In this document: positions 1-62,086 of the stretch, piece after piece
How positions within the stretch are numbered: position 1 is the first letter of the stretch
How the letters are laid out: each line of letters begins with the position of its first letter
Assembly: GCA_964388065.1 (NCBI GenBank)
Contig: CAYLZS010000129.1
Span: 1 to 62,086, forward strand
Source of the DNA: an uncultured Granulosicoccaceae bacterium
Lineage (GTDB): Bacteria > Pseudomonadota > Gammaproteobacteria > Granulosicoccales > Granulosicoccaceae
Reading direction: 5' to 3'
DNA length: 62,086 nucleotides
Program-made: the position numbers and the translations under genes
Notes under the pieces: generated by a model
Seen by the model: only the letters and a program-made list of their open reading frames with translations
What the model was told of the DNA's origin: nothing
The model's database searches: none

Positions 1-493
1 CTGCAAGCAAGCCTTTAGGATCAGGTTTTGCCCCATAACCACTATCGGCGGCAATCACCACCGAGATAAGGCTTTCTATGCCAATTTTCCGCAAGCAGTA
101 ATGCGTAAATTCGGCGCGGTCATTCGTCAATACACCTAAGCGATAGTCTGCCTTGGACAAAGCCAAAATTGCGCCCTTCACATCTCCCAAAGGCGTGGGA
201 CAGCAGGCTTGAAACATTTCCTGCTCTATCGCCGAACGGACACGAATATCAGACACGGCAGGAATATATTCCTGTACCAAAGCATGCATTTGACTTTGTG
301 AACCTGAGACAAACAGCGAGTATTCAGCATCAAAGCCACTCGAGGTTATCCCAAACAGATTCGCAAAAAATTCAGCCTTATACTTACCTTGGCTAAATTT
401 CGCAAGAGAACGACACAAAACCCACGCGGCTTTGTGCCATGTGGCTTCCATGTCTAATAGAACGCCATCCTTGTCGAAGACGATTGCCTTCAT
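1..493 (-). CDS. HAD-IA family hydrolase (partial; C-terminus lies beyond window start)
   Basis: Absent from the ORF track because it runs off the window. Reverse translation from the ATG at 493..491 gives [20 protein letters not shown]..., with HAD motif I (DKDG), LTND and GAKPDP motifs. Its ATG overlaps the TGA of the upstream ATPase (ATGA), so it is translationally coupled to the ABC operon. Confidence 0.8.
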   Translation of the reverse strand, partial: MKAIVFDKDGVLLDMEATWHKAAWVLCRSLAKFSQGKYKAEFFANLFGITSSGFDAEYSLFVSGSQSQMHALVQEYIPAVSDIRVRSAIEQEMFQACCPTPLGDVKGAILALSKADYRLGVLTNDRAEFTHYCLRKIGIESLISVVIAADSGYGAKPDPKGLLA

Positions 494-2112
494 GCGGATT
501 TTCGAGATTCCAGTAAAGTATCAAGCCAGCTTGGGTCCATTTCAGGCACAGAAGACAACAGAAGTTGCGTATATTCAGGAAACGGAGGATTCAATACCGC
601 GGACTTTGCCCCCTGTTCCACAACCGTGCCTTGATACATCACGACAATTTCATCCGAAATCGCCCGAACTGTTGCAATATCGTGGGTGATAAACAGATAA
701 CTTATTCCATATTCTTCCTGCAGTCGGAGCAGCAGTTTTAAAATACCTTCCTGTACTATCTGATCAAGTGCGGAAGTGACTTCATCACAAATAATAATAT
801 CCGGCTGAGCAGCGAGCGCTCTCGCAATACAAATGCGTTGTTTTTGACCACCAGACAACTCAGACGGAAGTCGATCAAGAAAAGTTTCATCAAGCTCGAT
901 CATCTTAAGCAGTTCCATCAGGCGTTGTTCTTTTTCCTGTCCCTGCAGATTATGGAAAAACTCCAGCGGTCTGGCGATAATATCTTCAACGGTCTGACGC
1001 GGATTCATAGCAGTATCCGCCATCTGATAAATCATTTGTATCCGTCGCAGCTGATCCGGAGTTCGGTCTGCCAGTTTCTCCGGCAACTGTTCACCGTTAA
1101 ACGAAACGGTTCCCGCTGTTTGCGGCAACAAACCTGTGATCACTCTGGCAGCAGTTGACTTACCCGAACCGGACTCACCAACTACAGCTACCGTTTTGCC
1201 ACGAGGAAGTTCGATATTAATGCCGTGCAGCACAGGTGTTTTGCCGTAGGCTGCATCGATATCTTTCAAAGCCAGAACAATATCGTCACTGAGCTGTTCC
1301 GGTTTTTCCAGCGATCTTACTGACCAAAGAGATCGGGTGTACTCCTCCTGCGGAGTCTCAAGCATGGCACGTGTTGGTGCCTGCTCTACTTCTTCACCAA
1401 ACCGCAACACTTTAATGACATCTGCCATTTGCGCCACAACTGCCAGATCGTGCGTAATGTAGATAGCTGCCGTGTTGTACTTATCTACAATTTCCCGCAT
1501 TGCAGATAACACCTCAACCTGGGTAGTTACATCAAGGGCGGTGGTAGGTTCATCAAATATAATCAGGTCGGGCCTTGCCGACATGGCCATGGCCGTCATT
1601 ACGCGCTGCAGTTGCCCGCCAGACACCTGATGCGGGTAGCGTTGCCCAATGCTTGCAGCATCGGGTAGTTGCAAAGAGCCATACAACTCAACAGCATCTT
1701 CCCGTGACTCTGCATCTGTTCGCAGCTGCGCACGCGATGCCGACTCTATGGTTTGATCGATCAGGCGATGCGCAGGATTAAATGCAGCTGCAGCAGATTG
1801 GGCAACATAGGCGATTTTGGTACCCCACAGTTTACGCCGCTGTGATTCTTTAAGGGACAGCAAATCAGTGCCATTAAATTCAACGCTGCCTGCTGTGAAT
1901 CTGCAGCCGGACCTTGCAAAGCCCATTGCCGCCAAACCCAGTGTAGATTTACCCGCACCGGATTCACCGATCAATCCCATCACCTGCCCGCGTTTAAGCT
2001 CGAGGTTGACGCCTTTGATTATCGGGTGCCAGCGCCGATCAGAAAACCCCTCTATATGGATATCCGTCATTCGCAACAGCGTCTGGTCACTTTTTAAGTC
2101 ACTAGTGTTCAT
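490..2112 (-). CDS. Dpp/Opp-type ABC transporter, fused double ATP-binding protein
   Basis: Two Walker A motifs ([18 protein letters not shown]) and two signature motifs ([16 protein letters not shown]). The start is placed at the internal Met (MNTSDLKS...) because the family N-terminus LLxMxDIHIEG follows it. The track ORF extends to 2154. Confidence 0.9.
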
Positions 2113-3049
2113 CGCGCAGTCCACTGGTTTTGTGCAGGAACCAATCAACGACAAAATTTACAGCAACTGTTAACAAGCCAATTGCTGCAGCTGGTAACAA
2201 CGGTGTCAGGCCTGCTTTGATGTCATATTGCGCAAATTGAATTAGTGACGCGTTGTCACGTACCATTGAACCCCAGTCAGCTGTGGGTGGTTGTATACCA
2301 ACGCCCAGAAAGGAAAGCGCGGCAATGGTTAAAAATACAAACGAAAAACGCAAGCCAAATTCAGCCACCAGTGGCGGCATTATATTTGGCAGGATTTCTT
2401 TTTTCATGACCCAGCCAAGCTTTTCACCACGCAAGCGGGCAACCTCCACGTAGTCCATTACCGCAACGTTAATGGCAACTGATCGGGTTAGTCGGAATAC
2501 ACGGGTGGAATCGAGGACCGCAATGATAATAATGATACTAAGGACACTCGGCTTAAAGATTGAAAGCAGCACCAGTGCAAAAATAAGACTGGGAATAGCC
2601 ATCAATACATCAACAGTTCTACTCAACAACTGATCGAGCCAGCTGCGATTTATTGCCGCAACCAGGCCAAGCCCTCCACCAATTAAAAAAGAAAGCACGG
2701 TAGTAACCAGCGCAATACCCATTGTATTGCGGGCACCATAGATAAGTCTGCTAAGAATATCGCGACCTATTTGATCTGTGCCAAAACGATGGGTTTCATC
2801 CCATGGGGCGAAGGGTGCCGGAAATATTTCTGCCTCACCGTAGGGTGCAATCCACGGTGCAAACAGCGCAACAATAATATAACCAAGCACTACAATCATG
2901 CCGAACCATGCAGACAACGGCGCTTCTTTTAAGGTTAGCCACCATCGCTCGGCACGTGACCGTCTTTTGCGTACAGCACCGACTTCACCGGCGGCACTGT
3001 AACTTTGCGATTCGTTTTTTGAGTGACTGTTGTTTTGTAAATTCGTCAC
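2102..3049 (-). CDS. ABC transporter permease, DppC/OppC-like
   Basis: 315-aa multi-TM protein with a BPD-transporter-type core (RLIYGARNTMGIAL..., EVARLRGEK...). Sits in an operon with a second permease and the ATPase. Confidence 0.85.
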   Translation of the reverse strand: MTNLQNNSHSKNESQSYSAAGEVGAVRKRRSRAERWWLTLKEAPLSAWFGMIVVLGYIIVALFAPWIAPYGEAEIFPAPFAPWDETHRFGTDQIGRDILSRLIYGARNTMGIALVTTVLSFLIGGGLGLVAAINRSWLDQLLSRTVDVLMAIPSLIFALVLLSIFKPSVLSIIIIIAVLDSTRVFRLTRSVAINVAVMDYVEVARLRGEKLGWVMKKEILPNIMPPLVAEFGLRFSFVFLTIAALSFLGVGIQPPTADWGSMVRDNASLIQFAQYDIKAGLTPLLPAAAIGLLTVAVNFVVDWFLHKTSGLRDEH

Positions 3050-3104
3050 TGGTGAAATTTACCCGACCGACTATTTCCCGGCTGATTTTTGCGGAAGTGT
3101 TGAA

Positions 3105-4085
3105 TCATCGAGGATGCAGAAGCCTCGGGTTGGTGACAATACCAATCACATCGGCTATCAGGTTTAGAATAATATAAGTGGCAGCAAAGATCAGTGCACA
3201 GGCCTGCACTACGGGTATATCACGCGAGGTTACCGAGTCTACCATTAACTGGCCAATACCCGGGTAGACAAACACCACTTCAACCACCACTACACCTACC
3301 ACCAGAAATGCCAGATTAAACGCAATAACTGTGGCGATCGGTGCCCATGCGTTTGGCAGAGCGTGTTTTAAAATGATCTCGGAACGTGATGCACCCTTGA
3401 GCCGGGCCATTTCAATATAGGGACTTGCCAGCAGGTTAATAATTGCAGCGCGTGTCATGCGCATCATGTGTGCGACGATCACCAAAGTTAATGTGATGGC
3501 TGGCAATGCGATGCGCTTCAACCGCTCGCCTAATGCCATGTCGGCATCAACAGTGGCCAGTGACGGAAACACCTGCCACAGGGAGGCAAACAACAGGATC
3601 AATACATAGGCAACAAAAAACTCCGGCATTGAAATAGTCGTAATGGTGGTGACGTTAACGCTGCGGTCATACCAGGAGTTTCGATACAAGGCAGCGGTTA
3701 ACCCCAAAAACAATGCGAGCGGGACCGCTATAACTGCTGTCACACCTGCCAAAAACAGGGTGTTTTTCAGGCGTGGTGTAATCATCTCCGCGACGGATCG
3801 CGATCTGTCCTGTCCCGATGCCGAGCGACCTGAAAAAGAGGTGCCCAGATCGCCTTTTGCGACCGATTTTACCCAATCCAGATATCTGAGAGGCGCGGGT
3901 TTGTCGAGTCCGAGCTCTTTTCTGAAATTTGCGACCGTTTCCTCAGTGGCCGCCTGCCCCAGCACGGCCTCACCGAAATCACCCGGCAATAGCGAAATTG
4001 CACTGAAAATGATCGCAGACACCACAAAAAGAGTCACCAATCCCAGTAATAGTCGCTTTACAATGGTGATTAGTACAGGATGCAA
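3105..4085 (-). CDS. ABC transporter permease, DppB/OppB-like
   Basis: 326 aa. Typical N-terminus MHPVLITIVKRLLLGLVTLFVVSAIIF, and a YIEMARLKG motif typical of DppB-type permeases. Confidence 0.85.
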   Translation of the reverse strand: MHPVLITIVKRLLLGLVTLFVVSAIIFSAISLLPGDFGEAVLGQAATEETVANFRKELGLDKPAPLRYLDWVKSVAKGDLGTSFSGRSASGQDRSRSVAEMITPRLKNTLFLAGVTAVIAVPLALFLGLTAALYRNSWYDRSVNVTTITTISMPEFFVAYVLILLFASLWQVFPSLATVDADMALGERLKRIALPAITLTLVIVAHMMRMTRAAIINLLASPYIEMARLKGASRSEIILKHALPNAWAPIATVIAFNLAFLVVGVVVVEVVFVYPGIGQLMVDSVTSRDIPVVQACALIFAATYIILNLIADVIGIVTNPRLLHPR

Positions 4086-4306
4086 TTATTCCAAGCCTGA
4101 ATTGTTACGGATTGATTTGTTATAGTGAGTGTCAATGGTGCAGTATACCGCTCTCAATTTGTTACTGTACCAATGGACAGCAATACCGTCTAACCCATTG
4201 CGACATGCGACACCATGGCACATTCCGGTCATAAGTTGGTAATGCAACGCGATACGAGAGAACTTCGGATGGCTCAATAGAACACCACTACACTTGAGGA
4301 AAATCA

Positions 4307-5908
4307 ATGAAAAAAGATATTGTTATCGAACACGCAGCTCACCTGACTGCCGGACGTATAAGCCGCCGAAAGTTCATCATGACGGCGCTCGCGGCTGGTG
4401 CAACATTGCCAATGGCAATGTCAATTGCAACCAATGCAATTGCAGCAACACCCGCTAAAGGTGGTCTCCTGCGACAAGGCCACGGCCACGGCTCTACCAC
4501 AGACTCGCTTGATCCGGGAACATCAGAAAACGGGTTCACACAGTCGCTGCTCTATACCTACGGCAACCATCTGACCGAGGTTGGCAGTGACGGCTCACTG
4601 ATACCGGAACTGGCAGAGAGTTTCGAGCCCTCCGATGGTGCAAAAAAATGGGTATTCAAACTGCGCAATGGCGTTGAGTTTCACAATGGCAAAACACTTA
4701 CCGCCGATGATATCATCGCCACCTACAACTATCATCGCGGTGAAGAGTCGAAATCTGCTGCAAAAGGTTTACTGACAGCAGTCACCGACATCAAAAAAGA
4801 CGGCGACGATACCGTTATATTTGAACTTGAAGCCGGCAATGCCGACTTTCCTTATATCGTCAGTGACTATCACCTGGTTGTGCAACCTTCTAAAGACGGC
4901 ACAATTGACGCGTTGTCTGGTATTGGCACCGGTGGCTACATTCTGGATACTTTCGAGCCAGGCGTACGTGCAGCTGGTAAGCGCAACCCTAACTTTAAGG
5001 AGGGCAGCGCACACTTTGATGAAATTGAACTGCTCTCAATTGTTGACGTCACTGCACGCCAGAACGCCATTATGAACGGCGATGTTGATGTGATAGACAA
5101 TGTCGATCCAAAAACCGTTGCTCTGCTGGCCCGCGCTCCAAACCTCGATATTCTCGAAACCACGGGTACCCAGCACTACACGTTCCCAATGCGTCTTGAC
5201 GTCGATCCATTCGGAAATAACGATCTTCGACTGGCACTTAAGTACGCCATCAAGCGTCAGGAACTGGTTGATAAAATCCTTCTCGGCCACGGTAAAGTCG
5301 GTAATGACATCCCTGTCTCAGCGGCAATGCCGTTTCTCAATACAGATCTTGAACAGCGTGAATTCAACCCTGAAAAAGCAGCCGAGCACTATAAGAAGTC
5401 TGGCCACAGTGGCACCATCAAGCTGTCTGCAGCTGACGCTGCTTTCGCCGGTGCTGTTGATGCCGCACAGCTTATTGCGGCATCCGCCAAAGAAGCAGGT
5501 ATTGCAATTGAAGTCGTTCGCGAACCCAAAGACGGTTACTGGTCAAACGTCTGGAATAAGAAAGGCTGGTGCGCCTGCTACTGGGGCGGTCGACCAACTC
5601 AGGACTGGATGTATTCTTCAGCTTACACAGCCGACACTGAGTGGAACGACACAGCCTGGAAAGACACAGATGCTGCGAAGCAGTTTAACGACACTGTGGT
5701 TTCAGCACGCTCTGAGACTGACGAGAATAAGCGTAAGGGTCAGTACTTTGAAGCTCAGAAATTACTGCATGACGATGGCGGCGCAATCGTTGCGATGTGG
5801 GCCAACTACATCCATGCACATTCAAAGAAACTTACCCACCATGACAATGTCGCTGCAAACTGGCAGAACGATGGCAACAAAATCGCCGAACGCTGGTGGT
5901 TTTCATAA
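4307..5908 (+). CDS. ABC substrate-binding protein, family 5 (peptide/nickel type), Tat-type signal
   Basis: 533 aa. Twin-arginine signal SRRKFIMTALAAGATLPMAM...AIA. SBP_bac_5-like body. Divergent from the permease/ATPase operon. Confidence 0.85.
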   Translation: MKKDIVIEHAAHLTAGRISRRKFIMTALAAGATLPMAMSIATNAIAATPAKGGLLRQGHGHGSTTDSLDPGTSENGFTQSLLYTYGNHLTEVGSDGSLIPELAESFEPSDGAKKWVFKLRNGVEFHNGKTLTADDIIATYNYHRGEESKSAAKGLLTAVTDIKKDGDDTVIFELEAGNADFPYIVSDYHLVVQPSKDGTIDALSGIGTGGYILDTFEPGVRAAGKRNPNFKEGSAHFDEIELLSIVDVTARQNAIMNGDVDVIDNVDPKTVALLARAPNLDILETTGTQHYTFPMRLDVDPFGNNDLRLALKYAIKRQELVDKILLGHGKVGNDIPVSAAMPFLNTDLEQREFNPEKAAEHYKKSGHSGTIKLSAADAAFAGAVDAAQLIAASAKEAGIAIEVVREPKDGYWSNVWNKKGWCACYWGGRPTQDWMYSSAYTADTEWNDTAWKDTDAAKQFNDTVVSARSETDENKRKGQYFEAQKLLHDDGGAIVAMWANYIHAHSKKLTHHDNVAANWQNDGNKIAERWWFS

Positions 5909-5935
5909 TTGTAGTTTTGCAGTAGTCTAAACAAA

Positions 5936-5967
5936 GCTGGTGATTGTGAAATCGCCGGCTTTTTTTT
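5936..5967 (+). terminator. Rho-independent terminator after the SBP gene
   Basis: GCTGGTGAT-TGTGAA-ATCGCCGGC forms a 9-bp stem with two G-U pairs, followed by T8. Confidence 0.6.
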
Positions 5968-6003
5968 CGTCTGTTCCAACAATCACAACCGAGGAAAATA
6001 ACA

Positions 6004-6366
6004 ATGGCACTGGAAGATAAGGTGTGCACACTGGTACCGTACTTTACCGTTCAGGATGGCAAGTTAGATGAGTTCAAAGCAATTGGTGAGCAAATGGTTG
6101 CAAAAACCAAAACTGAAGACGACGTAGTGTTCTACGGCTTTAGTTTCAGCGGTCAACGCGCTCATTGCCGTGAAGGCTACAAAAATGCTGCAGGCGTACT
6201 GAAACACCTGGAAAATGTTGGCGAGCTTTTGCAACAGGCATTAAGCATTGCAAGCGTGGACTCAGTGGAAGTTCACGGACCCGCATCCGAAATTGCAGCG
6301 TTGCAGGAGCCGCTTAAAGATTTGAACCCCACTTACTTCACAATGGAAACCGGGTTCCGTAGGTAA
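6004..6366 (+). CDS. ABM-domain (antibiotic biosynthesis monooxygenase-like) small protein
   Basis: 120 aa. The pattern TLVPYFTVQDGKLDEFKAIGEQMVAKTKTEDDVVFYGF...REGYKNAAGVLKHL fits the ferredoxin-like ABM fold. The call is from memory of that family. Confidence 0.55.
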   Translation: MALEDKVCTLVPYFTVQDGKLDEFKAIGEQMVAKTKTEDDVVFYGFSFSGQRAHCREGYKNAAGVLKHLENVGELLQQALSIASVDSVEVHGPASEIAALQEPLKDLNPTYFTMETGFRR

Positions 6367-6486
6367 CTATATAAACGTAATTAGATAAGCGCATTGCGTT
6401 AAACGTAGCACGATAAACACCATCAAAAGTTGCGTGGCATGTGAAATGCCGCGCCGCCCAACAACTAATCGCTTCCGAGGCAGATC

Positions 6487-7875
6487 ATGGCAGGCCGTAC
6501 CGTTAAAAACCGGATGACTATCGCTCCCTCGCCTAAAACCGGTTCTGAAGCCGGTTCTGAAGCCGGTTCCGAGTCTGGCTACGTTCCGGGCTTTGGCAAT
6601 GATTTTGAAACCGAGGCACTGCCCGGCGCACTGCCACAGGGACGCAACAGCCCGCAACAATGCCCGTATGGTTTATACGCAGAACAGCTTTCCGGTACTG
6701 CTTTCACTGCTCCGCGTGGTCAGAATGAACGCACCTGGTGTTACCGGATCAGACCTTCAGTAAAGCACGTTGGTCGGTTCAAAAAAATTGAATTGCCCTA
6801 CTGGAAGTCAGCACCGCATATTCTTGATGATGTAACTTCGTTAGGCCAGTACCGGTGGGATCCAATCCCGCACACAGGTGATGACCTTACCTTTATTAGC
6901 GGCATGCGCACCATAACGACAGCGGGAGATGTAAATACACAGACTGGCATGGCATCTAACGTATATCTTGCAACCACCTCCATGATTGACGACTACTTCT
7001 ACTCAGCCGACAGCGAGCTTTTAGTTGTACCGCAACAAGGTACTTTAAAGTTTATTACCGAGCTTGGCATTATTACTCTTGAACCTCAGGAAATTGCCAT
7101 CATCCCCCGAGGCCTGGTATACCGCGTTGAAGTGATTGACGGTCCGGCTCGAGGATTTGTCTGCGAAAACTACGCTCAGAAATTTGATCTGCCAAACAGA
7201 GGTCCGATTGGTGCGAACTGCCTTGCTAACCCGCGCGACTTTAAAACTCCGGTAGCCGCATTTGAAGACCGGGAAGTTACATCGACCGTTACAATTAAAT
7301 GGTGTGGGCAGTTTCACCAGTCAACTATTGATCACTCCCCTCTTGATGTTGTTGCGTGGCATGGAAACTACGCGCCTGTTAAATACGACTTAAAAACCTT
7401 CAGCCCGGTAGGTGCGATTTTGTTTGACCACCCCGACCCGTCAATTTTCACTGTCCTTACTGCACCTTCACCAGTAGAGGGTACGGCGAACATAGATTTT
7501 GTGTTGTTCAGAGACCGATGGATGGTGGCCGAGAATACCTTCAGGCCCCCCTGGTATCACAAGAATATAATGTCCGAACTGATGGGCAATATACATGGCG
7601 TATACGATGCCAAGCCAGACGGCTTCAGTCCGGGTGGCATGAGCCTGCACAATATGATGTTGCCACACGGGCCCGATAAAAACGCCTTTGAAAAGGCAAG
7701 CAGTGAACCGATGGAGCCGCACTATCTGGCCGATACTATGTCGTTTATGTTTGAGACTCGATTCCCGCAACATCTAACGAAGTATGCAGGACAGGAAGCA
7801 CCACTACAGGACAACTACGCTGATTGCTGGATTGATATGGAAAAAAAGTTTGATGGCAGCAATAAGCAATCATGA
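6487..7875 (+). CDS. hmgA: homogentisate 1,2-dioxygenase
   Basis: [43 protein letters not shown] is the hallmark HmgA N-terminal block. Length is 462 aa, including a ~30-aa low-complexity N-terminal extension. Confidence 0.9.
6541..6576. repeat. 12-bp tandem repeat x3 (GGTTCTGAAGCC x2, GGTTCCGAGTCT), in frame in the hmgA 5' end
   Basis: Read directly from the sequence. Encodes [12 protein letters not shown]. Confidence 0.9.
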
Positions 7876-7911
7876 AGTTTGAATCAGCATTAGTAGCGAG
7901 GGTTATAAGCA

Positions 7912-8202
7912 ATGAGGATAATCGCGTACTTCGAAGACAGCGCTAACATGATGGCGCATAGAGCCAAATACGAACCGGATCATTTGCAGTACCTAAAAGA
8001 AAACCAAAAAGAAATACCCATTGCCGGTGGCTTGCGACCAGAGCCGGGTGGGAAATTTGTTGGTGGTCTGTGGGTGATGGAGGTTGACTCGTTTGAGCGC
8101 GCAGAAGAGCTGGTGCAAAACGATCCCTACTATGCTCCTGAACTCAGAACATACAAGCTACTGGTATGGGGAAAAGCGCATGAGGGAGCAGTTGTTTTAT
8201 AG
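7912..8202 (+). CDS. YciI-family protein
   Basis: 96 aa. AGGLRPEPGGKFVGGLWVMEVDSFERAEELVQNDPYY matches the YCII domain pattern. Confidence 0.75.
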   Translation: MRIIAYFEDSANMMAHRAKYEPDHLQYLKENQKEIPIAGGLRPEPGGKFVGGLWVMEVDSFERAEELVQNDPYYAPELRTYKLLVWGKAHEGAVVL

Positions 8203-8244
8203 TAGAGTCTTACAGGTCGATTTACCTTTACTCGATCACTGATT

Positions 8245-9873
8245 TTAAGCCGCGAATACACGACCACCCTGTACAGCACCCCAGACTCTGACATCGCGAA
8301 GTTTCTCACCACCGATTTCGGTTGGATCATCTTCAAGCACAGCAAAATCAGCATGCTTACCTGATTCAATGGAACCCACCTCATGATCAAGTCTTAAGGT
8401 ATAGGCTGCACCCAGAGTAATGGCGTACAAAGCATCGTCAACCGATATTTTTTCGTACTCACCCTGTACCCGGCCAGATGCCGTCATTCTGTTAACAGCG
8501 CACCATGCGGTAAACAACGGCCCCAACGGAGTGATTGGCGCATCGGAGTGAATACCCATGGGCAAATCATTGGCGAGAGCTGTTCGACAGGCATTCATGC
8601 GCTCGGCGCGTTCCGGACCAACAGTTAAGCGATAGTGCTCGTCTCCCCAGTAATAATGATGATTGGCAAACAGATTAACGCACATATTAAGCTTTGCCAT
8701 TCGTCTAAATTGAGCAGCATCTGCCAACTGGCAATGCTGCAGTGTAAAGCGATGATCAGCAACCGGGTAACGAGCCAGTGATCGCTCAAAGGTATCCAGT
8801 GCCAGTTCAGTCGCCTGATCACCGTTAGTATGAGTGTGTACACACAAACCGTTTTGCAACGCAAGGTCATAGGTTTCCTGTAACTGCTCCGGTGCGATAT
8901 ACCACAGACCGTTAGGTGCGCCATTAAAGTAACCTGGAAATCGCAGCCGGGCCGAGAAGCCCTGAATTGAGCCATCGGCCGCGACTTTGATCATGCCCAG
9001 TCGACATCGATCAGTGGACTTTTCTTTTAGCGATAACGCATGCTGAATTAATTCTGTCGGTGTTAATCCCTGAAAAAATCGCAATGGTACTACTCGCGCA
9101 GGAAAATCGTGCTCAGAGGTGACTCTGATCATCATGTCTGCAGCATCATCATTCATACGAGCTGCCAAATCAGTCACGGTAGTAACACCGGAACGCACAC
9201 AAAGCTTGCCAAAGTCGCGTAAGCCGCGTTCATCGCAAGCCAGAATCTCGCGATTAAACCCGACATGTATACCAACCGGTGTCATCACATCGGGACCCTT
9301 TAACTCACCAGTTGGATAACCATCATCACCCAGTGGCACACCGGGATGATCGATACCTGTTCTGAGCATCCCCGCCAGTTCAAGTGCTTTTGAGTTGACG
9401 TTCATAATGTGCCCGGACGCATTAAGCACGCCGACAGGTCGCGTTGTAGAAACGCGGTCGAGATCGAAGCGACTAACGCGTTTATTATTGAAGTAAATAG
9501 CATCAAGCTGCCAGCCTGACAGTGCTGCATCCGGGTCCGTTAAAAGTGCATCGGCATCTTTTAATCGTTGCAATACCTCGTCAATATTTTTTGCACCACT
9601 CCAGGTTTTGCCATCCGGATCGGTGCGATCAAAATACCCACAATAGACAAACCGCCACAGAGTACCTTCCATAGTATGAGAATGACCCTCCACGAGCCCG
9701 GGCATGAGAATCTTATCGGCAAACTGATCATCAAGCTGGTACTCACCCCAGCGCGATAACTCATCAACAGAGCCCGCACTGACAATGCGCCCGTCACGAA
9801 CGGCCACATGGCTGACAACCGGACGCGCCGGATTCATGGTGATTATTTTCTTTGCAGAATAGATGGTAATCAT
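8245..9873 (-). CDS. amidohydrolase-3 family metal-dependent hydrolase (YtcJ-like)
   Basis: N-terminus AKKIITMNP...AVRDGRIVSAGS, an HxH metal motif (GLVEGHSHTMEG), and C-terminal GSIESGKHADFAVLEDDP. The start is placed at ATG 9873; the track ORF starts at a TTG at 9939. Confidence 0.8.
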   Translation of the reverse strand: MITIYSAKKIITMNPARPVVSHVAVRDGRIVSAGSVDELSRWGEYQLDDQFADKILMPGLVEGHSHTMEGTLWRFVYCGYFDRTDPDGKTWSGAKNIDEVLQRLKDADALLTDPDAALSGWQLDAIYFNNKRVSRFDLDRVSTTRPVGVLNASGHIMNVNSKALELAGMLRTGIDHPGVPLGDDGYPTGELKGPDVMTPVGIHVGFNREILACDERGLRDFGKLCVRSGVTTVTDLAARMNDDAADMMIRVTSEHDFPARVVPLRFFQGLTPTELIQHALSLKEKSTDRCRLGMIKVAADGSIQGFSARLRFPGYFNGAPNGLWYIAPEQLQETYDLALQNGLCVHTHTNGDQATELALDTFERSLARYPVADHRFTLQHCQLADAAQFRRMAKLNMCVNLFANHHYYWGDEHYRLTVGPERAERMNACRTALANDLPMGIHSDAPITPLGPLFTAWCAVNRMTASGRVQGEYEKISVDDALYAITLGAAYTLRLDHEVGSIESGKHADFAVLEDDPTEIGGEKLRDVRVWGAVQGGRVFAA

Positions 9874-10089
9874 AAGCAACCACTGAGTGAGCCTCGACAA
9901 TATATTCCGAAACCGCTTTTTCAGCAAAGTACGCCACAATGCTGCTATTACGTCGGTCTTCGCTTGACTGTAATTGGGAAAAATGTAGTAATGATTGCTA
10001 GGTTTATTACGGCAGACAGTCCACCATGCTGTGGCAATCCGGAATTGCCCCGGGACTTTGCCGCAATCGAATGACGAATGATCTGCTTA

Positions 10090-10166
10090 TTTACAGGCCG
10101 ATTTACAGGACCGAAGTGAAGCACCGATGTGAAGAACCGATGTGAAGAACCGATGTGAAGCACTGA
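10090..10166. repeat. Compound tandem array: 12/13-bp unit x2 (TTTACAGG(C/AC)CGA), then 13-bp unit x4 (TGTGAAGAACCGA-like)
   Basis: Read directly. Six consecutive units; five end in CCGA and the sixth in CTGA. Lies in the divergent intergenic region between the amidohydrolase and the SBP gene. Confidence 0.9.
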
Positions 10167-10237
10167 CATACTGGTTTCAATCGCCCGTTATTTAAGCGCA
10201 GATATTCGCAGGCGCAGTACAGACAGAGGAAATAAAC

Positions 10238-11809
10238 ATGAGAAAGAGTTTACTTGCTGTTGCAACGTTAGCACTGACCGCATTGGCAACCACCACAGTA
10301 CCAGCAGCGGACGAACCGAAACAGGGTGGCACGCTGGTGATGGCAATCCAGACTACACCCAGACACCTGAACCCGGCTGTCCAGTCAGGCACTGCAACCG
10401 GTGTACCCGGAACACAACTTTTCGCATCATTGCTGCGCTATGACGATGGATGGGAGCCACAGCCATATCTGGCCAAGTCGTGGGATATTTCAGAAGATGG
10501 GTTAACCGTTACCATCAACCTTGTCGACAACGCCACCTTCCATGACGGCAAACCAATTACCTCTGAAGATGTGGCATTTTCTATTGATACAGTAAAAGCG
10601 AATCATCCTTTTAAATCGATGTTTGCACCCGTTACCGAAGTAGAAACACCTGACGCTACCACCGCGGTAATCAAACTTTCTGAACCACACCCGGCACTGA
10701 TGCTGGCTATGTCATCACAGCTGCTGGCCATTATTCCAAAGCACGTCTATGGCGACGGCCAGGATCCAAAGGACCACCCGCAGAACTCTGAAAACGTCGT
10801 TGGTTCAGGACCATTCAAACTGGTCGAGTTCAAACGCGATCAGCACATTATCCTGGAGCGCTATGACGACTACTTCATGGACGGTCGCCCGTATCTTGAC
10901 AAAATCGTTATGCGTATCATTAAGGATGCAGCGGCAAGAACCATTGCTCTGGAATCTGGTGAACTGATGTTGTCCGGCTTTGAACAGGAGCCGCGTGACA
11001 TCAATCGCATGAAAAAGAAAGATACGCTTGATGTATCCAACGCAGGTTATGCGGCAATTGGCCCGGTCAACTGGCTGGCCTTTAATACCCAGGGTAACCA
11101 AACTTCAGATCCGGCTGTTCGCAAGGCAATTGCCTATGCAGTGGATAGAAACTTCCTGATCAAAGCCATTATGCTCGGTGCAACCGAACCTGCATTGACA
11201 GGTATCCACCCGGGCAGCCCGTTTTATGATTCGTCTGTAGAACCTTACGACCTTGATCTGGATAAAGCCAATCAGCTACTCGATGATGCAGGCTACGCCA
11301 AAGGCGATGACGGTATGCGCTTCGCGCTGAATGTTGATTTCGGCTGGGCCGCAGGCAAACCCATTGCAGAGTACTTAAAGCCACAGCTTAAAAAGATTGG
11401 TATCGATATTACCGTCAGAGCTTCTGCGGACTTCCCTACCTGGGCCAAACGGGTGTCGAATCACGAATTTGACATAACTTTTGATAACGTTTTTAACTGG
11501 GGTGATCCGGTCATTGGCGTTCACCGAACCTACAGCAGTGAAAATATCAAGAAGGGAGTTATCTGGTCTAACACACAGCAATATTCTAACGAACGTATAG
11601 ATGAGCTGATGGCATTGGCAGGTGCTACCAACGATGCAGCAGAGCGCAAAGAGTATTATTCGGAGTTTCAGCAAATACTGGCAGATGAACTCCCTCTGTA
11701 TCCGTTATTTCCATCGCCGTACCACACGATATCCAACAAATCTGTAGTCAATGCTCCCAACTCGGTTTGGGGTGCTTCTCACCCGCTGGATAAGGTCTAT
11801 CTAAAATAA
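10238..11809 (+). CDS. ABC substrate-binding protein, family 5 (peptide/nickel type), Sec signal
   Basis: 523 aa. Signal MRKSLLAVATLALTALATTTVPA|AD. GGTLVMAIQTTPRHLNP is a typical SBP_bac_5 start. Confidence 0.85.
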   Translation: MRKSLLAVATLALTALATTTVPAADEPKQGGTLVMAIQTTPRHLNPAVQSGTATGVPGTQLFASLLRYDDGWEPQPYLAKSWDISEDGLTVTINLVDNATFHDGKPITSEDVAFSIDTVKANHPFKSMFAPVTEVETPDATTAVIKLSEPHPALMLAMSSQLLAIIPKHVYGDGQDPKDHPQNSENVVGSGPFKLVEFKRDQHIILERYDDYFMDGRPYLDKIVMRIIKDAAARTIALESGELMLSGFEQEPRDINRMKKKDTLDVSNAGYAAIGPVNWLAFNTQGNQTSDPAVRKAIAYAVDRNFLIKAIMLGATEPALTGIHPGSPFYDSSVEPYDLDLDKANQLLDDAGYAKGDDGMRFALNVDFGWAAGKPIAEYLKPQLKKIGIDITVRASADFPTWAKRVSNHEFDITFDNVFNWGDPVIGVHRTYSSENIKKGVIWSNTQQYSNERIDELMALAGATNDAAERKEYYSEFQQILADELPLYPLFPSPYHTISNKSVVNAPNSVWGASHPLDKVYLK

Positions 11810-11843
11810 CTAATCAACAATATTAACACTGTTGAACATAGTG

Positions 11844-11868
11844 GCTGTTTCCCGCAACGGGAAACAGC
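11844..11868 (+). terminator. Hairpin between the SBP and permease genes (possible attenuating terminator)
   Basis: GCTGTTTCCCG-CAA-CGGGAAACAGC is an 11-bp perfect stem. It is followed only by TTCTTC, a weak U-tract. Confidence 0.35.
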
Positions 11869-11886
11869 TTCTTCACACCTTCCGCC

Positions 11887-12861
11887 ATGAGTTTCTCGCA
11901 AACAATTGCCAAGCGAATCGCTTACGGTTTGTTGCTGCTTATCGGGGTGCTGGTACTGAACTTCACCCTGATAACCATTGCACCCGGAGATGTTGCTGAT
12001 TCGATTGCCGGTGACATGGGTGGTGCAGATGCCTCGGTTATTGAAGAAATCAGACAACGCTATGGATTGAACGAGCCATTTCATGTGCAGCTCTGGCGCT
12101 ATGTATCAGGTGTGGCACGTCTGGACCTTGGCTACTCGTATTTTTATAACACACCAGTTACCAAACTTATTATCGAAAAACTTCCGGCAACTCTGCTGCT
12201 GGTCTTCTCATCTCAAATTCTGGCCATTGTGCTCGGTACATTACTTGGCGTGCTGGCTGCCAAAAAGCCAAACGGTATTGTCAGTCTGCTGGTGACGTTT
12301 TTGTCTCTCTTCGGCTTTGCAGCACCGGTGTTCTGGAGTGGCATTCTGCTGATCATTTTATTTGTTTCTATTTTTCCACTGTTTCCTGTCGGAGGTATGA
12401 CTGATGTCACCGTGGAAGGTGGGATTTTTGTGCAGCTACTGGACCTGTTACACCATTTGTTTTTACCGATGATCACACTGGCGTCGATCTATCTTGCCTT
12501 GTACAGTCGCCTTGCTCGCGCTTCGATGCTTGAAGTACTCGGCACAGACTATATACGCACAGCGCGTGCTAAAGGACTCCCGCAACGTATGGTGCTGTAC
12601 AAGCACGCGTTAAAGAATGCCCTCGGACCACTTGTGACAGTGGCAGGTTTGCAGTTTTCGGCGGTCATGTCGGGCGCTGTGGTTGTAGAGACCGTATTCA
12701 GCTGGCCCGGCCTGGGTACACTGGCGCTGCAATCCATTCTGGCCAGAGATACACCGACCATTATGGGCATATTGTTCTTTTCATCATTTGTGGTGATTGT
12801 GGTTAACATTCTTACCGATGTGACGTTGCGACTGATCGATCCGCGCATTAAAGCCGACTGA
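11887..12861 (+). CDS. ABC transporter permease, DppB/OppB-like
   Basis: 324 aa. IAKRIAYGLLLLIGVLVLNFTLI and YIRTARAKGL motifs. Confidence 0.85.
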   Translation: MSFSQTIAKRIAYGLLLLIGVLVLNFTLITIAPGDVADSIAGDMGGADASVIEEIRQRYGLNEPFHVQLWRYVSGVARLDLGYSYFYNTPVTKLIIEKLPATLLLVFSSQILAIVLGTLLGVLAAKKPNGIVSLLVTFLSLFGFAAPVFWSGILLIILFVSIFPLFPVGGMTDVTVEGGIFVQLLDLLHHLFLPMITLASIYLALYSRLARASMLEVLGTDYIRTARAKGLPQRMVLYKHALKNALGPLVTVAGLQFSAVMSGAVVVETVFSWPGLGTLALQSILARDTPTIMGILFFSSFVVIVVNILTDVTLRLIDPRIKAD

Positions 12862-12862
12862 T

Positions 12863-13750
12863 ATGACCGATCTGACTCATAACGACGCCGCGCAGCAGAA
12901 GATCAAGGTCTCACACCCGCTGACCGAAATGATCGCGATGTTCTTCAGCAACTATGCAGCCGTTGCCGGATTAATACTGCTTATCGCAATCATACTTTTT
13001 GTTTTTGTGGGTCCATACTTTCACCCTGTGGATCCATTCGAAATGGTCTGGGCACCATTCTCGAGACCGATGGAAGAAGGATTTGCACTGGGTACTGATT
13101 ACCTGGGGCGTGACATGCTTTCGGCGATGATGGTTGGCGGTCAGGTCTCTATGGCCATTGGTTTGTCTGCAGCATTAATTTCGCTGTTGATTGGTGTTAC
13201 TGTCGGTGCTTTTGCGGGCTACTATGGCGGTGTAGTCGAAGAAATACTCATGCGATTTACCGAGTTCTTCCAGGTGTTGCCGACACTGCTTTTTTCGATG
13301 GTAATCGTTGCATTATTTGGTGCATCTCTGCTAACCGTGACTCTGGCCATTGGTGTTGTCAGCTGGACCGCCGTGGCACGCGTCACCCGATCAGAATTTT
13401 TACGTATCCGTGAGCTGGAGTATGTTGCCGCCGCACGCTCTGGCAGCGCCAGCGATAAATATCTTATATTTCGGGTTATCCTGCCTAACGCATTACCGCC
13501 TATCATTGTGCAGGCTAATCTGATGGTAGGCTCGGCAATTTTATTCGAGGCAGCACTAAGCTTCCTTGGCTTGAGTGATCCCAATGTAATGAGCTGGGGA
13601 CAGGTGATTGGCTCAAACCGTCCTTACATTCTGGATTCAGGTTTCACTGTAGCCATACCAGGCTTCGCAATATTTCTGACCGTACTCGCTATCTCGTTAA
13701 TTGGTGACGGGCTTAACGACGCACTTAACCCAAAGCTCAGGCAACGCTAA
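12863..13750 (+). CDS. ABC transporter permease, DppC/OppC-like
   Basis: 295 aa. LGTDYLGRDMLS and EYVAAARSGSAS motifs. Starts 1 nt after the stop of the previous gene. Confidence 0.85.
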   Translation: MTDLTHNDAAQQKIKVSHPLTEMIAMFFSNYAAVAGLILLIAIILFVFVGPYFHPVDPFEMVWAPFSRPMEEGFALGTDYLGRDMLSAMMVGGQVSMAIGLSAALISLLIGVTVGAFAGYYGGVVEEILMRFTEFFQVLPTLLFSMVIVALFGASLLTVTLAIGVVSWTAVARVTRSEFLRIRELEYVAAARSGSASDKYLIFRVILPNALPPIIVQANLMVGSAILFEAALSFLGLSDPNVMSWGQVIGSNRPYILDSGFTVAIPGFAIFLTVLAISLIGDGLNDALNPKLRQR

Positions 13751-13751
13751 A

Positions 13752-14777
13752 GTGACCGGGCAGGCAACAGACAATCTCTCACCGAGCACGCAGCCTTTGC
13801 TAAGCGTTAAAGATCTGGTGGTTGACTTTAAAACCCGCGCAGGTAACGCACGGGTGCTTGATCATGTTTCTCTGGATATAGCACCCGGCAAAATACTCGG
13901 TATTGTCGGTGAATCCGGCTGCGGCAAATCCATGACAGCACTGTCCATCATGGGGCTTGTTCCCAACCCACCCGGTAAAATCACCTCGGGCACGATACAA
14001 CTCAACGGGCAAGACCTTGCCACACTGGATGAAGACACACTATGCGATATTCGCGGCAGCGAAATTGGCATGATCTTCCAGGAGCCCATGACATCTTTAA
14101 ATCCGGTATTCACCGTTGGCGAGCAGATTGCCGAGAGCGTTCGCGTACATGAAAACGCCAGCAAGGAAGCGGCAATGGCTCGCGCAGTTGAAATGCTTAA
14201 AGCCGTTGATATACCGGAGCCTGCAATTCGTGCACGTGCCTACCCGCACCAATTGTCTGGTGGAATGCGGCAGCGCGTTATGATTGCGATGGCACTTGCC
14301 TGTCGACCCAAACTGTTAATTGCAGATGAACCTACCACCGCACTGGATGCAACTGTACAGGCACAAATCTTTGACCTGCTACAAGATCTGCAATCGGAAA
14401 CCGGCACCGCAATCATGTTAATCACCCATGACATGGGTGCGATTGCAGAACTGGCAGATGATGTTGCTGTGATGTATGCAGGCAGAATTGTTGAACTGGG
14501 CAGCGTCAGTGAAGTGTTGACTAACCCCCAACACCCTTATACACAGGGTCTAATCACGTGCGTACCACATCTGCTGCCTGACCCACCGCTGCAGCGCGAG
14601 GCACTGCGTGAGATTCCGGGTATGGTGCCTGCCCTGACAGATCTCGGGTCAGGGTGTGCATTCGCACCACGGTGTGACAAATCGTTTGCACCATGCCTAA
14701 GCCAAAAGCCGGAACTGCTTAACACATCAAATAATCAGATGAGCGCTTGCTGGGTGACACAGGAAACCTCCGGGTGA
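13752..14777 (+). CDS. ABC transporter ATP-binding protein, DppD/OppD-like
   Basis: Walker A GESGCGKS and signature LSGGMRQR. The start is placed at an in-frame GTG directly after the permease stop; the track ORF begins at 13701 inside the permease gene. Confidence 0.85.
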   Translation: MTGQATDNLSPSTQPLLSVKDLVVDFKTRAGNARVLDHVSLDIAPGKILGIVGESGCGKSMTALSIMGLVPNPPGKITSGTIQLNGQDLATLDEDTLCDIRGSEIGMIFQEPMTSLNPVFTVGEQIAESVRVHENASKEAAMARAVEMLKAVDIPEPAIRARAYPHQLSGGMRQRVMIAMALACRPKLLIADEPTTALDATVQAQIFDLLQDLQSETGTAIMLITHDMGAIAELADDVAVMYAGRIVELGSVSEVLTNPQHPYTQGLITCVPHLLPDPPLQREALREIPGMVPALTDLGSGCAFAPRCDKSFAPCLSQKPELLNTSNNQMSACWVTQETSG

Positions 14778-15748
14778 GTACAAAGAAAGATCTGGTGGTT
14801 AGCAACCTGAAAGTGCACTTCGATGGCGGCAGGTCGATGCTATCCGGCAGGAAGCCAACCGTTCATGCAGTAGACGGTGTGTCATTCACCATACCGGCCG
14901 GTAAAACATTTGGCGTTGTCGGTGAAAGTGGTTCTGGAAAAACTACCACAGCACTTGCCATTATGCGGCTTGTCGATATTACCGATGGAGTGGTAACCCT
15001 CGGTGATACAGAGATCAGCTCACTAAATAAAAATGATCTGCGTGAAGCACGAAGCCAGTTTCAAATTATATTTCAGGATCCTTACTCGTCACTGGATCCA
15101 CGAAAAAGAGCTGGTGAAATCGTTCGGCAGCCACTGGACTTAATGTCCATTGGAACACCTGCAGAACGCGAAACAGCAGTATCAGAACTATTTACCCAGG
15201 TGGGCCTGAGACCAGAGCAGCAGCATTTGTTCCCGCATCAATTCTCAGGTGGTCAGCGACAGAGAATCGGTTTGGCACGTGCATTGTCAACAAGGCCCAG
15301 CCTGATCGTTTGCGATGAACCTGTATCAGCACTCGATGTGGCAATACAGGCTCAAATATTAAATCTGATGTCACGCCTGCAACAGGAGCTTGGTTTAACC
15401 TATCTGTTTATATCGCACGATCTGGGTGTTGTGCAGCATATTTGTGATGAAATTGCGGTGATGTATCTCGGTCAGATTGTAGAACAGGCAGACCGTGTTA
15501 CCCTGTTTAAAAACCCGCGTCATCCCTACACAAAAGCCCTGCTTGAAGCGGTACCGTCCGTTCATGGTAACAAGCGCGATCGTCGCCAGCGCATGCGTTT
15601 ACCGGGGGATCCGCCCAGCCCAATCAACTTACCTGTAGCCTGCAGATTCGCATCGCGATGTCCGCGAGCCGAGGCGCGCTGTCACTCCGAAGTGCCATTG
15701 CTTGAAGAAAAGGAATCAGGCCACAAGGTGGCTTGTTTTTTCGGCTAG
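14774..15748 (+). CDS. ABC transporter ATP-binding protein, DppF/OppF-like
   Basis: Walker A GESGSGKT and signature FSGGQRQR. The in-frame GTG at 14774 overlaps the preceding TGA (GTGA). The track ORF begins at 14747. Confidence 0.85.
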   Translation: MSTKKDLVVSNLKVHFDGGRSMLSGRKPTVHAVDGVSFTIPAGKTFGVVGESGSGKTTTALAIMRLVDITDGVVTLGDTEISSLNKNDLREARSQFQIIFQDPYSSLDPRKRAGEIVRQPLDLMSIGTPAERETAVSELFTQVGLRPEQQHLFPHQFSGGQRQRIGLARALSTRPSLIVCDEPVSALDVAIQAQILNLMSRLQQELGLTYLFISHDLGVVQHICDEIAVMYLGQIVEQADRVTLFKNPRHPYTKALLEAVPSVHGNKRDRRQRMRLPGDPPSPINLPVACRFASRCPRAEARCHSEVPLLEEKESGHKVACFFG

Positions 15749-15750
15749 CC

Positions 15751-16164
15751 TTAAAAACAACTCCCTGCATCTTGCATTTTAGATATCACACAAGCACCCT
15801 CTATTGCATTAGCATCAGGTGTTACAATGACCTTCAACAGGTTTTCATATTCCGGAAACAACTCACCTATGAACTTGTTTGTATCTGCGCGCGATATAGA
15901 ATCGAGGTGACCCTCGAAATTCCACAGATACTCAGCTCTAAAACCATTCTGCATTGCACTATTAATCTGAAACGCAATACCAACCGGATTCTCCCGCTGC
16001 TTCGTGAATTCACGTTTAAAGAATCGCTTGGCCAACGGGAACTCTAATCGACCAACGCCGTCGCTGCGAAATTCAGTGTATTCCTTTTCAATAACATCTA
16101 AAGCCGCCTGCAACTGAGCGGTTAACGAGAAAGCTACGGATAGCGAGACACATAAATTACTCAC
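15751..16164 (-). CDS. hypothetical protein (137 aa), last gene of the Liv-type ABC operon
   Basis: GTG start lies immediately after the TGA of the upstream ATPase (TGAGTG). Visibly more AT-rich than its neighbours. I recognise no family motif. Confidence 0.5.
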   Translation of the reverse strand: MSNLCVSLSVAFSLTAQLQAALDVIEKEYTEFRSDGVGRLEFPLAKRFFKREFTKQRENPVGIAFQINSAMQNGFRAEYLWNFEGHLDSISRADTNKFIGELFPEYENLLKVIVTPDANAIEGACVISKMQDAGSCF

Positions 16165-16860
16165 TCAAACTCCCAGGTATTTTCGCACCAGTTCCGGTTG
16201 TTCTTTTAAAACAGAAATACCAACTGTTTCAGCATCAACTCCGTGCTCCACAAACGTCACTCTGTCAGCCACTGACAGCACAGCATCTACATGCTGCTCC
16301 ACCAGAATCACTGCCATGCCTTTACTTTTCATTTCCAGAATAACATCTCGAATTAATGACGTCATTGATGGCTGTAGTCCCTCAGTGGGCTCATCCAGCA
16401 ATATGATCTGAGGCTTAGTACAAATTGCTCTGGCCATCGCAAGCATTTGCTGTTCACCACCAGAAAGTGTCTCCGCCCGCTGATTTAAGCGCTCACGCAG
16501 CCGCGGAAATAATGACAATGCATAGTCGCGGGTCTCACGCCCGGCGCCACTGGCCATTAGACCAATTTCCATATTCTGTTGTACGCTGAGCTCAGAGAAT
16601 AATCTCCTGCCCTGTGGTACATAGGCGATACCTCTGGATGGAATTTTATGCGCAGCAAGGTCACTTAACGATTCACTGTTCCAGCTAATCGAACCATTGC
16701 GCAGCGGCAAAAGACCCATAATCGATTTAAGAGTTGTTGTTTTGCCTGCACCATTGCGGCCAAGTAAACACAGTATCTCACCGCGCTCCACCGACAGCGA
16801 TAATTCAAACAGAACCTGCACCCGATCGTACGCAACGTCAATGCTTTCCACTTTAAGCAT
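16165..16860 (-). CDS. branched-chain-amino-acid-type ABC ATP-binding protein (LivF-like)
   Basis: GRNGAGKTT Walker A, LSGGEQQMLAMARA signature, 231 aa. Confidence 0.85.
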   Translation of the reverse strand: MLKVESIDVAYDRVQVLFELSLSVERGEILCLLGRNGAGKTTTLKSIMGLLPLRNGSISWNSESLSDLAAHKIPSRGIAYVPQGRRLFSELSVQQNMEIGLMASGAGRETRDYALSLFPRLRERLNQRAETLSGGEQQMLAMARAICTKPQIILLDEPTEGLQPSMTSLIRDVILEMKSKGMAVILVEQHVDAVLSVADRVTFVEHGVDAETVGISVLKEQPELVRKYLGV

Positions 16861-17582
16861 TATTGTGATCCAAGATAGGCAGTTTGCACATCAGGGTTGT
16901 TGCGAATTTCATCTGGTGTGCCTTGCGCCAGAGTCTCGCCAAAATTCAGTACGGTGATATAGTGCGCCGTCTGCATAACAACATCCATGTTATGCTCGAT
17001 CAGAAGTATGGTGGTATTTTCACTAAGCACTTTGACCAGTTCAACAAAGCCATCTACCTCTGTTGCCGTTAAGCCCTGCGTCGGTTCGTCCAGTATAAAA
17101 AGACGCGGTGATTGCGCTAAGCCCATTCCAATTTCAAGCAGCCGCTGATGACCATAGCTTAAATCTCCGGCAATCTGATCAGCGCGATCTGACAGATAAA
17201 CCTGCGCAAGCACTGACATTACTTTTTCATTTACCAGCGACGACCTGCTGCCGATTACACGCCGAGCTGCCAGTGCTACATTTTCATGTACCGATAAATT
17301 CGCGAATATAGAGGTAATCTGAAAGGTATAAGCCATACCCATAGACATGCGTTTGTGCGCAGGCATGTCAGTGACATCGGTGCCGTTGAAGTGTACCGAT
17401 CCGGTACTGCTTTTAATGCGCCCGCTAAGCATGCCGACAAAGGTTGTCTTACCAGCGCCGTTCGGGCCAATCAACGCCCTTACCTGTCCTTCGGGCAAAT
17501 CAAAATCGACGTTGTTTACTGCAGTTAAACCCGCGTAGTGCTTTGTTAAATTTCGGGTTGAAATTATACTCACGGTAGCCAC
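16860..17582 (-). CDS. branched-chain-amino-acid-type ABC ATP-binding protein (LivG-like)
   Basis: GPNGAGKTT Walker A and LSYGHQRLLEIGMGL signature. GTG start; an alternative GTG at 17573 overlaps the upstream TGA. Its stop overlaps the next ATG (TAATG). Confidence 0.85.
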   Translation of the reverse strand: MATVSIISTRNLTKHYAGLTAVNNVDFDLPEGQVRALIGPNGAGKTTFVGMLSGRIKSSTGSVHFNGTDVTDMPAHKRMSMGMAYTFQITSIFANLSVHENVALAARRVIGSRSSLVNEKVMSVLAQVYLSDRADQIAGDLSYGHQRLLEIGMGLAQSPRLFILDEPTQGLTATEVDGFVELVKVLSENTTILLIEHNMDVVMQTAHYITVLNFGETLAQGTPDEIRNNPDVQTAYLGSQ

Positions 17583-18511
17583 GCAATTTTTTTCCGCACC
17601 AGACCCATCAGCCCCTGTGGTGCATACAACGTAAGGAGAATCAATACAACACCTGCTACAAGCAAATAGGCATTGGTGAATTCACTGGAGATATCGATCA
17701 GATAAAACATGAACACTGTACCAACTAACGGCCCGATCGTAGTGCCTGCACCACCCAGCAATACATACAGCAATGGCAGAATTGAGTACTGTACAGCGGC
17801 AAAAGACGCACCCGCATAGCCAAACAACAAAGCATAAGCAGCTCCCGCTGCACCCGACAGCGTGCCAGATATAATTACAGCTATAAGCTTATGTCTCTGG
17901 ATATCATAACCAAGCATGCGCGCTCGTTCTTCATTTTCCCTGATGGCTACCAGAGTTTTGCCAAATCTTGAGTGCACCAGCCACGCAACCAGAAACAGGC
18001 AAATTGCAAATAGTGTCAATGCCATAAAATACCTGGGAATGGGTTGCGACAGATCCAGACCAAACATAATCCGCTCAGCACGCTGTATCACGAAGCCCTC
18101 ATCACCCCGTGTGTATTTGCCAAACAATAAAACCGTTAAGTAGCCGGCCTGGGCAAACATCAGTGTGACAATCATAAATGCCACACCAGCGGTGCGAAGT
18201 GCCAGAAACCCGATAACCGCCGAGACGACCAGCGCCGTTATTAGTCCGACAATAATTGCAAGCAGTGGCGATGCCTGCAAAAACTGAATAGATAAGCCCA
18301 GTCCGTACATCCCGCTTGCAAAGAAAAGCGCGTGACCAAGGCTGAGCAAGCCGGTGTAGCCAAACAATACGTTGTAGCCCATTGCAAATACAGATAACAC
18401 GAGTATGCGCGCCAGGTTGCCACTGTGATATTCCGGCAGTATAAAAAACAGTGCTGCAAGAACCGCAACAACAACACTGTGCAGAAGAATATTTCGAACG
18501 GATGAATTCAT
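17570..18511 (-). CDS. branched-chain-amino-acid-type ABC permease (LivM-like)
   Basis: 313-aa polytopic protein with GYTGLLSLGHALFFASGMY, typical of LivM. Confidence 0.85.
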   Translation of the reverse strand: MNSSVRNILLHSVVVAVLAALFFILPEYHSGNLARILVLSVFAMGYNVLFGYTGLLSLGHALFFASGMYGLGLSIQFLQASPLLAIIVGLITALVVSAVIGFLALRTAGVAFMIVTLMFAQAGYLTVLLFGKYTRGDEGFVIQRAERIMFGLDLSQPIPRYFMALTLFAICLFLVAWLVHSRFGKTLVAIRENEERARMLGYDIQRHKLIAVIISGTLSGAAGAAYALLFGYAGASFAAVQYSILPLLYVLLGGAGTTIGPLVGTVFMFYLIDISSEFTNAYLLVAGVVLILLTLYAPQGLMGLVRKKIAWLP

Positions 18512-19434
18512 TCGCGTTGCTTACCGAACAGACCATTAGGTCTGAAGATCAACACAAAAGCGACCAGTAAGGTTGCGAGAATCTTTGCAAGTGTCGGAGT
18601 AAAAAAAACCGAAATAATACCGTCACTCATTCCGATCAGCACTGCGGCGACCACGGTCCCCGGCACACTTCCCAGACCACCGATAATCACAACAATAAAT
18701 GACAGCAGCAACGGATCACCGCCCATTAAATAGTGCGCCTGTTGTATTGGTACTACCAACACTGCACCCAGTGCTGCCAGCGCTGCACCCAAACCAAACA
18801 CCAGTGCATAGACTTTGTTTACCGCAATACCGTGCGCCTGCGCCATTTCCTGATCGAGTTGTGTGGCGCGCATTATCAATCCGATTTTTGTGCGTGTCAT
18901 GATCAGATATAAAATAAACAGAATCAAAATAGCGGCAACAATAACCGCCAGCTTGTAAGTTGTGGTGCTCATACCCCACGGCCAGGTTAATGCAAATCCG
19001 GAGTCACCAAACTCAAACCACGGCAACGGAATGCGCTTGTTGAATGGCGCTTCAACGGGTCGGGCCTCAGGACCAAAGGTCATCAGTGTGGATTGCTGAA
19101 TTACATAAAGCAGTCCAATGGTCGCTACTATCGTGCGCTCCGGATCGTAGTTTATTCGACGCAGAACCAGTTGATCACATATCACCGCCAACGCACCGAC
19201 AAGCAGTGGCGCTACAATCAATGCAACGGTAAAACCGAGCGCAGGATGTCCGGCGATCAGCGATGTGATCCACCAGGCGAGGACAGCACCCAGCATATAG
19301 AACTCGCCGTGGGCGACGTTCACCACTCGCATAATGCCGAACACTATACTGAGGCCAACCGCTGTGAGTGCCAGCACAGCTGCGGTTATCGCACCTTCGA
19401 GTGATGCAACAAACAGGTGGGGACCAAAATCCAT
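18508..19434 (-). CDS. branched-chain-amino-acid-type ABC permease (LivH-like)
   Basis: 308 aa. VVNVAHGEFYMLGA is the hallmark LivH motif. 4-nt overlap with the next gene. Confidence 0.85.
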   Translation of the reverse strand: MDFGPHLFVASLEGAITAAVLALTAVGLSIVFGIMRVVNVAHGEFYMLGAVLAWWITSLIAGHPALGFTVALIVAPLLVGALAVICDQLVLRRINYDPERTIVATIGLLYVIQQSTLMTFGPEARPVEAPFNKRIPLPWFEFGDSGFALTWPWGMSTTTYKLAVIVAAILILFILYLIMTRTKIGLIMRATQLDQEMAQAHGIAVNKVYALVFGLGAALAALGAVLVVPIQQAHYLMGGDPLLLSFIVVIIGGLGSVPGTVVAAVLIGMSDGIISVFFTPTLAKILATLLVAFVLIFRPNGLFGKQRE

Positions 19435-19533
19435 TGCTGTGCGTCTAAGTTGGAGTGATGGAGGGTTTCAAAAATCAGCGCCCCGGAAAAACCAGGGCAA
19501 GCTAATTAGGGTGCAGCGATGTCTTTCTTAAGA

Positions 19534-20874
19534 TTAGAAAGACATGGTCGTGTAGTCGACTTCATCTTCGTACAGCGTATCTTCAATAGACGTTGTGTGA
19601 GCTAAAACCAGCTTGCCCTCAGAGACTTTCGATATGTACTGATGACCAAACGCCTGATGCGTTTTGCCGTTAAAGCGCTTGGCACCCTGCGGATGTTGAA
19701 TTGAGTGAGGCATATCAGTCATCGCCTCAACTGCTTCAATCAGTTTTTGACGATCTTTGGTACCACTGTAATCACAGGCTTCCATACCAGCTTTAATTAC
19801 ATACATGGTCTCCCAGCAACCGAACATATGTGCATACGTAGAGACATCTTTTGCATCAGATACCGATGCACCGTTTTCATCAACACCCACTGCCTCACGA
19901 TACACCTTGTCAAATTCGGACTGATCTTCCTGCGCATAGCGAGGGTTGCCCTCCCAGAAATAAGTACCATCAAGGAACTCAAGACCCGGGCTGGCGAGAT
20001 CAACTGCCTCAAGGCTATCGATAAAGCCGAAAATCTCTGGACGGCTCGGACCAAAGAACTCACCGAGCTCTTTAACGAAAGTAAGTACCGCCGGGCCTAC
20101 CATCACGTGGTAGATAACTTCGGTTTCGCGAGGTATCTTTGGAAAGTACTTTGAGAAGGAAGTTTCTGTTGGCGGTATTGCAATTTTTTCCAGTACCTCA
20201 CCACCTAACCCTTCGAATGCTGCAGTAAAGTAATCCCGGTGATCATGACCGAAAGCAAAGTCCGGAAAGATCATCGTGACCTTCTTACCAAGATTCTCTT
20301 TAATAAAAGGCCCCATTGCCTCTACCTGACTTTTAACATCTGTAATACCCGGTTGCAGCGTGTAACGGTTGAGTTTGCCACTGGCCACATGATGCCCTTC
20401 AGATACAACGAAATAAGGAATGGCCAGTTCACCCGCTCTCGGTGCCGAGCCAAACACCACGTGACTGAACAACGTACCAAACGCTACATCGCAGTTGTGC
20501 TTAGTGGCCAGTTTCTCAACTACTTCAGCACCACGCTTGGGATCTGTGCCGTCGTCTTCGGCAACAATTTCTATCGGTCTGCCATTTATGCCACCCTCTG
20601 AATTGATACGCTTGACTACCGCTTCGGTTGTGCGGTCATACCAGCGACCGTAGGCCGCACCAATGCCAGTACGGTGTACCTGAAAACCTACTTTGATTGG
20701 CTCGTCAGAGGCATTTACGTGCCCCATCATTCCTGGTAATGCACCAACTCCTGCAAGTACCCCGGCACCGGCACCCAGTGTTTTAAGCGCATCTCGACGG
20801 CTGACACCAGCTCTTGTATTCGAACCTGGTGCATTCGGTTTTGTGATAATTGGCGATTTTTTTTGCTCAGTCAT
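19534..20874 (-). CDS. periplasmic binding protein (LivJ/Peripla_BP_6-like) with Tat-type signal
   Basis: 446 aa. SRRDALKTLGAGAGVLAGVGALPG twin-arginine signal. IKVGFQVHRTGIGAAYG is typical of type-I PBPs. Confidence 0.8.
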   Translation of the reverse strand: MTEQKKSPIITKPNAPGSNTRAGVSRRDALKTLGAGAGVLAGVGALPGMMGHVNASDEPIKVGFQVHRTGIGAAYGRWYDRTTEAVVKRINSEGGINGRPIEIVAEDDGTDPKRGAEVVEKLATKHNCDVAFGTLFSHVVFGSAPRAGELAIPYFVVSEGHHVASGKLNRYTLQPGITDVKSQVEAMGPFIKENLGKKVTMIFPDFAFGHDHRDYFTAAFEGLGGEVLEKIAIPPTETSFSKYFPKIPRETEVIYHVMVGPAVLTFVKELGEFFGPSRPEIFGFIDSLEAVDLASPGLEFLDGTYFWEGNPRYAQEDQSEFDKVYREAVGVDENGASVSDAKDVSTYAHMFGCWETMYVIKAGMEACDYSGTKDRQKLIEAVEAMTDMPHSIQHPQGAKRFNGKTHQAFGHQYISKVSEGKLVLAHTTSIEDTLYEDEVDYTTMSF

Positions 20875-20955
20875 TCGTTTTATCCTGCCTTTAATTAAGC
20901 ACGAACCAGAGGTTCGTTTTGCGCACGGATACCAGCGTAAGCTGTAACTACCGCG

Positions 20956-22404
20956 TCATGCTCCTTTGGGCGATGCAAGCAACCATAATCCTATGAATGT
21001 ATACAGGACCATAAACACCGCCAGAGGTACCTGACTGACGATAGCACGCCTCGCATTGCTAAACAATTCAATCGCCACAGCATGCGCCAGCAGTACAGAC
21101 ACTACGTGACCGACCACAACGGCCACTGCCTGCGTAAGCCAGATTGCCCTGACCGATGCAGGGGAATTCATAAAACCGGTTGTGACATAAAAGGAACCCA
21201 GATTCAACAGATCAATTCCATTACTCAACGGGTCCGAAACAGCCGCCACAGCGTACTGTCCGTTAATCAGAAATGTAACGAGAAAGTGCGCAAAGTGATA
21301 GGCAAATGCAATAGGCAATACTGCAATTGCCAGTGCACAAAACGCAGTTTTGAAACTGACCTGGTTTATTTCCCCGGAACTGCGGTTTGCAATTCGCAAA
21401 CCTGCATAGACACAAAATCCGTAGATAGCAATCAATAAACCGTTGGTGAGGAACAAGCCAATAACAGTTTCACTGACTACCGATGAGCGCCCCGGAAACT
21501 CTAACGGGTTAACACCTATTAGTGCCAGCCAGGTAAAGGTCTCGTTGAAACCGTCGAATGTGCCAGTGCCGAGAAGAACCAGGATAAATATCGCAGCACT
21601 GACAGAAGTCGATTTATTTACAATCAGTCTCCAGCCCGGGAAACCTGTTGCCAGTGAACGGCGTTCTATACCGATTACAGACAGCTGCGAAAAGCGCCGC
21701 AGCAACATTGAAAAGCACTCACCTCTTTTGAACCACTGCTCACCGTACAGGCAAACACACAGCAGTGTGAAGCACCAGTAACACCCAACAATCCAGCTCA
21801 ATCGCTGCGGTGCATCAGGCGATATATCTGCCAATGCGAAAGACGTGAAGAGAAGAAATAATATAATACCGGGCCAGACACCTGTTTTATCATGCAGTGT
21901 AAACGGTGCACGCCAGCCTGCACGTTGAATGATGGTGTGTATACCGGCCCATGGATTAACCCAATGCCATATATTTCCGATCACACCTTGTAAAATCGGC
22001 AACCCAATCCACCAGACTGTCCAGATAAAAAGCGGTAACGGGTTTTCCAGCGGATCACTGGTTCCGAACAAACCGAGTAGCAGCAGTCCGCAGAGAAATA
22101 TAAGCGACAGCAAACTGGTGATTAACTGCAGGCACGCGCTACTTTTATTAACAAACGCGACAAAAGACCTGTTGCTCCGTTTACTATTTAAACGCAACAG
22201 AAACATTTGCCAGTGTCTGAATATCGCCATCGACACTGAAGCCGGCAACAACAACACGAGCAGCAACGTAAGAACAACAACCAGTACACCAGAGCCAATA
22301 TAAAAATCTGTTGGCAACAGCAATACCAGGCCTTGTTCCGATACGTGCGCATGGGCAACACCTGCGAGACAGCACAGGAAAAAAAAGATAAAATAATGCA
22401 CCAT
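20956..22404 (-). CDS. polytopic inner-membrane protein of unknown function (482 aa)
   Basis: About 10-12 hydrophobic segments. N-terminal signal-like segment ends ...AGVAHA|HVSEQG. WHWVNPW motif. I cannot name a characterised family. Confidence 0.6.
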   Translation of the reverse strand: MVHYFIFFFLCCLAGVAHAHVSEQGLVLLLPTDFYIGSGVLVVVLTLLLVLLLPASVSMAIFRHWQMFLLRLNSKRSNRSFVAFVNKSSACLQLITSLLSLIFLCGLLLLGLFGTSDPLENPLPLFIWTVWWIGLPILQGVIGNIWHWVNPWAGIHTIIQRAGWRAPFTLHDKTGVWPGIILFLLFTSFALADISPDAPQRLSWIVGCYWCFTLLCVCLYGEQWFKRGECFSMLLRRFSQLSVIGIERRSLATGFPGWRLIVNKSTSVSAAIFILVLLGTGTFDGFNETFTWLALIGVNPLEFPGRSSVVSETVIGLFLTNGLLIAIYGFCVYAGLRIANRSSGEINQVSFKTAFCALAIAVLPIAFAYHFAHFLVTFLINGQYAVAAVSDPLSNGIDLLNLGSFYVTTGFMNSPASVRAIWLTQAVAVVVGHVVSVLLAHAVAIELFSNARRAIVSQVPLAVFMVLYTFIGLWLLASPKGA

Positions 22405-22437
22405 GAAACTACACCATGAATTACCCTTGTTACCGCT

Positions 22438-23259
22438 ATGGAACTGAACCCGATAATCCGCTTTGGCAGCAAGCTGCTGGCAAAATATCTGACCAAAACT
22501 GTGAGTACTTACCAGCCATTCTCAGTGCACAGAACGGCGTCACTTGCAGCCATAATGCAACCTGGAGATATTCTGCTGGTAGAGGGTGATCAGCGAGTAA
22601 GCTCGGCAATCAAGTACCTCACTCAATCGACCTGGTCGCACGCAGCATTTTATATCGACAAGATGCCCGATATAACCAAAAATACAATTGACGGCAACGA
22701 TAACAATAACCTGCTAATTGAAGCAGACCTTGAGAATGGTGTAATCGCAGTGCCACTGTCAAAGTATAGCAAGAACAATATTCGTATTTGCCGACCACTG
22801 AACCTAACGGAATCCGATCTCGACAAACTGTGCAGATATATGGCCAATGGCATTGGCATGAAATACGACCTCAAAAATATCATTGATCTGATGAGATATC
22901 TGCTGCCAAACCCGCCGGTACCAAGGCGCTGGCGTCGACGCATGTTAGCACTCGGCAGTGGTGATCCGACGCGTGCAATCTGCTCTACATTGATCGCACA
23001 GGCATTTCAGTCAATTCAATACCCGATACTTCCATCCCGCATTTGTACTGAACTCGACGGTAAAATAAAGCGCGAGCTAATGCACATTCGACACCACAGT
23101 TTATTTGCACCAAGAGACTTCGATATCTCGCCCTACTTCCAGATAGTTAAGCCGGAGCTGTATACAGAGTTTGACTACCTGACTATCGACTGGCACACGC
23201 ACAGTGACGGCACAGCGGTGGTGGATAGCGATTCTAATCCTGAAAATAAGCAGGTGTGA
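22438..23259 (+). CDS. permuted papain-like (YiiX / 'lipo-like') hydrolase family protein
   Basis: PGDILLVEGDQRVSSAIKYLTQSTWSHAAFYI carries the His element, and the later RAICSTLIAQAF carries the Cys element. This matches the circularly permuted NlpC/P60-type arrangement as I remember it. Confidence 0.6.
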   Translation: MELNPIIRFGSKLLAKYLTKTVSTYQPFSVHRTASLAAIMQPGDILLVEGDQRVSSAIKYLTQSTWSHAAFYIDKMPDITKNTIDGNDNNNLLIEADLENGVIAVPLSKYSKNNIRICRPLNLTESDLDKLCRYMANGIGMKYDLKNIIDLMRYLLPNPPVPRRWRRRMLALGSGDPTRAICSTLIAQAFQSIQYPILPSRICTELDGKIKRELMHIRHHSLFAPRDFDISPYFQIVKPELYTEFDYLTIDWHTHSDGTAVVDSDSNPENKQV

Positions 23260-23297
23260 ATTCATCTAAACCATAGCACTGATCGAGAGCGATCGCC

Positions 23298-23367
23298 GCA
23301 GGACTATAGTCGCAGGACTCAGGTCGCAGGACTCAGGTCGCAAAACTCAGGTCGCAGAACTAATGGA
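23298..23367. repeat. 14-bp tandem repeat x5 (GCAGGACTCAGGTC consensus)
   Basis: Read directly. Units are gcaggactatagtc / gcaggactcaggtc x2 / gcaaaactcaggtc / gcagaactaatgga. The last two units contain the final six codons and the stop of the 23347..23865 gene. Confidence 0.9.
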
Positions 23368-23865
23368 CGTATCGTCCGGACGATTCTTCGGTATCCATGC
23401 GGTGGTAATTCGTATCAGTACTGGATTAATGTTGGCTTCATCGGTCACAGTCACTTCAAGCTCAAGCTCACCCTTTGGTTCGCTTTGAATATACTGAATC
23501 TGCTCGTCGGTTAACTTCACCACACCGGTGAGTTTACCGGTTGAGCGCTTAACAAAATCCGCCTCTATGTTTTTTACCAGAGGGATACGGTCACCGGGCA
23601 GATTCATTGCCATAATCATTACACCGATTGTCTCACCGATCAGAATCATTGCGCAGGCGTGTATTTGCTTAAGATGGTTGCCGACTTTACGGCGATTGTC
23701 GAGTGACGCTATCCACTCATTGTTGGTTGCTTTGGTAATTTTGAGCCCTGCGGTGCCAACAAACGGCACAACACGACCTATCAAAAAATTGAACGCGCGG
23801 TTTCTGGCAAATTCCGGCAATCGCTCAACCTGATCTACGGCTTTGGCTATCTGGCTTTTTTTCAA
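23347..23865 (-). CDS. hotdog-fold thioesterase-like protein (DUF4442-type)
   Basis: 172 aa. The pattern RNRAFNFLIGRVVPFVGTAGLKI...NHLKQIHACAMILIGETIG resembles DUF4442/PaaI-like proteins. Confidence 0.6.
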   Translation of the reverse strand: MKKSQIAKAVDQVERLPEFARNRAFNFLIGRVVPFVGTAGLKITKATNNEWIASLDNRRKVGNHLKQIHACAMILIGETIGVMIMAMNLPGDRIPLVKNIEADFVKRSTGKLTGVVKLTDEQIQYIQSEPKGELELEVTVTDEANINPVLIRITTAWIPKNRPDDTSISSAT

Positions 23866-23899
23866 TTTTATTCCGACTTTAAGTTATTTCTAAATAACG

Positions 23900-24095
23900 C
23901 TAGTGGGGCGTGCGGAAAGTTCGGTAACAAACTTTTCACAGCCATAGTCGTCAGGGCAAGGCGGAAAAACGCAGGCCCATCTTTCTATCAACGATGGGGT
24001 CATACGTCGAGCCCTGTCTTAAACAATATGGCCAACGCGGCCATGGCGGCTCTGGCGAAGAAAAGTGTTATCGAACTTTCCGCACGCCCCACTAG
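23900..24095. mobile_element. MITE-like element: 24-bp perfect terminal inverted repeats flanking ~148 bp of non-coding DNA
   Basis: CTAGTGGGGCGTGCGGAAAGTTCG at 23900-23923 is the exact reverse complement of 24072-24095. The pairing extends imperfectly for about 12 more bp inward. No ORF lies inside. Confidence 0.45.
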
Positions 24096-24102
24096 CCACG
24101 AC

Positions 24103-25494
24103 TCAACTATGACCAATTTGTTCAATAGCCTCAACAATACTCTCTCTCAGTACTTTCACCGTAAAGTCTACGTCCTCTTTAGTGATTATAAGAGGAGGAG
24201 ACATTACATTCAGGTGCACTATCGGGCGCACCAGCAATCCCTTTTTATCTGCAATATCAGATACAACTTTTCCAATATCGAGCGCTTCCGGAAATGTCTC
24301 TCGAGTTTCTTTGTTGGCAACAAATTCCACACATTGCATCAGTCGATATCCACGCACCTGACCAACAATAGGTAAATCAGTTAGCGTGCCAAGCTGTTCG
24401 CCAAAATAATCACCAACTTCAATGGCATTAGAGAATATGTTTTCACGTTCCATGATTTCAATATTTTTCAAAGCCGCTGCACAACAGACCGGGTGACCGG
24501 AATAGGTAAAGCCATTGGTAAAGCAGCGATCCCTGCCCTGCTCGCTAATGACCTGATGTATTCTGTCTGAATAAATGGTTGCACCCAGCGGCAGATAACC
24601 TGAGCTCAAACCTTTAGCGCAGGTGATAATATCAGGTATAAATCCAAAGACCTCTTCTGAAGCAAACCAGTGACCCAGCCTGCCGAAGGCAGTCACTACT
24701 TCATCAGACACATACAGTACATCGTACTTGCTGCACACTTCATGTGTTCTTTTATGGTAACCCGCTGGTGGTACTATTACTCCACCAGCACCTAAAATTG
24801 GTTCAGCAAAAAATGCAGCGACCTTGTCTGCACCAAGTGACAGTATTTTTTGTTCCAGCTCATCAACCAGAAAATCTAAAAACTCCGCTTCCGTTGTAAA
24901 GCCTTCAGCACGATAGAAATTTGGATTAGAGATGTGGTGTATCGTGTCTCTCTTGTAGTCAAACTCAGGCGGGTGATCAGCTTTTTTGCCACCGATAGAC
25001 ATAGCGATGTAGGTACTGCCGTGATAGGAACCATCACGCGCAATGATATGCTTTTTCTCGCGATTGCCACGGCAGTTCTGATAATACTGAATTAGCCGAT
25101 AGGCAGAATCAATTGCCGTTGATCCACCGCAGCCGAACATCACATGGTTGAGATCACCCGGGGCAAAATCTGCAAGCTTTGATGCAAGCTCTGCCGCAGG
25201 TGCTGTAGTCATATCGACAAACGGGCTGGCGTAGGCGAGTTTGGTAATTTGCTCAGCAACTGCCTCTGCCATTTCAGCACGGCCCTGACCGATGTTGGTA
25301 CACCACAGACCACCTACAGCATCGAGATAGCGGTTGCCTTTTATATCTGTCAGATAAGCGCCTTCGGCATGATCCATAATCATTGAGCCGTGCTGCTCAA
25401 AAGAGTCGAAAACCTGCCAGGGATGAGTAAAGTGATCTTTATCTTTCTGCCAGATATCTTTCGCGTAGTTTCCTGCGGCTTGATCTGTTGACAT
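24103..25494 (-). CDS. class-III (omega) aminotransferase, PLP-dependent
   Basis: 463 aa. GGLWCTNIGQGR, YVSDEVVTAFGRLGHWF, and the Schiff-base region IITCAKGLSSGYLPLGA. Confidence 0.85.
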   Translation of the reverse strand: MSTDQAAGNYAKDIWQKDKDHFTHPWQVFDSFEQHGSMIMDHAEGAYLTDIKGNRYLDAVGGLWCTNIGQGRAEMAEAVAEQITKLAYASPFVDMTTAPAAELASKLADFAPGDLNHVMFGCGGSTAIDSAYRLIQYYQNCRGNREKKHIIARDGSYHGSTYIAMSIGGKKADHPPEFDYKRDTIHHISNPNFYRAEGFTTEAEFLDFLVDELEQKILSLGADKVAAFFAEPILGAGGVIVPPAGYHKRTHEVCSKYDVLYVSDEVVTAFGRLGHWFASEEVFGFIPDIITCAKGLSSGYLPLGATIYSDRIHQVISEQGRDRCFTNGFTYSGHPVCCAAALKNIEIMERENIFSNAIEVGDYFGEQLGTLTDLPIVGQVRGYRLMQCVEFVANKETRETFPEALDIGKVVSDIADKKGLLVRPIVHLNVMSPPLIITKEDVDFTVKVLRESIVEAIEQIGHS

Positions 25495-25725
25495 TATTCT
25501 TTTTCCGGTTAATTGTGCTCATACTACCGCGAATTGCGACCGGCAGGTCAACGTCACACGACATACTGCATTCAGCGCTTGCAGGCGTTTTCAGCAGTTC
25601 CACCCCGGACCTTCCGGCAGTGCGATGCACTGTGTTTCGAACCCGGCAGTTATTGTTTGAAATCAGGCACTGGAGCGAACTTGCCACGAGCACGCAATGG
25701 ATTACGACTGAATGCAGATTAGCCG

Positions 25726-26427
25726 ATGATTAAATTTAGAAATGAAATATCAAACAGGGAATGGATTTTCGGTTCTTTGCTCATCACTGCAATGATATGG
25801 ATTTACTTTCTGTTCCCGCTGTCTTCCCAATCTGAAGAACCACTCCGTCTGATAAATATAAACTATGACTACTGGCACTACTTTTTATTGTTCCCGCAGA
25901 ACCCGAAAAGTTTAACGGCTATATTCACCTGCCATTTTTTTCATATCAATGAACATCATCTCTCGGTTAACCTTTCGTCACTGATTATGTTTATGATAAT
26001 TCTAGCCAAAATATCCGATAGATTTATCGGGCTGATCTTATCAATGATGCTTATTTCAGGAACATTGATCTGGCTGTTTCATCCCGTTGTAAACGAACAT
26101 ACAAACGTACTGGGAGCCTCTGCGCTGATATTTTGCCTGGCGTCTTATATATTTTTAAGAGTTTGCTTCAACATAGATTTCCACCGCTCAATCGCGGATA
26201 AATATTCGCTCAAGGCATCAAAATTAATTCTAATCAATGCATGGGTATCTTTTGTTGGAGGCAGTTTGCTGCTTGCCAACAGAGAAATGATTTTGACTGG
26301 TATAAATATCCTGGATTTAAAACAGGGTGTCTCAATACACGGGCATCTGTACGGCTTTATTGCCGGAATACTGATCTTTGCTGCAGAGGTAATCTACGTC
26401 TCACAATTCAGAAAACTACCTGGCTGA
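25726..26427 (+). CDS. rhomboid-family intramembrane serine protease-like protein
   Basis: 233 aa, 6-7 TM. HFFHINEHHLSVNL (H-x-x-x-N/H region), LGASALIF (GxSx) and HGHLYGFIAG (catalytic His region). Very AT-rich: about one third G+C in the first ~100 nt by hand count. Confidence 0.7.
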   Translation: MIKFRNEISNREWIFGSLLITAMIWIYFLFPLSSQSEEPLRLININYDYWHYFLLFPQNPKSLTAIFTCHFFHINEHHLSVNLSSLIMFMIILAKISDRFIGLILSMMLISGTLIWLFHPVVNEHTNVLGASALIFCLASYIFLRVCFNIDFHRSIADKYSLKASKLILINAWVSFVGGSLLLANREMILTGINILDLKQGVSIHGHLYGFIAGILIFAAEVIYVSQFRKLPG

Positions 26428-26507
26428 CACAACCGACCATCTCCGGACCATCAAAATAATCGTCAAAGGCGCTTTAAAACAGCGAATACTGCTCGTATGG
26501 TGCACTT

Positions 26508-26528
26508 AGTCATGACAGTATCATGACT
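26508..26528. promoter_or_regulatory. perfect 8-bp-arm palindrome AGTCATGA-N5-TCATGACT upstream of the CBM9-like gene
   Basis: Read directly, about 77 bp upstream of the ATG at 26605. Its function is unknown. Confidence 0.25.
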
Positions 26529-26604
26529 TTGCGGTAACCTCGGGAATCATTTTTAGTTTTCCGGATCGGTAAGCTCCGGAATCCAGGTTATACCGGAGTA
26601 GAAT

Positions 26605-27798
26605 ATGGCCCATCACCCCGCAGGAACAACACTGCTTATTCTGGCAGCTGCAGCTCTCGCCGCATGCGGTGGGTCAGGCAGTGACGACGCTGCCACCACA
26701 GAAACAATTGATACCTCTCCTGTAGCAATCTCTGACGATCCGGCCTCAACCGGAGTATCCGGCAATACAACATCGACTGCAGATTCCGACGATGGCGCAT
26801 CTACTGCAAACACAATTAACGGATCGAATACCGATGCCGGCTCATCATTTGGTACAGTAGTTTCCGACGAGTCTTCAACCTCAACAGATAACGCTACAGT
26901 TGTATGTGGCACAATCGAAAACAGCTTCAGTTACGACCTGCTGGTAAATGAATTCAATGGCAGAGAAGGCGGGCTGGTTATTAGCTCACCTGTAACCGGT
27001 TACGGGTGGGACGGAAATACCTTTTGCGACATGGACAATAGCGTTGGCGTAACAGGTATCGCTGTATTGATACCACAGATTGAATCCGCACCGGTAATTG
27101 ATGGCATATCTGAATTTTATGACCCGGATTGGGTTAACAGCGCCTGGACCGGAATCATAGACAATGTCACTGACGAAAACATCACCAGCAATCTATTAGA
27201 GTCAAGTGTGCCGGGCTATACAGATGGCGCACGGCCGGGTGATTGGTACGCAGCACACGACAATGAAAGCCTTTATATTCGCTATTTGGTTAGAAACGAA
27301 CGCAGCAGCACCGGTAACAATCAGGTGTTTCGCGATTCCACAGATGCACGAGATGATGATTCAATAGACATTTATATCGACGGCGACAATAGCAAAGGTA
27401 CAAGCTACGACGGTATAAATGACTTCCACACTACGGTTGCATTCCTCGATAGCGATACACAGTTTCACCTGGGCCCCAACTCGGCTACTACACTACAACT
27501 TGACTTCAGCGCTGGTGAAGAACCCAATAGTTTTTTATTTGGCTGGTATGAACTGAAAATAAACCTGGAATCGGCAGGCATTATCGTGGGCCAGCCATTC
27601 GGCTTTGAAATACAACTGAATGAAGATGACAACGGTGGAGCACGAGATGCAAAGTTCGGTTGGTTTGAACCATCGGGCAGCACTGTTGCCGACTCAAACC
27701 CGAGTGTTTTCGGCACTGTGCTACTGACGGGTTGTGCTGATCAATCAGCTGGCAGTATTTTTTGTGGCACCGATCAGTTATTGAACCCGGCACTTTAG
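26605..27798 (+). CDS. secreted lipoprotein with CBM9-like (carbohydrate-binding family 9 / DOMON-like) domain
   Basis: Lipobox LAAC|GGS, a Ser/Thr/Asp-rich linker, then ...HDNESLYIRYLV...DDDSIDIYIDGDNSKGTSYDGINDF...FGFEIQLNEDDNGGARDAKFGW, which is typical of CBM9_1-type domains. Confidence 0.6.
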   Translation: MAHHPAGTTLLILAAAALAACGGSGSDDAATTETIDTSPVAISDDPASTGVSGNTTSTADSDDGASTANTINGSNTDAGSSFGTVVSDESSTSTDNATVVCGTIENSFSYDLLVNEFNGREGGLVISSPVTGYGWDGNTFCDMDNSVGVTGIAVLIPQIESAPVIDGISEFYDPDWVNSAWTGIIDNVTDENITSNLLESSVPGYTDGARPGDWYAAHDNESLYIRYLVRNERSSTGNNQVFRDSTDARDDDSIDIYIDGDNSKGTSYDGINDFHTTVAFLDSDTQFHLGPNSATTLQLDFSAGEEPNSFLFGWYELKINLESAGIIVGQPFGFEIQLNEDDNGGARDAKFGWFEPSGSTVADSNPSVFGTVLLTGCADQSAGSIFCGTDQLLNPAL

Positions 27799-27836
27799 TT
27801 CGAACCGCAATCTACCCGCTGAATGGCTGAGCAGTT

Positions 27837-28169
27837 ATGTATAGTCCAACTGCAAAAACAACACTACTTATTACAGCAGCCGCAGCCATTGCATCCTGTG
27901 GCGGCTCTTCCGTCGGCAGACCGTTCGGCATAGAGATCCAGCTTAACGATGACGATAACGGTGCTGCCCGGGACGCGAGATTCGGATGGTTAGAACCTTC
28001 CGGCAGTTCAATGGCTGACTCCAATCCGGGTGTTTTTGGTACTGCACTGTTAACCAGCTGTGCTGGTGATTCATATTGCGGAATGAATCAGTTACTGACA
28101 CCGGATTTCCAGTTTCTAAATTTCAGTACCGGATTAAACCGTAGTTTTAAGCAACAAGGGTTTCTATAA
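27837..28169 (+). CDS. mini-paralog of the preceding lipoprotein (signal peptide fused to its last ~65 aa)
   Basis: MYSPTAKTTLLITAAAAIASC|GGS parallels the gene-A signal. GRPFGIEIQLNDDDNGAARDARFGWLEPSGSSMADSNPGVFGTALLTSCA parallels the gene-A C-terminus. Its 3' end overlaps the trpA 3' end by 23 nt. Confidence 0.5.
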   Translation: MYSPTAKTTLLITAAAAIASCGGSSVGRPFGIEIQLNDDDNGAARDARFGWLEPSGSSMADSNPGVFGTALLTSCAGDSYCGMNQLLTPDFQFLNFSTGLNRSFKQQGFL

Positions 28170-28929
28170 AACCTTTCACAGCACCCACGCCATCCTGCTC
28201 CATCACTCGAATGGTCTCCGAACCGACCACGGCAATATCAACCTTGCCGCGCAGGAAGTCGATATCTTCCCGGCTTTTTACACCAAAGCCGACACCCAGT
28301 GGCAGGTCTGTGCAGCTGCGGCAAAGCGACAGGTAATTGCCAAGATCATCAGAGAAGGCGGTGTCTTTACCAGTAACACCTTTGCGCGCCACGCAGTAAA
28401 TCATTCCGGAACTGTTATCACTCAGATGGCGCATGCGTGATTCCGGAGTTTTAGGAGTAAATATATGCACAGGTGATACTGCGGCGGCATGCATGGCATC
28501 AAGGTATTCCTGCCCTTCAGCAGGTGGCAGGTCTGGCACTATACAGCCCTGAATACCTGCAGATTTACAACGACTGACAAACTCACCAACGCCATAGCAA
28601 TACAGTATGTTGTAGTACGTCATAAACAGAAAGGGAATATCGAATTCTTTGGTAATTTTCTCTGCTGCTGCAAAACTTTTTTCAACCGTAGCCCCTGCCT
28701 TTAAGGCCTCCGAGTTTGCTTTAAGAATTACCGGGCCGTCTGCCATAGGTTCAGAGAACGGGATTTGCAATTCCATTAAATCAACACCGGCGTTGACCAT
28801 ATCTTCAACAACACGCAGCGAGTCGTCAAAGTTTGGGTAACCCAGGACAATATGGGTCATCAGCAGAATATCTTTCTTTTCACGCGCTCGACGAATTGAT
28901 AGCTCAAGCTCGGTTGGATTACCACTCAT
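28147..28929 (-). CDS. trpA: tryptophan synthase alpha chain
   Basis: ELQIPFSEPMADGPVI and GFGVKSRED motifs, 260 aa. ATGA overlap with trpB. Confidence 0.9.
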   Translation of the reverse strand: MSGNPTELELSIRRAREKKDILLMTHIVLGYPNFDDSLRVVEDMVNAGVDLMELQIPFSEPMADGPVILKANSEALKAGATVEKSFAAAEKITKEFDIPFLFMTYYNILYCYGVGEFVSRCKSAGIQGCIVPDLPPAEGQEYLDAMHAAAVSPVHIFTPKTPESRMRHLSDNSSGMIYCVARKGVTGKDTAFSDDLGNYLSLCRSCTDLPLGVGFGVKSREDIDFLRGKVDIAVVGSETIRVMEQDGVGAVKGFIETLVA

Positions 28930-30194
28930 TGTGCATCACTCCGCTTAGCCGGTTCGCCGTTCATTTCGGCGCGATAGGCCTCTGCTTTGTCAATGATAAA
29001 CTCGCGCCACTTCGGATCATGCACTGCATCTGCAACCGTGAAAATGTCTTTGTCTGCGCGGCCTGACATATTAATCAGTATGTCTTCATCACCGGACATG
29101 CTGGCAGCTTCCTTATACGCCTGCGCAAACGCATGAGAAGACTCAAGCGCCGGAATCAGTCCTTCACATCGAACCGTGCGCTGCATTGCGTCAACCACTT
29201 CACTATCTGAGGCTGCTTCAAAGCGCACCTCCTTGGTTTCATGCATGTGACTTAAGATCGGTGATACACCAACATAATCCAGACCTGCAGAAACACTGTG
29301 GGTGTCCTGCATCTGACCATCTGAATCCTGCAGGAAATAAGTTTTATAACCTTGTGCAACACCCACAGTGGCATCGTCATAGGCAAGACGTGCTGCATGC
29401 TGGCCTGACCCCCGGCCACGACCACCGGCTTCAACACCAACCAGTTCTACGCTTTTGTCTTCAAGGAAGCCACTGAATATACCCATCGCATTTGATCCGC
29501 CGCCAACACAGGCATACACACGTGATGGCAACCTGTCGCAGCGTTCTAACATTTGCTCACGCGACTCTGTTCCGATGATCGACTGAAACCAGCTGACCAT
29601 TTCCGGAAACGGGTGCGGGCCACAGGCGGTGCCGAGAACATAATGGGTATCATCCATGTTCGAAACCCAGTCTCTAAAAGCTTCGTTGATTGCATCTTTA
29701 AGGGTTTGACTACCCTCAGTGACGGCTACGACGGTCGCCCCCATCTGCTCCATCCAGAACACATTCGGGCGCTGACGCTCTACATCGTGAGCGCCCATAT
29801 AGATGGTGCAGTCAAATCCGAACTTGGCCGCCATTGTTGCTGTTGCCACACCGTGCTGGCCGGCACCGGTCTCTGCGATAACTCGCTTTTTACCCATACG
29901 TCTGGTCAGCAATCCCTGACCCATAACGTTGTTGGCCTTGTGTGCTCCGGTGTGATTGAGATCTTCCCGTTTGACGTAAATGTTGGCACCACCAAGCTGC
30001 TCTGTCAGGTTGTCAAGCCGGGTGATCGGGGTGGCTCGGCACGAATACGTTGACATCAGGTCTTTGTATTCGGCCCAGAACGATTCATCTTCTCTGGCCG
30101 CCAGATAAGCGCTCTCGAGCTCGTCGAATGTCGGCACCAGTATTTCAGGGATATATGCCCCGCCAAACTGGCTGTAATAGCCGCTATTTTTCAT
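28926..30194 (-). CDS. trpB: tryptophan synthase beta chain
   Basis: YYSQFGGAYIPEIL, LNHTGAHKANN (PLP lysine) and ETGAGQHGVATA. 422 aa, with a ~25-aa C-terminal extension. Confidence 0.95.
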   Translation of the reverse strand: MKNSGYYSQFGGAYIPEILVPTFDELESAYLAAREDESFWAEYKDLMSTYSCRATPITRLDNLTEQLGGANIYVKREDLNHTGAHKANNVMGQGLLTRRMGKKRVIAETGAGQHGVATATMAAKFGFDCTIYMGAHDVERQRPNVFWMEQMGATVVAVTEGSQTLKDAINEAFRDWVSNMDDTHYVLGTACGPHPFPEMVSWFQSIIGTESREQMLERCDRLPSRVYACVGGGSNAMGIFSGFLEDKSVELVGVEAGGRGRGSGQHAARLAYDDATVGVAQGYKTYFLQDSDGQMQDTHSVSAGLDYVGVSPILSHMHETKEVRFEAASDSEVVDAMQRTVRCEGLIPALESSHAFAQAYKEAASMSGDEDILINMSGRADKDIFTVADAVHDPKWREFIIDKAEAYRAEMNGEPAKRSDAQ

Positions 30195-30458
30195 TATTTG
30201 ATTGTCCGATGAATATTTCCGGGATGCCCGGAAGTCTGTGCGGCAGAAGCTCTGCTACTGCGAACGCCATTCTAACAGGCTCAGGCAAAGCGCTGTGCTG
30301 CCAATTCCACGATATCTTTTATTCTCACACTCTATTTGTACACAGATTGTGAACCGATCCTGTTGGTTGATCTGCCTCTGCCTGACACTGCCGCATAGCC
30401 GCTCCCCGAAACCTGACAGACGAACGTATAATCATTAGAAAAGCCGCTCGAGACCGAT

Positions 30459-31514
30459 ATGCGCTACTCATTCGAACATGGCAGAGAGTACCAGTTGCTG
30501 CCCGGTATACACCGACACACCAGAGTAGATCTCGGCCCGATTCGTACTCCGCTGCAAAAGGCCAGGCGCCTTGGTGACGAACTCGGTATCGAGCTATACA
30601 TTAAACGCGACGACGCACAGCCACTTGGTATGGGTGGCAACAAAGTCAGACAACTGGAGTTTTATCTGGGGCCGGCGCAGGATCAGCATGCCGATACAAT
30701 ACTCATTACCGGCGCCATTCAATCGAATTTTGTGAGACTGTGTGCCGCTGCCTGCAGAAAGCTGGGTCTGCATCCGGTTGTACAGCTGGAAGATCGCGTA
30801 CCGACTAATGATCCTGTTTATCAATCATCCGGCAATGTATTGCTTGACCAACTCTACGGTGCAGAAATCCATCACCTCTCTGAAGGTGAAGACGAAGCCT
30901 TTGCCGACGCGCATCTCGACAAACTGGCAGAACAACTAAAAGCACAGGGTCGCAAACCGTATGTCATTCATTTGGGTGTTGATGACGACCCGCTAGGTGC
31001 ACTGGGTTATGCACTGGCTGCAGCTGAATTAAAAGAACAACTGGATGCAATAGCTGTTACACCCGACCATATTGTTAACCCCTCTGGCAGTGGCATTACC
31101 CATTCAGGTATTGTCGCAGGTGCCCACGCGCTGAACTGGAATATAAACATACATGGTATCTGTGTGCGACGCGAGCAAGCGCTGCAACTGCCGCGAATTG
31201 AAAAACGCTGTGGTGAAGTTGCAACGCTGCTCAGTCTGCCACCGGTACCACAGGGTTCCGTCACCGTTCATGATGAAGTGCTGGCACCCGGCTACGGGCA
31301 GCTGAACAATGCCGTTAGCCAGGCTATTCGCAAAGCAGCGTTACTTGAAGGATTGCTGGTTGACCCGGTTTACAGTGGCCGAACACTGGCAGGGCTTATC
31401 GACCTGGTTGATCGGGGCATTATTGCCAGAGGTGCCTGCGTTGTTTTTTTTCATACCGGAGGTGCACCCGCACTATTCGCCTATCAAAACAAACTCGATT
31501 TCTCCAGCCATTAG
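30459..31514 (+). CDS. D-cysteine desulfhydrase / ACC deaminase family PLP enzyme
   Basis: GGNKVRQLEFYLG (PLP lysine), and a C-terminal FFHTGGAPALFAY motif typical of this fold-type II family. Confidence 0.8.
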   Translation: MRYSFEHGREYQLLPGIHRHTRVDLGPIRTPLQKARRLGDELGIELYIKRDDAQPLGMGGNKVRQLEFYLGPAQDQHADTILITGAIQSNFVRLCAAACRKLGLHPVVQLEDRVPTNDPVYQSSGNVLLDQLYGAEIHHLSEGEDEAFADAHLDKLAEQLKAQGRKPYVIHLGVDDDPLGALGYALAAAELKEQLDAIAVTPDHIVNPSGSGITHSGIVAGAHALNWNINIHGICVRREQALQLPRIEKRCGEVATLLSLPPVPQGSVTVHDEVLAPGYGQLNNAVSQAIRKAALLEGLLVDPVYSGRTLAGLIDLVDRGIIARGACVVFFHTGGAPALFAYQNKLDFSSH

Positions 31515-31596
31515 AAGTCGATTTTTATACCGACATCAATTGAACCAGCCTGCCGGCTATTCCAATATAGCCGGTGAGGTGATGATAGCTGCGATT

Positions 31597-32777
<1,181 letters not shown>

Positions 32778-34934
32778 TTAGGCTCCCCGTGGAAAAAAGG
32801 ATTTTTTATCGGCGGCCATCTTTTTCATACCGTCGGTCGGATGATAAAGTGCACCAAGCTCTGCATACTGCTCACACATCTTGCAGAAGTTATCCATACC
32901 TACCGTATCCATGTAGTGCAGCACTCCACCACGGAACGGTGGAAAACCAATGCCGTAGACAAGACCCATATCTGCATCTGCAGGACCACTGACAATACCT
33001 TCTTCAAGGCATCGCACTGTCTCGATACACATGGGTATCATCATGCGTTCAACAATCTGTTCGTCGGTAAATTCACGCTGTTCTGTGACCGATGGTGCGA
33101 TAACACCAACTGTGTCCGGGTCGGGTAACTTCTTTGGCTTACCACGTTTGTCCAGTTCATAGCGATAGAATCCGGAACCGTTCTTCTGCCCAAAACGTTC
33201 TGCTTTATAGAGCAATTCAACGGCCGTGGTGTAGTCATACTTCATTCGATCAGGGAAACCGTCTGCCATCACATCGCCGCCATGCTGACCTGTGTCAATC
33301 CCGACTACATCAAGCAGGTAGGCAGGACCCATTGGCCAGCCCCATTTTTCCATTAGTTTATCAACACGGTTGAAATCAGCACCCTGTGTCAGTAGTAGTG
33401 AGAAGCCACCGAAGTATGGAAACAACACACGGTTTACAAAGAAGCCGGGGCAGTCATTCACTACAATCGGTGTTTTACCCATGGTGCGAGCGTAGGCAAC
33501 GGTTGTCGCCACTGCAGCATCACCGGTCTTTTCGCCTCGAATAACTTCAACCAGTGGCATCAGATGCACCGGGTTAAAAAAGTGCATGCCACAAAAACTC
33601 TCTGGACGTTTTAAACTCTGTGCCAGCAAATCTATGGAGATGGTTGATGTATTACTGGTGAGAATTGCGTCATCAGATAAAACTGCTTCCACTTCAGCCA
33701 GTACCGATTGCTTTATTTTTGGGTTTTCAACAACCGCTTCTACTACAAGATCAACGTCACCGAAGTCACCGTAACTCAAAGACGGTACAATTCGATGCAT
33801 TCCTTTGGCGGCACCTTGCTGGTCGAGACGTCCGCGCTTGACCTGGTTGAAAAAAAGTTTGGTCGATTCAGCCAGACCATCGTCAATCGCCTGCTGATTA
33901 ATGTCCTTCATCACAATAGGGACGCCACTGGAAGCGGACTGATAGGCAACACCTCCCCCCATGATGCCTGCACCCAGTACTGCGGCTTTGGCAACCTCTT
34001 TGCCACCCTGAGACAACTGCTTGCTTTGCTTCTTCAGGAACTGATCTTTCATGAAGATGCCAATCAATGATGCAGTGACCGGAGACTTGGTCAGTTTGGC
34101 AAAAGCTGTGGCTTCAACTTTAAAGGCGCTGTCACGATCAAGGCTCGCATGCTTTTCGATAACGCCAATAATGGTCATTGGCGACGGATAATGCGGCCCT
34201 GCTTTCGCACCGACCACACCACGTGCACTGGTAAATGCCATCGTGCGCTCAATAGTTGAAAGTGGTAACGGAGCTTTTTTCTCTTCCCGACGCTCCTCGT
34301 AGTCAAACTTGCCATCAATGCAGTTTTGAACAAGCTGTAGTGCAGCGTCACGCAACTGATCTTCTGCAACCACCGCGTCAACCGCACCATCTTTTAATGC
34401 TGCGGCAGCGCGCTTGTTAGAGCCACCGGCAATCCATTCGATTGCGTTGTCTACACCGATGATTCTCGGCAGACGAACGGTGCCACCCCAGCCCGGAAGA
34501 ATGCCGAGCTTCACTTCCGGCAAACCAATTTTTGCGTTGCTCGCCATAACCCGGTAATCACACGCCAGACAAACTTCCAGCCCACCGCCAAGGGCTTCGC
34601 CATTAATGGCAACAACCGTCGGGTAAGGGAGATCTTCAATGCTTGAAAACAATGCATCGATATTCAGGAGTGCTTCGACAATATCTGCCTCGGGGCTTTG
34701 GAACAACGCACCGAACTCACCAACGTCAGCGCCGACAAAGAAACTCTTCTTGGCACTGGTTAACAGCAACCCTTTAACACCATCCTCTCGTTGCAACGCA
34801 GTGATCGCTTCTTCAAGTTCTTTAAGCGTTGCCTGATTAAACTTGTTGACGCCAGAATCTTTCAGATCAAAGCGCATTTCATAAATACCGTCCTGAGCAA
34901 CAGCTACGGTGAGTGACTGACCTTCAAATAACAT
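32778..34934 (-). CDS. fadB: fatty-acid oxidation complex alpha subunit (enoyl-CoA hydratase / 3-hydroxyacyl-CoA dehydrogenase)
   Basis: 718 aa. N-terminal crotonase domain ([23 protein letters not shown]), then the NAD-binding [10 protein letters not shown]. Lies immediately upstream of fadA. Confidence 0.9.
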
Positions 34935-34961
34935 TGGGTCTTCTCCTTGGAAGCTGTCTGC

Positions 34962-36764
34962 TTAGAAACTAAAATGGTCGGCGTCGAGTGCCATCAGGGG
35001 ATCAGCACCGGCTTCGATTGTCGCCACCAATGAACGGGTTCGCGGTAACAGTTTTTCGAAATAGAAATCGCAGGTCGATAGTTTTGCACGATAGAAGTCC
35101 GGTTCCGAACAGTCGTCCTGAGCCAGTGCGTTAAGTGCTACTGCCTGAGCCTGCGCCCAGAAATACGCCAGCACCACATAGCCCGCATACATTAAGTAGT
35201 CGACCGAAGCTGCACCCACTTCATCGGCGTCAGACATAGCGCGCATCATGATCTCGGTGGTAATTCGTTCCCATTCTTCGCAGTGCATCTTTAGCGATGC
35301 GATTGAGTTGGCCATCAATCGATTGTCTTCGTGCTTGCCGCAGAACTCTGCGATTTCAGCAAGAAACGGTCGCAACATACCTCCCTGCGAGCCCACCACT
35401 TTACGACCGAGCAAGTCGAGCGCCTGAATACCCGTGGTACCTTCATACAACATAGATATGCGGCAGTCGCGTACGTTTTGCTCCATACCCCACTCTTGTA
35501 TAAAGCCATGACCACCAAAAATTTGTAAACCCAGATTGGCTGATTCAAAGCCGGTTTCAGTCAAAAACGCTTTGCCAATGGGTGTTAGCAAAGCCAGTCT
35601 TTGATCAGCCTTTCCCTTAATCTCATCAGATGCATCTGACTCTATGGTGTCGACGTCCATTGCCATCGAGTGCACAAACAAACGCCCACCCTCGGCAAAC
35701 GCCTTTTGAGTCAGTAACATGCGCCGTACATCAGGGTGCACAATTATCGGATCGGCAGCTTTATCCGGGTTTTTCTGACCCGATAACGATCGCATCTGTA
35801 AGCGATCGCGTGCGTACTCGAGTGACTTTTGAAACCCCAGTTCCGCATGCGCCAAACCCTGCAACGCAGTGCCAAGCCTTGCTACGTTCATAAAGGTAAA
35901 CATGCAATTCAAACCACGATTAGGTGGCCCGATGAGCCAGCCCTGAGCACCGTCAAAATTAAGTACTGCAGTAGCATTGCCGTGTATACCCATTTTGTGC
36001 TCAATAGAACCACAACTTACTTTGTTGCGTTCTCCGGCTTCGCCGCTCGCATCGGGTAACATTTTTGGCACGATGAATAACGAAATACCCCGGGTGCCCT
36101 GTGGTGCATCCGGCAAACGTGCCAGAACAATATGGACGATGTTGTCCGTCATATCGTGCTCACCGGCAGAGATAAAAATCTTGGTGCCGCTGATGGCATA
36201 ACTTCCATCGTCATTCGGCTCTGCCCGAGTACGCAGCATGCCAAGGTCAGTACCACAGTGTGATTCGGTTAAACACATAGTGCCCATCCACTCACCTGAG
36301 GTGAGCTTGCCGAGATAGGCTGCCTTTTGTTCGTCTGTACCGTGTGCGGTGATAGTGGCATGCGCACCGTGGCTCAGGCCCGGATACATTGCCCAGGCCC
36401 AGTTAGCAGTACCCGCCATTTCACTGAGCAGTGTCGACATGGAAGGCGGTAAACCCTGACCGCCAAAATCCGGATCCGCCGCCAGACTGGCCCAGCCAGC
36501 TTCCACATAGGCGTTATAGGCTTCTTTGAATCCTGCAGGGGTTGTGACGACCGTGTCGTTCCACTGGCAACCTTCCTGATCACCGGATTGATTGATCGGT
36601 GCAAGCTCCTGCTCAACAAACTTGGACGCCTCCTCGAGGATTGCTCCAAGCAGATCATCCGTCACTTCCTCGTAACTGCCCAGATCAGCGCAGCGCTGAG
36701 TGTAGTTAAACACCTCTTGCAGGCTGAACTTCACATCTCTGAGCGGGACTTTAAAATCGGCCAC
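34962..36764 (-). CDS. long-type acyl-CoA dehydrogenase (~600 aa)
   Basis: MADFKVPLRDVKFSLQEVFNY N-terminus, the MCLTE..CGTDLG and FISAGEHD motifs, and IFGGHGFIQEWGMEQ..RD.RI..LYEGTTGIQ. Confidence 0.85.
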   Translation of the reverse strand: MADFKVPLRDVKFSLQEVFNYTQRCADLGSYEEVTDDLLGAILEEASKFVEQELAPINQSGDQEGCQWNDTVVTTPAGFKEAYNAYVEAGWASLAADPDFGGQGLPPSMSTLLSEMAGTANWAWAMYPGLSHGAHATITAHGTDEQKAAYLGKLTSGEWMGTMCLTESHCGTDLGMLRTRAEPNDDGSYAISGTKIFISAGEHDMTDNIVHIVLARLPDAPQGTRGISLFIVPKMLPDASGEAGERNKVSCGSIEHKMGIHGNATAVLNFDGAQGWLIGPPNRGLNCMFTFMNVARLGTALQGLAHAELGFQKSLEYARDRLQMRSLSGQKNPDKAADPIIVHPDVRRMLLTQKAFAEGGRLFVHSMAMDVDTIESDASDEIKGKADQRLALLTPIGKAFLTETGFESANLGLQIFGGHGFIQEWGMEQNVRDCRISMLYEGTTGIQALDLLGRKVVGSQGGMLRPFLAEIAEFCGKHEDNRLMANSIASLKMHCEEWERITTEIMMRAMSDADEVGAASVDYLMYAGYVVLAYFWAQAQAVALNALAQDDCSEPDFYRAKLSTCDFYFEKLLPRTRSLVATIEAGADPLMALDADHFSF

Positions 36765-37116
36765 TTTTGTCTCCAGGTTGTTCCAACAGGTGCAATCACG
36801 CGAAGCGCTTCACTGCTTCCGGAAAATTACAGAATATCGACTGTTTGCTGAATTAAACGGTCGCCAGTTATGCGAGTAACAATAAAGTTGACAACGCAAA
36901 ACCGGGCAGGTTCACAGTCTACTACAGCTAGTGTAAATAAGAGAATCGGTAAGGCGATTTGCCTGTTTGCCACCAACTTGACACAACCATCGAGTGAGCC
37001 ATTGACTACACACATTGCCTACTCTAGTCTGCAAAATGAGCGTGACTGTGGGTCAGGCTGGAATTCAGGTAATCAACCCGGTTGAGGGATTGATCCAATA
37101 ACATTCTGGAGGAAAA

Positions 37117-38163
37117 ATGAAATTATCAAAAAACAAAATAATGGGTGCAATGCTCTGTGCGTCTGTCTGCACAGCTGCACATGCGCAGGACACACTGGAA
37201 CTGACATCAGCATTCGCTAAAAACCTGCCGATACTCGGTACCGCCGGTACCGATTTCGTGGAAAAAATTAACGGCATCTCCAGTGAAGTGCAGTTTGAAC
37301 ACTTTGATCCAAACAAACTGGTCCCGCCACTGGAAGCGCTGGACGCAGTGTCAAACGGATCTGTCGATGCAGCCTTTGCTACATCCGGCTACTGGCAGGG
37401 GAAAATTCCTGCAGCCTCACTATTCGCAGCAGTTCCTTTCGGCCCTGAGGCAGGGGAATTTCTTGGCTGGATTTTATACGATGATGGCGCTGCACTCTGG
37501 CAGGAAATGTACGACCAGGCGGGCTTCGACGTTATAGCCAAGCCATGCGGTATTATCGCGCCTGAGACATCGGGCTGGTTCAAGAACGAAATAAACGGTG
37601 TAGAGGATCTTAAAGGCCTTAACATGCGTTTCTTCGGACTGGGTGCTGAGGTAATGCAAAAGCTTGGAGTATCCACTTCACTTCTGGCCGGTGGTGATAT
37701 CTTCCCGGCTCTTGAGCGCGGTGCAATTGACGCTACCGAATTCTCCATGCCGCGAATAGACGCGCGACTGGGATTTCACAAAATCACAAAGTTCAACTAC
37801 TTCCCTGGCTGGCACCAGCCGTCAACGTTGTTTGAACTGTTGATCAACAAAGACATCTACGATGAGCTTTCAGATGTTGCAAAAAACCAGATCGACGTGG
37901 CCTGTCTTGCAAACATTACAACAAGCCTCGCTGAAGGAGAAGCCACCAACTACGCCGCAATGGTCGACAACACTGAAAACAACGGTGTCACCATAAAACA
38001 GTGGCCACCAGAAATGCTCGAGCAATTTCAATCTGCCTGGGATGAAATTGCCGCTGAGTTTGCAGAAGAAGATGAGTTCTTCAAAAAGGTTTGGGATGAT
38101 CTATCCGAGTATCGTGAAGGTTACGACGTCTGGTCGAGTAATATATACCTGCCACGCAAGTAG
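37117..38163 (+). CDS. TRAP transporter substrate-binding protein (DctP family)
   Basis: 348 aa. Sec signal ending AHA|QD. The body resembles the mannitol/chloroaromatic-type DctP subgroup. Strong RBS GGAGGA. Confidence 0.85.
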   Translation: MKLSKNKIMGAMLCASVCTAAHAQDTLELTSAFAKNLPILGTAGTDFVEKINGISSEVQFEHFDPNKLVPPLEALDAVSNGSVDAAFATSGYWQGKIPAASLFAAVPFGPEAGEFLGWILYDDGAALWQEMYDQAGFDVIAKPCGIIAPETSGWFKNEINGVEDLKGLNMRFFGLGAEVMQKLGVSTSLLAGGDIFPALERGAIDATEFSMPRIDARLGFHKITKFNYFPGWHQPSTLFELLINKDIYDELSDVAKNQIDVACLANITTSLAEGEATNYAAMVDNTENNGVTIKQWPPEMLEQFQSAWDEIAAEFAEEDEFFKKVWDDLSEYREGYDVWSSNIYLPRK

Positions 38164-38195
38164 CGAACTCTGTTTACCAGGCCCTGCCAGAAAAA

Positions 38196-38222
38196 GGTGG
38201 TCACTTTGACCACCTTTTTTTT
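38196..38222 (+). terminator. Rho-independent terminator/attenuator between the TRAP SBP and membrane-component genes
   Basis: GGTGGTC-ACTTT-GACCACC followed by T8. Confidence 0.6.
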
Positions 38223-38270
38223 CGAAAACAACTCAGCAATCAGAACCCGACTCATTCCCGATACTTCCCT

Positions 38271-39050
38271 ATGCCAGATAATTCTCTAGCCCCTGATCAC
38301 ACATCGGTCGCAATCTCGGACCCCGGGAATCGACGCCGCGAAGAACATTATTTTATCGACCGGCTGGTCGTCGGTGCTGGTAATGTTGTCGCATGGGTCT
38401 TTCCGCTGTTAATGATTGCTATTGTTGCTCAGGTGGTTATGCGAAAAATGGGGCATAACCAGGCCTGGCTGGATGATGGTCAGTGGTGGCTGTATGGCTT
38501 TGCAGTACTCACCGGTTTTGCTTATGCCATCACCACAGACAGCCATGTCAGGGTGGATATCTTTCATCAAAATTTTTCAGCCACTAAAAAAGCAAAACTC
38601 GAAGTATTTGCAATTGGATGGCTGATGTTGCCTTTCATCGGCATGATGGTAGACATCCTCGGGCAATACGCCTGGTCATCATGGGTAGCAAAGGAAGGGT
38701 CTGATAGTCCCAACGGGCTTCATCGGCTCTATATCCTAAAACTTTCACTGCCAATTCTAATGACATTGGCGGCCCTTGCATCCTGGTCGATGGTGCGCAG
38801 GAACCTGGCCAAATTCACTTCACCAACTGCCGTAAAGTGCATACTCGGAACACTGCCATTCTGTTGGTTTGTACTTGACCGGATTGTGTACTGCGTATTC
38901 TATTGGTACACCCGTATCAGCCAGCCCGATCTGGCAACTCGCAGAATCGCAAAAGAACCAATTATGGAGCATACAACGATTATCGCGCTGGCATTAATTG
39001 TATTGTTGCTCATTGTCTTCTGGGTAGCAGGCCGGAAGCGAAGGGCATAA
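38271..39050 (+). CDS. TRAP transporter small permease (DctQ-like, extended)
   Basis: 259 aa. Four core TM segments plus an extra C-terminal hydrophobic region. Lies between DctP-like and DctM-like genes. Confidence 0.75.
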   Translation: MPDNSLAPDHTSVAISDPGNRRREEHYFIDRLVVGAGNVVAWVFPLLMIAIVAQVVMRKMGHNQAWLDDGQWWLYGFAVLTGFAYAITTDSHVRVDIFHQNFSATKKAKLEVFAIGWLMLPFIGMMVDILGQYAWSSWVAKEGSDSPNGLHRLYILKLSLPILMTLAALASWSMVRRNLAKFTSPTAVKCILGTLPFCWFVLDRIVYCVFYWYTRISQPDLATRRIAKEPIMEHTTIIALALIVLLLIVFWVAGRKRRA

Positions 39051-39052
39051 CT

Positions 39053-40501
39053 ATGGAGATTCTTGCATTCCTCGGGCAGTACATGGACTTGAACCAGTGG
39101 ATGGTTCTGTCGATGTTCATCGTTTTTATTATTTTTTTATTCATCGGTATTCCCGTCGCTTACGCTCTTGTAGGGGTCAGTTTAATATTCGTTTTACTGG
39201 GTGAATACGTACTCGATGAGCATAGAAAAGTAATCTCTGAATACATCGAATTTAAACGCACCGGTATCACCTATAAAAAAATGTTTGCCAACGGTGGCAG
39301 ATTTTTTGGCGGGATAATAAAAAATCCTGTTTTGGTTGCACTGCCGATGTTCATTTTTATGGGTCTGATGCTCGATCAGTCAGGTGTAGCCCAACGGATG
39401 ATGCGCTCCATGCAGGTCTTGTTCGGTGCACTGCGCGGTGGGCTGGCACTTACCGTCATGTTGATCGGAATTATTCTTGCCGCATCTACCGGTGTTATCG
39501 GAGCGTCTGTGGTGTTGCTTGGTGTGATGGGACTACCGGCAATGTTGCAACAAAATTACGGCAAGTCGATAGCAACCGGAACCATTGCAGCTTCAGGTAC
39601 GCTTGGCATTCTTATTCCACCGTCAATTATGCTGGTGATCATGAGTGATCAGCTCGCGATCTCGCTTGGCGACCTTTTCATGGGTGCCATGTTTCCAGGA
39701 CTAATTCTGGGTGCGCTCTACATTGTATTTATCGTTTTGTATGGCTTGGTAAACCCTAAAGCCATGCCACTTCCTGAAAATCGTGAACCGGTCACTGCAA
39801 AAATTCTGTTTGATGTTGCGATCTCTGTTGTCCCGCCACTGTTTTTAATATTACTGGTACTCGGATCAATTTTCTTCGGTCTGGCCACACCAACGGAGGC
39901 CTCAGGCCTCGGGGCATTAGGTGCAACAATACTGGCGTTGCTGAGTGGCAGGCTTAATTTAAAGGTACTTCGTGATGTGGCAAGACAGACCCTGAATACC
40001 GCAGGCTACATTGTAGGGATATTCATTGCTGCCAACTTCTTCGCCTACATTCTCAGACGGTACGGCGGCGATCAGATCATTGAAAACATGGTACTCGGCT
40101 TTTTTGAAAACCCGTACATGATTGTCTGCTTCATACTGTTTATTATATTTTTACTCGGATTTCTTCTCGACTGGATTGAGATAACCTTAATCATTATGCC
40201 GTTGATGTTACCGGTTATTTTATCTCTCGACCTGCCAGTTGATGGTTTCGGCGTTGTTGGTGAACCTTCAGTGGTGTGGTTTGCCATACTTGTGGCTGTA
40301 ACGCTGCAAACCTCATTTCTTACACCGCCGGTGGGCTTCGCCCTCTTCTACCTCAAGGGCGTCTGTCCTCCCGGAGTCACACTGGGGCACATTTACAAAG
40401 GCGTTATCCCTTTCGTTATTCTGCAACTTATCGGGCTTGCTATTGTGTTCTTTTTTCCTGAGCTTACTACCTGGTTACCGGCCAAGGCTTACGGTAACTA
40501 A
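39053..40501 (+). CDS. TRAP transporter large permease (DctM-like)
   Basis: 482 aa from ATG 39053 (MEILAFLGQYMD...), 2 nt after the dctQ-like stop. The track ORF starts further upstream in frame. Polytopic. Confidence 0.85.
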   Translation: MEILAFLGQYMDLNQWMVLSMFIVFIIFLFIGIPVAYALVGVSLIFVLLGEYVLDEHRKVISEYIEFKRTGITYKKMFANGGRFFGGIIKNPVLVALPMFIFMGLMLDQSGVAQRMMRSMQVLFGALRGGLALTVMLIGIILAASTGVIGASVVLLGVMGLPAMLQQNYGKSIATGTIAASGTLGILIPPSIMLVIMSDQLAISLGDLFMGAMFPGLILGALYIVFIVLYGLVNPKAMPLPENREPVTAKILFDVAISVVPPLFLILLVLGSIFFGLATPTEASGLGALGATILALLSGRLNLKVLRDVARQTLNTAGYIVGIFIAANFFAYILRRYGGDQIIENMVLGFFENPYMIVCFILFIIFLLGFLLDWIEITLIIMPLMLPVILSLDLPVDGFGVVGEPSVVWFAILVAVTLQTSFLTPPVGFALFYLKGVCPPGVTLGHIYKGVIPFVILQLIGLAIVFFFPELTTWLPAKAYGN

Positions 40502-40505
40502 CGAC

Positions 40506-41843
40506 ATGGAAAGTATCGATGAAAATACTGTTGCCAAAAATGCAGACCTGATCTCGAAAGGTTCAATTACTTGTAGCGACTTAGCTGATCACTCCGTTAA
40601 AGCTATTGAATCCTCAGATGCCAATATACGCGCCTGGGAACACTTCGACGCACAGGCAGCAATGAAACAGGCGGCACTGATTGACGATGTGTTAAAACGC
40701 GAAGAGCTGCCGGGCTCTCTGCAGGGTATACCGATCGGTGTGAAAGATATTTTTGATACGGTAGATTTCCCAACCACCAAGGGCACTGCAATACATGCAG
40801 CAAGGCAGCCGGATAAAGATTGCCATGTAATTGAAAAACTTAAAGCTGCCAATGCGCTCATCATTGGCAAAACAGTGACCACTGAATTTGCATTTTTGCA
40901 CCCGTCAAAGACCCGCAATCCGCACAACCAACGCTATAGTCCCGGGGGTTCATCCAGCGGTTCTGCTGCTGCAGTAGCAGCCGGTCACGTGCCACTTGCT
41001 GTTGGGAGCCAGACCGGTGGCTCTGTTATAAGGCCAGCATCATTTTGCGGTGTGTACGGTTACAAGCCAACACGAGGTCTGGTATCACGGCGTGGTGTAC
41101 TTGAAACCTCCACAACTCTTGATCATGTCGGTTTTTTTGCCAACCAGCTTGAAGACATGGCTGCAATTACTGATGCGGTATGCGGGTATGATCCTGAAGA
41201 CTCAGCAAGCTACCAGCAACCTGCACCAGAAATACTGAGCACATTTCATCGCGAACCACCTCACACCCCTTCAGTTGTGTGGCTGGACATGCCTTATAAA
41301 GATCGTTACTCAGACAATGCGGTAACAGTGTTTGAAAAATTGATCTCCGAACTCGGCAGCAAACTGCATCGGATTAGCGCTCCAGCAGAATTCGAGCAGT
41401 ATCTTAAAGCTCACAAAACAATTTATGACTATGAAATTCTGAGAGCACTGGATTACGAAATTCAACAGCACTGGGACAAAATCAGCGCTACTGCTCAGCC
41501 AATATTTACAGCGGCCAGAGACTGTACCGAACAACAGTATCGGGACGCATTGGAAACCAGACAATTGGCACTTGAGTGGTTTGATAATTTTTACACGCGA
41601 TACGACGCTATATTAACCCCGTCTGCAGTTTCTATTGCCCCATTGATGGGAAGCACCGGAGATTCTATTTGCTGTATTACATGGACACTCTGCGGCCTGC
41701 CCTGCATTAATTTGCCAATACTGACCGGTGAAAACAATTTACCAATAGGTGTTCAGGTTATTGGCGCTAACAGGAAAGACGGCACTTTGTTTCAAACTGC
41801 ACGATATATCGAACAGCTCGTCACTAAAAGCTCCCAGGCGTAG
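40506..41843 (+). CDS. amidase-signature (AS) family amidase
   Basis: GVKDIFD (Lys) and GGSSSGSAAAVAAG signature. ATG 40506 is 4 nt after the dctM-like stop. The track ORF starts at 40437. Confidence 0.85.
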   Translation: MESIDENTVAKNADLISKGSITCSDLADHSVKAIESSDANIRAWEHFDAQAAMKQAALIDDVLKREELPGSLQGIPIGVKDIFDTVDFPTTKGTAIHAARQPDKDCHVIEKLKAANALIIGKTVTTEFAFLHPSKTRNPHNQRYSPGGSSSGSAAAVAAGHVPLAVGSQTGGSVIRPASFCGVYGYKPTRGLVSRRGVLETSTTLDHVGFFANQLEDMAAITDAVCGYDPEDSASYQQPAPEILSTFHREPPHTPSVVWLDMPYKDRYSDNAVTVFEKLISELGSKLHRISAPAEFEQYLKAHKTIYDYEILRALDYEIQQHWDKISATAQPIFTAARDCTEQQYRDALETRQLALEWFDNFYTRYDAILTPSAVSIAPLMGSTGDSICCITWTLCGLPCINLPILTGENNLPIGVQVIGANRKDGTLFQTARYIEQLVTKSSQA

Positions 41844-41911
41844 TTCAGACAGATAGCGGGACGCGTTCGACTCACTCCGACACACTGGGTATTCGCACAC
41901 CGGGTAAGGCC

Positions 41912-43108
41912 ATGAAACCATTTGAAGGAATCAGAGTACTCGATCTAACGCATGTGCTTGCAGGCCCTTTCAGCACATTCCAGCTTGCAACGTTAGGTGC
42001 TGATGTTATAAAAATAGAATCGCCGGATGCACCGGATATGACACGAATTGAAGGTGTCAACCCTGTGCACAACGAAGCCCTGTATGGCTCGTACTTTCAA
42101 TCACAAAACGCCGGTAAGCGCGGCATTACCCTTAATCTTAAAACAGACGCAGGCTGTACGGCACTGAAACGTCTGATAACAACCGCTGATGTTCTGGTTC
42201 AAAACTATGCGGGCAACGCACTGGAGAACCTTGGCTTTGGTTATGATGCAGTAACTGCAATCAACCCGAAGCTCATCTACTGCAAAATATCCGGCTTTGG
42301 TGACACCGGACCCAAAGCAGATCACCCGGCCTATGACGTAGTTATTCAGGCGTTCTCGGGTTTAATGACAGCCAATGGCGCTGCCAACAGTGATCCGGTG
42401 CGCGTCGGCCCGCCAATGGTTGACTATGGCACAGGGGCACAAGCCGCTTTCGCAATTTCAGCAGCCCTTTACCAAAGACAGCAAACCGGCACTGGCCAGT
42501 ACATTGATGTATCAATGCTTGATGCGGCACTGATGATGATGAGCGCACTCGTGGTCGACACGGTAATAACGGACAAGCGCCCCGTGCCACACGGCAACGC
42601 ACATCCGGATTATTGTGGTTATGCCACTTACGATACTGCAGACGGACAGATTATGCTGGGTGCCTTCACCAACAAACAGCACGCATCGCTATTGCGAACG
42701 CTGGGTGAAAACGCCAGAGCAGATGAAATAATGACAACACCACGCGATAAGCTCGCTGCAACGTATGAGCAGGATAGCGAGCTGATTGCGGTAATGCTTA
42801 AAGAGAAACCTGCAAGTGAGTGGGAGCAAATTCTTAATGACAATCGGGTTCCGGCGGCTCGCGTTCGAGGACTGGATGAAACCCTGAAAGAAGACCATCT
42901 GAAACACCGCAATGTGCTGCAAACCATTGAACACGCAAAAGACGGTTGCCCGTCGCAATTGCCAGTCAGCGCTTTCAATTTTGCACACGGATCACCGTCA
43001 ATAAGCTCATCTCCGCCAAAGCTTGGTCAGCATACCGATGAGGTGCTTAAGGAAGCGGGTTACAGCGAGTCAGAAATTGAACAGATGAAACGTGACGGTG
43101 CGATTTAA
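41912..43108 (+). CDS. family III CoA-transferase (CaiB/BaiF-like)
   Basis: PFEGIRVLDLTHVLAGPFSTFQLATLGADVIKIE is the hallmark N-terminus. MVDYGTGAQAA contains the catalytic Asp region. Confidence 0.85.
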   Translation: MKPFEGIRVLDLTHVLAGPFSTFQLATLGADVIKIESPDAPDMTRIEGVNPVHNEALYGSYFQSQNAGKRGITLNLKTDAGCTALKRLITTADVLVQNYAGNALENLGFGYDAVTAINPKLIYCKISGFGDTGPKADHPAYDVVIQAFSGLMTANGAANSDPVRVGPPMVDYGTGAQAAFAISAALYQRQQTGTGQYIDVSMLDAALMMMSALVVDTVITDKRPVPHGNAHPDYCGYATYDTADGQIMLGAFTNKQHASLLRTLGENARADEIMTTPRDKLAATYEQDSELIAVMLKEKPASEWEQILNDNRVPAARVRGLDETLKEDHLKHRNVLQTIEHAKDGCPSQLPVSAFNFAHGSPSISSSPPKLGQHTDEVLKEAGYSESEIEQMKRDGAI

Positions 43109-43452
43109 ATACGACCATCTTCATAACACTCTCTGCAAACTCCGCTGCCAGCTCCCAGCTAACCCATCATTGTCATGAGCGCTATTCAACGAGAGAAAGT
43201 CAAACCCAACATATCTCTATCATACCTCTGTACAACTCAATTTCCGCCTTATGATCATCGATAACCTTGATGTAAAAACGCTTTGAGTTGCACTGAAATT
43301 AAGTCTGTCTTTACCTTCTTTTGCAACTGCTGCGAACATTAGTCGCTAGTAACAAATAAATCAAAAAGTTATATTATTTTTATAATTTTGTTATTAACCG
43401 TTTTGCGACGATGATCATACTCCCGGCTCCTTTAAATGCCTGGAAATAATAA

Positions 43453-44166
43453 ATGCCACTTAAGCTAAACAGACTCGGCTTATCAATAGCAGCAACCTTT
43501 ACAATAGCCACGACACTCTCTGCACAGAATGTCTCTGCTCAGGGATTGAACAGTTTCGAAGTGACCGTTACCAACGCAACAAACAACGTTACGTTCACAC
43601 CGATTTTCGCAGTAACCCATACATCGGCATCCAGTCTGTTTGAGATAGGAGAACCTGCAAGTGTCGCACTTGAAGACCTCGCAGAGGGCGGCAGCCCCGC
43701 CATGCTGGAAGCTAATTTTGATGCTATCCGGAATACTGTGGTAGAAATTGCGACCGCTGCAGGAACACCCGCTGACGGACCTTTCACTGCAGCCGGTCAA
43801 ACCGCCACCTTTCGTATATCGGCTCACTCGGGTGCAGACTTTCTTAGTATGGCCGCAATGCTACTGCCAACTAATGATTCGTTTATGGCACTTAACGGAG
43901 TGCGCCTGCCAGACAGTGGCAGTGTGACCTATGAGGCCATTGGATACGACGCCGGTACAGAACTGAATACTCAATTGTGCAGTCAAATCCCGGGTCCTCA
44001 GTGTGATGGCACTCCGGATGGAGAAGGCACCAACCCATCCCGCAATGACCGCGGGGACTTCGTTCATGTGAGCTCCGGTGTTCACGATGTGGGTGACCTG
44101 AGAGCCTATCAGTATGATTGGCGCAACCCTGTGGCAACCGTCACCGTTACACGAATAGGCGACTAA
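43453..44166 (+). CDS. secreted spondin_N-like domain protein
   Basis: Signal ...LSAQNVSA|QG. FEVTVTNATNNVTFTPIFAVTH...LSMAAMLLPTNDSFMALNGVRLP resembles bacterial spondin-domain proteins, as I remember them. Confidence 0.55.
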   Translation: MPLKLNRLGLSIAATFTIATTLSAQNVSAQGLNSFEVTVTNATNNVTFTPIFAVTHTSASSLFEIGEPASVALEDLAEGGSPAMLEANFDAIRNTVVEIATAAGTPADGPFTAAGQTATFRISAHSGADFLSMAAMLLPTNDSFMALNGVRLPDSGSVTYEAIGYDAGTELNTQLCSQIPGPQCDGTPDGEGTNPSRNDRGDFVHVSSGVHDVGDLRAYQYDWRNPVATVTVTRIGD

Positions 44167-44184
44167 CACCTGTTAACCGCGTAA

Positions 44185-44218
44185 CGCCTCAGATGATTTT
44201 TCTTTGAGGCGGTTTTTT
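44185..44218 (+). terminator. Rho-independent terminator
   Basis: CGCCTCA-N13-TGAGGCG followed by GTTTTTT. Confidence 0.7.
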
Positions 44219-44350
44219 AACAGTTACTCATTCGTGCCAGTTCGTGGCACGGACCTGTTTTTCGAACATACTCACAAACGTGCTTCTCCTCTGCCAATTG
44301 CCAGATCTCTACTATTCTTCTTATAGAAGAATCAAATAGAGACACTACCA

Positions 44351-44977
44351 ATGGTATCGATAGCAACTAACGGAAAGGCTGCCCTTGCTGCCTGCATCAC
44401 TGTCACTTTAATGGCATGTGACGGAGATACAATCAATCTCGGACTTCCGGACACAATTGAAACGATAAATGAGCCCGTCGCTGCTGAAGCCAATGATATT
44501 TCGGAGCTGGACGAAACTACTGAAATCACCGTAGGTGCGCAAAATTGTCCACCACTGCTTGGAATCCGAAGCATTGGAGCGGTCACAGGCTTGTGGGATA
44601 CCACCGAAATTTCCAATGGCCTGCAGGATATCGCGGTGACTCAGATTGGTCAGAACGGTGATATTACCTTCTTTGATTTCCAGCAGGATGATGTTGGCAA
44701 CGGTGATAATTGCTATGTAATCGTTGCTGGTACGTCGGTAATCGAGCAGTTGGCCGATCTGTCTTTCATCAATACTTTTTATAGCGATCCGGATACCAGC
44801 TGCAACGTCCTCACTGATTCGCTTGAATTAACTTTTGATGCGAATGGATCTCTGGAAATCTCTTCTGTTGACGAACTCGATACAGACAACGACGGCGATA
44901 TAACTGAGACAATCACCGAAACGTTTCCACGAATCAACGGTGTTTCGGCAACCGATTTAATCGCTTGTGATATTTAA
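44351..44977 (+). CDS. acidic lipoprotein of unknown function
   Basis: Lipobox LMAC|DGD. Asp/Glu/Thr-rich, with several Cys and a DTDNDGD (DxDxDG) calcium-loop-like motif near the C-terminus. Confidence 0.5.
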   Translation: MVSIATNGKAALAACITVTLMACDGDTINLGLPDTIETINEPVAAEANDISELDETTEITVGAQNCPPLLGIRSIGAVTGLWDTTEISNGLQDIAVTQIGQNGDITFFDFQQDDVGNGDNCYVIVAGTSVIEQLADLSFINTFYSDPDTSCNVLTDSLELTFDANGSLEISSVDELDTDNDGDITETITETFPRINGVSATDLIACDI

Positions 44978-44985
44978 AACTCAAC

Positions 44986-46716
44986 TTAAAAAATAGACGG
45001 TTCATCAACAGGACGTCCATGTGATGTCTCGAGAAAATCAAAGTCGCAGCCACTGTCTGCCTGACGAATATGGTTGGAAAACATCCAGCCATAGCCCCTT
45101 TCATACCTAACGGGAGGTCGTTGCCAGGCGTCCTGGCGTTTTTTAAGCTCAGCTTTATCTACCTGTAGATCAATGGTTCTGGCGGCAACATCGACGGCAA
45201 TAATATCTCCGGTCTGCACCAGTGCGAGCGGACCGCCAACATAAGACTCCGGGGCAACATGTAAAATACACGCCCCATAGCTTGTGCCACTCATTCGTGC
45301 ATCAGAAATGCGCACCATATCGCGCACGCCCTGCTTTAGGAGTTTCTTCGGGATTGGCAGCATGCCCCATTCAGGCATACCGGGTCCTCCCTTCGGACCT
45401 GCGTTGCGCAAAACCAATACGGTATTTTTATCGACATCGAGATCTTCGTTGTCGATGTTCGCCTTCATCTCTGCGTAGTTATCAAACACCAGCGCTGGCC
45501 CGGTATGCTGCAACAGACGCGGTTCGCAGGCAGATGGCTTTATCACGCATCCATCCGGAGCAAGTGAACCTTTAAGTACTGCCAGCGCACCTTCTGCATA
45601 AATCGGATTATCGGTGCTTCTTATCACATCGTCGTTATAAACTTCGGCACGTTGCAGTGCCTGCGCCCAGGTTTTACCGGACACAGTCAGACAATTAGTA
45701 TGCAGCTCATCTTCAATTCGAGATAGCATGGCAGGCAGACCGCCTGCGTAGAAGAAGTCTTCCATCAGGTAGGTATCACCACTGGGGCGTATATTGGCAA
45801 TCACCGGAATACGTCGGCTTTTTGCCTCAAAGTCTGCCAGACTTAAATCCACACCGCTTCGTCGCGCCATGGCAATTAAATGAATGATGGCATTGGTAGA
45901 ACACCCCATCGCCATTGCAGCGGTTACACCATTTTGATAGGCATCTGAGGTCAGTATTGCAGACGGCTTTACGTCATCCCACACCATCTCGACAATACGC
46001 CGACCGGAAGCGCTGCACATACGGATATGGTTGGAGTCTGCGGCAGGGATTGAACTCGCTCCGTTAAGACACATGCCAATACTATCTGCGATAGACATCA
46101 TTGTGGCGGCAGTACCCATTGTCATGCAGGTGCCATAGGAACGCGCAATACCACCCATGACTTCATTCCAGTCCTGACGGTCAATTTCACCTGCACGCAG
46201 ATCGTCCCAGTACTTCCATGAGTCAGAGCCCGAACCAAGCGTCTTGCCCTTCCAGTGACCTCGCAGCATGGGACCTGCGGGCACATAGATCGCCGGTATA
46301 TCCATACTGATCGCCCCCATCAACAAGGCCGGCGTTGTTTTGTCACACCCTCCCATCAATACCGCACCATCAATCGGGTGGCTGCGCAACAGCTCTTCGG
46401 TTTCCATTGCGAGAAAATTTCGGTACAGCATGGTTGATGGCTTAACTATGGGCTCTGAAAGTGAGATGGCCGGTAACTCCAGCGGCATTCCACCGGCTTG
46501 CAACACACCTCGCTTGATGTCATCTACCCGGTGTTTAAAGTGCGAGTGACACTGGTTAATATCAGACCAGGTGTTGACGATCGCAATGACCGGGCGACCC
46601 TCCCAGTCTTCCTCGCCGTAGCCCATTTGCATAAAGCGCGAGCGGTGGCTCGATGAGCGCAAATCATCCTCTCCAAGCCAGCGAAAGCTTCTAAACGTCT
46701 TTGGGTCTTTTTTCAT
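44986..46716 (-). CDS. IlvD/Edd-family dehydratase (sugar-acid dehydratase-like)
   Basis: 576 aa. GRPVIAIVNTWSD..CHSHF and GGCDKTTPALLMGA (Fe-S Cys region). Confidence 0.85.
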   Translation of the reverse strand: MKKDPKTFRSFRWLGEDDLRSSSHRSRFMQMGYGEEDWEGRPVIAIVNTWSDINQCHSHFKHRVDDIKRGVLQAGGMPLELPAISLSEPIVKPSTMLYRNFLAMETEELLRSHPIDGAVLMGGCDKTTPALLMGAISMDIPAIYVPAGPMLRGHWKGKTLGSGSDSWKYWDDLRAGEIDRQDWNEVMGGIARSYGTCMTMGTAATMMSIADSIGMCLNGASSIPAADSNHIRMCSASGRRIVEMVWDDVKPSAILTSDAYQNGVTAAMAMGCSTNAIIHLIAMARRSGVDLSLADFEAKSRRIPVIANIRPSGDTYLMEDFFYAGGLPAMLSRIEDELHTNCLTVSGKTWAQALQRAEVYNDDVIRSTDNPIYAEGALAVLKGSLAPDGCVIKPSACEPRLLQHTGPALVFDNYAEMKANIDNEDLDVDKNTVLVLRNAGPKGGPGMPEWGMLPIPKKLLKQGVRDMVRISDARMSGTSYGACILHVAPESYVGGPLALVQTGDIIAVDVAARTIDLQVDKAELKKRQDAWQRPPVRYERGYGWMFSNHIRQADSGCDFDFLETSHGRPVDEPSIF

Positions 46717-46810
46717 GGTACTTTTCTTAATTGTTCTCGCTGCCAGTTTACTCGCAGTGAGCGCAATTAGTCGAACAACTGCGCTATCAATTTATTTTCA
46801 GTGCCCCTAA

Positions 46811-46843
46811 AATATCTGTCTGGAATATCTGTCTGGAATATCC
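46811..46843. repeat. 13-bp tandem repeat x2.5 (AATATCTGTCTGG)
   Basis: Read directly, 25-57 bp upstream of the ytoQ-like ATG. Confidence 0.85.
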
Positions 46844-46867
46844 GCAAGCCAACCGAGGAGCATAATC

Positions 46868-47308
46868 ATGACCTGGAGCGTTTATCTTTCAGGAGAAATA
46901 CACACCGACTGGCGACAACAAATAGCCAGCGGATGCAGCAATCTGAATTTACCAGTGAGTTTTTGTTCTGCCGTAACAGACCACGATGCCAGTGATGCGG
47001 CCGGTGACGTGCTTGGTGCTGAGTCAGAAAGCTTCTGGCGTGATCATAAGTCCTCCAAAGTAAATGGCATTCGAACCAGAAATCTGATTGCCAAATGCGA
47101 TATCGCAGTCGTGCGCTTTGGTGAAAAATATAAGCAATGGAACGCAGCTTTCGATGCTGGTCAGCTGGCAGCCCTGGGCAAGCCCTACATCACCCTGCAC
47201 GATGCAGACATCATCCACCCATTAAAAGAAGTAGACTCTGCAGCAATGGGCTGGGCACAGACACCAGATCAGGTGGTAGAGATCCTGCGCTACGTCACTA
47301 CTGCCTAG
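46868..47308 (+). CDS. YtoQ-family protein (nucleoside 2-deoxyribosyltransferase-like fold)
   Basis: MTWSVYLSGEIHTDWRQQI...VVRFGEKYKQWNAAFDAGQLAALGKPYITLH matches YtoQ family proteins. Strong RBS GAGGAG. Confidence 0.7.
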   Translation: MTWSVYLSGEIHTDWRQQIASGCSNLNLPVSFCSAVTDHDASDAAGDVLGAESESFWRDHKSSKVNGIRTRNLIAKCDIAVVRFGEKYKQWNAAFDAGQLAALGKPYITLHDADIIHPLKEVDSAAMGWAQTPDQVVEILRYVTTA

Positions 47309-47345
47309 CCTGCAGGGAGATGCATAAACTTCTGCACCACCCTAT

Positions 47346-47642
47346 ATGAGCAAGCAAGAGAAGATAACTGTTGAAAACGTCAATGTACCTGGACATACCA
47401 GCAACGTAGACGCCGTCAGATATCTTGCGGTTAAAAAGGCAATGCTGAAAGTATTGCCGGGGAGCGCACCTGGTCTCACCCATGCAGAATTGTGCAACGC
47501 TATGAAACCGCACCTTGAAGAATTATTTCCGGGCGGTTCTAAGTTAGGCTGGTGGTCCAAGACTGTACAGCTTGATCTTGAGGCAAAAAAATTACTGAAC
47601 CGCGAAGACAGCAAGCCACTGCGGTGGCATCGACGTTCCTAG
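47346..47642 (+). CDS. small conserved hypothetical protein (98 aa)
   Basis: Balanced composition. PGLTHAELCNAM...GGSKLGWWSKTVQLDLEAKKLL...KPLRW resembles a DUF-type winged-helix-like family I recall only vaguely. No obvious RBS. Confidence 0.5.
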   Translation: MSKQEKITVENVNVPGHTSNVDAVRYLAVKKAMLKVLPGSAPGLTHAELCNAMKPHLEELFPGGSKLGWWSKTVQLDLEAKKLLNREDSKPLRWHRRS

Positions 47643-47662
47643 TCACAAACCGAACCGTATTT

Positions 47663-48133
47663 TTATAGAGCCGCCTGATATTCGTTAACCATTGATATCA
47701 CCTGCGCCGGTGTTAGCCTGCCCTCTTTTCTACTGATAACCAAAGATTTTGATGTGCCTTCAGCCACAGTTTTTTCACCACGATAAAACGTATGGGTGGC
47801 ATAAAAGTACTTTTCATCCCAGTGCGTGATCTTCATGGTGATTCTGATTCTGTTAAATACTCGAAGCGGTTTGATATAAGTCATTGTATGTTCCGCCACC
47901 ACCGGGGCAAGCTTGTTTTTGATCATAATGGAAGCCAACCCGGAACGGACAAAAAGATCCACTCGGTTAAAATCGCATAAGGTCATGTACCGACCATTAT
48001 TAACATGCAGATTCAGGTCAAGATCATTGGGCATGATCGTTGTGGTAACTTCATTGTTCAAATTATCTTCGGTAATTACTTTGCGACGACGCGCCATAAG
48101 CATCACCCAAAGCAGTCTAAAATACAGATTCAT
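47663..48133 (-). CDS. hotdog-fold thioesterase-like protein (4HBT_2-type)
   Basis: IMPNDLDLNLHVNNGRYMTLCDFNRVD is a typical thioesterase N-terminal motif. The start is placed at the internal Met (MNLYFRLL...). Confidence 0.6.
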   Translation of the reverse strand: MNLYFRLLWVMLMARRRKVITEDNLNNEVTTTIMPNDLDLNLHVNNGRYMTLCDFNRVDLFVRSGLASIMIKNKLAPVVAEHTMTYIKPLRVFNRIRITMKITHWDEKYFYATHTFYRGEKTVAEGTSKSLVISRKEGRLTPAQVISMVNEYQAAL

Positions 48134-48355
48134 ATGCTGTACACCCTGTTGCAAGTACATCAGACACGGTTGAAACAAACGTTTGTGCCATGGTCATTTA
48201 CTTAAATTTTACCGTAATCCGGGCAACAGAATTACCCGGAAGTGTTAGACAAAATGAGCAAATGTAGTAAGGTGTTATACCATCACCAGCCTGCCCCACA
48301 CAGCCAGACTGTAAAAGGAAGATACGCAGGCGGACTGAAAACCGAGGAATACGCT

Positions 48356-48706
48356 ATGTCAGAAAACGATCTGGACAAACTGGTTGCAGCGGCCCGGGAA
48401 AACTACGCCAAACGCGAAGACGGCTACCGACAACGCTCGTTAAAAATGTACCCCTGGGTATGTGGCCGCTGTATGCGCGAATTTGACAACAGCAATGTTC
48501 GCGAGTTAACCGTACATCATCGGGATCATAATCACGACAACAACCCGGAGGATGGATCAAACTGGGAGTTACTCTGTGTTTTCTGTCACGACAACGAACA
48601 CCAGCGTTTTGTCGAGCAAATTACTTACGGTGAAGAACAGGCCGCTGTAACAACGCACAATCCGTTTGCAGATCTTAAATCAATGATGGATGACAAAGAC
48701 AAGTAG
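48356..48706 (+). CDS. yajD: YajD-family HNH nuclease
   Basis: CGRC...LTVHHRDHNHDNNPEDGSNWELLCVFCHDNEH. RBS GAGGA before ATG 48356. The track ORF starts upstream at 48242. Confidence 0.8.
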   Translation: MSENDLDKLVAAARENYAKREDGYRQRSLKMYPWVCGRCMREFDNSNVRELTVHHRDHNHDNNPEDGSNWELLCVFCHDNEHQRFVEQITYGEEQAAVTTHNPFADLKSMMDDKDK

Positions 48707-48816
48707 CGGCGTTCCAATTTTTCACAACGTGCCAGATTGCCCTGCACATGGGATAGCACAGGGGCTGGCCGATTGACCGGCTGACTGACTACAATTGTAC
48801 TATCGACGTTCTACTG

Positions 48817-49254
48817 CTACAGATCACCAAACTGTTCTTTAACATACTCTGGAATATCATCACGAGACGGCAATTGTACAGACTTGCCGTCTTCACCCAT
48901 AGCCACAAAAGTGAAAGTCGCTTCAGTCACTTTTTCACGTACCCCGATGCGGTCGCGCCTTACCCACGCCTCAACCAGAACATCCATTGACGAACGTCCG
49001 ATGCGAACCACAGAAGTATATATACCGAGTATATCCCCTACTTTGACTGGCCGATAAAAGCGCATACCGTCAATTGCCGCAGTTACCACCCGGCCCTGAG
49101 CTCTCTGACCCGCACATATACCTGCTGCCATATCCATTTGTGACAAAACCCAGCCACCAAAAATGTCACCGGCAGGATTGGTATCGCTCTGCATTGCCAT
49201 GGTACGGGTGGTCGGCGATCGCCTGGAGGTTTCGCTATCAACGTCTTCGGTCAT
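48817..49254 (-). CDS. acyl-CoA thioesterase (YciA-like)
   Basis: TNPAGDIFGGWVLSQMDMAAG...V.FY.PVKVGD pattern, 145 aa. Confidence 0.8.
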   Translation of the reverse strand: MTEDVDSETSRRSPTTRTMAMQSDTNPAGDIFGGWVLSQMDMAAGICAGQRAQGRVVTAAIDGMRFYRPVKVGDILGIYTSVVRIGRSSMDVLVEAWVRRDRIGVREKVTEATFTFVAMGEDGKSVQLPSRDDIPEYVKEQFGDL

Positions 49255-49357
49255 AAATTTATTTCGAGTTTTAGTGCGTTAGTGGATTGCTAATTGGCGG
49301 GAACAATAACATTGCACCAGCGTACAATCACGTGTTTTTGAAACAACGTTCTGCGCT

Positions 49358-49942
49358 CTACCTCAGACCGTCTTCACCGACAACATCTTTGGCATTCAGT
49401 CCTCCGGCCCGATTATGTACTCGTGCACCGGTAGACATGACGAGCACAAGCACCAGCTCGTTTGCACGCGGTGCATCGTTGACCCCAACCTCCATTGCAT
49501 CAAAGTGCGATCTTACATAAGAAGCATTAGTGTGCGTCATCGGAACATCCAGCCTGGTACCTGGTGCACCCACCTTCTTGGTCGACGGTACGATAGCCAT
49601 ACTGTCTTTAATTAATTCACGCATCGAGTATCCACCTGGTACATGCCACAGTGCACCGTGTTCAATTTCTCCGGCCTCACCGACAATCGCACCTTTACCA
49701 TAGCCCTGAATATTGTCAGGGTTACCACCCAGCGCGTCGATTAACTTACCTGCCATTTGCACACCTAACGGCTTCAGATCATCCATAAACCCGGATATTT
49801 CCTGTTCATAGCTTCCGGCGTAAGGGTTATCAATGACCGCAAGGCACGAAGCTTTATACAGTGGCTTATCTGCGACCGGACCACCCTCGTGAAAGGTTTC
49901 CTCAATGTTCACTACCATTTTTCTGATTTTTACTTCAGGCAT
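49358..49942 (-). CDS. 'amino acid synthesis' family protein (AA_synth / DUF1185)
   Basis: KIRKMVVNIEETFHEGG...NPYAG...YGKGAIVGEAGEIEHGALWH...PSTKKVGAPGTRLDVP...SYVRSHFDAMEV matches this family. Confidence 0.8.
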   Translation of the reverse strand: MPEVKIRKMVVNIEETFHEGGPVADKPLYKASCLAVIDNPYAGSYEQEISGFMDDLKPLGVQMAGKLIDALGGNPDNIQGYGKGAIVGEAGEIEHGALWHVPGGYSMRELIKDSMAIVPSTKKVGAPGTRLDVPMTHTNASYVRSHFDAMEVGVNDAPRANELVLVLVMSTGARVHNRAGGLNAKDVVGEDGLR

Positions 49943-50027
49943 CAGTACATTCTCCGCTTAATCATTGAAATGTTCACCGTTTCGATATTCCTGATTCTAC
50001 AGGCTTTAATCAAATACTTTTTTCTAG

Positions 50028-50092
50028 TCGTATTTTCCGGTCGTATTTTCCGGTCGTATTTTCAGGTTGTATTTTCAGGTCGAATGATCTCG
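50028..50092. repeat. 13-bp tandem repeat x4-5 (TCGTATTTTCCGG consensus)
   Basis: Read directly. Units are tcgtattttccgg x2 / tcgtattttcagg / ttgtattttcagg / a degenerate fifth. It covers the stop and last codons of the MMPL gene and lies 86-150 bp upstream of the AA_synth gene start. Confidence 0.9.
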
Positions 50093-52426
50093 ATCGACCG
50101 CCATCAATACTGGTGGCAACAACAAATAATCTGCGATCAGTGCAAACGCAATGGTAATTGCGGTGAGAATCCCCATCTCTGAATTTACTTTAAATCCTGA
50201 CCAGTACAAAACGATAAAGCCGGATATTAAAGTCACAGAGGTTACCAACAGAGCTACTCCAACGGTCTCGAAGGTGTTCACAATTGCCTGCTCAGGCAGC
50301 AAGCCCTGCTCGCGTCTGGCACGCAGATATTTACTAAGAAAATGCACGGTATCATCGACAACAATGCCAAGCGTTACCGCCACAACCACAGCAATAGATA
50401 AACCGGCCACCCCGACAGTGTAGCCCCATAAGCCCAGTCCCATTGCAGCTGGTACAAGATTAGGGATAAGGCTGACCAGCCCAATCTTCAAACTGCGCAG
50501 TGCAAAGATGAGTATCAGAGAAATCAGTACCAGTGCCACCAGTGAACCGAACAACATTGACTTGATATTGCGCTCCGAGATATACGCAAAAATCATTGAT
50601 AGCCCGCTACCCTGCGCGTAGTGTGCAGGTGCATTTTCAGTCAGCCATTTTTCCGCACGTGCATTCAGGTTCCTCATTTCTAAAGACGATGCATCCTGCA
50701 CTATTGCCACTACTCGACTCTGGGACTTCGCAATATCAATAGTATTGTTAAGATCAAGCCCGTAAGGCAGAGACATTTCGTACATCAGAAGATACTGCGC
50801 AGTAAGCTCGCGGGACTCCGGTATTACCTGATAGGCCGGATCATCACCGTTCATGCTTCTATTCAGTTCTTTTATAGTTGTACTGATTGCACCAACATTG
50901 GTTACTTTGGACTGTTGCCTGAGCCACGCTCTAAAATTATCGACATGCAGCAGGTAGGCAGGATCACTGACACCACCATCACTTGCCGCCGGTAAGGACC
51001 ACTCTATGGCGTTCAGGCCAGTTAGTCGCTGCTCTATGAAATCTGTATCACGCCGTATTTCGAACTTTTCACTGAAGTAGGTAAGAAAGTTATCATCGAG
51101 CTTTATTTTAAAGCTGCCAAGCGACAATACAAAAACCAGTACTCCCATACTCCATAGCAATGCTTTGTCGTGTCGGACGACAAAAGCACCCAGTGCCGTC
51201 ATTCCGTTACGCATTATCGATACACTGCCAGCTGGTTTGAGTTTTACCAGTGTCAGCAAGGCCGGCAACATGGTCACAGACAACACAAAGCCTGCAAGCA
51301 CACCCGTTGCGACTATGTTACCGAGCAGGCGAAATGGAGGCGCATCTGAAAAGTTAAGCGTCAGGAATCCGATTGCGGTTGTGGCGCTGGTGATAAAAAT
51401 TGGTGCAAAATTAATTCTCAGTGACTCAGCCACAGCCTTTGTTTGTTCCCATCCCAGCGCCATTCGTTGTCTGACAGTGACAAGCACATGTACACAATGA
51501 GCAACCGCAACGGTCGAGATAATTATCGGCGCACCCGTTGTTCCGGCGTTTAGTACCACCCCGCTCCAACCTGCAAGCCCCATGGCAACGGTAACTGACA
51601 TGACGATAAGCAGCATTACCGACAGTGTTGCCCACACCGTTTTAAGCGCCAGGCCGACTATCAGCAAGATGATAAAAAACATAATCGGAATCAGCACAGC
51701 ACCTTCAGCGTTTGGCAACACCGTGAATGCAACATCAAATGGCGCACCACCGGTTAAATAGAAATTTAATTCCGGATAACGGTTTTCAAAATCGGCAAGT
51801 AAATCATTTGTGTAGTCGACAATTTCATACACGGCATCGAGGTTATCTTCAGGTTTTAACACAGTGATGTTAAAAGCCGCGACCGTTGCGTCTTCAGAAA
51901 TTAGCCGATTAACCAGAATTTCTTTTTCCAGAGCTGTTTTGATAATTTCATCAGCCTGCGTCTGGGTGATCACTCCCTCTGTGTCAATCAGATTGGTCAC
52001 CAGAAGGTCATCACCATCCGCTAAGGTATGCTGAAAATTTGACAGTGAATCTACGCGACTTGAATAGGGAATCTTCCATGCAGCTTCAGTTAACTCGCGC
52101 ACCGCGGTGAGGACTTTCGGATCTGCCAGACTACCGCTCACTGGCGCCAGCGCAATAAATACATTGTCTGTTTTTGTGTAAGTATCTTCGAGCGCTTCCA
52201 GAGCCTGCAGGTGCGGGTTATCTTTACCGAAGAACACACGGTTATCCGGGTTGTTGGTGAGCTTCGCCATACCAGCCGATGCGATCAACACCAGAATTAC
52301 ACCCACACCAAGAACCATTTTGGGAAACCGGAGTATCAGCTCACGACAGGTTGTGGAGAATCCATCGCTTTGTACGCTCTCGCCCTGATGATTCAGCGCC
52401 TGTTTATTTGCGGTCTTATTTTTCAT
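50075..52426 (-). CDS. MMPL/RND-superfamily exporter (COG1033-like)
   Basis: 783 aa with two 6-TM bundles, each preceded by a large periplasmic loop. Repeated motif ...DD.VHFL.KY... Confidence 0.8.
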   Translation of the reverse strand: MKNKTANKQALNHQGESVQSDGFSTTCRELILRFPKMVLGVGVILVLIASAGMAKLTNNPDNRVFFGKDNPHLQALEALEDTYTKTDNVFIALAPVSGSLADPKVLTAVRELTEAAWKIPYSSRVDSLSNFQHTLADGDDLLVTNLIDTEGVITQTQADEIIKTALEKEILVNRLISEDATVAAFNITVLKPEDNLDAVYEIVDYTNDLLADFENRYPELNFYLTGGAPFDVAFTVLPNAEGAVLIPIMFFIILLIVGLALKTVWATLSVMLLIVMSVTVAMGLAGWSGVVLNAGTTGAPIIISTVAVAHCVHVLVTVRQRMALGWEQTKAVAESLRINFAPIFITSATTAIGFLTLNFSDAPPFRLLGNIVATGVLAGFVLSVTMLPALLTLVKLKPAGSVSIMRNGMTALGAFVVRHDKALLWSMGVLVFVLSLGSFKIKLDDNFLTYFSEKFEIRRDTDFIEQRLTGLNAIEWSLPAASDGGVSDPAYLLHVDNFRAWLRQQSKVTNVGAISTTIKELNRSMNGDDPAYQVIPESRELTAQYLLMYEMSLPYGLDLNNTIDIAKSQSRVVAIVQDASSLEMRNLNARAEKWLTENAPAHYAQGSGLSMIFAYISERNIKSMLFGSLVALVLISLILIFALRSLKIGLVSLIPNLVPAAMGLGLWGYTVGVAGLSIAVVVAVTLGIVVDDTVHFLSKYLRARREQGLLPEQAIVNTFETVGVALLVTSVTLISGFIVLYWSGFKVNSEMGILTAITIAFALIADYLLLPPVLMAVDRDHST

Positions 52427-52999
52427 GGTTATGAGCGATTGTGCTGAGTCCCGATGGCCGAGCGAATCACAAAACTTAAGCTTTAGAATGACTTGTCTGC
52501 TTCAGCCATGGAACTAAAGAACTACTTAATGTTCAGAATGAATCAGTGCGACGCAAAGCGAATGTACAACGTGAAAAAAGTCGAACCTGCGCTGCAGCCA
52601 TCTCTGGAGAAAATAACGGTCTTCATTGGCTACAGCACTCCGAAGGCTCCATGTTACAGCACCGTATCACGTCTGGCACCAAGGAGAACCACTTGAAACT
52701 AAAAGCACAGCGCCTCTACCTGATAGCTAAGTTCTACCTGTTTGATTTGCCGCAAGTCCTCGGCGAATCCCGGCACAGCACCGGGTACAAAAAAGCCCTT
52801 CAGCCAGGTTTATAACGAAACTTTCAAAGCGTCCAAGAGACCACAAGCCACCAGACCAGAGTCACCTGCGTAAATCGGTCTCGCGAGCCTCCATTGCACA
52901 ACATCCATTTTTTATCGATGTCGTGTTAGAATCTGCGCCCTCAATAAAATTAAAATCAAGCACGCCAAAACTAGCTGGTCTGCGTTCAACGGGGGCACC

Positions 53000-53335
53000 A
53001 TGAGAAATTCAGACGACACACGTTCTGCCGGTCAATCGAGAGCTGCACGCGAGCCTGCGCGCTACGAAGCTGACGACCGATACTACGCTCCCAACTACGA
53101 CTCACATTACGATGAAGGCGAAGATCACGTCGGCTTTGTCAATGTTATCGACATGGATATTCCGTTTTTTCAGTTGGTCTGGCTGATCTTCAAAATCTTC
53201 CTGGCGGCGATTGTCGCCGCATCAATTATCGCGCTTCTCGCAGCCCTTGTGGCCTGGGTAATGTCACTGCCTGTGGTTCAGAATGTCCTTCCGGGTGATG
53301 CTACCTGGTTTAAAGATTTACTAAGCGGCAGCTAA
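53000..53335 (+). CDS. small membrane protein of unknown function
   Basis: 111 aa. Charged, Tyr/Asp-rich N-terminal half, then hydrophobic FFQLVWLIFKIFLAAIVAASIIALLAALVAWVM. Confidence 0.45.
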   Translation: MRNSDDTRSAGQSRAAREPARYEADDRYYAPNYDSHYDEGEDHVGFVNVIDMDIPFFQLVWLIFKIFLAAIVAASIIALLAALVAWVMSLPVVQNVLPGDATWFKDLLSGS

Positions 53336-53342
53336 TTAAGAG

Positions 53343-54047
53343 TTATTGAAGTGCATAGCTAAGGGCAGCCTGCGCGTGCAATTGCGTTGTGTCAAAAGCG
53401 GGTACGGCCAGGTCACTCTGCGAGAGCAATAATCCTACTTCGGTGCATCCAAAAATAACTCCGTCAGCACCGGTACGCTCCACAACTTTCAGATATTGAT
53501 CTTTAGATTCGGGCAGGACGACTCCTCGACACAACTCCGCATAGATTATGTCGTGGACAACAGTACGACCTTCATCGTCAGGTGTTACTACATCAATGTT
53601 GTGGTGCTTTTTCAGGTATCCCTTGTAGAAGTCCTGCTCCATTGTGTAGCGTGTGGCCAGTAGAAGAGGCGAATTAACTTTTGCTTCTTTTATTGCAGGT
53701 GCAGTTGAATCTGCAATGTGGATCAGAGGAATATTAATTGATGCCTGCACTGCTTCAGCCATTTTATGCATAGTGTTAGTGCAAATCAGAAGACACTCAG
53801 CACCTCCCCGCTCAAGAGACTGAGCAGCATCTACCATTAATTTGGTGACACCGTCCCAGTCGCCATCAGACTGATAGCGCTCAATCACCGCAAAATCAAA
53901 AGACCACAACAGCAGATCAGCGGAATGCAGACCACCCAGCTGGTCACGCGCCATGCGGTTCAATAGCTGGTAGTAGATCACTGTACTCTCCCAGCTCATA
54001 CCTCCAAGCAAGCCAATTTTTTTCATTACCTTCATTCCAGATGCCAC
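53343..54047 (-). CDS. aspartate/glutamate racemase family protein
   Basis: KKIGLLGGMSWESTVIYYQLLN and ...LLICTNTMH...VIFGCTE (two catalytic Cys regions). The true start is probably an internal Met at 54035 or 54026. Confidence 0.8.
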   Translation of the reverse strand: MASGMKVMKKIGLLGGMSWESTVIYYQLLNRMARDQLGGLHSADLLLWSFDFAVIERYQSDGDWDGVTKLMVDAAQSLERGGAECLLICTNTMHKMAEAVQASINIPLIHIADSTAPAIKEAKVNSPLLLATRYTMEQDFYKGYLKKHHNIDVVTPDDEGRTVVHDIIYAELCRGVVLPESKDQYLKVVERTGADGVIFGCTEVGLLLSQSDLAVPAFDTTQLHAQAALSYALQ

Positions 54048-54140
54048 GCCGGATAACTATTCGGCACAACAATAATTGAACCGGTAAACCAACGTCGATA
54101 TAGTGAACAGACTACACATTTCCAAAGTGGGATTCAGCCA

Positions 54141-54959
54141 GTGACATGCTACTTTTCAAATAACTTCCAGCGAGCCTTCGGCACGTTCCCCCTAAAACAA
54201 CAAGCCCTGACCGATGCATTGAATTGTGCCATAGACAGCGGATATCGCGCTATTGATACTGCACAGATGTATCAGAACGAAACTGAAACCGGCCGCTGCA
54301 TTATGGAGTCCGGCATTGCGCGGGATGAATTTTTAATAACAACCAAAGTTCAACCTTCAAACTTTGAAGAAAAATTATTTTTACCATCAGTTGAAAAAAG
54401 CTTAAAAAACCTGCAGGTCGATTCCGTCGATGTATTACTTCTTCACTGGCCTCCCGGTTCCGGCAATATAGAGCCTTCACTTAAACTTTTAAACACAGCT
54501 GCAGACGAAGGCTTTGCCAGACACATTGGCATTTCAAACTACACGTCGCAAATGATGCGCGATGCTCTACAAATAACAAACCGTCCACTGGTAACCAACC
54601 AGGTCGAGTTTCACCCGTTACTAAACCAGGATATTCTGCTCAACACTGCAAAGGAAACGGGCATTCCACTATCGTCTTATTGCTCGGTAGCACGGGGTGA
54701 AGTATTCAAACAACCATTATTCAGTGAAATTGCAAAGACATACAACAAGACCGATGGCCAGATTGTACTGCGATGGATTGTGCAACAGGGAGTGTCGATA
54801 AATACCATGTCTACCAACCCGGCAAACATTAAATCCAACTACAACATCATGGACTTCGAACTAAGCACCTCAGACATGACAAAAATCAGTGCACTGACGA
54901 AACAGAATTACCGGATCGTTGATAAAAACCTGGTTCCCTGGGCACCCGAATGGGATTAA
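54141..54959 (+). CDS. aldo/keto reductase (2,5-diketo-D-gluconate reductase-like)
   Basis: GYRAIDTAQMYQNE, LLLHWP, GISNY and NQVEFHP motifs. GTG start. Confidence 0.85.
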   Translation: MTCYFSNNFQRAFGTFPLKQQALTDALNCAIDSGYRAIDTAQMYQNETETGRCIMESGIARDEFLITTKVQPSNFEEKLFLPSVEKSLKNLQVDSVDVLLLHWPPGSGNIEPSLKLLNTAADEGFARHIGISNYTSQMMRDALQITNRPLVTNQVEFHPLLNQDILLNTAKETGIPLSSYCSVARGEVFKQPLFSEIAKTYNKTDGQIVLRWIVQQGVSINTMSTNPANIKSNYNIMDFELSTSDMTKISALTKQNYRIVDKNLVPWAPEWD

Positions 54960-55054
54960 CGAGGGCACCCGAATGGGATTAACGAGGACACCCGAATAGG
55001 ATTAACAAGAGCGCACGAGTGGGATTAACGCAGGTACCCAAATAGGATTTCGGA
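54940..55054. repeat. 23-bp tandem repeat x5 (GGGCACCCGAATGGGATTAACGA consensus)
   Basis: Read directly. Unit 1 contains the last codons and TAA of the aldo/keto reductase. Units 1 and 2 are identical, and units 3-5 are progressively more diverged. The array fills the whole spacer up to the nucleoside hydrolase stop. Confidence 0.9.
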
Positions 55055-56002
55055 TCAAAGTGTTGCCAGTCGCTCGACAATCAGATCAAAAAACCGGTCA
55101 CTGTCACCGTCGGTAGTCACAGTCACATTCGGTTCTGCATCAGTGGTGGTATACCAGTCTGCTACCGTTCTGCCGAGGTTGATGCCGTCATTAATATCGA
55201 CACTGACCGACATTTTGCGGCCACTGAAAATTTCAGCATCTATCAGCCACGCAATTGTGCAGGGGTCATGCAGCGGTGCACCATCCCATCCATATTTTGA
55301 CATATCGTACTGATTAAAAAATTCGAGCAGATCAGCCACAACACTTCCGCAACGACCGCCTTTACCGGATATGTCCGCCAGCCGCGCAGGTGTTATACGC
55401 ATCTGGTGAGTAATATCCAATCCGAATGCAACCAGATCAACACCACTGTCGAATACTGCTTTGGCTGCATGTGGGTCTACGAAAATATTAAACTCAGCTG
55501 CCGGTGTGATATTGCCGGGCTCATGAAAAGCACCACCCATAATCACTACCTGATGCAAACGGTCTATTATGTCCGGAGCCATCGCAAAAGATGCAGCCAC
55601 GTTGGTAAGCGGGCCGGTGGCAACCAGTGTCACTGTTTTATCGTCGCTGGCTCTAATGGTATCAATCAGATAATTAACTGCATGCTGGTCGGCTGCTGTT
55701 GTTTCCGGCATGGTCAATAATTGACCACTTCCCGTATCCAGACCTGACTCACCGTGAACATGCTCTGCAGTCACCATTTCCCGCAGAAGCGGCCTCGGAC
55801 ATCCGCCATACACTGGAATATCCTCTCGATCCGCGAGCAAAAGCACCCGCAGAGCGTTTTCGACAGTGCGTTCCAGCGGCACATTGCCACCGACCACCGT
55901 CAGACCGAGCACCTCGATCTGCTGCGGAGCTGCCAACGCCAGCAGTATTGCAACCGCATCGTCATGACCGGGGTCGCAATCCAGAATAATTTTCGTCACC
56001 AT
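55055..56002 (-). CDS. nucleoside hydrolase (inosine/uridine-preferring family)
   Basis: IILDCDPGHDDAVAILLA (DxDxxxDD calcium/ribose motif), 315 aa. Confidence 0.85.
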   Translation of the reverse strand: MVTKIILDCDPGHDDAVAILLALAAPQQIEVLGLTVVGGNVPLERTVENALRVLLLADREDIPVYGGCPRPLLREMVTAEHVHGESGLDTGSGQLLTMPETTAADQHAVNYLIDTIRASDDKTVTLVATGPLTNVAASFAMAPDIIDRLHQVVIMGGAFHEPGNITPAAEFNIFVDPHAAKAVFDSGVDLVAFGLDITHQMRITPARLADISGKGGRCGSVVADLLEFFNQYDMSKYGWDGAPLHDPCTIAWLIDAEIFSGRKMSVSVDINDGINLGRTVADWYTTTDAEPNVTVTTDGDSDRFFDLIVERLATL

Positions 56003-56063
56003 TTTTGAAACCTGCTTGCTAAACTAAGGTCAATCTTATCTCACTCCAAACAGGCGGCAGTTA

Positions 56064-56390
56064 ATGATTCGGTCTGCGAAATTCTCAATCGGGCAACCAG
56101 TCAAGCATCGCGTCTATCCGTTTAGAGGAGTCATTTTTGACGTAGATCCGGTCTTTACCAATACCGACGAATGGTACGATTCCATCCCCGAGGATGTCCG
56201 GCCGCACAAAGATCAGCCGTTCTATCACCTCTACGCGGAGAATGAAGAAACCGAGTATGTAGCGTACGTCTCGGAACAGAACCTGTTACCGGACGACAGC
56301 ACAGCGCCTGTCAGACACCCGATGGTACGTGAAAGTTTTGATAGAAATTCCACTGGCTGGTACGTACCGAAAGACGCTGTCGGCCACTAG
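56064..56390 (+). CDS. hspQ: heat-shock protein HspQ (hemimethylated-DNA-binding YccV family)
   Basis: AKFSIGQPVKHRVYPFRGVIFDVDPVF...QPFYHL is the hallmark HspQ sequence. Confidence 0.85.
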   Translation: MIRSAKFSIGQPVKHRVYPFRGVIFDVDPVFTNTDEWYDSIPEDVRPHKDQPFYHLYAENEETEYVAYVSEQNLLPDDSTAPVRHPMVRESFDRNSTGWYVPKDAVGH

Positions 56391-56574
56391 TGGGGCGTTT
56401 TAGTGGTACCAAAGCTCAGATAATTTTATCGCCCATTCCCGGGATGGCCTGACTTTAGAGACGGGCTTCACAAATCTGCATTCGTCAACACTTCGCAGTA
56501 AGTATACGTAGAAGTATATGAGCAGGTAGTCGATACACCATATAAGTGAAGGCAAAATACACGACTCCTATTAA

Positions 56575-57600
56575 ATGACAACTATGTCAAACAAAGGCCA
56601 CGTTTTGGTAGTGGACGATGAAGAAACCATCGTCACTGTTGTGCGCGGCATTCTCGAGGCAGATGGCTATACGACAGTTGCAGCCCTGAGCGCTGAAGTA
56701 GCACTCGAGATCTTTGCAATAAATAAAGTCGACATGGTAATCACAGATATTCGCATGGGTGGCATGGACGGCTTCGAACTGATGAGACGTCTCAAGATGC
56801 TGGACGAAAACCTCAACGTTATCGTTCTGACCGGTTTTGACAGCTATGACACTGTTCTCAAAGCACTACAGTTTGGTGCATACGACTACCTGCAGAAGCC
56901 ACTTGATAACCACGCCGGTTTGTTGGCTGCAGTTGACCGCGCCTGCTCCAGCTCGAGATTGCGCAGAGAAAACGCACAACTGATCAAAGAACTGGAACAG
57001 AGTCACGCCAGATTATCAAAAGCCAATGAAGGGTTGCTGGCAGCCAATCATCAGCTACAAAAGATGGCATCAACCGACACCTTGACGCTGCTCTATAATC
57101 GCCGCCACTTTGAACAGGTTATCAAACGCGAGGTCGATAGACGCAATCGTTATGGTTTACCGTTATCTGTAGTAATGATTGATATTGATTTTTTCAAATC
57201 AATCAACGATACGTACGGTCACGAAGCGGGGGATAAGGCCCTTATTAAAGTAGCTGCAGTTATAACCGAGAGTGCACGCACGGCTGACATTATAGCGCGC
57301 TTCGGCGGTGAAGAATTCGTTGCTGTACTTCCGCAAACAGAAGCCGAGAGCGCTACCGTGTTCGCTGAGCGTACCCGTGCAGCTCTTGAACAGGAAAAGT
57401 TTGTCATTGATGGTAAAGAAATTAACCTCACGATGAGTCTCGGGGTCGCAGGTATCTCTGCCGCAGGCGGTATAACTGACCCGGAAACAATGATGAAAGC
57501 AGCTGACAAAGCTTTGTACGATGCAAAAAACAGCGGTCGAAATCGCTACGTCTGTGCTCCTGATATTGAAGGTAAACCCAGAAACAACAGGGCCGCCTGA
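56575..57600 (+). CDS. response regulator receiver-GGDEF diguanylate cyclase
   Basis: REC domain (VLVVDDEE..., DMVITDIRMGGMDG), a coiled linker, and a GGDEF domain with intact GGEEF and an RTAD I-site 5 residues upstream. Confidence 0.9.
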   Translation: MTTMSNKGHVLVVDDEETIVTVVRGILEADGYTTVAALSAEVALEIFAINKVDMVITDIRMGGMDGFELMRRLKMLDENLNVIVLTGFDSYDTVLKALQFGAYDYLQKPLDNHAGLLAAVDRACSSSRLRRENAQLIKELEQSHARLSKANEGLLAANHQLQKMASTDTLTLLYNRRHFEQVIKREVDRRNRYGLPLSVVMIDIDFFKSINDTYGHEAGDKALIKVAAVITESARTADIIARFGGEEFVAVLPQTEAESATVFAERTRAALEQEKFVIDGKEINLTMSLGVAGISAAGGITDPETMMKAADKALYDAKNSGRNRYVCAPDIEGKPRNNRAA

Positions 57601-57605
57601 CAATA

Positions 57606-59123
57606 CTACAAGTCGTGACAACCCGGTTGCCGCGGACAAGCACTGCTTCTGGGACAAATAACCCGTGCATCATTTTCTATACCTCGCTCGACCCAGGAAA
57701 TATTTAAGATTTTCGCAACCCGGGTGAGTTCCTTTTTTATAGAAGCCGGAATCGGTGCCGAACCACCGTTACCACCACATGCCTTTTTAAGGTCTACCGC
57801 CAGAGACAACGGATCATGCCCTTGTGCCGCAATGGCCGGGTTAACATCTACACCAACACACAGCACTTGTTGCGTACCCGCTAAATCTTCAACCGCAACA
57901 GATTCACAGGCATAGATACGCGACTCGCCACCGACATCGAGCAATGATATTTGGGCCGATGACCCAGCCGGGGTTTCATTTAATTTTCTGAACACAGCCC
58001 AGTGCTGACAGGGATCCTGAACCATTCTCATATTGCCCCACGGAAGTGGAATACCGTTACCCCGGTAAACTGCGTTTAACCGCCCCGGCGGATAAGCATC
58101 AAAGTAGTGCCAGTGAGGATAAGGTGATACAGACGTCATTCGACGCATGGCTATTGAATGCGATACATCTACCAGATTTCCACTGTTTGCCTCATAGCCA
58201 TTGCGCTCTAACAGTCTTCGAAATGGAACCTTCGGGCAAAGCAATGCCGCTGCAAAAAAACTGCATTCGAAATCTCGCCAGGCAAGCATTATATCTTTGG
58301 CATCGACAGCACTCTTTTTATTGATGTTAGTTGTCGCTTCACGAATGCCGCTAACATAGTGCTTGCCGGTTAACATCGCACTTTTTACACCGTCACCGTC
58401 ATGCAGAATCTTGTGCCCGATGTAGACCGCAAGATCATACTTTTTTCTAACCGGTTGCGCTTCAAGTTCGCGATTCAGATAAATACTATTGGGTGCTTCA
58501 AAAAACGAACGCACCAGACTGCCATCGCTTACACCCAGATGAGCGGCCGTATCATCCGGCAGCGTGTCAAACCATGTAATTTTCAATCCTGCAGATGCCG
58601 TCATTTCCTCCAATGCCTGCAGTGACAGCGGCATCTGCTTGTGGCCAATGCCTTCCGCTGCGCGCTCCAGATCGGGAAATTGATTCTGGTGTGCCTCCTG
58701 GTGAGCCCTTATTAACAAGTGTGCGAACTGACGACCCGTAGTACCAGTCTGCGACAGCATTTCGGGAATAGCGATTTGCAGAATTTCATTGGTAAACAAA
58801 AATCCCGGCTCCAGCGACATACCGGTGATACCACCCCGGCTGCCTTTGTCTGGCACCAGACCGTCATCAACCGGCATATCGTCAAGAAACCACTCCGGGT
58901 CTTTCTGAAAAACCGACGCAATTACCTCGAGCATTGCAAGCCGAGGTGTGCGCTTGCCCTGCTCGATCATGGAAATGTAGGAAACTGACGGTGCTGCTTC
59001 AGGATTTATTTTGATACATCGAGCAGATAAATCCTCCATCGTTAGCTTATTGTTTTTTCTAAGATTTTTTATCTTTGCACCCAAAAAATGTGCATTTCTT
59101 ATCAACTTTTTCGGAGAGCTCAT
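57606..59123 (-). CDS. XRE-HTH / M78-like / DUF2083 transcriptional regulator (RamB / ScfR / PrpR-type short-chain acyl-CoA regulator)
   Basis: N-terminal HTH (LGAKIKNLRKNNKLTMEDLSARC...SYISMIEQGKRTP). Central domain with a degenerate HExxH reading HKILH. C-terminal Cys cluster ICPRSSACPRQPGC. Divergent from the aceA locus. Confidence 0.75.
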   Translation of the reverse strand: MSSPKKLIRNAHFLGAKIKNLRKNNKLTMEDLSARCIKINPEAAPSVSYISMIEQGKRTPRLAMLEVIASVFQKDPEWFLDDMPVDDGLVPDKGSRGGITGMSLEPGFLFTNEILQIAIPEMLSQTGTTGRQFAHLLIRAHQEAHQNQFPDLERAAEGIGHKQMPLSLQALEEMTASAGLKITWFDTLPDDTAAHLGVSDGSLVRSFFEAPNSIYLNRELEAQPVRKKYDLAVYIGHKILHDGDGVKSAMLTGKHYVSGIREATTNINKKSAVDAKDIMLAWRDFECSFFAAALLCPKVPFRRLLERNGYEANSGNLVDVSHSIAMRRMTSVSPYPHWHYFDAYPPGRLNAVYRGNGIPLPWGNMRMVQDPCQHWAVFRKLNETPAGSSAQISLLDVGGESRIYACESVAVEDLAGTQQVLCVGVDVNPAIAAQGHDPLSLAVDLKKACGGNGGSAPIPASIKKELTRVAKILNISWVERGIENDARVICPRSSACPRQPGCHDL

Positions 59124-59127
59124 TTGT

Positions 59128-59179
59128 AAATTTCACATTGTGTAATTTCTATTGTGAAATTATAACACACAATTTCTAT
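59128..59179. promoter_or_regulatory. operator-like repeats in the regulator/aceA-locus divergent region
   Basis: Inverted repeat ATTTCACA (59130-59137) / TGTGAAAT (59153-59160), and direct repeat (T/C)AATTTCTAT at 59143-59152 and 59170-59179. Confidence 0.35.
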
Positions 59180-59231
59180 ACTAGTGCTTCGACAATTGAG
59201 CCATCGGACTGAAACTGAACTGGAGCACGCT

Positions 59232-60455
59232 ATGACCACTGACACAAAAGACTACCTGGACCACAATGGCTTTTTGATTGCCAGAGAATTTCACCGCTTC
59301 ATGGAACAGTCGGTGATTACATCGACGTCACTCAGCGCAGAAGACTTTTGGCAGGCTTTTTATGAACTGCTCACCAGATCAGCAACCGACAAAACCGAAT
59401 GCACACAAGCCGGTCCCTTATGCGAGCAGTCAATGACCGAGATTCCGGTTAGTCAGTGCAATCAGACCGCCGATGCTGCTACCTCCTGGGGAAGCCTTTA
59501 CCAGGCTTTGTACACTGACAACGCCATACCACATAGTGCCGGCTTAAAGCCCGGTACCAGTGTCAACGCTGCACGACGCGATCGTGTAATCCACTGCGCA
59601 AAGGACTTCCTGGATAAAACCTATCCGCTGACCGAAGGCTCGCATCGTGACGCGCTGAGCTACATGGTGTACTTCCAGAATCTGCTGGTGATTCTTGCCG
59701 ATGGCAGTACCACCGGCCTGCAGAATCCAAATCAGTATGCAGGCAAGAACGGCCCAAGGGACAAACCAGACAGCATTCTGCTGGAACACAACGGAATCCA
59801 TACCGAAATTCTGTTTGACTGCAATGGCCACACTGGCTGCAAGGACCTGGCTGCCATTGACGATATTCAGCTCGAATCAGCCATCCCGACCCTGTTCAAC
59901 TTAAACGCCGACACTGTCAGCCAGAAGTGCAGCACCTACGACAACTGGATGCAAATTGTAAAACGCCGTGGAAAAACATTTTCCAACCGGCTTGGTGAGA
60001 ACGTTTCGATCGATTGCAACAACTGGGCAATAACTACTTCCGCAAATGACAACCCCATCGACAGTCACTCAAATGCACTGGTACTCGATCAACAGGGATA
60101 CCGGGTGCCCGAAGCAATCATCGATGTGCTGACCGCGGCTGTTATTAACTCAGCTTTCTCAAAGGGTTCGAATCAACTGAATGTAGTTGCGCTGCAACCA
60201 GATGAGAATATCAGCGACTGCTTTATAGCCGGTTTACAGCAGATGCTGGCACTGACTGCCGGAATTCAACGGGCTGAACCGGTACCAGCCCCTGGTGAAA
60301 CCCGGATTAAAGTATTTGCAGCCTCTGCCGATAATCCCGCTCAAACCAAAAACCGGTCCATACCTGAAGTTTCCCAATTGAGAAGTCCCGCTACTGAAGT
60401 CCTCAGCACAATGCGTAGTCACGGATATGACGTGAAGCAGACAGCCTCAATGTAA
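59232..60455 (+). CDS. malate synthase G-like protein, truncated and lacking recognisable catalytic residues (pseudoenzyme or gene remnant)
   Basis: 407 codons from ATG 59232 (RBS GGAG). WGSLYQALY, FLDKTYPLTEGSH, ILLEHNGIHTEILFD and IQLESAIPTL line up by eye with the GlcB blocks RWGSLYDALY, FLD..LPL..GS, LL.NNGLHIE..ID and E(S/A)AI.TI.D.EDS. The ORF stops where GlcB would be only about 60 percent complete. Confidence 0.55.
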   Translation: MTTDTKDYLDHNGFLIAREFHRFMEQSVITSTSLSAEDFWQAFYELLTRSATDKTECTQAGPLCEQSMTEIPVSQCNQTADAATSWGSLYQALYTDNAIPHSAGLKPGTSVNAARRDRVIHCAKDFLDKTYPLTEGSHRDALSYMVYFQNLLVILADGSTTGLQNPNQYAGKNGPRDKPDSILLEHNGIHTEILFDCNGHTGCKDLAAIDDIQLESAIPTLFNLNADTVSQKCSTYDNWMQIVKRRGKTFSNRLGENVSIDCNNWAITTSANDNPIDSHSNALVLDQQGYRVPEAIIDVLTAAVINSAFSKGSNQLNVVALQPDENISDCFIAGLQQMLALTAGIQRAEPVPAPGETRIKVFAASADNPAQTKNRSIPEVSQLRSPATEVLSTMRSHGYDVKQTASM

Positions 60456-60526
60456 CTGGCCAGATCCAAAGATTTTTTTATACCGGACTAAGCAAACCCG
60501 GCCCAACTAAAACACAGAGGTGATTC

Positions 60527-62086
60527 GTGAATTCATATTCGGATGAGATAAACAACAGCGCAAAAGTAATTTCCGCAGCTGGCAGTTCCTGGAGCGCGAT
60601 TGATGCAGAGTACGTAGCGAGAATGCGATTGCAAAACCGCTTTCATACCGGGCTCGACATCGCCCGACATACTGCCAAAATCATGCGTGAAGATATGGCG
60701 GCCTACGATGCCGACTCTTCAAAGTACACACAGTCACTGGGTGTATGGCACGGCTTTATTGCACAACAAAAAATGATCTCGGTAAAAAAACACTTTGCAG
60801 AAACCCGCGGTCGCTACCTTTACCTGTCAGGCTGGATGATCGCGGCGCTGCGTTCTGAATTTGGTCCTTTGCCTGATCAGTCAATGCATGAGAAAACATC
60901 TGTTCCGGCATTAATCGAGGAACTGTACACGTTTCTTAGACAAGCTGACGCTCGTGAACTTCGACACCTCTTTACCGAACTCGACGACGCTAAAGCTCAG
61001 GGTAACGAAGTAGCTGCAAAAGCTGTTACTACTAAAATTGATAACTTCGAAACTCATGTTGTGCCAATCATTGCAGATATTGATGCGGGTTTTGGTAACG
61101 AAGAAGCGACTTACCTGCTGGCAAAAAAGCTGATTGAAGCCGGTGCATGTTGCCTGCAGATTGAAAATCAGGTATCCGACGTCAAGCAGTGTGGTCACCA
61201 GGACGGCAAAGTCACCGTACCTCACGAAGATTTCATCGCAAAGATCAATGCACTGCGTTACGCATTTCTTGAACTGGGCGTAGACGACGGCGTTATCGTT
61301 GCACGTACTGACTCACTAGGAGCAGGACTAACTCAAAAAATTCCAGTGTCTAAGGCACCGGGAGATCTGGCTGACCAATATATTTCATTCATTGACGGCG
61401 AAGAAGTAACAGACGCGTCTGAACTGGGTTCCGGCGATATTGTTATAAAGCGCGAAGGCAAGATGGTGAAAACCTCACGCCTGCCTAACGGATTGATTCA
61501 GTTCAAGCCAGACACTGGCGAAGACCGTGTTGTACTCGATTGCATAACAGCGCTTGAAAATGGTGCAGATCTTTTATGGATTGAAACTGAAAAGCCGCAC
61601 GTAGGTCAGATTGCAGGCATGGTTAACCGCATTCGCGATGTCATTCCAAACGCCAAGCTGGTTTACAACAACAGTCCTTCATTTAACTGGACGCTAAACT
61701 TCCGTCAGCAGGTGTTCGATAGCTGGAGTGAAGCGGGTAAAGACGTTTCTGCTTTTGATCGCGACGATCTGATGGACATCAAATACGACGATACTGACCT
61801 AAGCCGCGAAGCAGATGAGAAGATCCGTACCTTTCAGGCAGATGCCGCAGCAGGTGCAGTAATATTCCATCATCTCATTACTCTGCCTACCTATCATACA
61901 GCCGCACTGTCTACTGACACGCTGGCTAAAGGCTACTTCGGTGAAGAAGGTATGCTGGCTTATGTATTCAATGTACAGCGTCAGGAAATTCGCAATGGTC
62001 TCGCGTGTGTTAAGCACCAGGATATGGCGGGTTCAAACATTGGTGATGATCACAAAGAGTACTTCTCTGGAAATCAGGCACTGAAA
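60527..62086 (+). CDS. aceA: isocitrate lyase, long (Pseudomonas AceA-type) form; partial, continues beyond window end
   Basis: Absent from the ORF track because it has no stop in the window. The GTG at 60527 (RBS AGAGG) gives VNSYSDEINN...SSWSAIDAEYVARMRLQNRFHTGLDIA...PLPDQSMHEKT...IIADIDAGFGNEEATYLLAKKLIEAGACCLQIENQVSDVKQCGHQDGKVTVPH...LWIETEKPHVGQ, with 520 in-frame codons to the window end. Confidence 0.9.
   Translation, partial: MNSYSDEINNSAKVISAAGSSWSAIDAEYVARMRLQNRFHTGLDIARHTAKIMREDMAAYDADSSKYTQSLGVWHGFIAQQKMISVKKHFAETRGRYLYLSGWMIAALRSEFGPLPDQSMHEKTSVPALIEELYTFLRQADARELRHLFTELDDAKAQGNEVAAKAVTTKIDNFETHVVPIIADIDAGFGNEEATYLLAKKLIEAGACCLQIENQVSDVKQCGHQDGKVTVPHEDFIAKINALRYAFLELGVDDGVIVARTDSLGAGLTQKIPVSKAPGDLADQYISFIDGEEVTDASELGSGDIVIKREGKMVKTSRLPNGLIQFKPDTGEDRVVLDCITALENGADLLWIETEKPHVGQIAGMVNRIRDVIPNAKLVYNNSPSFNWTLNFRQQVFDSWSEAGKDVSAFDRDDLMDIKYDDTDLSREADEKIRTFQADAAAGAVIFHHLITLPTYHTAALSTDTLAKGYFGEEGMLAYVFNVQRQEIRNGLACVKHQDMAGSNIGDDHKEYFSGNQALK

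What the first reader, a model, noticed from the sequence alone, without database searches (positions are those of the whole stretch)
59232..60455. Intact ORF encoding a truncated, active-site-less malate synthase G homolog directly upstream of aceA
The ~407-codon ORF between the RamB/ScfR-type regulator and isocitrate lyase aligns by eye with the N-terminal ~60 percent of malate synthase G. Matching blocks are WGSLYQALY, FLDKTYPLTEGSH, ILLEHNGIHTEILFD and IQLESAIPTL. It is shorter between the N-terminal FW block and WGSLY. The acidic D-x-EDS block reads FNLNAD. The region that should hold the catalytic Arg (RNVGHLM block) and the first Mg ligand (MDEERR block) reads ITTSANDN and AASADNP. The protein ends about 70 bp before aceA, so the segments carrying the second Mg ligand and the catalytic Asp are absent. 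Despite this decay the 1.2-kb frame is open, has an RBS, and sits in the slot where a glyoxylate-shunt partner would be expected. That argues for a retained non-catalytic derivative (regulatory or scaffolding pseudoenzyme) rather than free drift, though a young remnant is also possible. I know of no described truncated MSG paralog linked to aceA.
Basis: partly seen in the sequence, partly recalled or inferred. Interest (0 to 1): 0.7.

Follow-up and report, generated by a model that had tools for sequence, protein, structure and literature searches.

The report
Dead malate synthase remnant beside regulator
This gene encodes a shrunken, catalytically dead descendant of malate synthase G that selection has kept next to a conserved acetate-metabolism regulator in many marine bacteria, which suggests a non-enzymatic, possibly regulatory, job for a protein domain I know of no function for.

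Summary
ORF 59232-60455 (+) encodes a 407-aa protein that is clearly homologous to malate synthase G (MSG). It lacks the acidic DxEDS block and the catalytic Arg. The stretch holding the second Mg ligand and the whole C-terminal domain with the catalytic Asp are missing.

It is not a drifting remnant. About 47 sequence clusters and about 19 Granulosicoccaceae species keep it at 380-470 aa in the same slot. dN/dS is 0.14-0.17, and about 0.08 in the core.

It is more than a C-terminal truncation. It has a roughly 50-residue N-terminal deletion and an internal deletion, and it keeps a remnant of barrel helix alpha-8.

The new point is context. Marinomonas, Psychromonas and Paraglaciecola have a full-length, catalytically intact MSG in this slot, between a divergent DUF3612 regulator (PrpR-like fold) and the 531-aa isocitrate lyase. 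Other lineages keep only 111-514-aa remnants. Almost all sit beside the same regulator and the same operator, usually without isocitrate lyase. The roughly 190-aa Shewanella forms are NCBIfam NF006511, named "malate synthase".

All regulator-linked forms share a motif (SYxVY[YF]Q[HN]LL...DG) that the 17 unlinked MSGs compared lack.

Best reading: a selected pseudoenzyme whose insertion-domain core has a non-catalytic role tied to this regulatory module. The mechanism is inferred, not shown.

The parts
57606..59123 (-). Divergent transcription regulator, 505 aa: XRE-type HTH + Peptidase_M78/IrrE-like + DUF3612, with a PrpR-like predicted fold.
   Evidence: Pfam gives DUF3612 at 305.8 bits, plus HTH_3 and Peptidase_M78. 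The AF2 model's best PDB matches are 6cz6, 6cyy and 6d2s (M. tuberculosis regulator entries I take to be PrpR), at E 3e-10 and TMt 0.58-0.68. It is 62-93% identical across Granulosicoccaceae, Shewanella, Marinomonas and Paraglaciecola.
59129..59161 (.). Operator-like element AATTTCACAtTGTGTAATTTcTATTGTGAAATT. It has an inverted AATTTCACA/TGTGAAATT pair plus a direct TGTG(T/A)AATT repeat, and starts 6 nt from the regulator's start codon.
   Evidence: It is unique in the window, with 0 matches in 100 shuffles. It is conserved almost base for base at the same position in Granulosicoccaceae, Marinomonas, Psychromonas and most loci with a roughly 190-aa form.
59154..59182 (+). Sigma-70-like promoter of the MSG-remnant/aceA unit: -35 GTGAAA (inside the operator), 17-nt spacer, -10 TATACT.
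   Evidence: Consensus scan. The -10 (TATACT, TATAAT or TAGACT) sits at the same offset from the operator in related loci. Function is inferred.
59222..59225 (+). Ribosome-binding site GGAG, 6 nt before the ATG.
   Evidence: Read from the sequence.
59232..60455 (+). The 407-aa MSG-derived pseudoenzyme ORF, stop codon included.
59232..59369 (+). Residues 1-46: remnant of the MSG N-terminal clasp. About 50 residues of the clasp after it are deleted.
   Evidence: The family profile matches E. coli MSG residues 3-63 at 25 bits. hhalign shows the gap.
59487..59879 (+). Residues 86-216: the WGSLY block plus the MSG alpha/beta insertion domain. This is the conserved core.
   Evidence: PF20658 at 84.7 bits. 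It holds most of the invariant columns. dN/dS for residues 86-235 is 0.07-0.08.
59658..59705 (+). Residues 143-158, SYMVYFQNLLVILADG: the motif that marks regulator-linked MSGs and their remnants.
   Evidence: The motif is shared by all 17 full-length regulator-linked MSGs compared and by the 190-470-aa remnants shown. The 111-aa form keeps a weaker version. It is absent from the 17 unlinked MSGs compared.
59880..60326 (+). Residues 217-365: degenerate half barrel (strands beta2-beta5). It lacks the acidic block (N223, N225, 4-residue deletion) and the catalytic Arg (T269).
   Evidence: for the alignments, for AF2 secondary structure. dN/dS is about 0.2.
60381..60434 (+). Residues 384-401, RSPATEVLSTMRSHGYDV: remnant of barrel helix alpha-8. 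It follows an internal deletion of roughly MSG residues 445-530.
   Evidence: A profile of the family's C-terminus hits this MSG segment in the listed full-length MSGs at 7-13 bits. The maximum in 360 shuffled or reversed controls is 4.2 bits. MAFFT places it there independently. The 470-aa forms bridge the two.
60456..60526 (+). 71-nt spacer to aceA with no terminator-like site on the + strand. Co-transcription is likely.
   Evidence: The spacing is about 45-190 nt in related loci.
60527..62086 (+). Isocitrate lyase of the 531-aa NF005074/PRK06498 type. It has a GTG start and runs off the window end.
   Evidence: NCBIfam 1002 bits against a cut-off of 446. It is 82-97% identical in related Granulosicoccaceae loci.

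Best explanation
SHOWN.
- The ORF is the positional orthologue of glcB in a conserved module: a divergent DUF3612 regulator, an operator/promoter, then glcB-aceA.
- In the Granulosicoccaceae the glcB copy has lost about 320 residues. These are part of the N-terminal clasp, barrel strands beta6 to beta8, and the whole C-terminal plug.
- It has also lost the acidic block, the catalytic Arg, and the segments that hold the second Mg ligand and the catalytic Asp. The first Mg-ligand position (Glu427) could not be aligned reliably. The protein cannot be a malate synthase.
- It is nevertheless kept intact under purifying selection, most strongly over the MSG-specific alpha/beta insertion domain.
- The same reduction recurs in other gammaproteobacteria. 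It goes down to about 190 aa (Shewanella, NF006511) and 111 aa (Granulosicoccus).
- These remnants nearly always still sit beside the regulator and its operator.
- They always keep the motif that the regulator-linked MSGs have and the unlinked ones compared lack.

INFERRED.
- The protein is made from the regulator-controlled promoter together with isocitrate lyase.
- It acts non-catalytically through its insertion-domain core within this regulatory module.
- The most likely role is as a partner or feedback modulator of the PrpR-like regulator. On this view it is the surviving 'moonlighting half' of a trigger-enzyme-like MSG.
- Less likely, it is a binding partner of the isocitrate lyase / isocitrate dehydrogenase branch-point enzymes.

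My estimates: about 0.9 that it is a selected non-catalytic MSG derivative, about 0.6 that its role lies in control of the glyoxylate-shunt module, and about 0.3 that it acts directly on the regulator.
For: Homology and missing active site. All 34 full-length MSGs compared keep D270, E272, D273, R338, E427, D455, P538 and D631. The window protein has N, N, gap, T, with Glu427 unresolved and the Asp455 and Asp631 segments missing.

Selection:
- dN/dS is 0.17 and 0.14, against 0.034 for the regulator and 0.013-0.021 for ICL on the same contigs.
- The core is at 0.07-0.08 and the flanks mostly at 0.1-0.3.
- The roughly 190-aa forms have a median of 0.11 over 34 pairs.

Conservation and synteny:
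- 47 clusters of 367-471 aa.
- About 19 Granulosicoccaceae genomes.
- The regulator / remnant / ICL layout holds in about 20 of 24 loci.

Ancestral state: a full-length, catalytically intact MSG sits in the same slot.
- Marinomonas and Psychromonas.
- Paraglaciecola.
- About 14 metagenome loci.

Linkage to the regulator:
- 50 of 53 short-form loci with upstream DNA have it, and none has ICL within the flanks.
- Three single look-ups agree.
- Two regulators picked by taxon name alone both have an MSG-derived neighbour.

Other support:
- The operator is conserved across these groups.
- The shared motif is restricted to linked forms among those compared.
- A neighbour-joining tree groups linked and derived forms apart from unlinked MSGs.
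- The DUF3612 regulator was hit by mutations in V. natriegens lines evolved on acetate (bioRxiv 10.1101/2025.06.23.661028).
Against: - There is no direct evidence of any protein-protein contact, expression or phenotype.
- Within Granulosicoccaceae, remnant distances track ICL distances better than regulator distances. Partial r is 0.57 against -0.23.
- The regulator's PrpR-like fold suggests it could sense an acyl-CoA itself without a partner.
- Bootstrap support for the linked-plus-derived clade is only 91 of 200 on 104 columns.
- The gene evolves 5-10 times faster than its neighbours at the protein level. The constraint is therefore real but loose outside the core.
- Adjacency to the regulator could merely reflect that this is the regulator's local target promoter.
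- I could not check whether these genomes carry a working malate synthase elsewhere.
Confidence: 0.5

Rival explanations
1. It is an accessory or scaffold protein for isocitrate lyase, or a handler of glyoxylate. On this view it is co-translated with ICL and binds it or its product. The link to the regulator is only that of a regulated first gene.
For: It sits 71 nt upstream of aceA with no terminator. The arrangement is kept in about 20 of 24 Granulosicoccaceae loci. Remnant distances correlate with ICL distances after controlling for the regulator, partial r 0.57. The ancestral enzyme consumed ICL's product.
Against: 50 of 53 short forms, the three 470-aa Granulosicoccaceae forms and P0130 have the regulator but no ICL within the flanks. 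The Granulosicoccus 111-aa form is followed by IDH, not ICL. The glyoxylate-binding residues are gone.
Confidence: 0.2
2. It keeps or has gained a small-molecule function, such as CoA, acyl-CoA or another ligand, or a new catalytic activity. It would use the half barrel, the WGSLY region and the alpha-8 remnant.
For: The retained pieces include beta1 and the NARWGSLY region in some members. They also include the helix whose capping Pro538 forms the adenine pocket of acetyl-CoA in MSG (PMC3112382). P386 aligns to Pro538 in the window protein. The half barrel is under purifying selection at about 0.2.
Against: The Pro and the beta1 residues are not conserved across the family. The 111-190-aa forms lack the barrel and alpha-8 entirely yet are conserved. 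No conserved polar cluster is evident outside the insertion domain.
Confidence: 0.12
3. It is a decaying glcB pseudogene with no function of its own. The open frame is kept by chance or only by selection on aceA expression, for example spacing or translational coupling.
For: It evolves much faster than its neighbours: 62-66% identity where ICL is 97%. The 4 differences from the 99% relative are all nonsynonymous. Different lineages show different degrees of shrinkage.
Against: dN/dS is 0.14-0.17 overall and 0.08 in the core. Length and frame are kept down to about 30% identity with synonymous sites saturated. Deletions removed both ends but spared the middle domain in independent lineages. The short forms have no downstream aceA whose expression they could serve.
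Confidence: 0.03
4. It is one half of a split malate synthase. The missing barrel strands and C-terminal plug would be encoded elsewhere and assemble with it.
For: Half barrels can in principle complement each other. The genome outside the window was not searchable.
Against: The residues this half should contribute are themselves lost: Arg338 is T269, and the acidic block is NLN plus a deletion. No MSG C-terminal half is found in the 62-kb window or in the flanks of 28 related loci.
Confidence: 0.02

Closest known systems
Malate synthase G (GlcB; E. coli 1D8C/1P7T, M. tuberculosis 1N8I, P. aeruginosa 5OAS)
   Same: There is clear common descent. The N-terminal clasp start, strand beta1, the WGSLY block, the MSG-specific alpha/beta insertion domain, strands beta2-beta5 and helix alpha-8 can all be aligned. 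The gene occupies the glcB slot of a regulator-glcB-aceA module.
   Different: It is 407 aa against about 725. The acidic block and catalytic Arg are replaced, and strands beta6-beta8 and the C-terminal plug with the catalytic Asp are gone. It scores 145-155 bits against equivalog cut-offs of 565 and 989. It is therefore not an enzyme of this kind.
NCBIfam NF006511 / PRK08951 'malate synthase' (roughly 190-aa proteins, e.g. Shewanella khirikhana WP_338591819.1)
   Same: Both are reduced, active-site-less MSG derivatives built around the insertion domain. They share the SYxVY[YF]Q[HN]LL...DG motif, the adjacent DUF3612 regulator and the operator. Both are under purifying selection.
   Different: The window protein keeps the N-terminal remnant, a half barrel and alpha-8 (407 aa), and it is followed by aceA. 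It scores 136 bits, below the 173-bit cut-off. In the neighbour-joining tree it falls in a separate group from the main cluster of 190-aa forms, which itself has weak support at 25 of 200. No function has been published for either in the library searched.
Regulator-linked full-length MSG (Marinomonas, Psychromonas, Paraglaciecola; reg-glcB-aceA)
   Same: Same slot, same regulator and operator, same insertion-domain motif.
   Different: These are 722-741 aa with all catalytic residues intact. They are presumably working enzymes.
Trigger enzymes and enzyme-derived pseudoenzymes that control transcription factors (e.g. MalY/Aes-MalT and GlnA-TnrA; recalled from general knowledge, not tested here)
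   Same: The concept matches. A metabolic enzyme or its dead derivative is encoded beside, and acts on, the regulator of its own pathway.
   Different: No interaction has been shown here. This is a working analogy, not a membership claim.
PrpR/RamB short-chain fatty acyl-CoA regulators of actinobacteria (for the neighbouring regulator)
   Same: The architecture is HTH + M78-like + C-terminal sensor domain. The best structural matches are 6CZ6, 6CYY and 6D2S. RamB and PrpR control icl and methylcitrate genes (general knowledge).
   Different: There is no sequence-level match. It scores 14 bits against the 700-bit cut-off of the RamB model, and phmmer against PDB finds only the HTH. The C-terminal domain is Pfam DUF3612.

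Membership tests
Malate synthase G (functional enzyme) | Scores above the curated equivalog cut-offs (TIGR01345 989 bits; NF002825 565 bits) and contains the PF01274 TIM-barrel domain. | tested here: not met
   145.6 and 155.3 bits. PF01274 is not detected.
Malate synthase G (functional enzyme) | Catalytic Arg (E. coli Arg338) in the RNVGH block. | tested here: not met
   It aligns to T269 (ITTSAN) by hhalign and MAFFT. The position is variable across the family. Only the 470-aa forms keep Arg.
Malate synthase G (functional enzyme) | Mg ligands Glu427 and Asp455. | tested here: not met
   The Asp455 segment is deleted. The Glu427 region is not reliably alignable and has no DEE motif; one alignment puts Ala there.
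Malate synthase G (functional enzyme) | C-terminal plug domain carrying the catalytic base Asp631. | tested here: not met
   The protein ends at the alpha-8 remnant. No C-terminal-domain homology is found in the ORF, the window or related flanks.
Malate synthase G (functional enzyme) | Acidic D-x-E-D-S block after strand beta2. | tested here: not met
   N223-L-N225 followed by a 4-residue deletion.
Pfam PF20658 MSG_insertion domain | Score above the gathering threshold of 24.8 bits. | tested here: met
   84.7 bits, residues 112-186, full profile length.
NCBIfam NF006511 (PRK08951) short 'malate synthase' subfamily | Score of at least 173 bits over a profile of about 190 positions. | tested here: not met
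   136.2 bits over profile positions 28-162. The Shewanella-type proteins P0186, P0202 and P0236 score 205-237 bits.
Regulator-linked MSG lineage (defined here) | A divergently adjacent DUF3612 regulator with the conserved operator abutting its start codon. | tested here: met
   Regulator at 57606-59123 (-) and operator at 59129-59161. The same layout is seen in most related loci.
Regulator-linked MSG lineage (defined here) | Insertion-domain motif S-Y-x-V-Y-[YF]-[QN]-[HN]-L-[LM]...D-G. | tested here: met
   SYMVYFQNLLVILADG at residues 143-158. The motif is absent from the 17 unlinked MSGs compared.
Pseudogene | A disrupted frame, or neutral evolution with dN/dS near 1. | tested here: not met
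   The frame is intact in all loci examined. dN/dS is 0.14-0.17.
Trigger enzyme / regulator-binding pseudoenzyme | Physical interaction with, and modulation of, a transcription factor. | not testable with these tools
   Only genomic linkage is available. The mirror-tree check gave no regulator-specific covariation.

The most novel reading that the evidence does not exclude
I know of no assigned function for the MSG-specific alpha/beta insertion domain. On this reading it is a regulator-interaction module.

MSGs encoded beside the PrpR-like DUF3612 regulator would be trigger enzymes that report shunt status to that regulator. The free-standing 111-514-aa remnants, this 407-aa protein included, would be the surviving co- or anti-regulators. 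They would close a feedback loop on the isocitrate lyase / isocitrate dehydrogenase branch point in many marine gammaproteobacteria.
Probability: 0.27. Interest if true: 0.8.

Novelty: new variant of a known kind. Interest (0 to 1): 0.64.

Why it matters
- It would be the first clue to a role for the insertion domain that sets MSG apart from malate synthase A. I know of no function assigned to that domain.
- It identifies a widespread two-gene unit, a PrpR-like DUF3612 regulator plus an MSG remnant. The unit occurs in Shewanella, Granulosicoccaceae and other marine gammaproteobacteria. It is testable in tractable hosts and bears on how carbon is split between the TCA cycle and the glyoxylate shunt.
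- It flags a systematic misannotation. RefSeq names the roughly 190-aa relatives 'malate synthase' or 'malate synthase G' although they lack the catalytic parts. Metabolic reconstructions that count them, or this 407-aa form, as malate synthase would wrongly close the glyoxylate shunt.
- The graded series of 725, about 470, about 400, about 190 and 111 aa is a clean natural example of an enzyme being whittled down to a non-catalytic core.

Tried and rejected
- **Second malate synthase or a separate C-terminal half.** I searched the window and the flanks of related loci by tblastn and found none. The rest of the genome could not be searched.
- **Phylogeny of the core (104 columns, neighbour-joining).** The topology fits derivation from the regulator-linked MSGs. 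Bootstrap support is weak: 91 of 200 for the clade and 100 of 200 for the Granulosicoccaceae group. An earlier run timed out.
- **Mirror-tree covariation between regulator and remnant.** It gave no regulator-specific signal. Partial r was -0.23, against 0.57 with ICL. I treat this as uninformative to mildly contrary.
- **Regulator against PDB by sequence.** Only the HTH matched. The PrpR likeness appeared only by fold.
- **Literature searches.** I searched for DUF3612, PRK08951, PF12268, PF20658, NF006511, truncated or malate-synthase-like proteins, Granulosicoccus plus glyoxylate, and Shewanella plus XRE plus aceA. None described this family. The only relevant item is the V. natriegens acetate-evolution preprint.
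- **AF2 helix at residues 141-157.** MSG is expected to have a beta-hairpin there. At pLDDT about 75 with a 31-sequence alignment I do not rely on it, and I could not inspect coordinates.
- **GTG start at 59184.** Rejected, because it lies upstream of the conserved -10 and no homologue uses it.
- **Terminator between the ORF and aceA.** None was found on the + strand.
- **Complex prediction of remnant plus regulator or ICL.** Not attempted. The tool returns no interface measures.
Full report
**The observation**

It runs from ATG 59232 to TAA 60453-60455 and is 407 codons long, with GGAG 6 nt upstream. A GTG at 59184 would extend it, but that start lies upstream of the conserved -10 box and no homologue uses it.

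Homology to malate synthase G (MSG) is beyond doubt:
- phmmer against PDB gives E about 1e-33.
- A family profile gives E about 1e-67.
- hhalign against full-length MSGs gives 100% probability, with residues 7-348 matching MSG 2-416.
- An AlphaFold model (pLDDT 76, pTM 0.74) retrieves only MSG structures at Foldseek E about 1e-20.
- Pfam sees only the MSG_insertion domain PF20658 at 84.7 bits, and no barrel domain. The NCBIfam MSG equivalogs score 146-155 bits against cut-offs of 565 and 989.

**Anatomy**

Relative to E. coli MSG the protein has these parts:
- It keeps the start of the N-terminal clasp (residues 1-46).
- It lacks about 50 clasp residues.
- It keeps a degenerate strand beta1 and the WGSLY block.
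- It keeps the whole alpha/beta insertion domain (residues 86-216).
- It keeps a degenerate half barrel, strands beta2-beta5 (residues 217-365).

Most catalytic positions fail:

| E. coli MSG position | This protein |
|---|---|
| Asp270 / Glu272 | N223 / N225 |
| Asp273-Ser274 | deleted |
| Arg338 | T269 |
| Glu427 | not reliably alignable; no DEE motif |
| Asp455 | its segment is deleted |
| Asp631 | the C-terminal plug is absent |

All 34 full-length MSGs compared keep every one of these residues.

One refinement concerns the tail. The last roughly 22 residues (SPATEVLSTMRSHGYDV) are not random sequence. They are the remnant of barrel helix alpha-8 (VPSPTAATLHALHYH):
- A profile of the family's C-terminus hits that segment in the listed full-length MSGs at 7-13 bits. 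The maximum in 360 shuffled or reversed controls is 4.2 bits.
- MAFFT places it there independently.
- Less decayed 470-aa relatives read SPTPSAAVLQALQLHH and bridge the two.

The protein is therefore an internally deleted MSG, not a plain 60% truncation.

**Not a drifting remnant**

A search of 5.8 billion proteins found 47 clusters of 367-471 aa. They range from 99% down to about 30% identity, and nearly all carry only PF20658. A scan of species-representative genomes found the family only in Granulosicoccaceae MAGs, about 19 species, counting a Bugula-associated 'Chromatiales' genome with them.

The layout is kept in about 20 of 24 loci: GGDEF response regulator, regulator (-), remnant (+), 532-aa ICL (+), MatE, GST.

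Against relatives with unsaturated synonymous divergence:

| Gene | dN/dS | Protein identity to the window |
|---|---|---|
| Remnant, whole | 0.17 and 0.14 | 62-66% |
| Remnant, core (residues 86-235) | 0.07-0.08 | 80-83% |
| Remnant, flanks | mostly 0.1-0.3 | 36-67% |
| Regulator | 0.034 | 91-93% |
| ICL | 0.013-0.021 | 97% |

The gene is constrained along its whole length, but 5-10 times more loosely than its neighbours.

**Where it comes from**

Marinomonas, Psychromonas and Paraglaciecola have the same slot filled by a full-length MSG of 722-741 aa with an intact active site. About 14 metagenome loci do too. The slot lies between the same divergent regulator and the same 531-aa ICL type. 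The remnant is therefore the positional orthologue of glcB.

**The wider family**

A profile search of 1.84 billion representatives found more reduced forms outside the Granulosicoccaceae. There are 'mid' forms of 426-514 aa and many of 150-250 aa.
- The roughly 190-aa forms are NCBIfam NF006511/PRK08951. RefSeq names them 'malate synthase' in Shewanella.
- The window protein scores 136 bits, below that model's 173-bit cut-off.
- In a metagenome scan, 50 of 53 short-form loci with enough upstream DNA have the DUF3612 regulator divergently adjacent. None has ICL within the flanks.
- Three single look-ups agree.
- Going the other way, I picked two regulators by taxon name alone. In Granulosicoccus the neighbour is a 111-aa insertion-domain ORF followed by monomeric IDH. 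In Paraglaciecola it is full-length MSG, then ICL, then IDH further on.
- The short forms are under purifying selection, with median dN/dS 0.11 over 34 pairs.

**Two shared marks**

First, an operator-like element abuts the regulator's start codon in nearly all of these loci. Its sequence is TTTGTAAAATTCACAnTGTGTAATTTnTATTGTGAAATT. In the window it lies at 59129-59161, is unique, and overlaps the -35 of a promoter whose -10 is also positionally conserved.

Second, a motif in the insertion domain reads S-Y-x-V-Y-[YF]-[QN]-[HN]-L-[LM]...D-G.
- It is present in all 17 regulator-linked full-length MSGs compared.
- It is present in the 190-470-aa remnants shown. The 111-aa form keeps a weaker version.
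- It is absent from the 17 unlinked MSGs compared. These come from Rhodococcus, Dietzia, Pseudomonas, Bermanella, a differently arranged MSG locus in three other Marinomonas genomes, and others.

A neighbour-joining tree groups linked and derived forms apart from unlinked MSGs and suggests at least 2-3 separate reductions. Support is weak, at 91 of 200 bootstraps.

**The regulator**

It has HTH_3, an M78/IrrE-like domain and DUF3612. It is 62-93% identical across distant gammaproteobacteria and has nine invariant cysteines. It has no sequence match to RamB or PrpR. Its AlphaFold model (pLDDT 72) best matches PDB entries 6CZ6, 6CYY and 6D2S at E 3e-10 and TMt 0.58-0.68. PDB labels these only as an M. 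tuberculosis transcriptional regulator; I take them to be PrpR.

A preprint reports mutations in the V. natriegens DUF3612 gene in lines evolved on acetate. That gene is not next to aceA-aceB there.

**Interpretation**

Shown:
- This is a catalytically dead MSG descendant maintained by selection.
- It sits in the glcB slot of a conserved module under a PrpR-like regulator.
- It is one branch of a broader set of reduced MSGs whose common denominators are the insertion-domain core, the motif, the regulator and the operator.

Inferred:
- It is co-transcribed with aceA, since no terminator lies in the 71-nt spacer.
- It acts non-catalytically through the insertion-domain core.

My preferred mechanism is that regulator-linked MSGs carry a second, regulator-directed function in the insertion domain, and the remnants keep only that function. 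I put direct action on the regulator at about 0.3.

The main rival is an ICL or branch-point partner role, at about 0.2. It fits the Granulosicoccaceae operon and the distance correlation with ICL. It does not fit the many ICL-less loci. The remaining rivals are weaker:
- A ligand-binding or new enzymatic role, at about 0.12.
- A split enzyme, at about 0.02. The half that is present has itself lost its catalytic residues, and no second half is nearby.
- A pseudogene, at about 0.03, given the selection data.

**Limits**
- There are no expression, interaction or phenotype data.
- The rest of the source genome could not be searched for a working malate synthase.
- Model coordinates could not be inspected.
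- The phylogeny rests on a short core.

**Novelty**

The held literature has nothing on these proteins. Annotation resources know only the 190-aa branch, under an enzymatic name it cannot deserve. I rate this a new variant of a known kind (an enzyme-derived pseudoenzyme), with a moderately high interest score. The comparative pattern gives a concrete, testable hypothesis for the MSG insertion domain and for control of the glyoxylate shunt in marine gammaproteobacteria.

Noticed in passing
window 59129-59161; same position in L001-L025, L035, L041, L044, L050, L059, L090-L172, L173: A roughly 40-nt operator-like element (TTTGTAAAATTCACAnTGTGTAATTTnTATTGTGAAATT) abuts the regulator's start codon. 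It is conserved almost base for base across distant gammaproteobacteria. A minus-strand TATAAT at about 59159-59164 could be the regulator's own -10, which would imply autoregulation.
   Followed up: partly
window 57606-59123 (-): The DUF3612 regulator has nine invariant cysteines. They include DPC372QHW and C490-x5-C496-x5-C502 at the C-terminus. Its predicted fold best matches M. tuberculosis regulator entries that I take to be PrpR, which from memory binds an Fe-S cluster and CoA. A metal or Fe-S cluster and an acyl-CoA ligand are plausible but untested.
   Followed up: partly
L007 (=L020), L024, L025: Three Granulosicoccaceae species carry 470-474-aa 'long' remnants that keep more MSG sequence (DCEN, GRSLLMVRN with the Arg, LKLAINNEQ). 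The regulator beside them is 66-67% identical to the window's. They are followed by a 4HBT (PaaI-like) thioesterase and a divergent FAD monooxygenase instead of ICL.
   Followed up: partly
L173 8516-8851 (-), Granulosicoccus sp. (GCA_947495035.1): This is the smallest form seen. It is a 111-aa ORF that is little more than the motif-bearing core of the insertion domain. It sits between the regulator and a monomeric isocitrate dehydrogenase. Paraglaciecola (L174) also has monomeric IDH near the regulator-glcB-aceA cluster.
   Followed up: partly
L063, L069, L076 versus L035, L050 (Marinomonas): The genus Marinomonas shows two MSG arrangements. One is a canonical MSG without the motif, divergent from ICL, with no regulator found in the flank. 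The other is a motif-bearing MSG in a regulator-glcB-aceA module. Whether one genome carries both was not checked.
   Followed up: no
window 61000-61900 versus L088: The window and the 99%-identical contig L088 differ at about 40 sites over 12 kb, and 24 of them cluster in the 3' part of aceA. ICL dS is 0.069 against 0.003 for the regulator. This suggests a recombination tract or a mixed assembly at the contig end. All 4 coding differences in the remnant are nonsynonymous (A51E, D81N, A82V, V111I).
   Followed up: partly
window about 49232-50050 versus L088: Ungapped comparison with L088 breaks down here, with about 600 mismatches in 800 nt. This implies an indel or replaced segment between otherwise near-identical strains, just upstream of the MMPL-family gene at 50075-52426.
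   Followed up: no
window 56575-57600 (+): A response-regulator-GGDEF gene ends 5 nt from the regulator's stop codon. It keeps this position in distant Granulosicoccaceae loci (L003, L004, L006, L088, L089), so it may belong to the same conserved neighbourhood.
   Followed up: no
RefSeq/UniProt entries for P0186 and relatives (e.g. AZQ09367.1, WP_338591819.1): Roughly 190-aa Shewanella proteins that lack every catalytic element are named 'malate synthase' or 'Malate synthase G' through NF006511. This is a likely systematic misannotation.
   Followed up: yes
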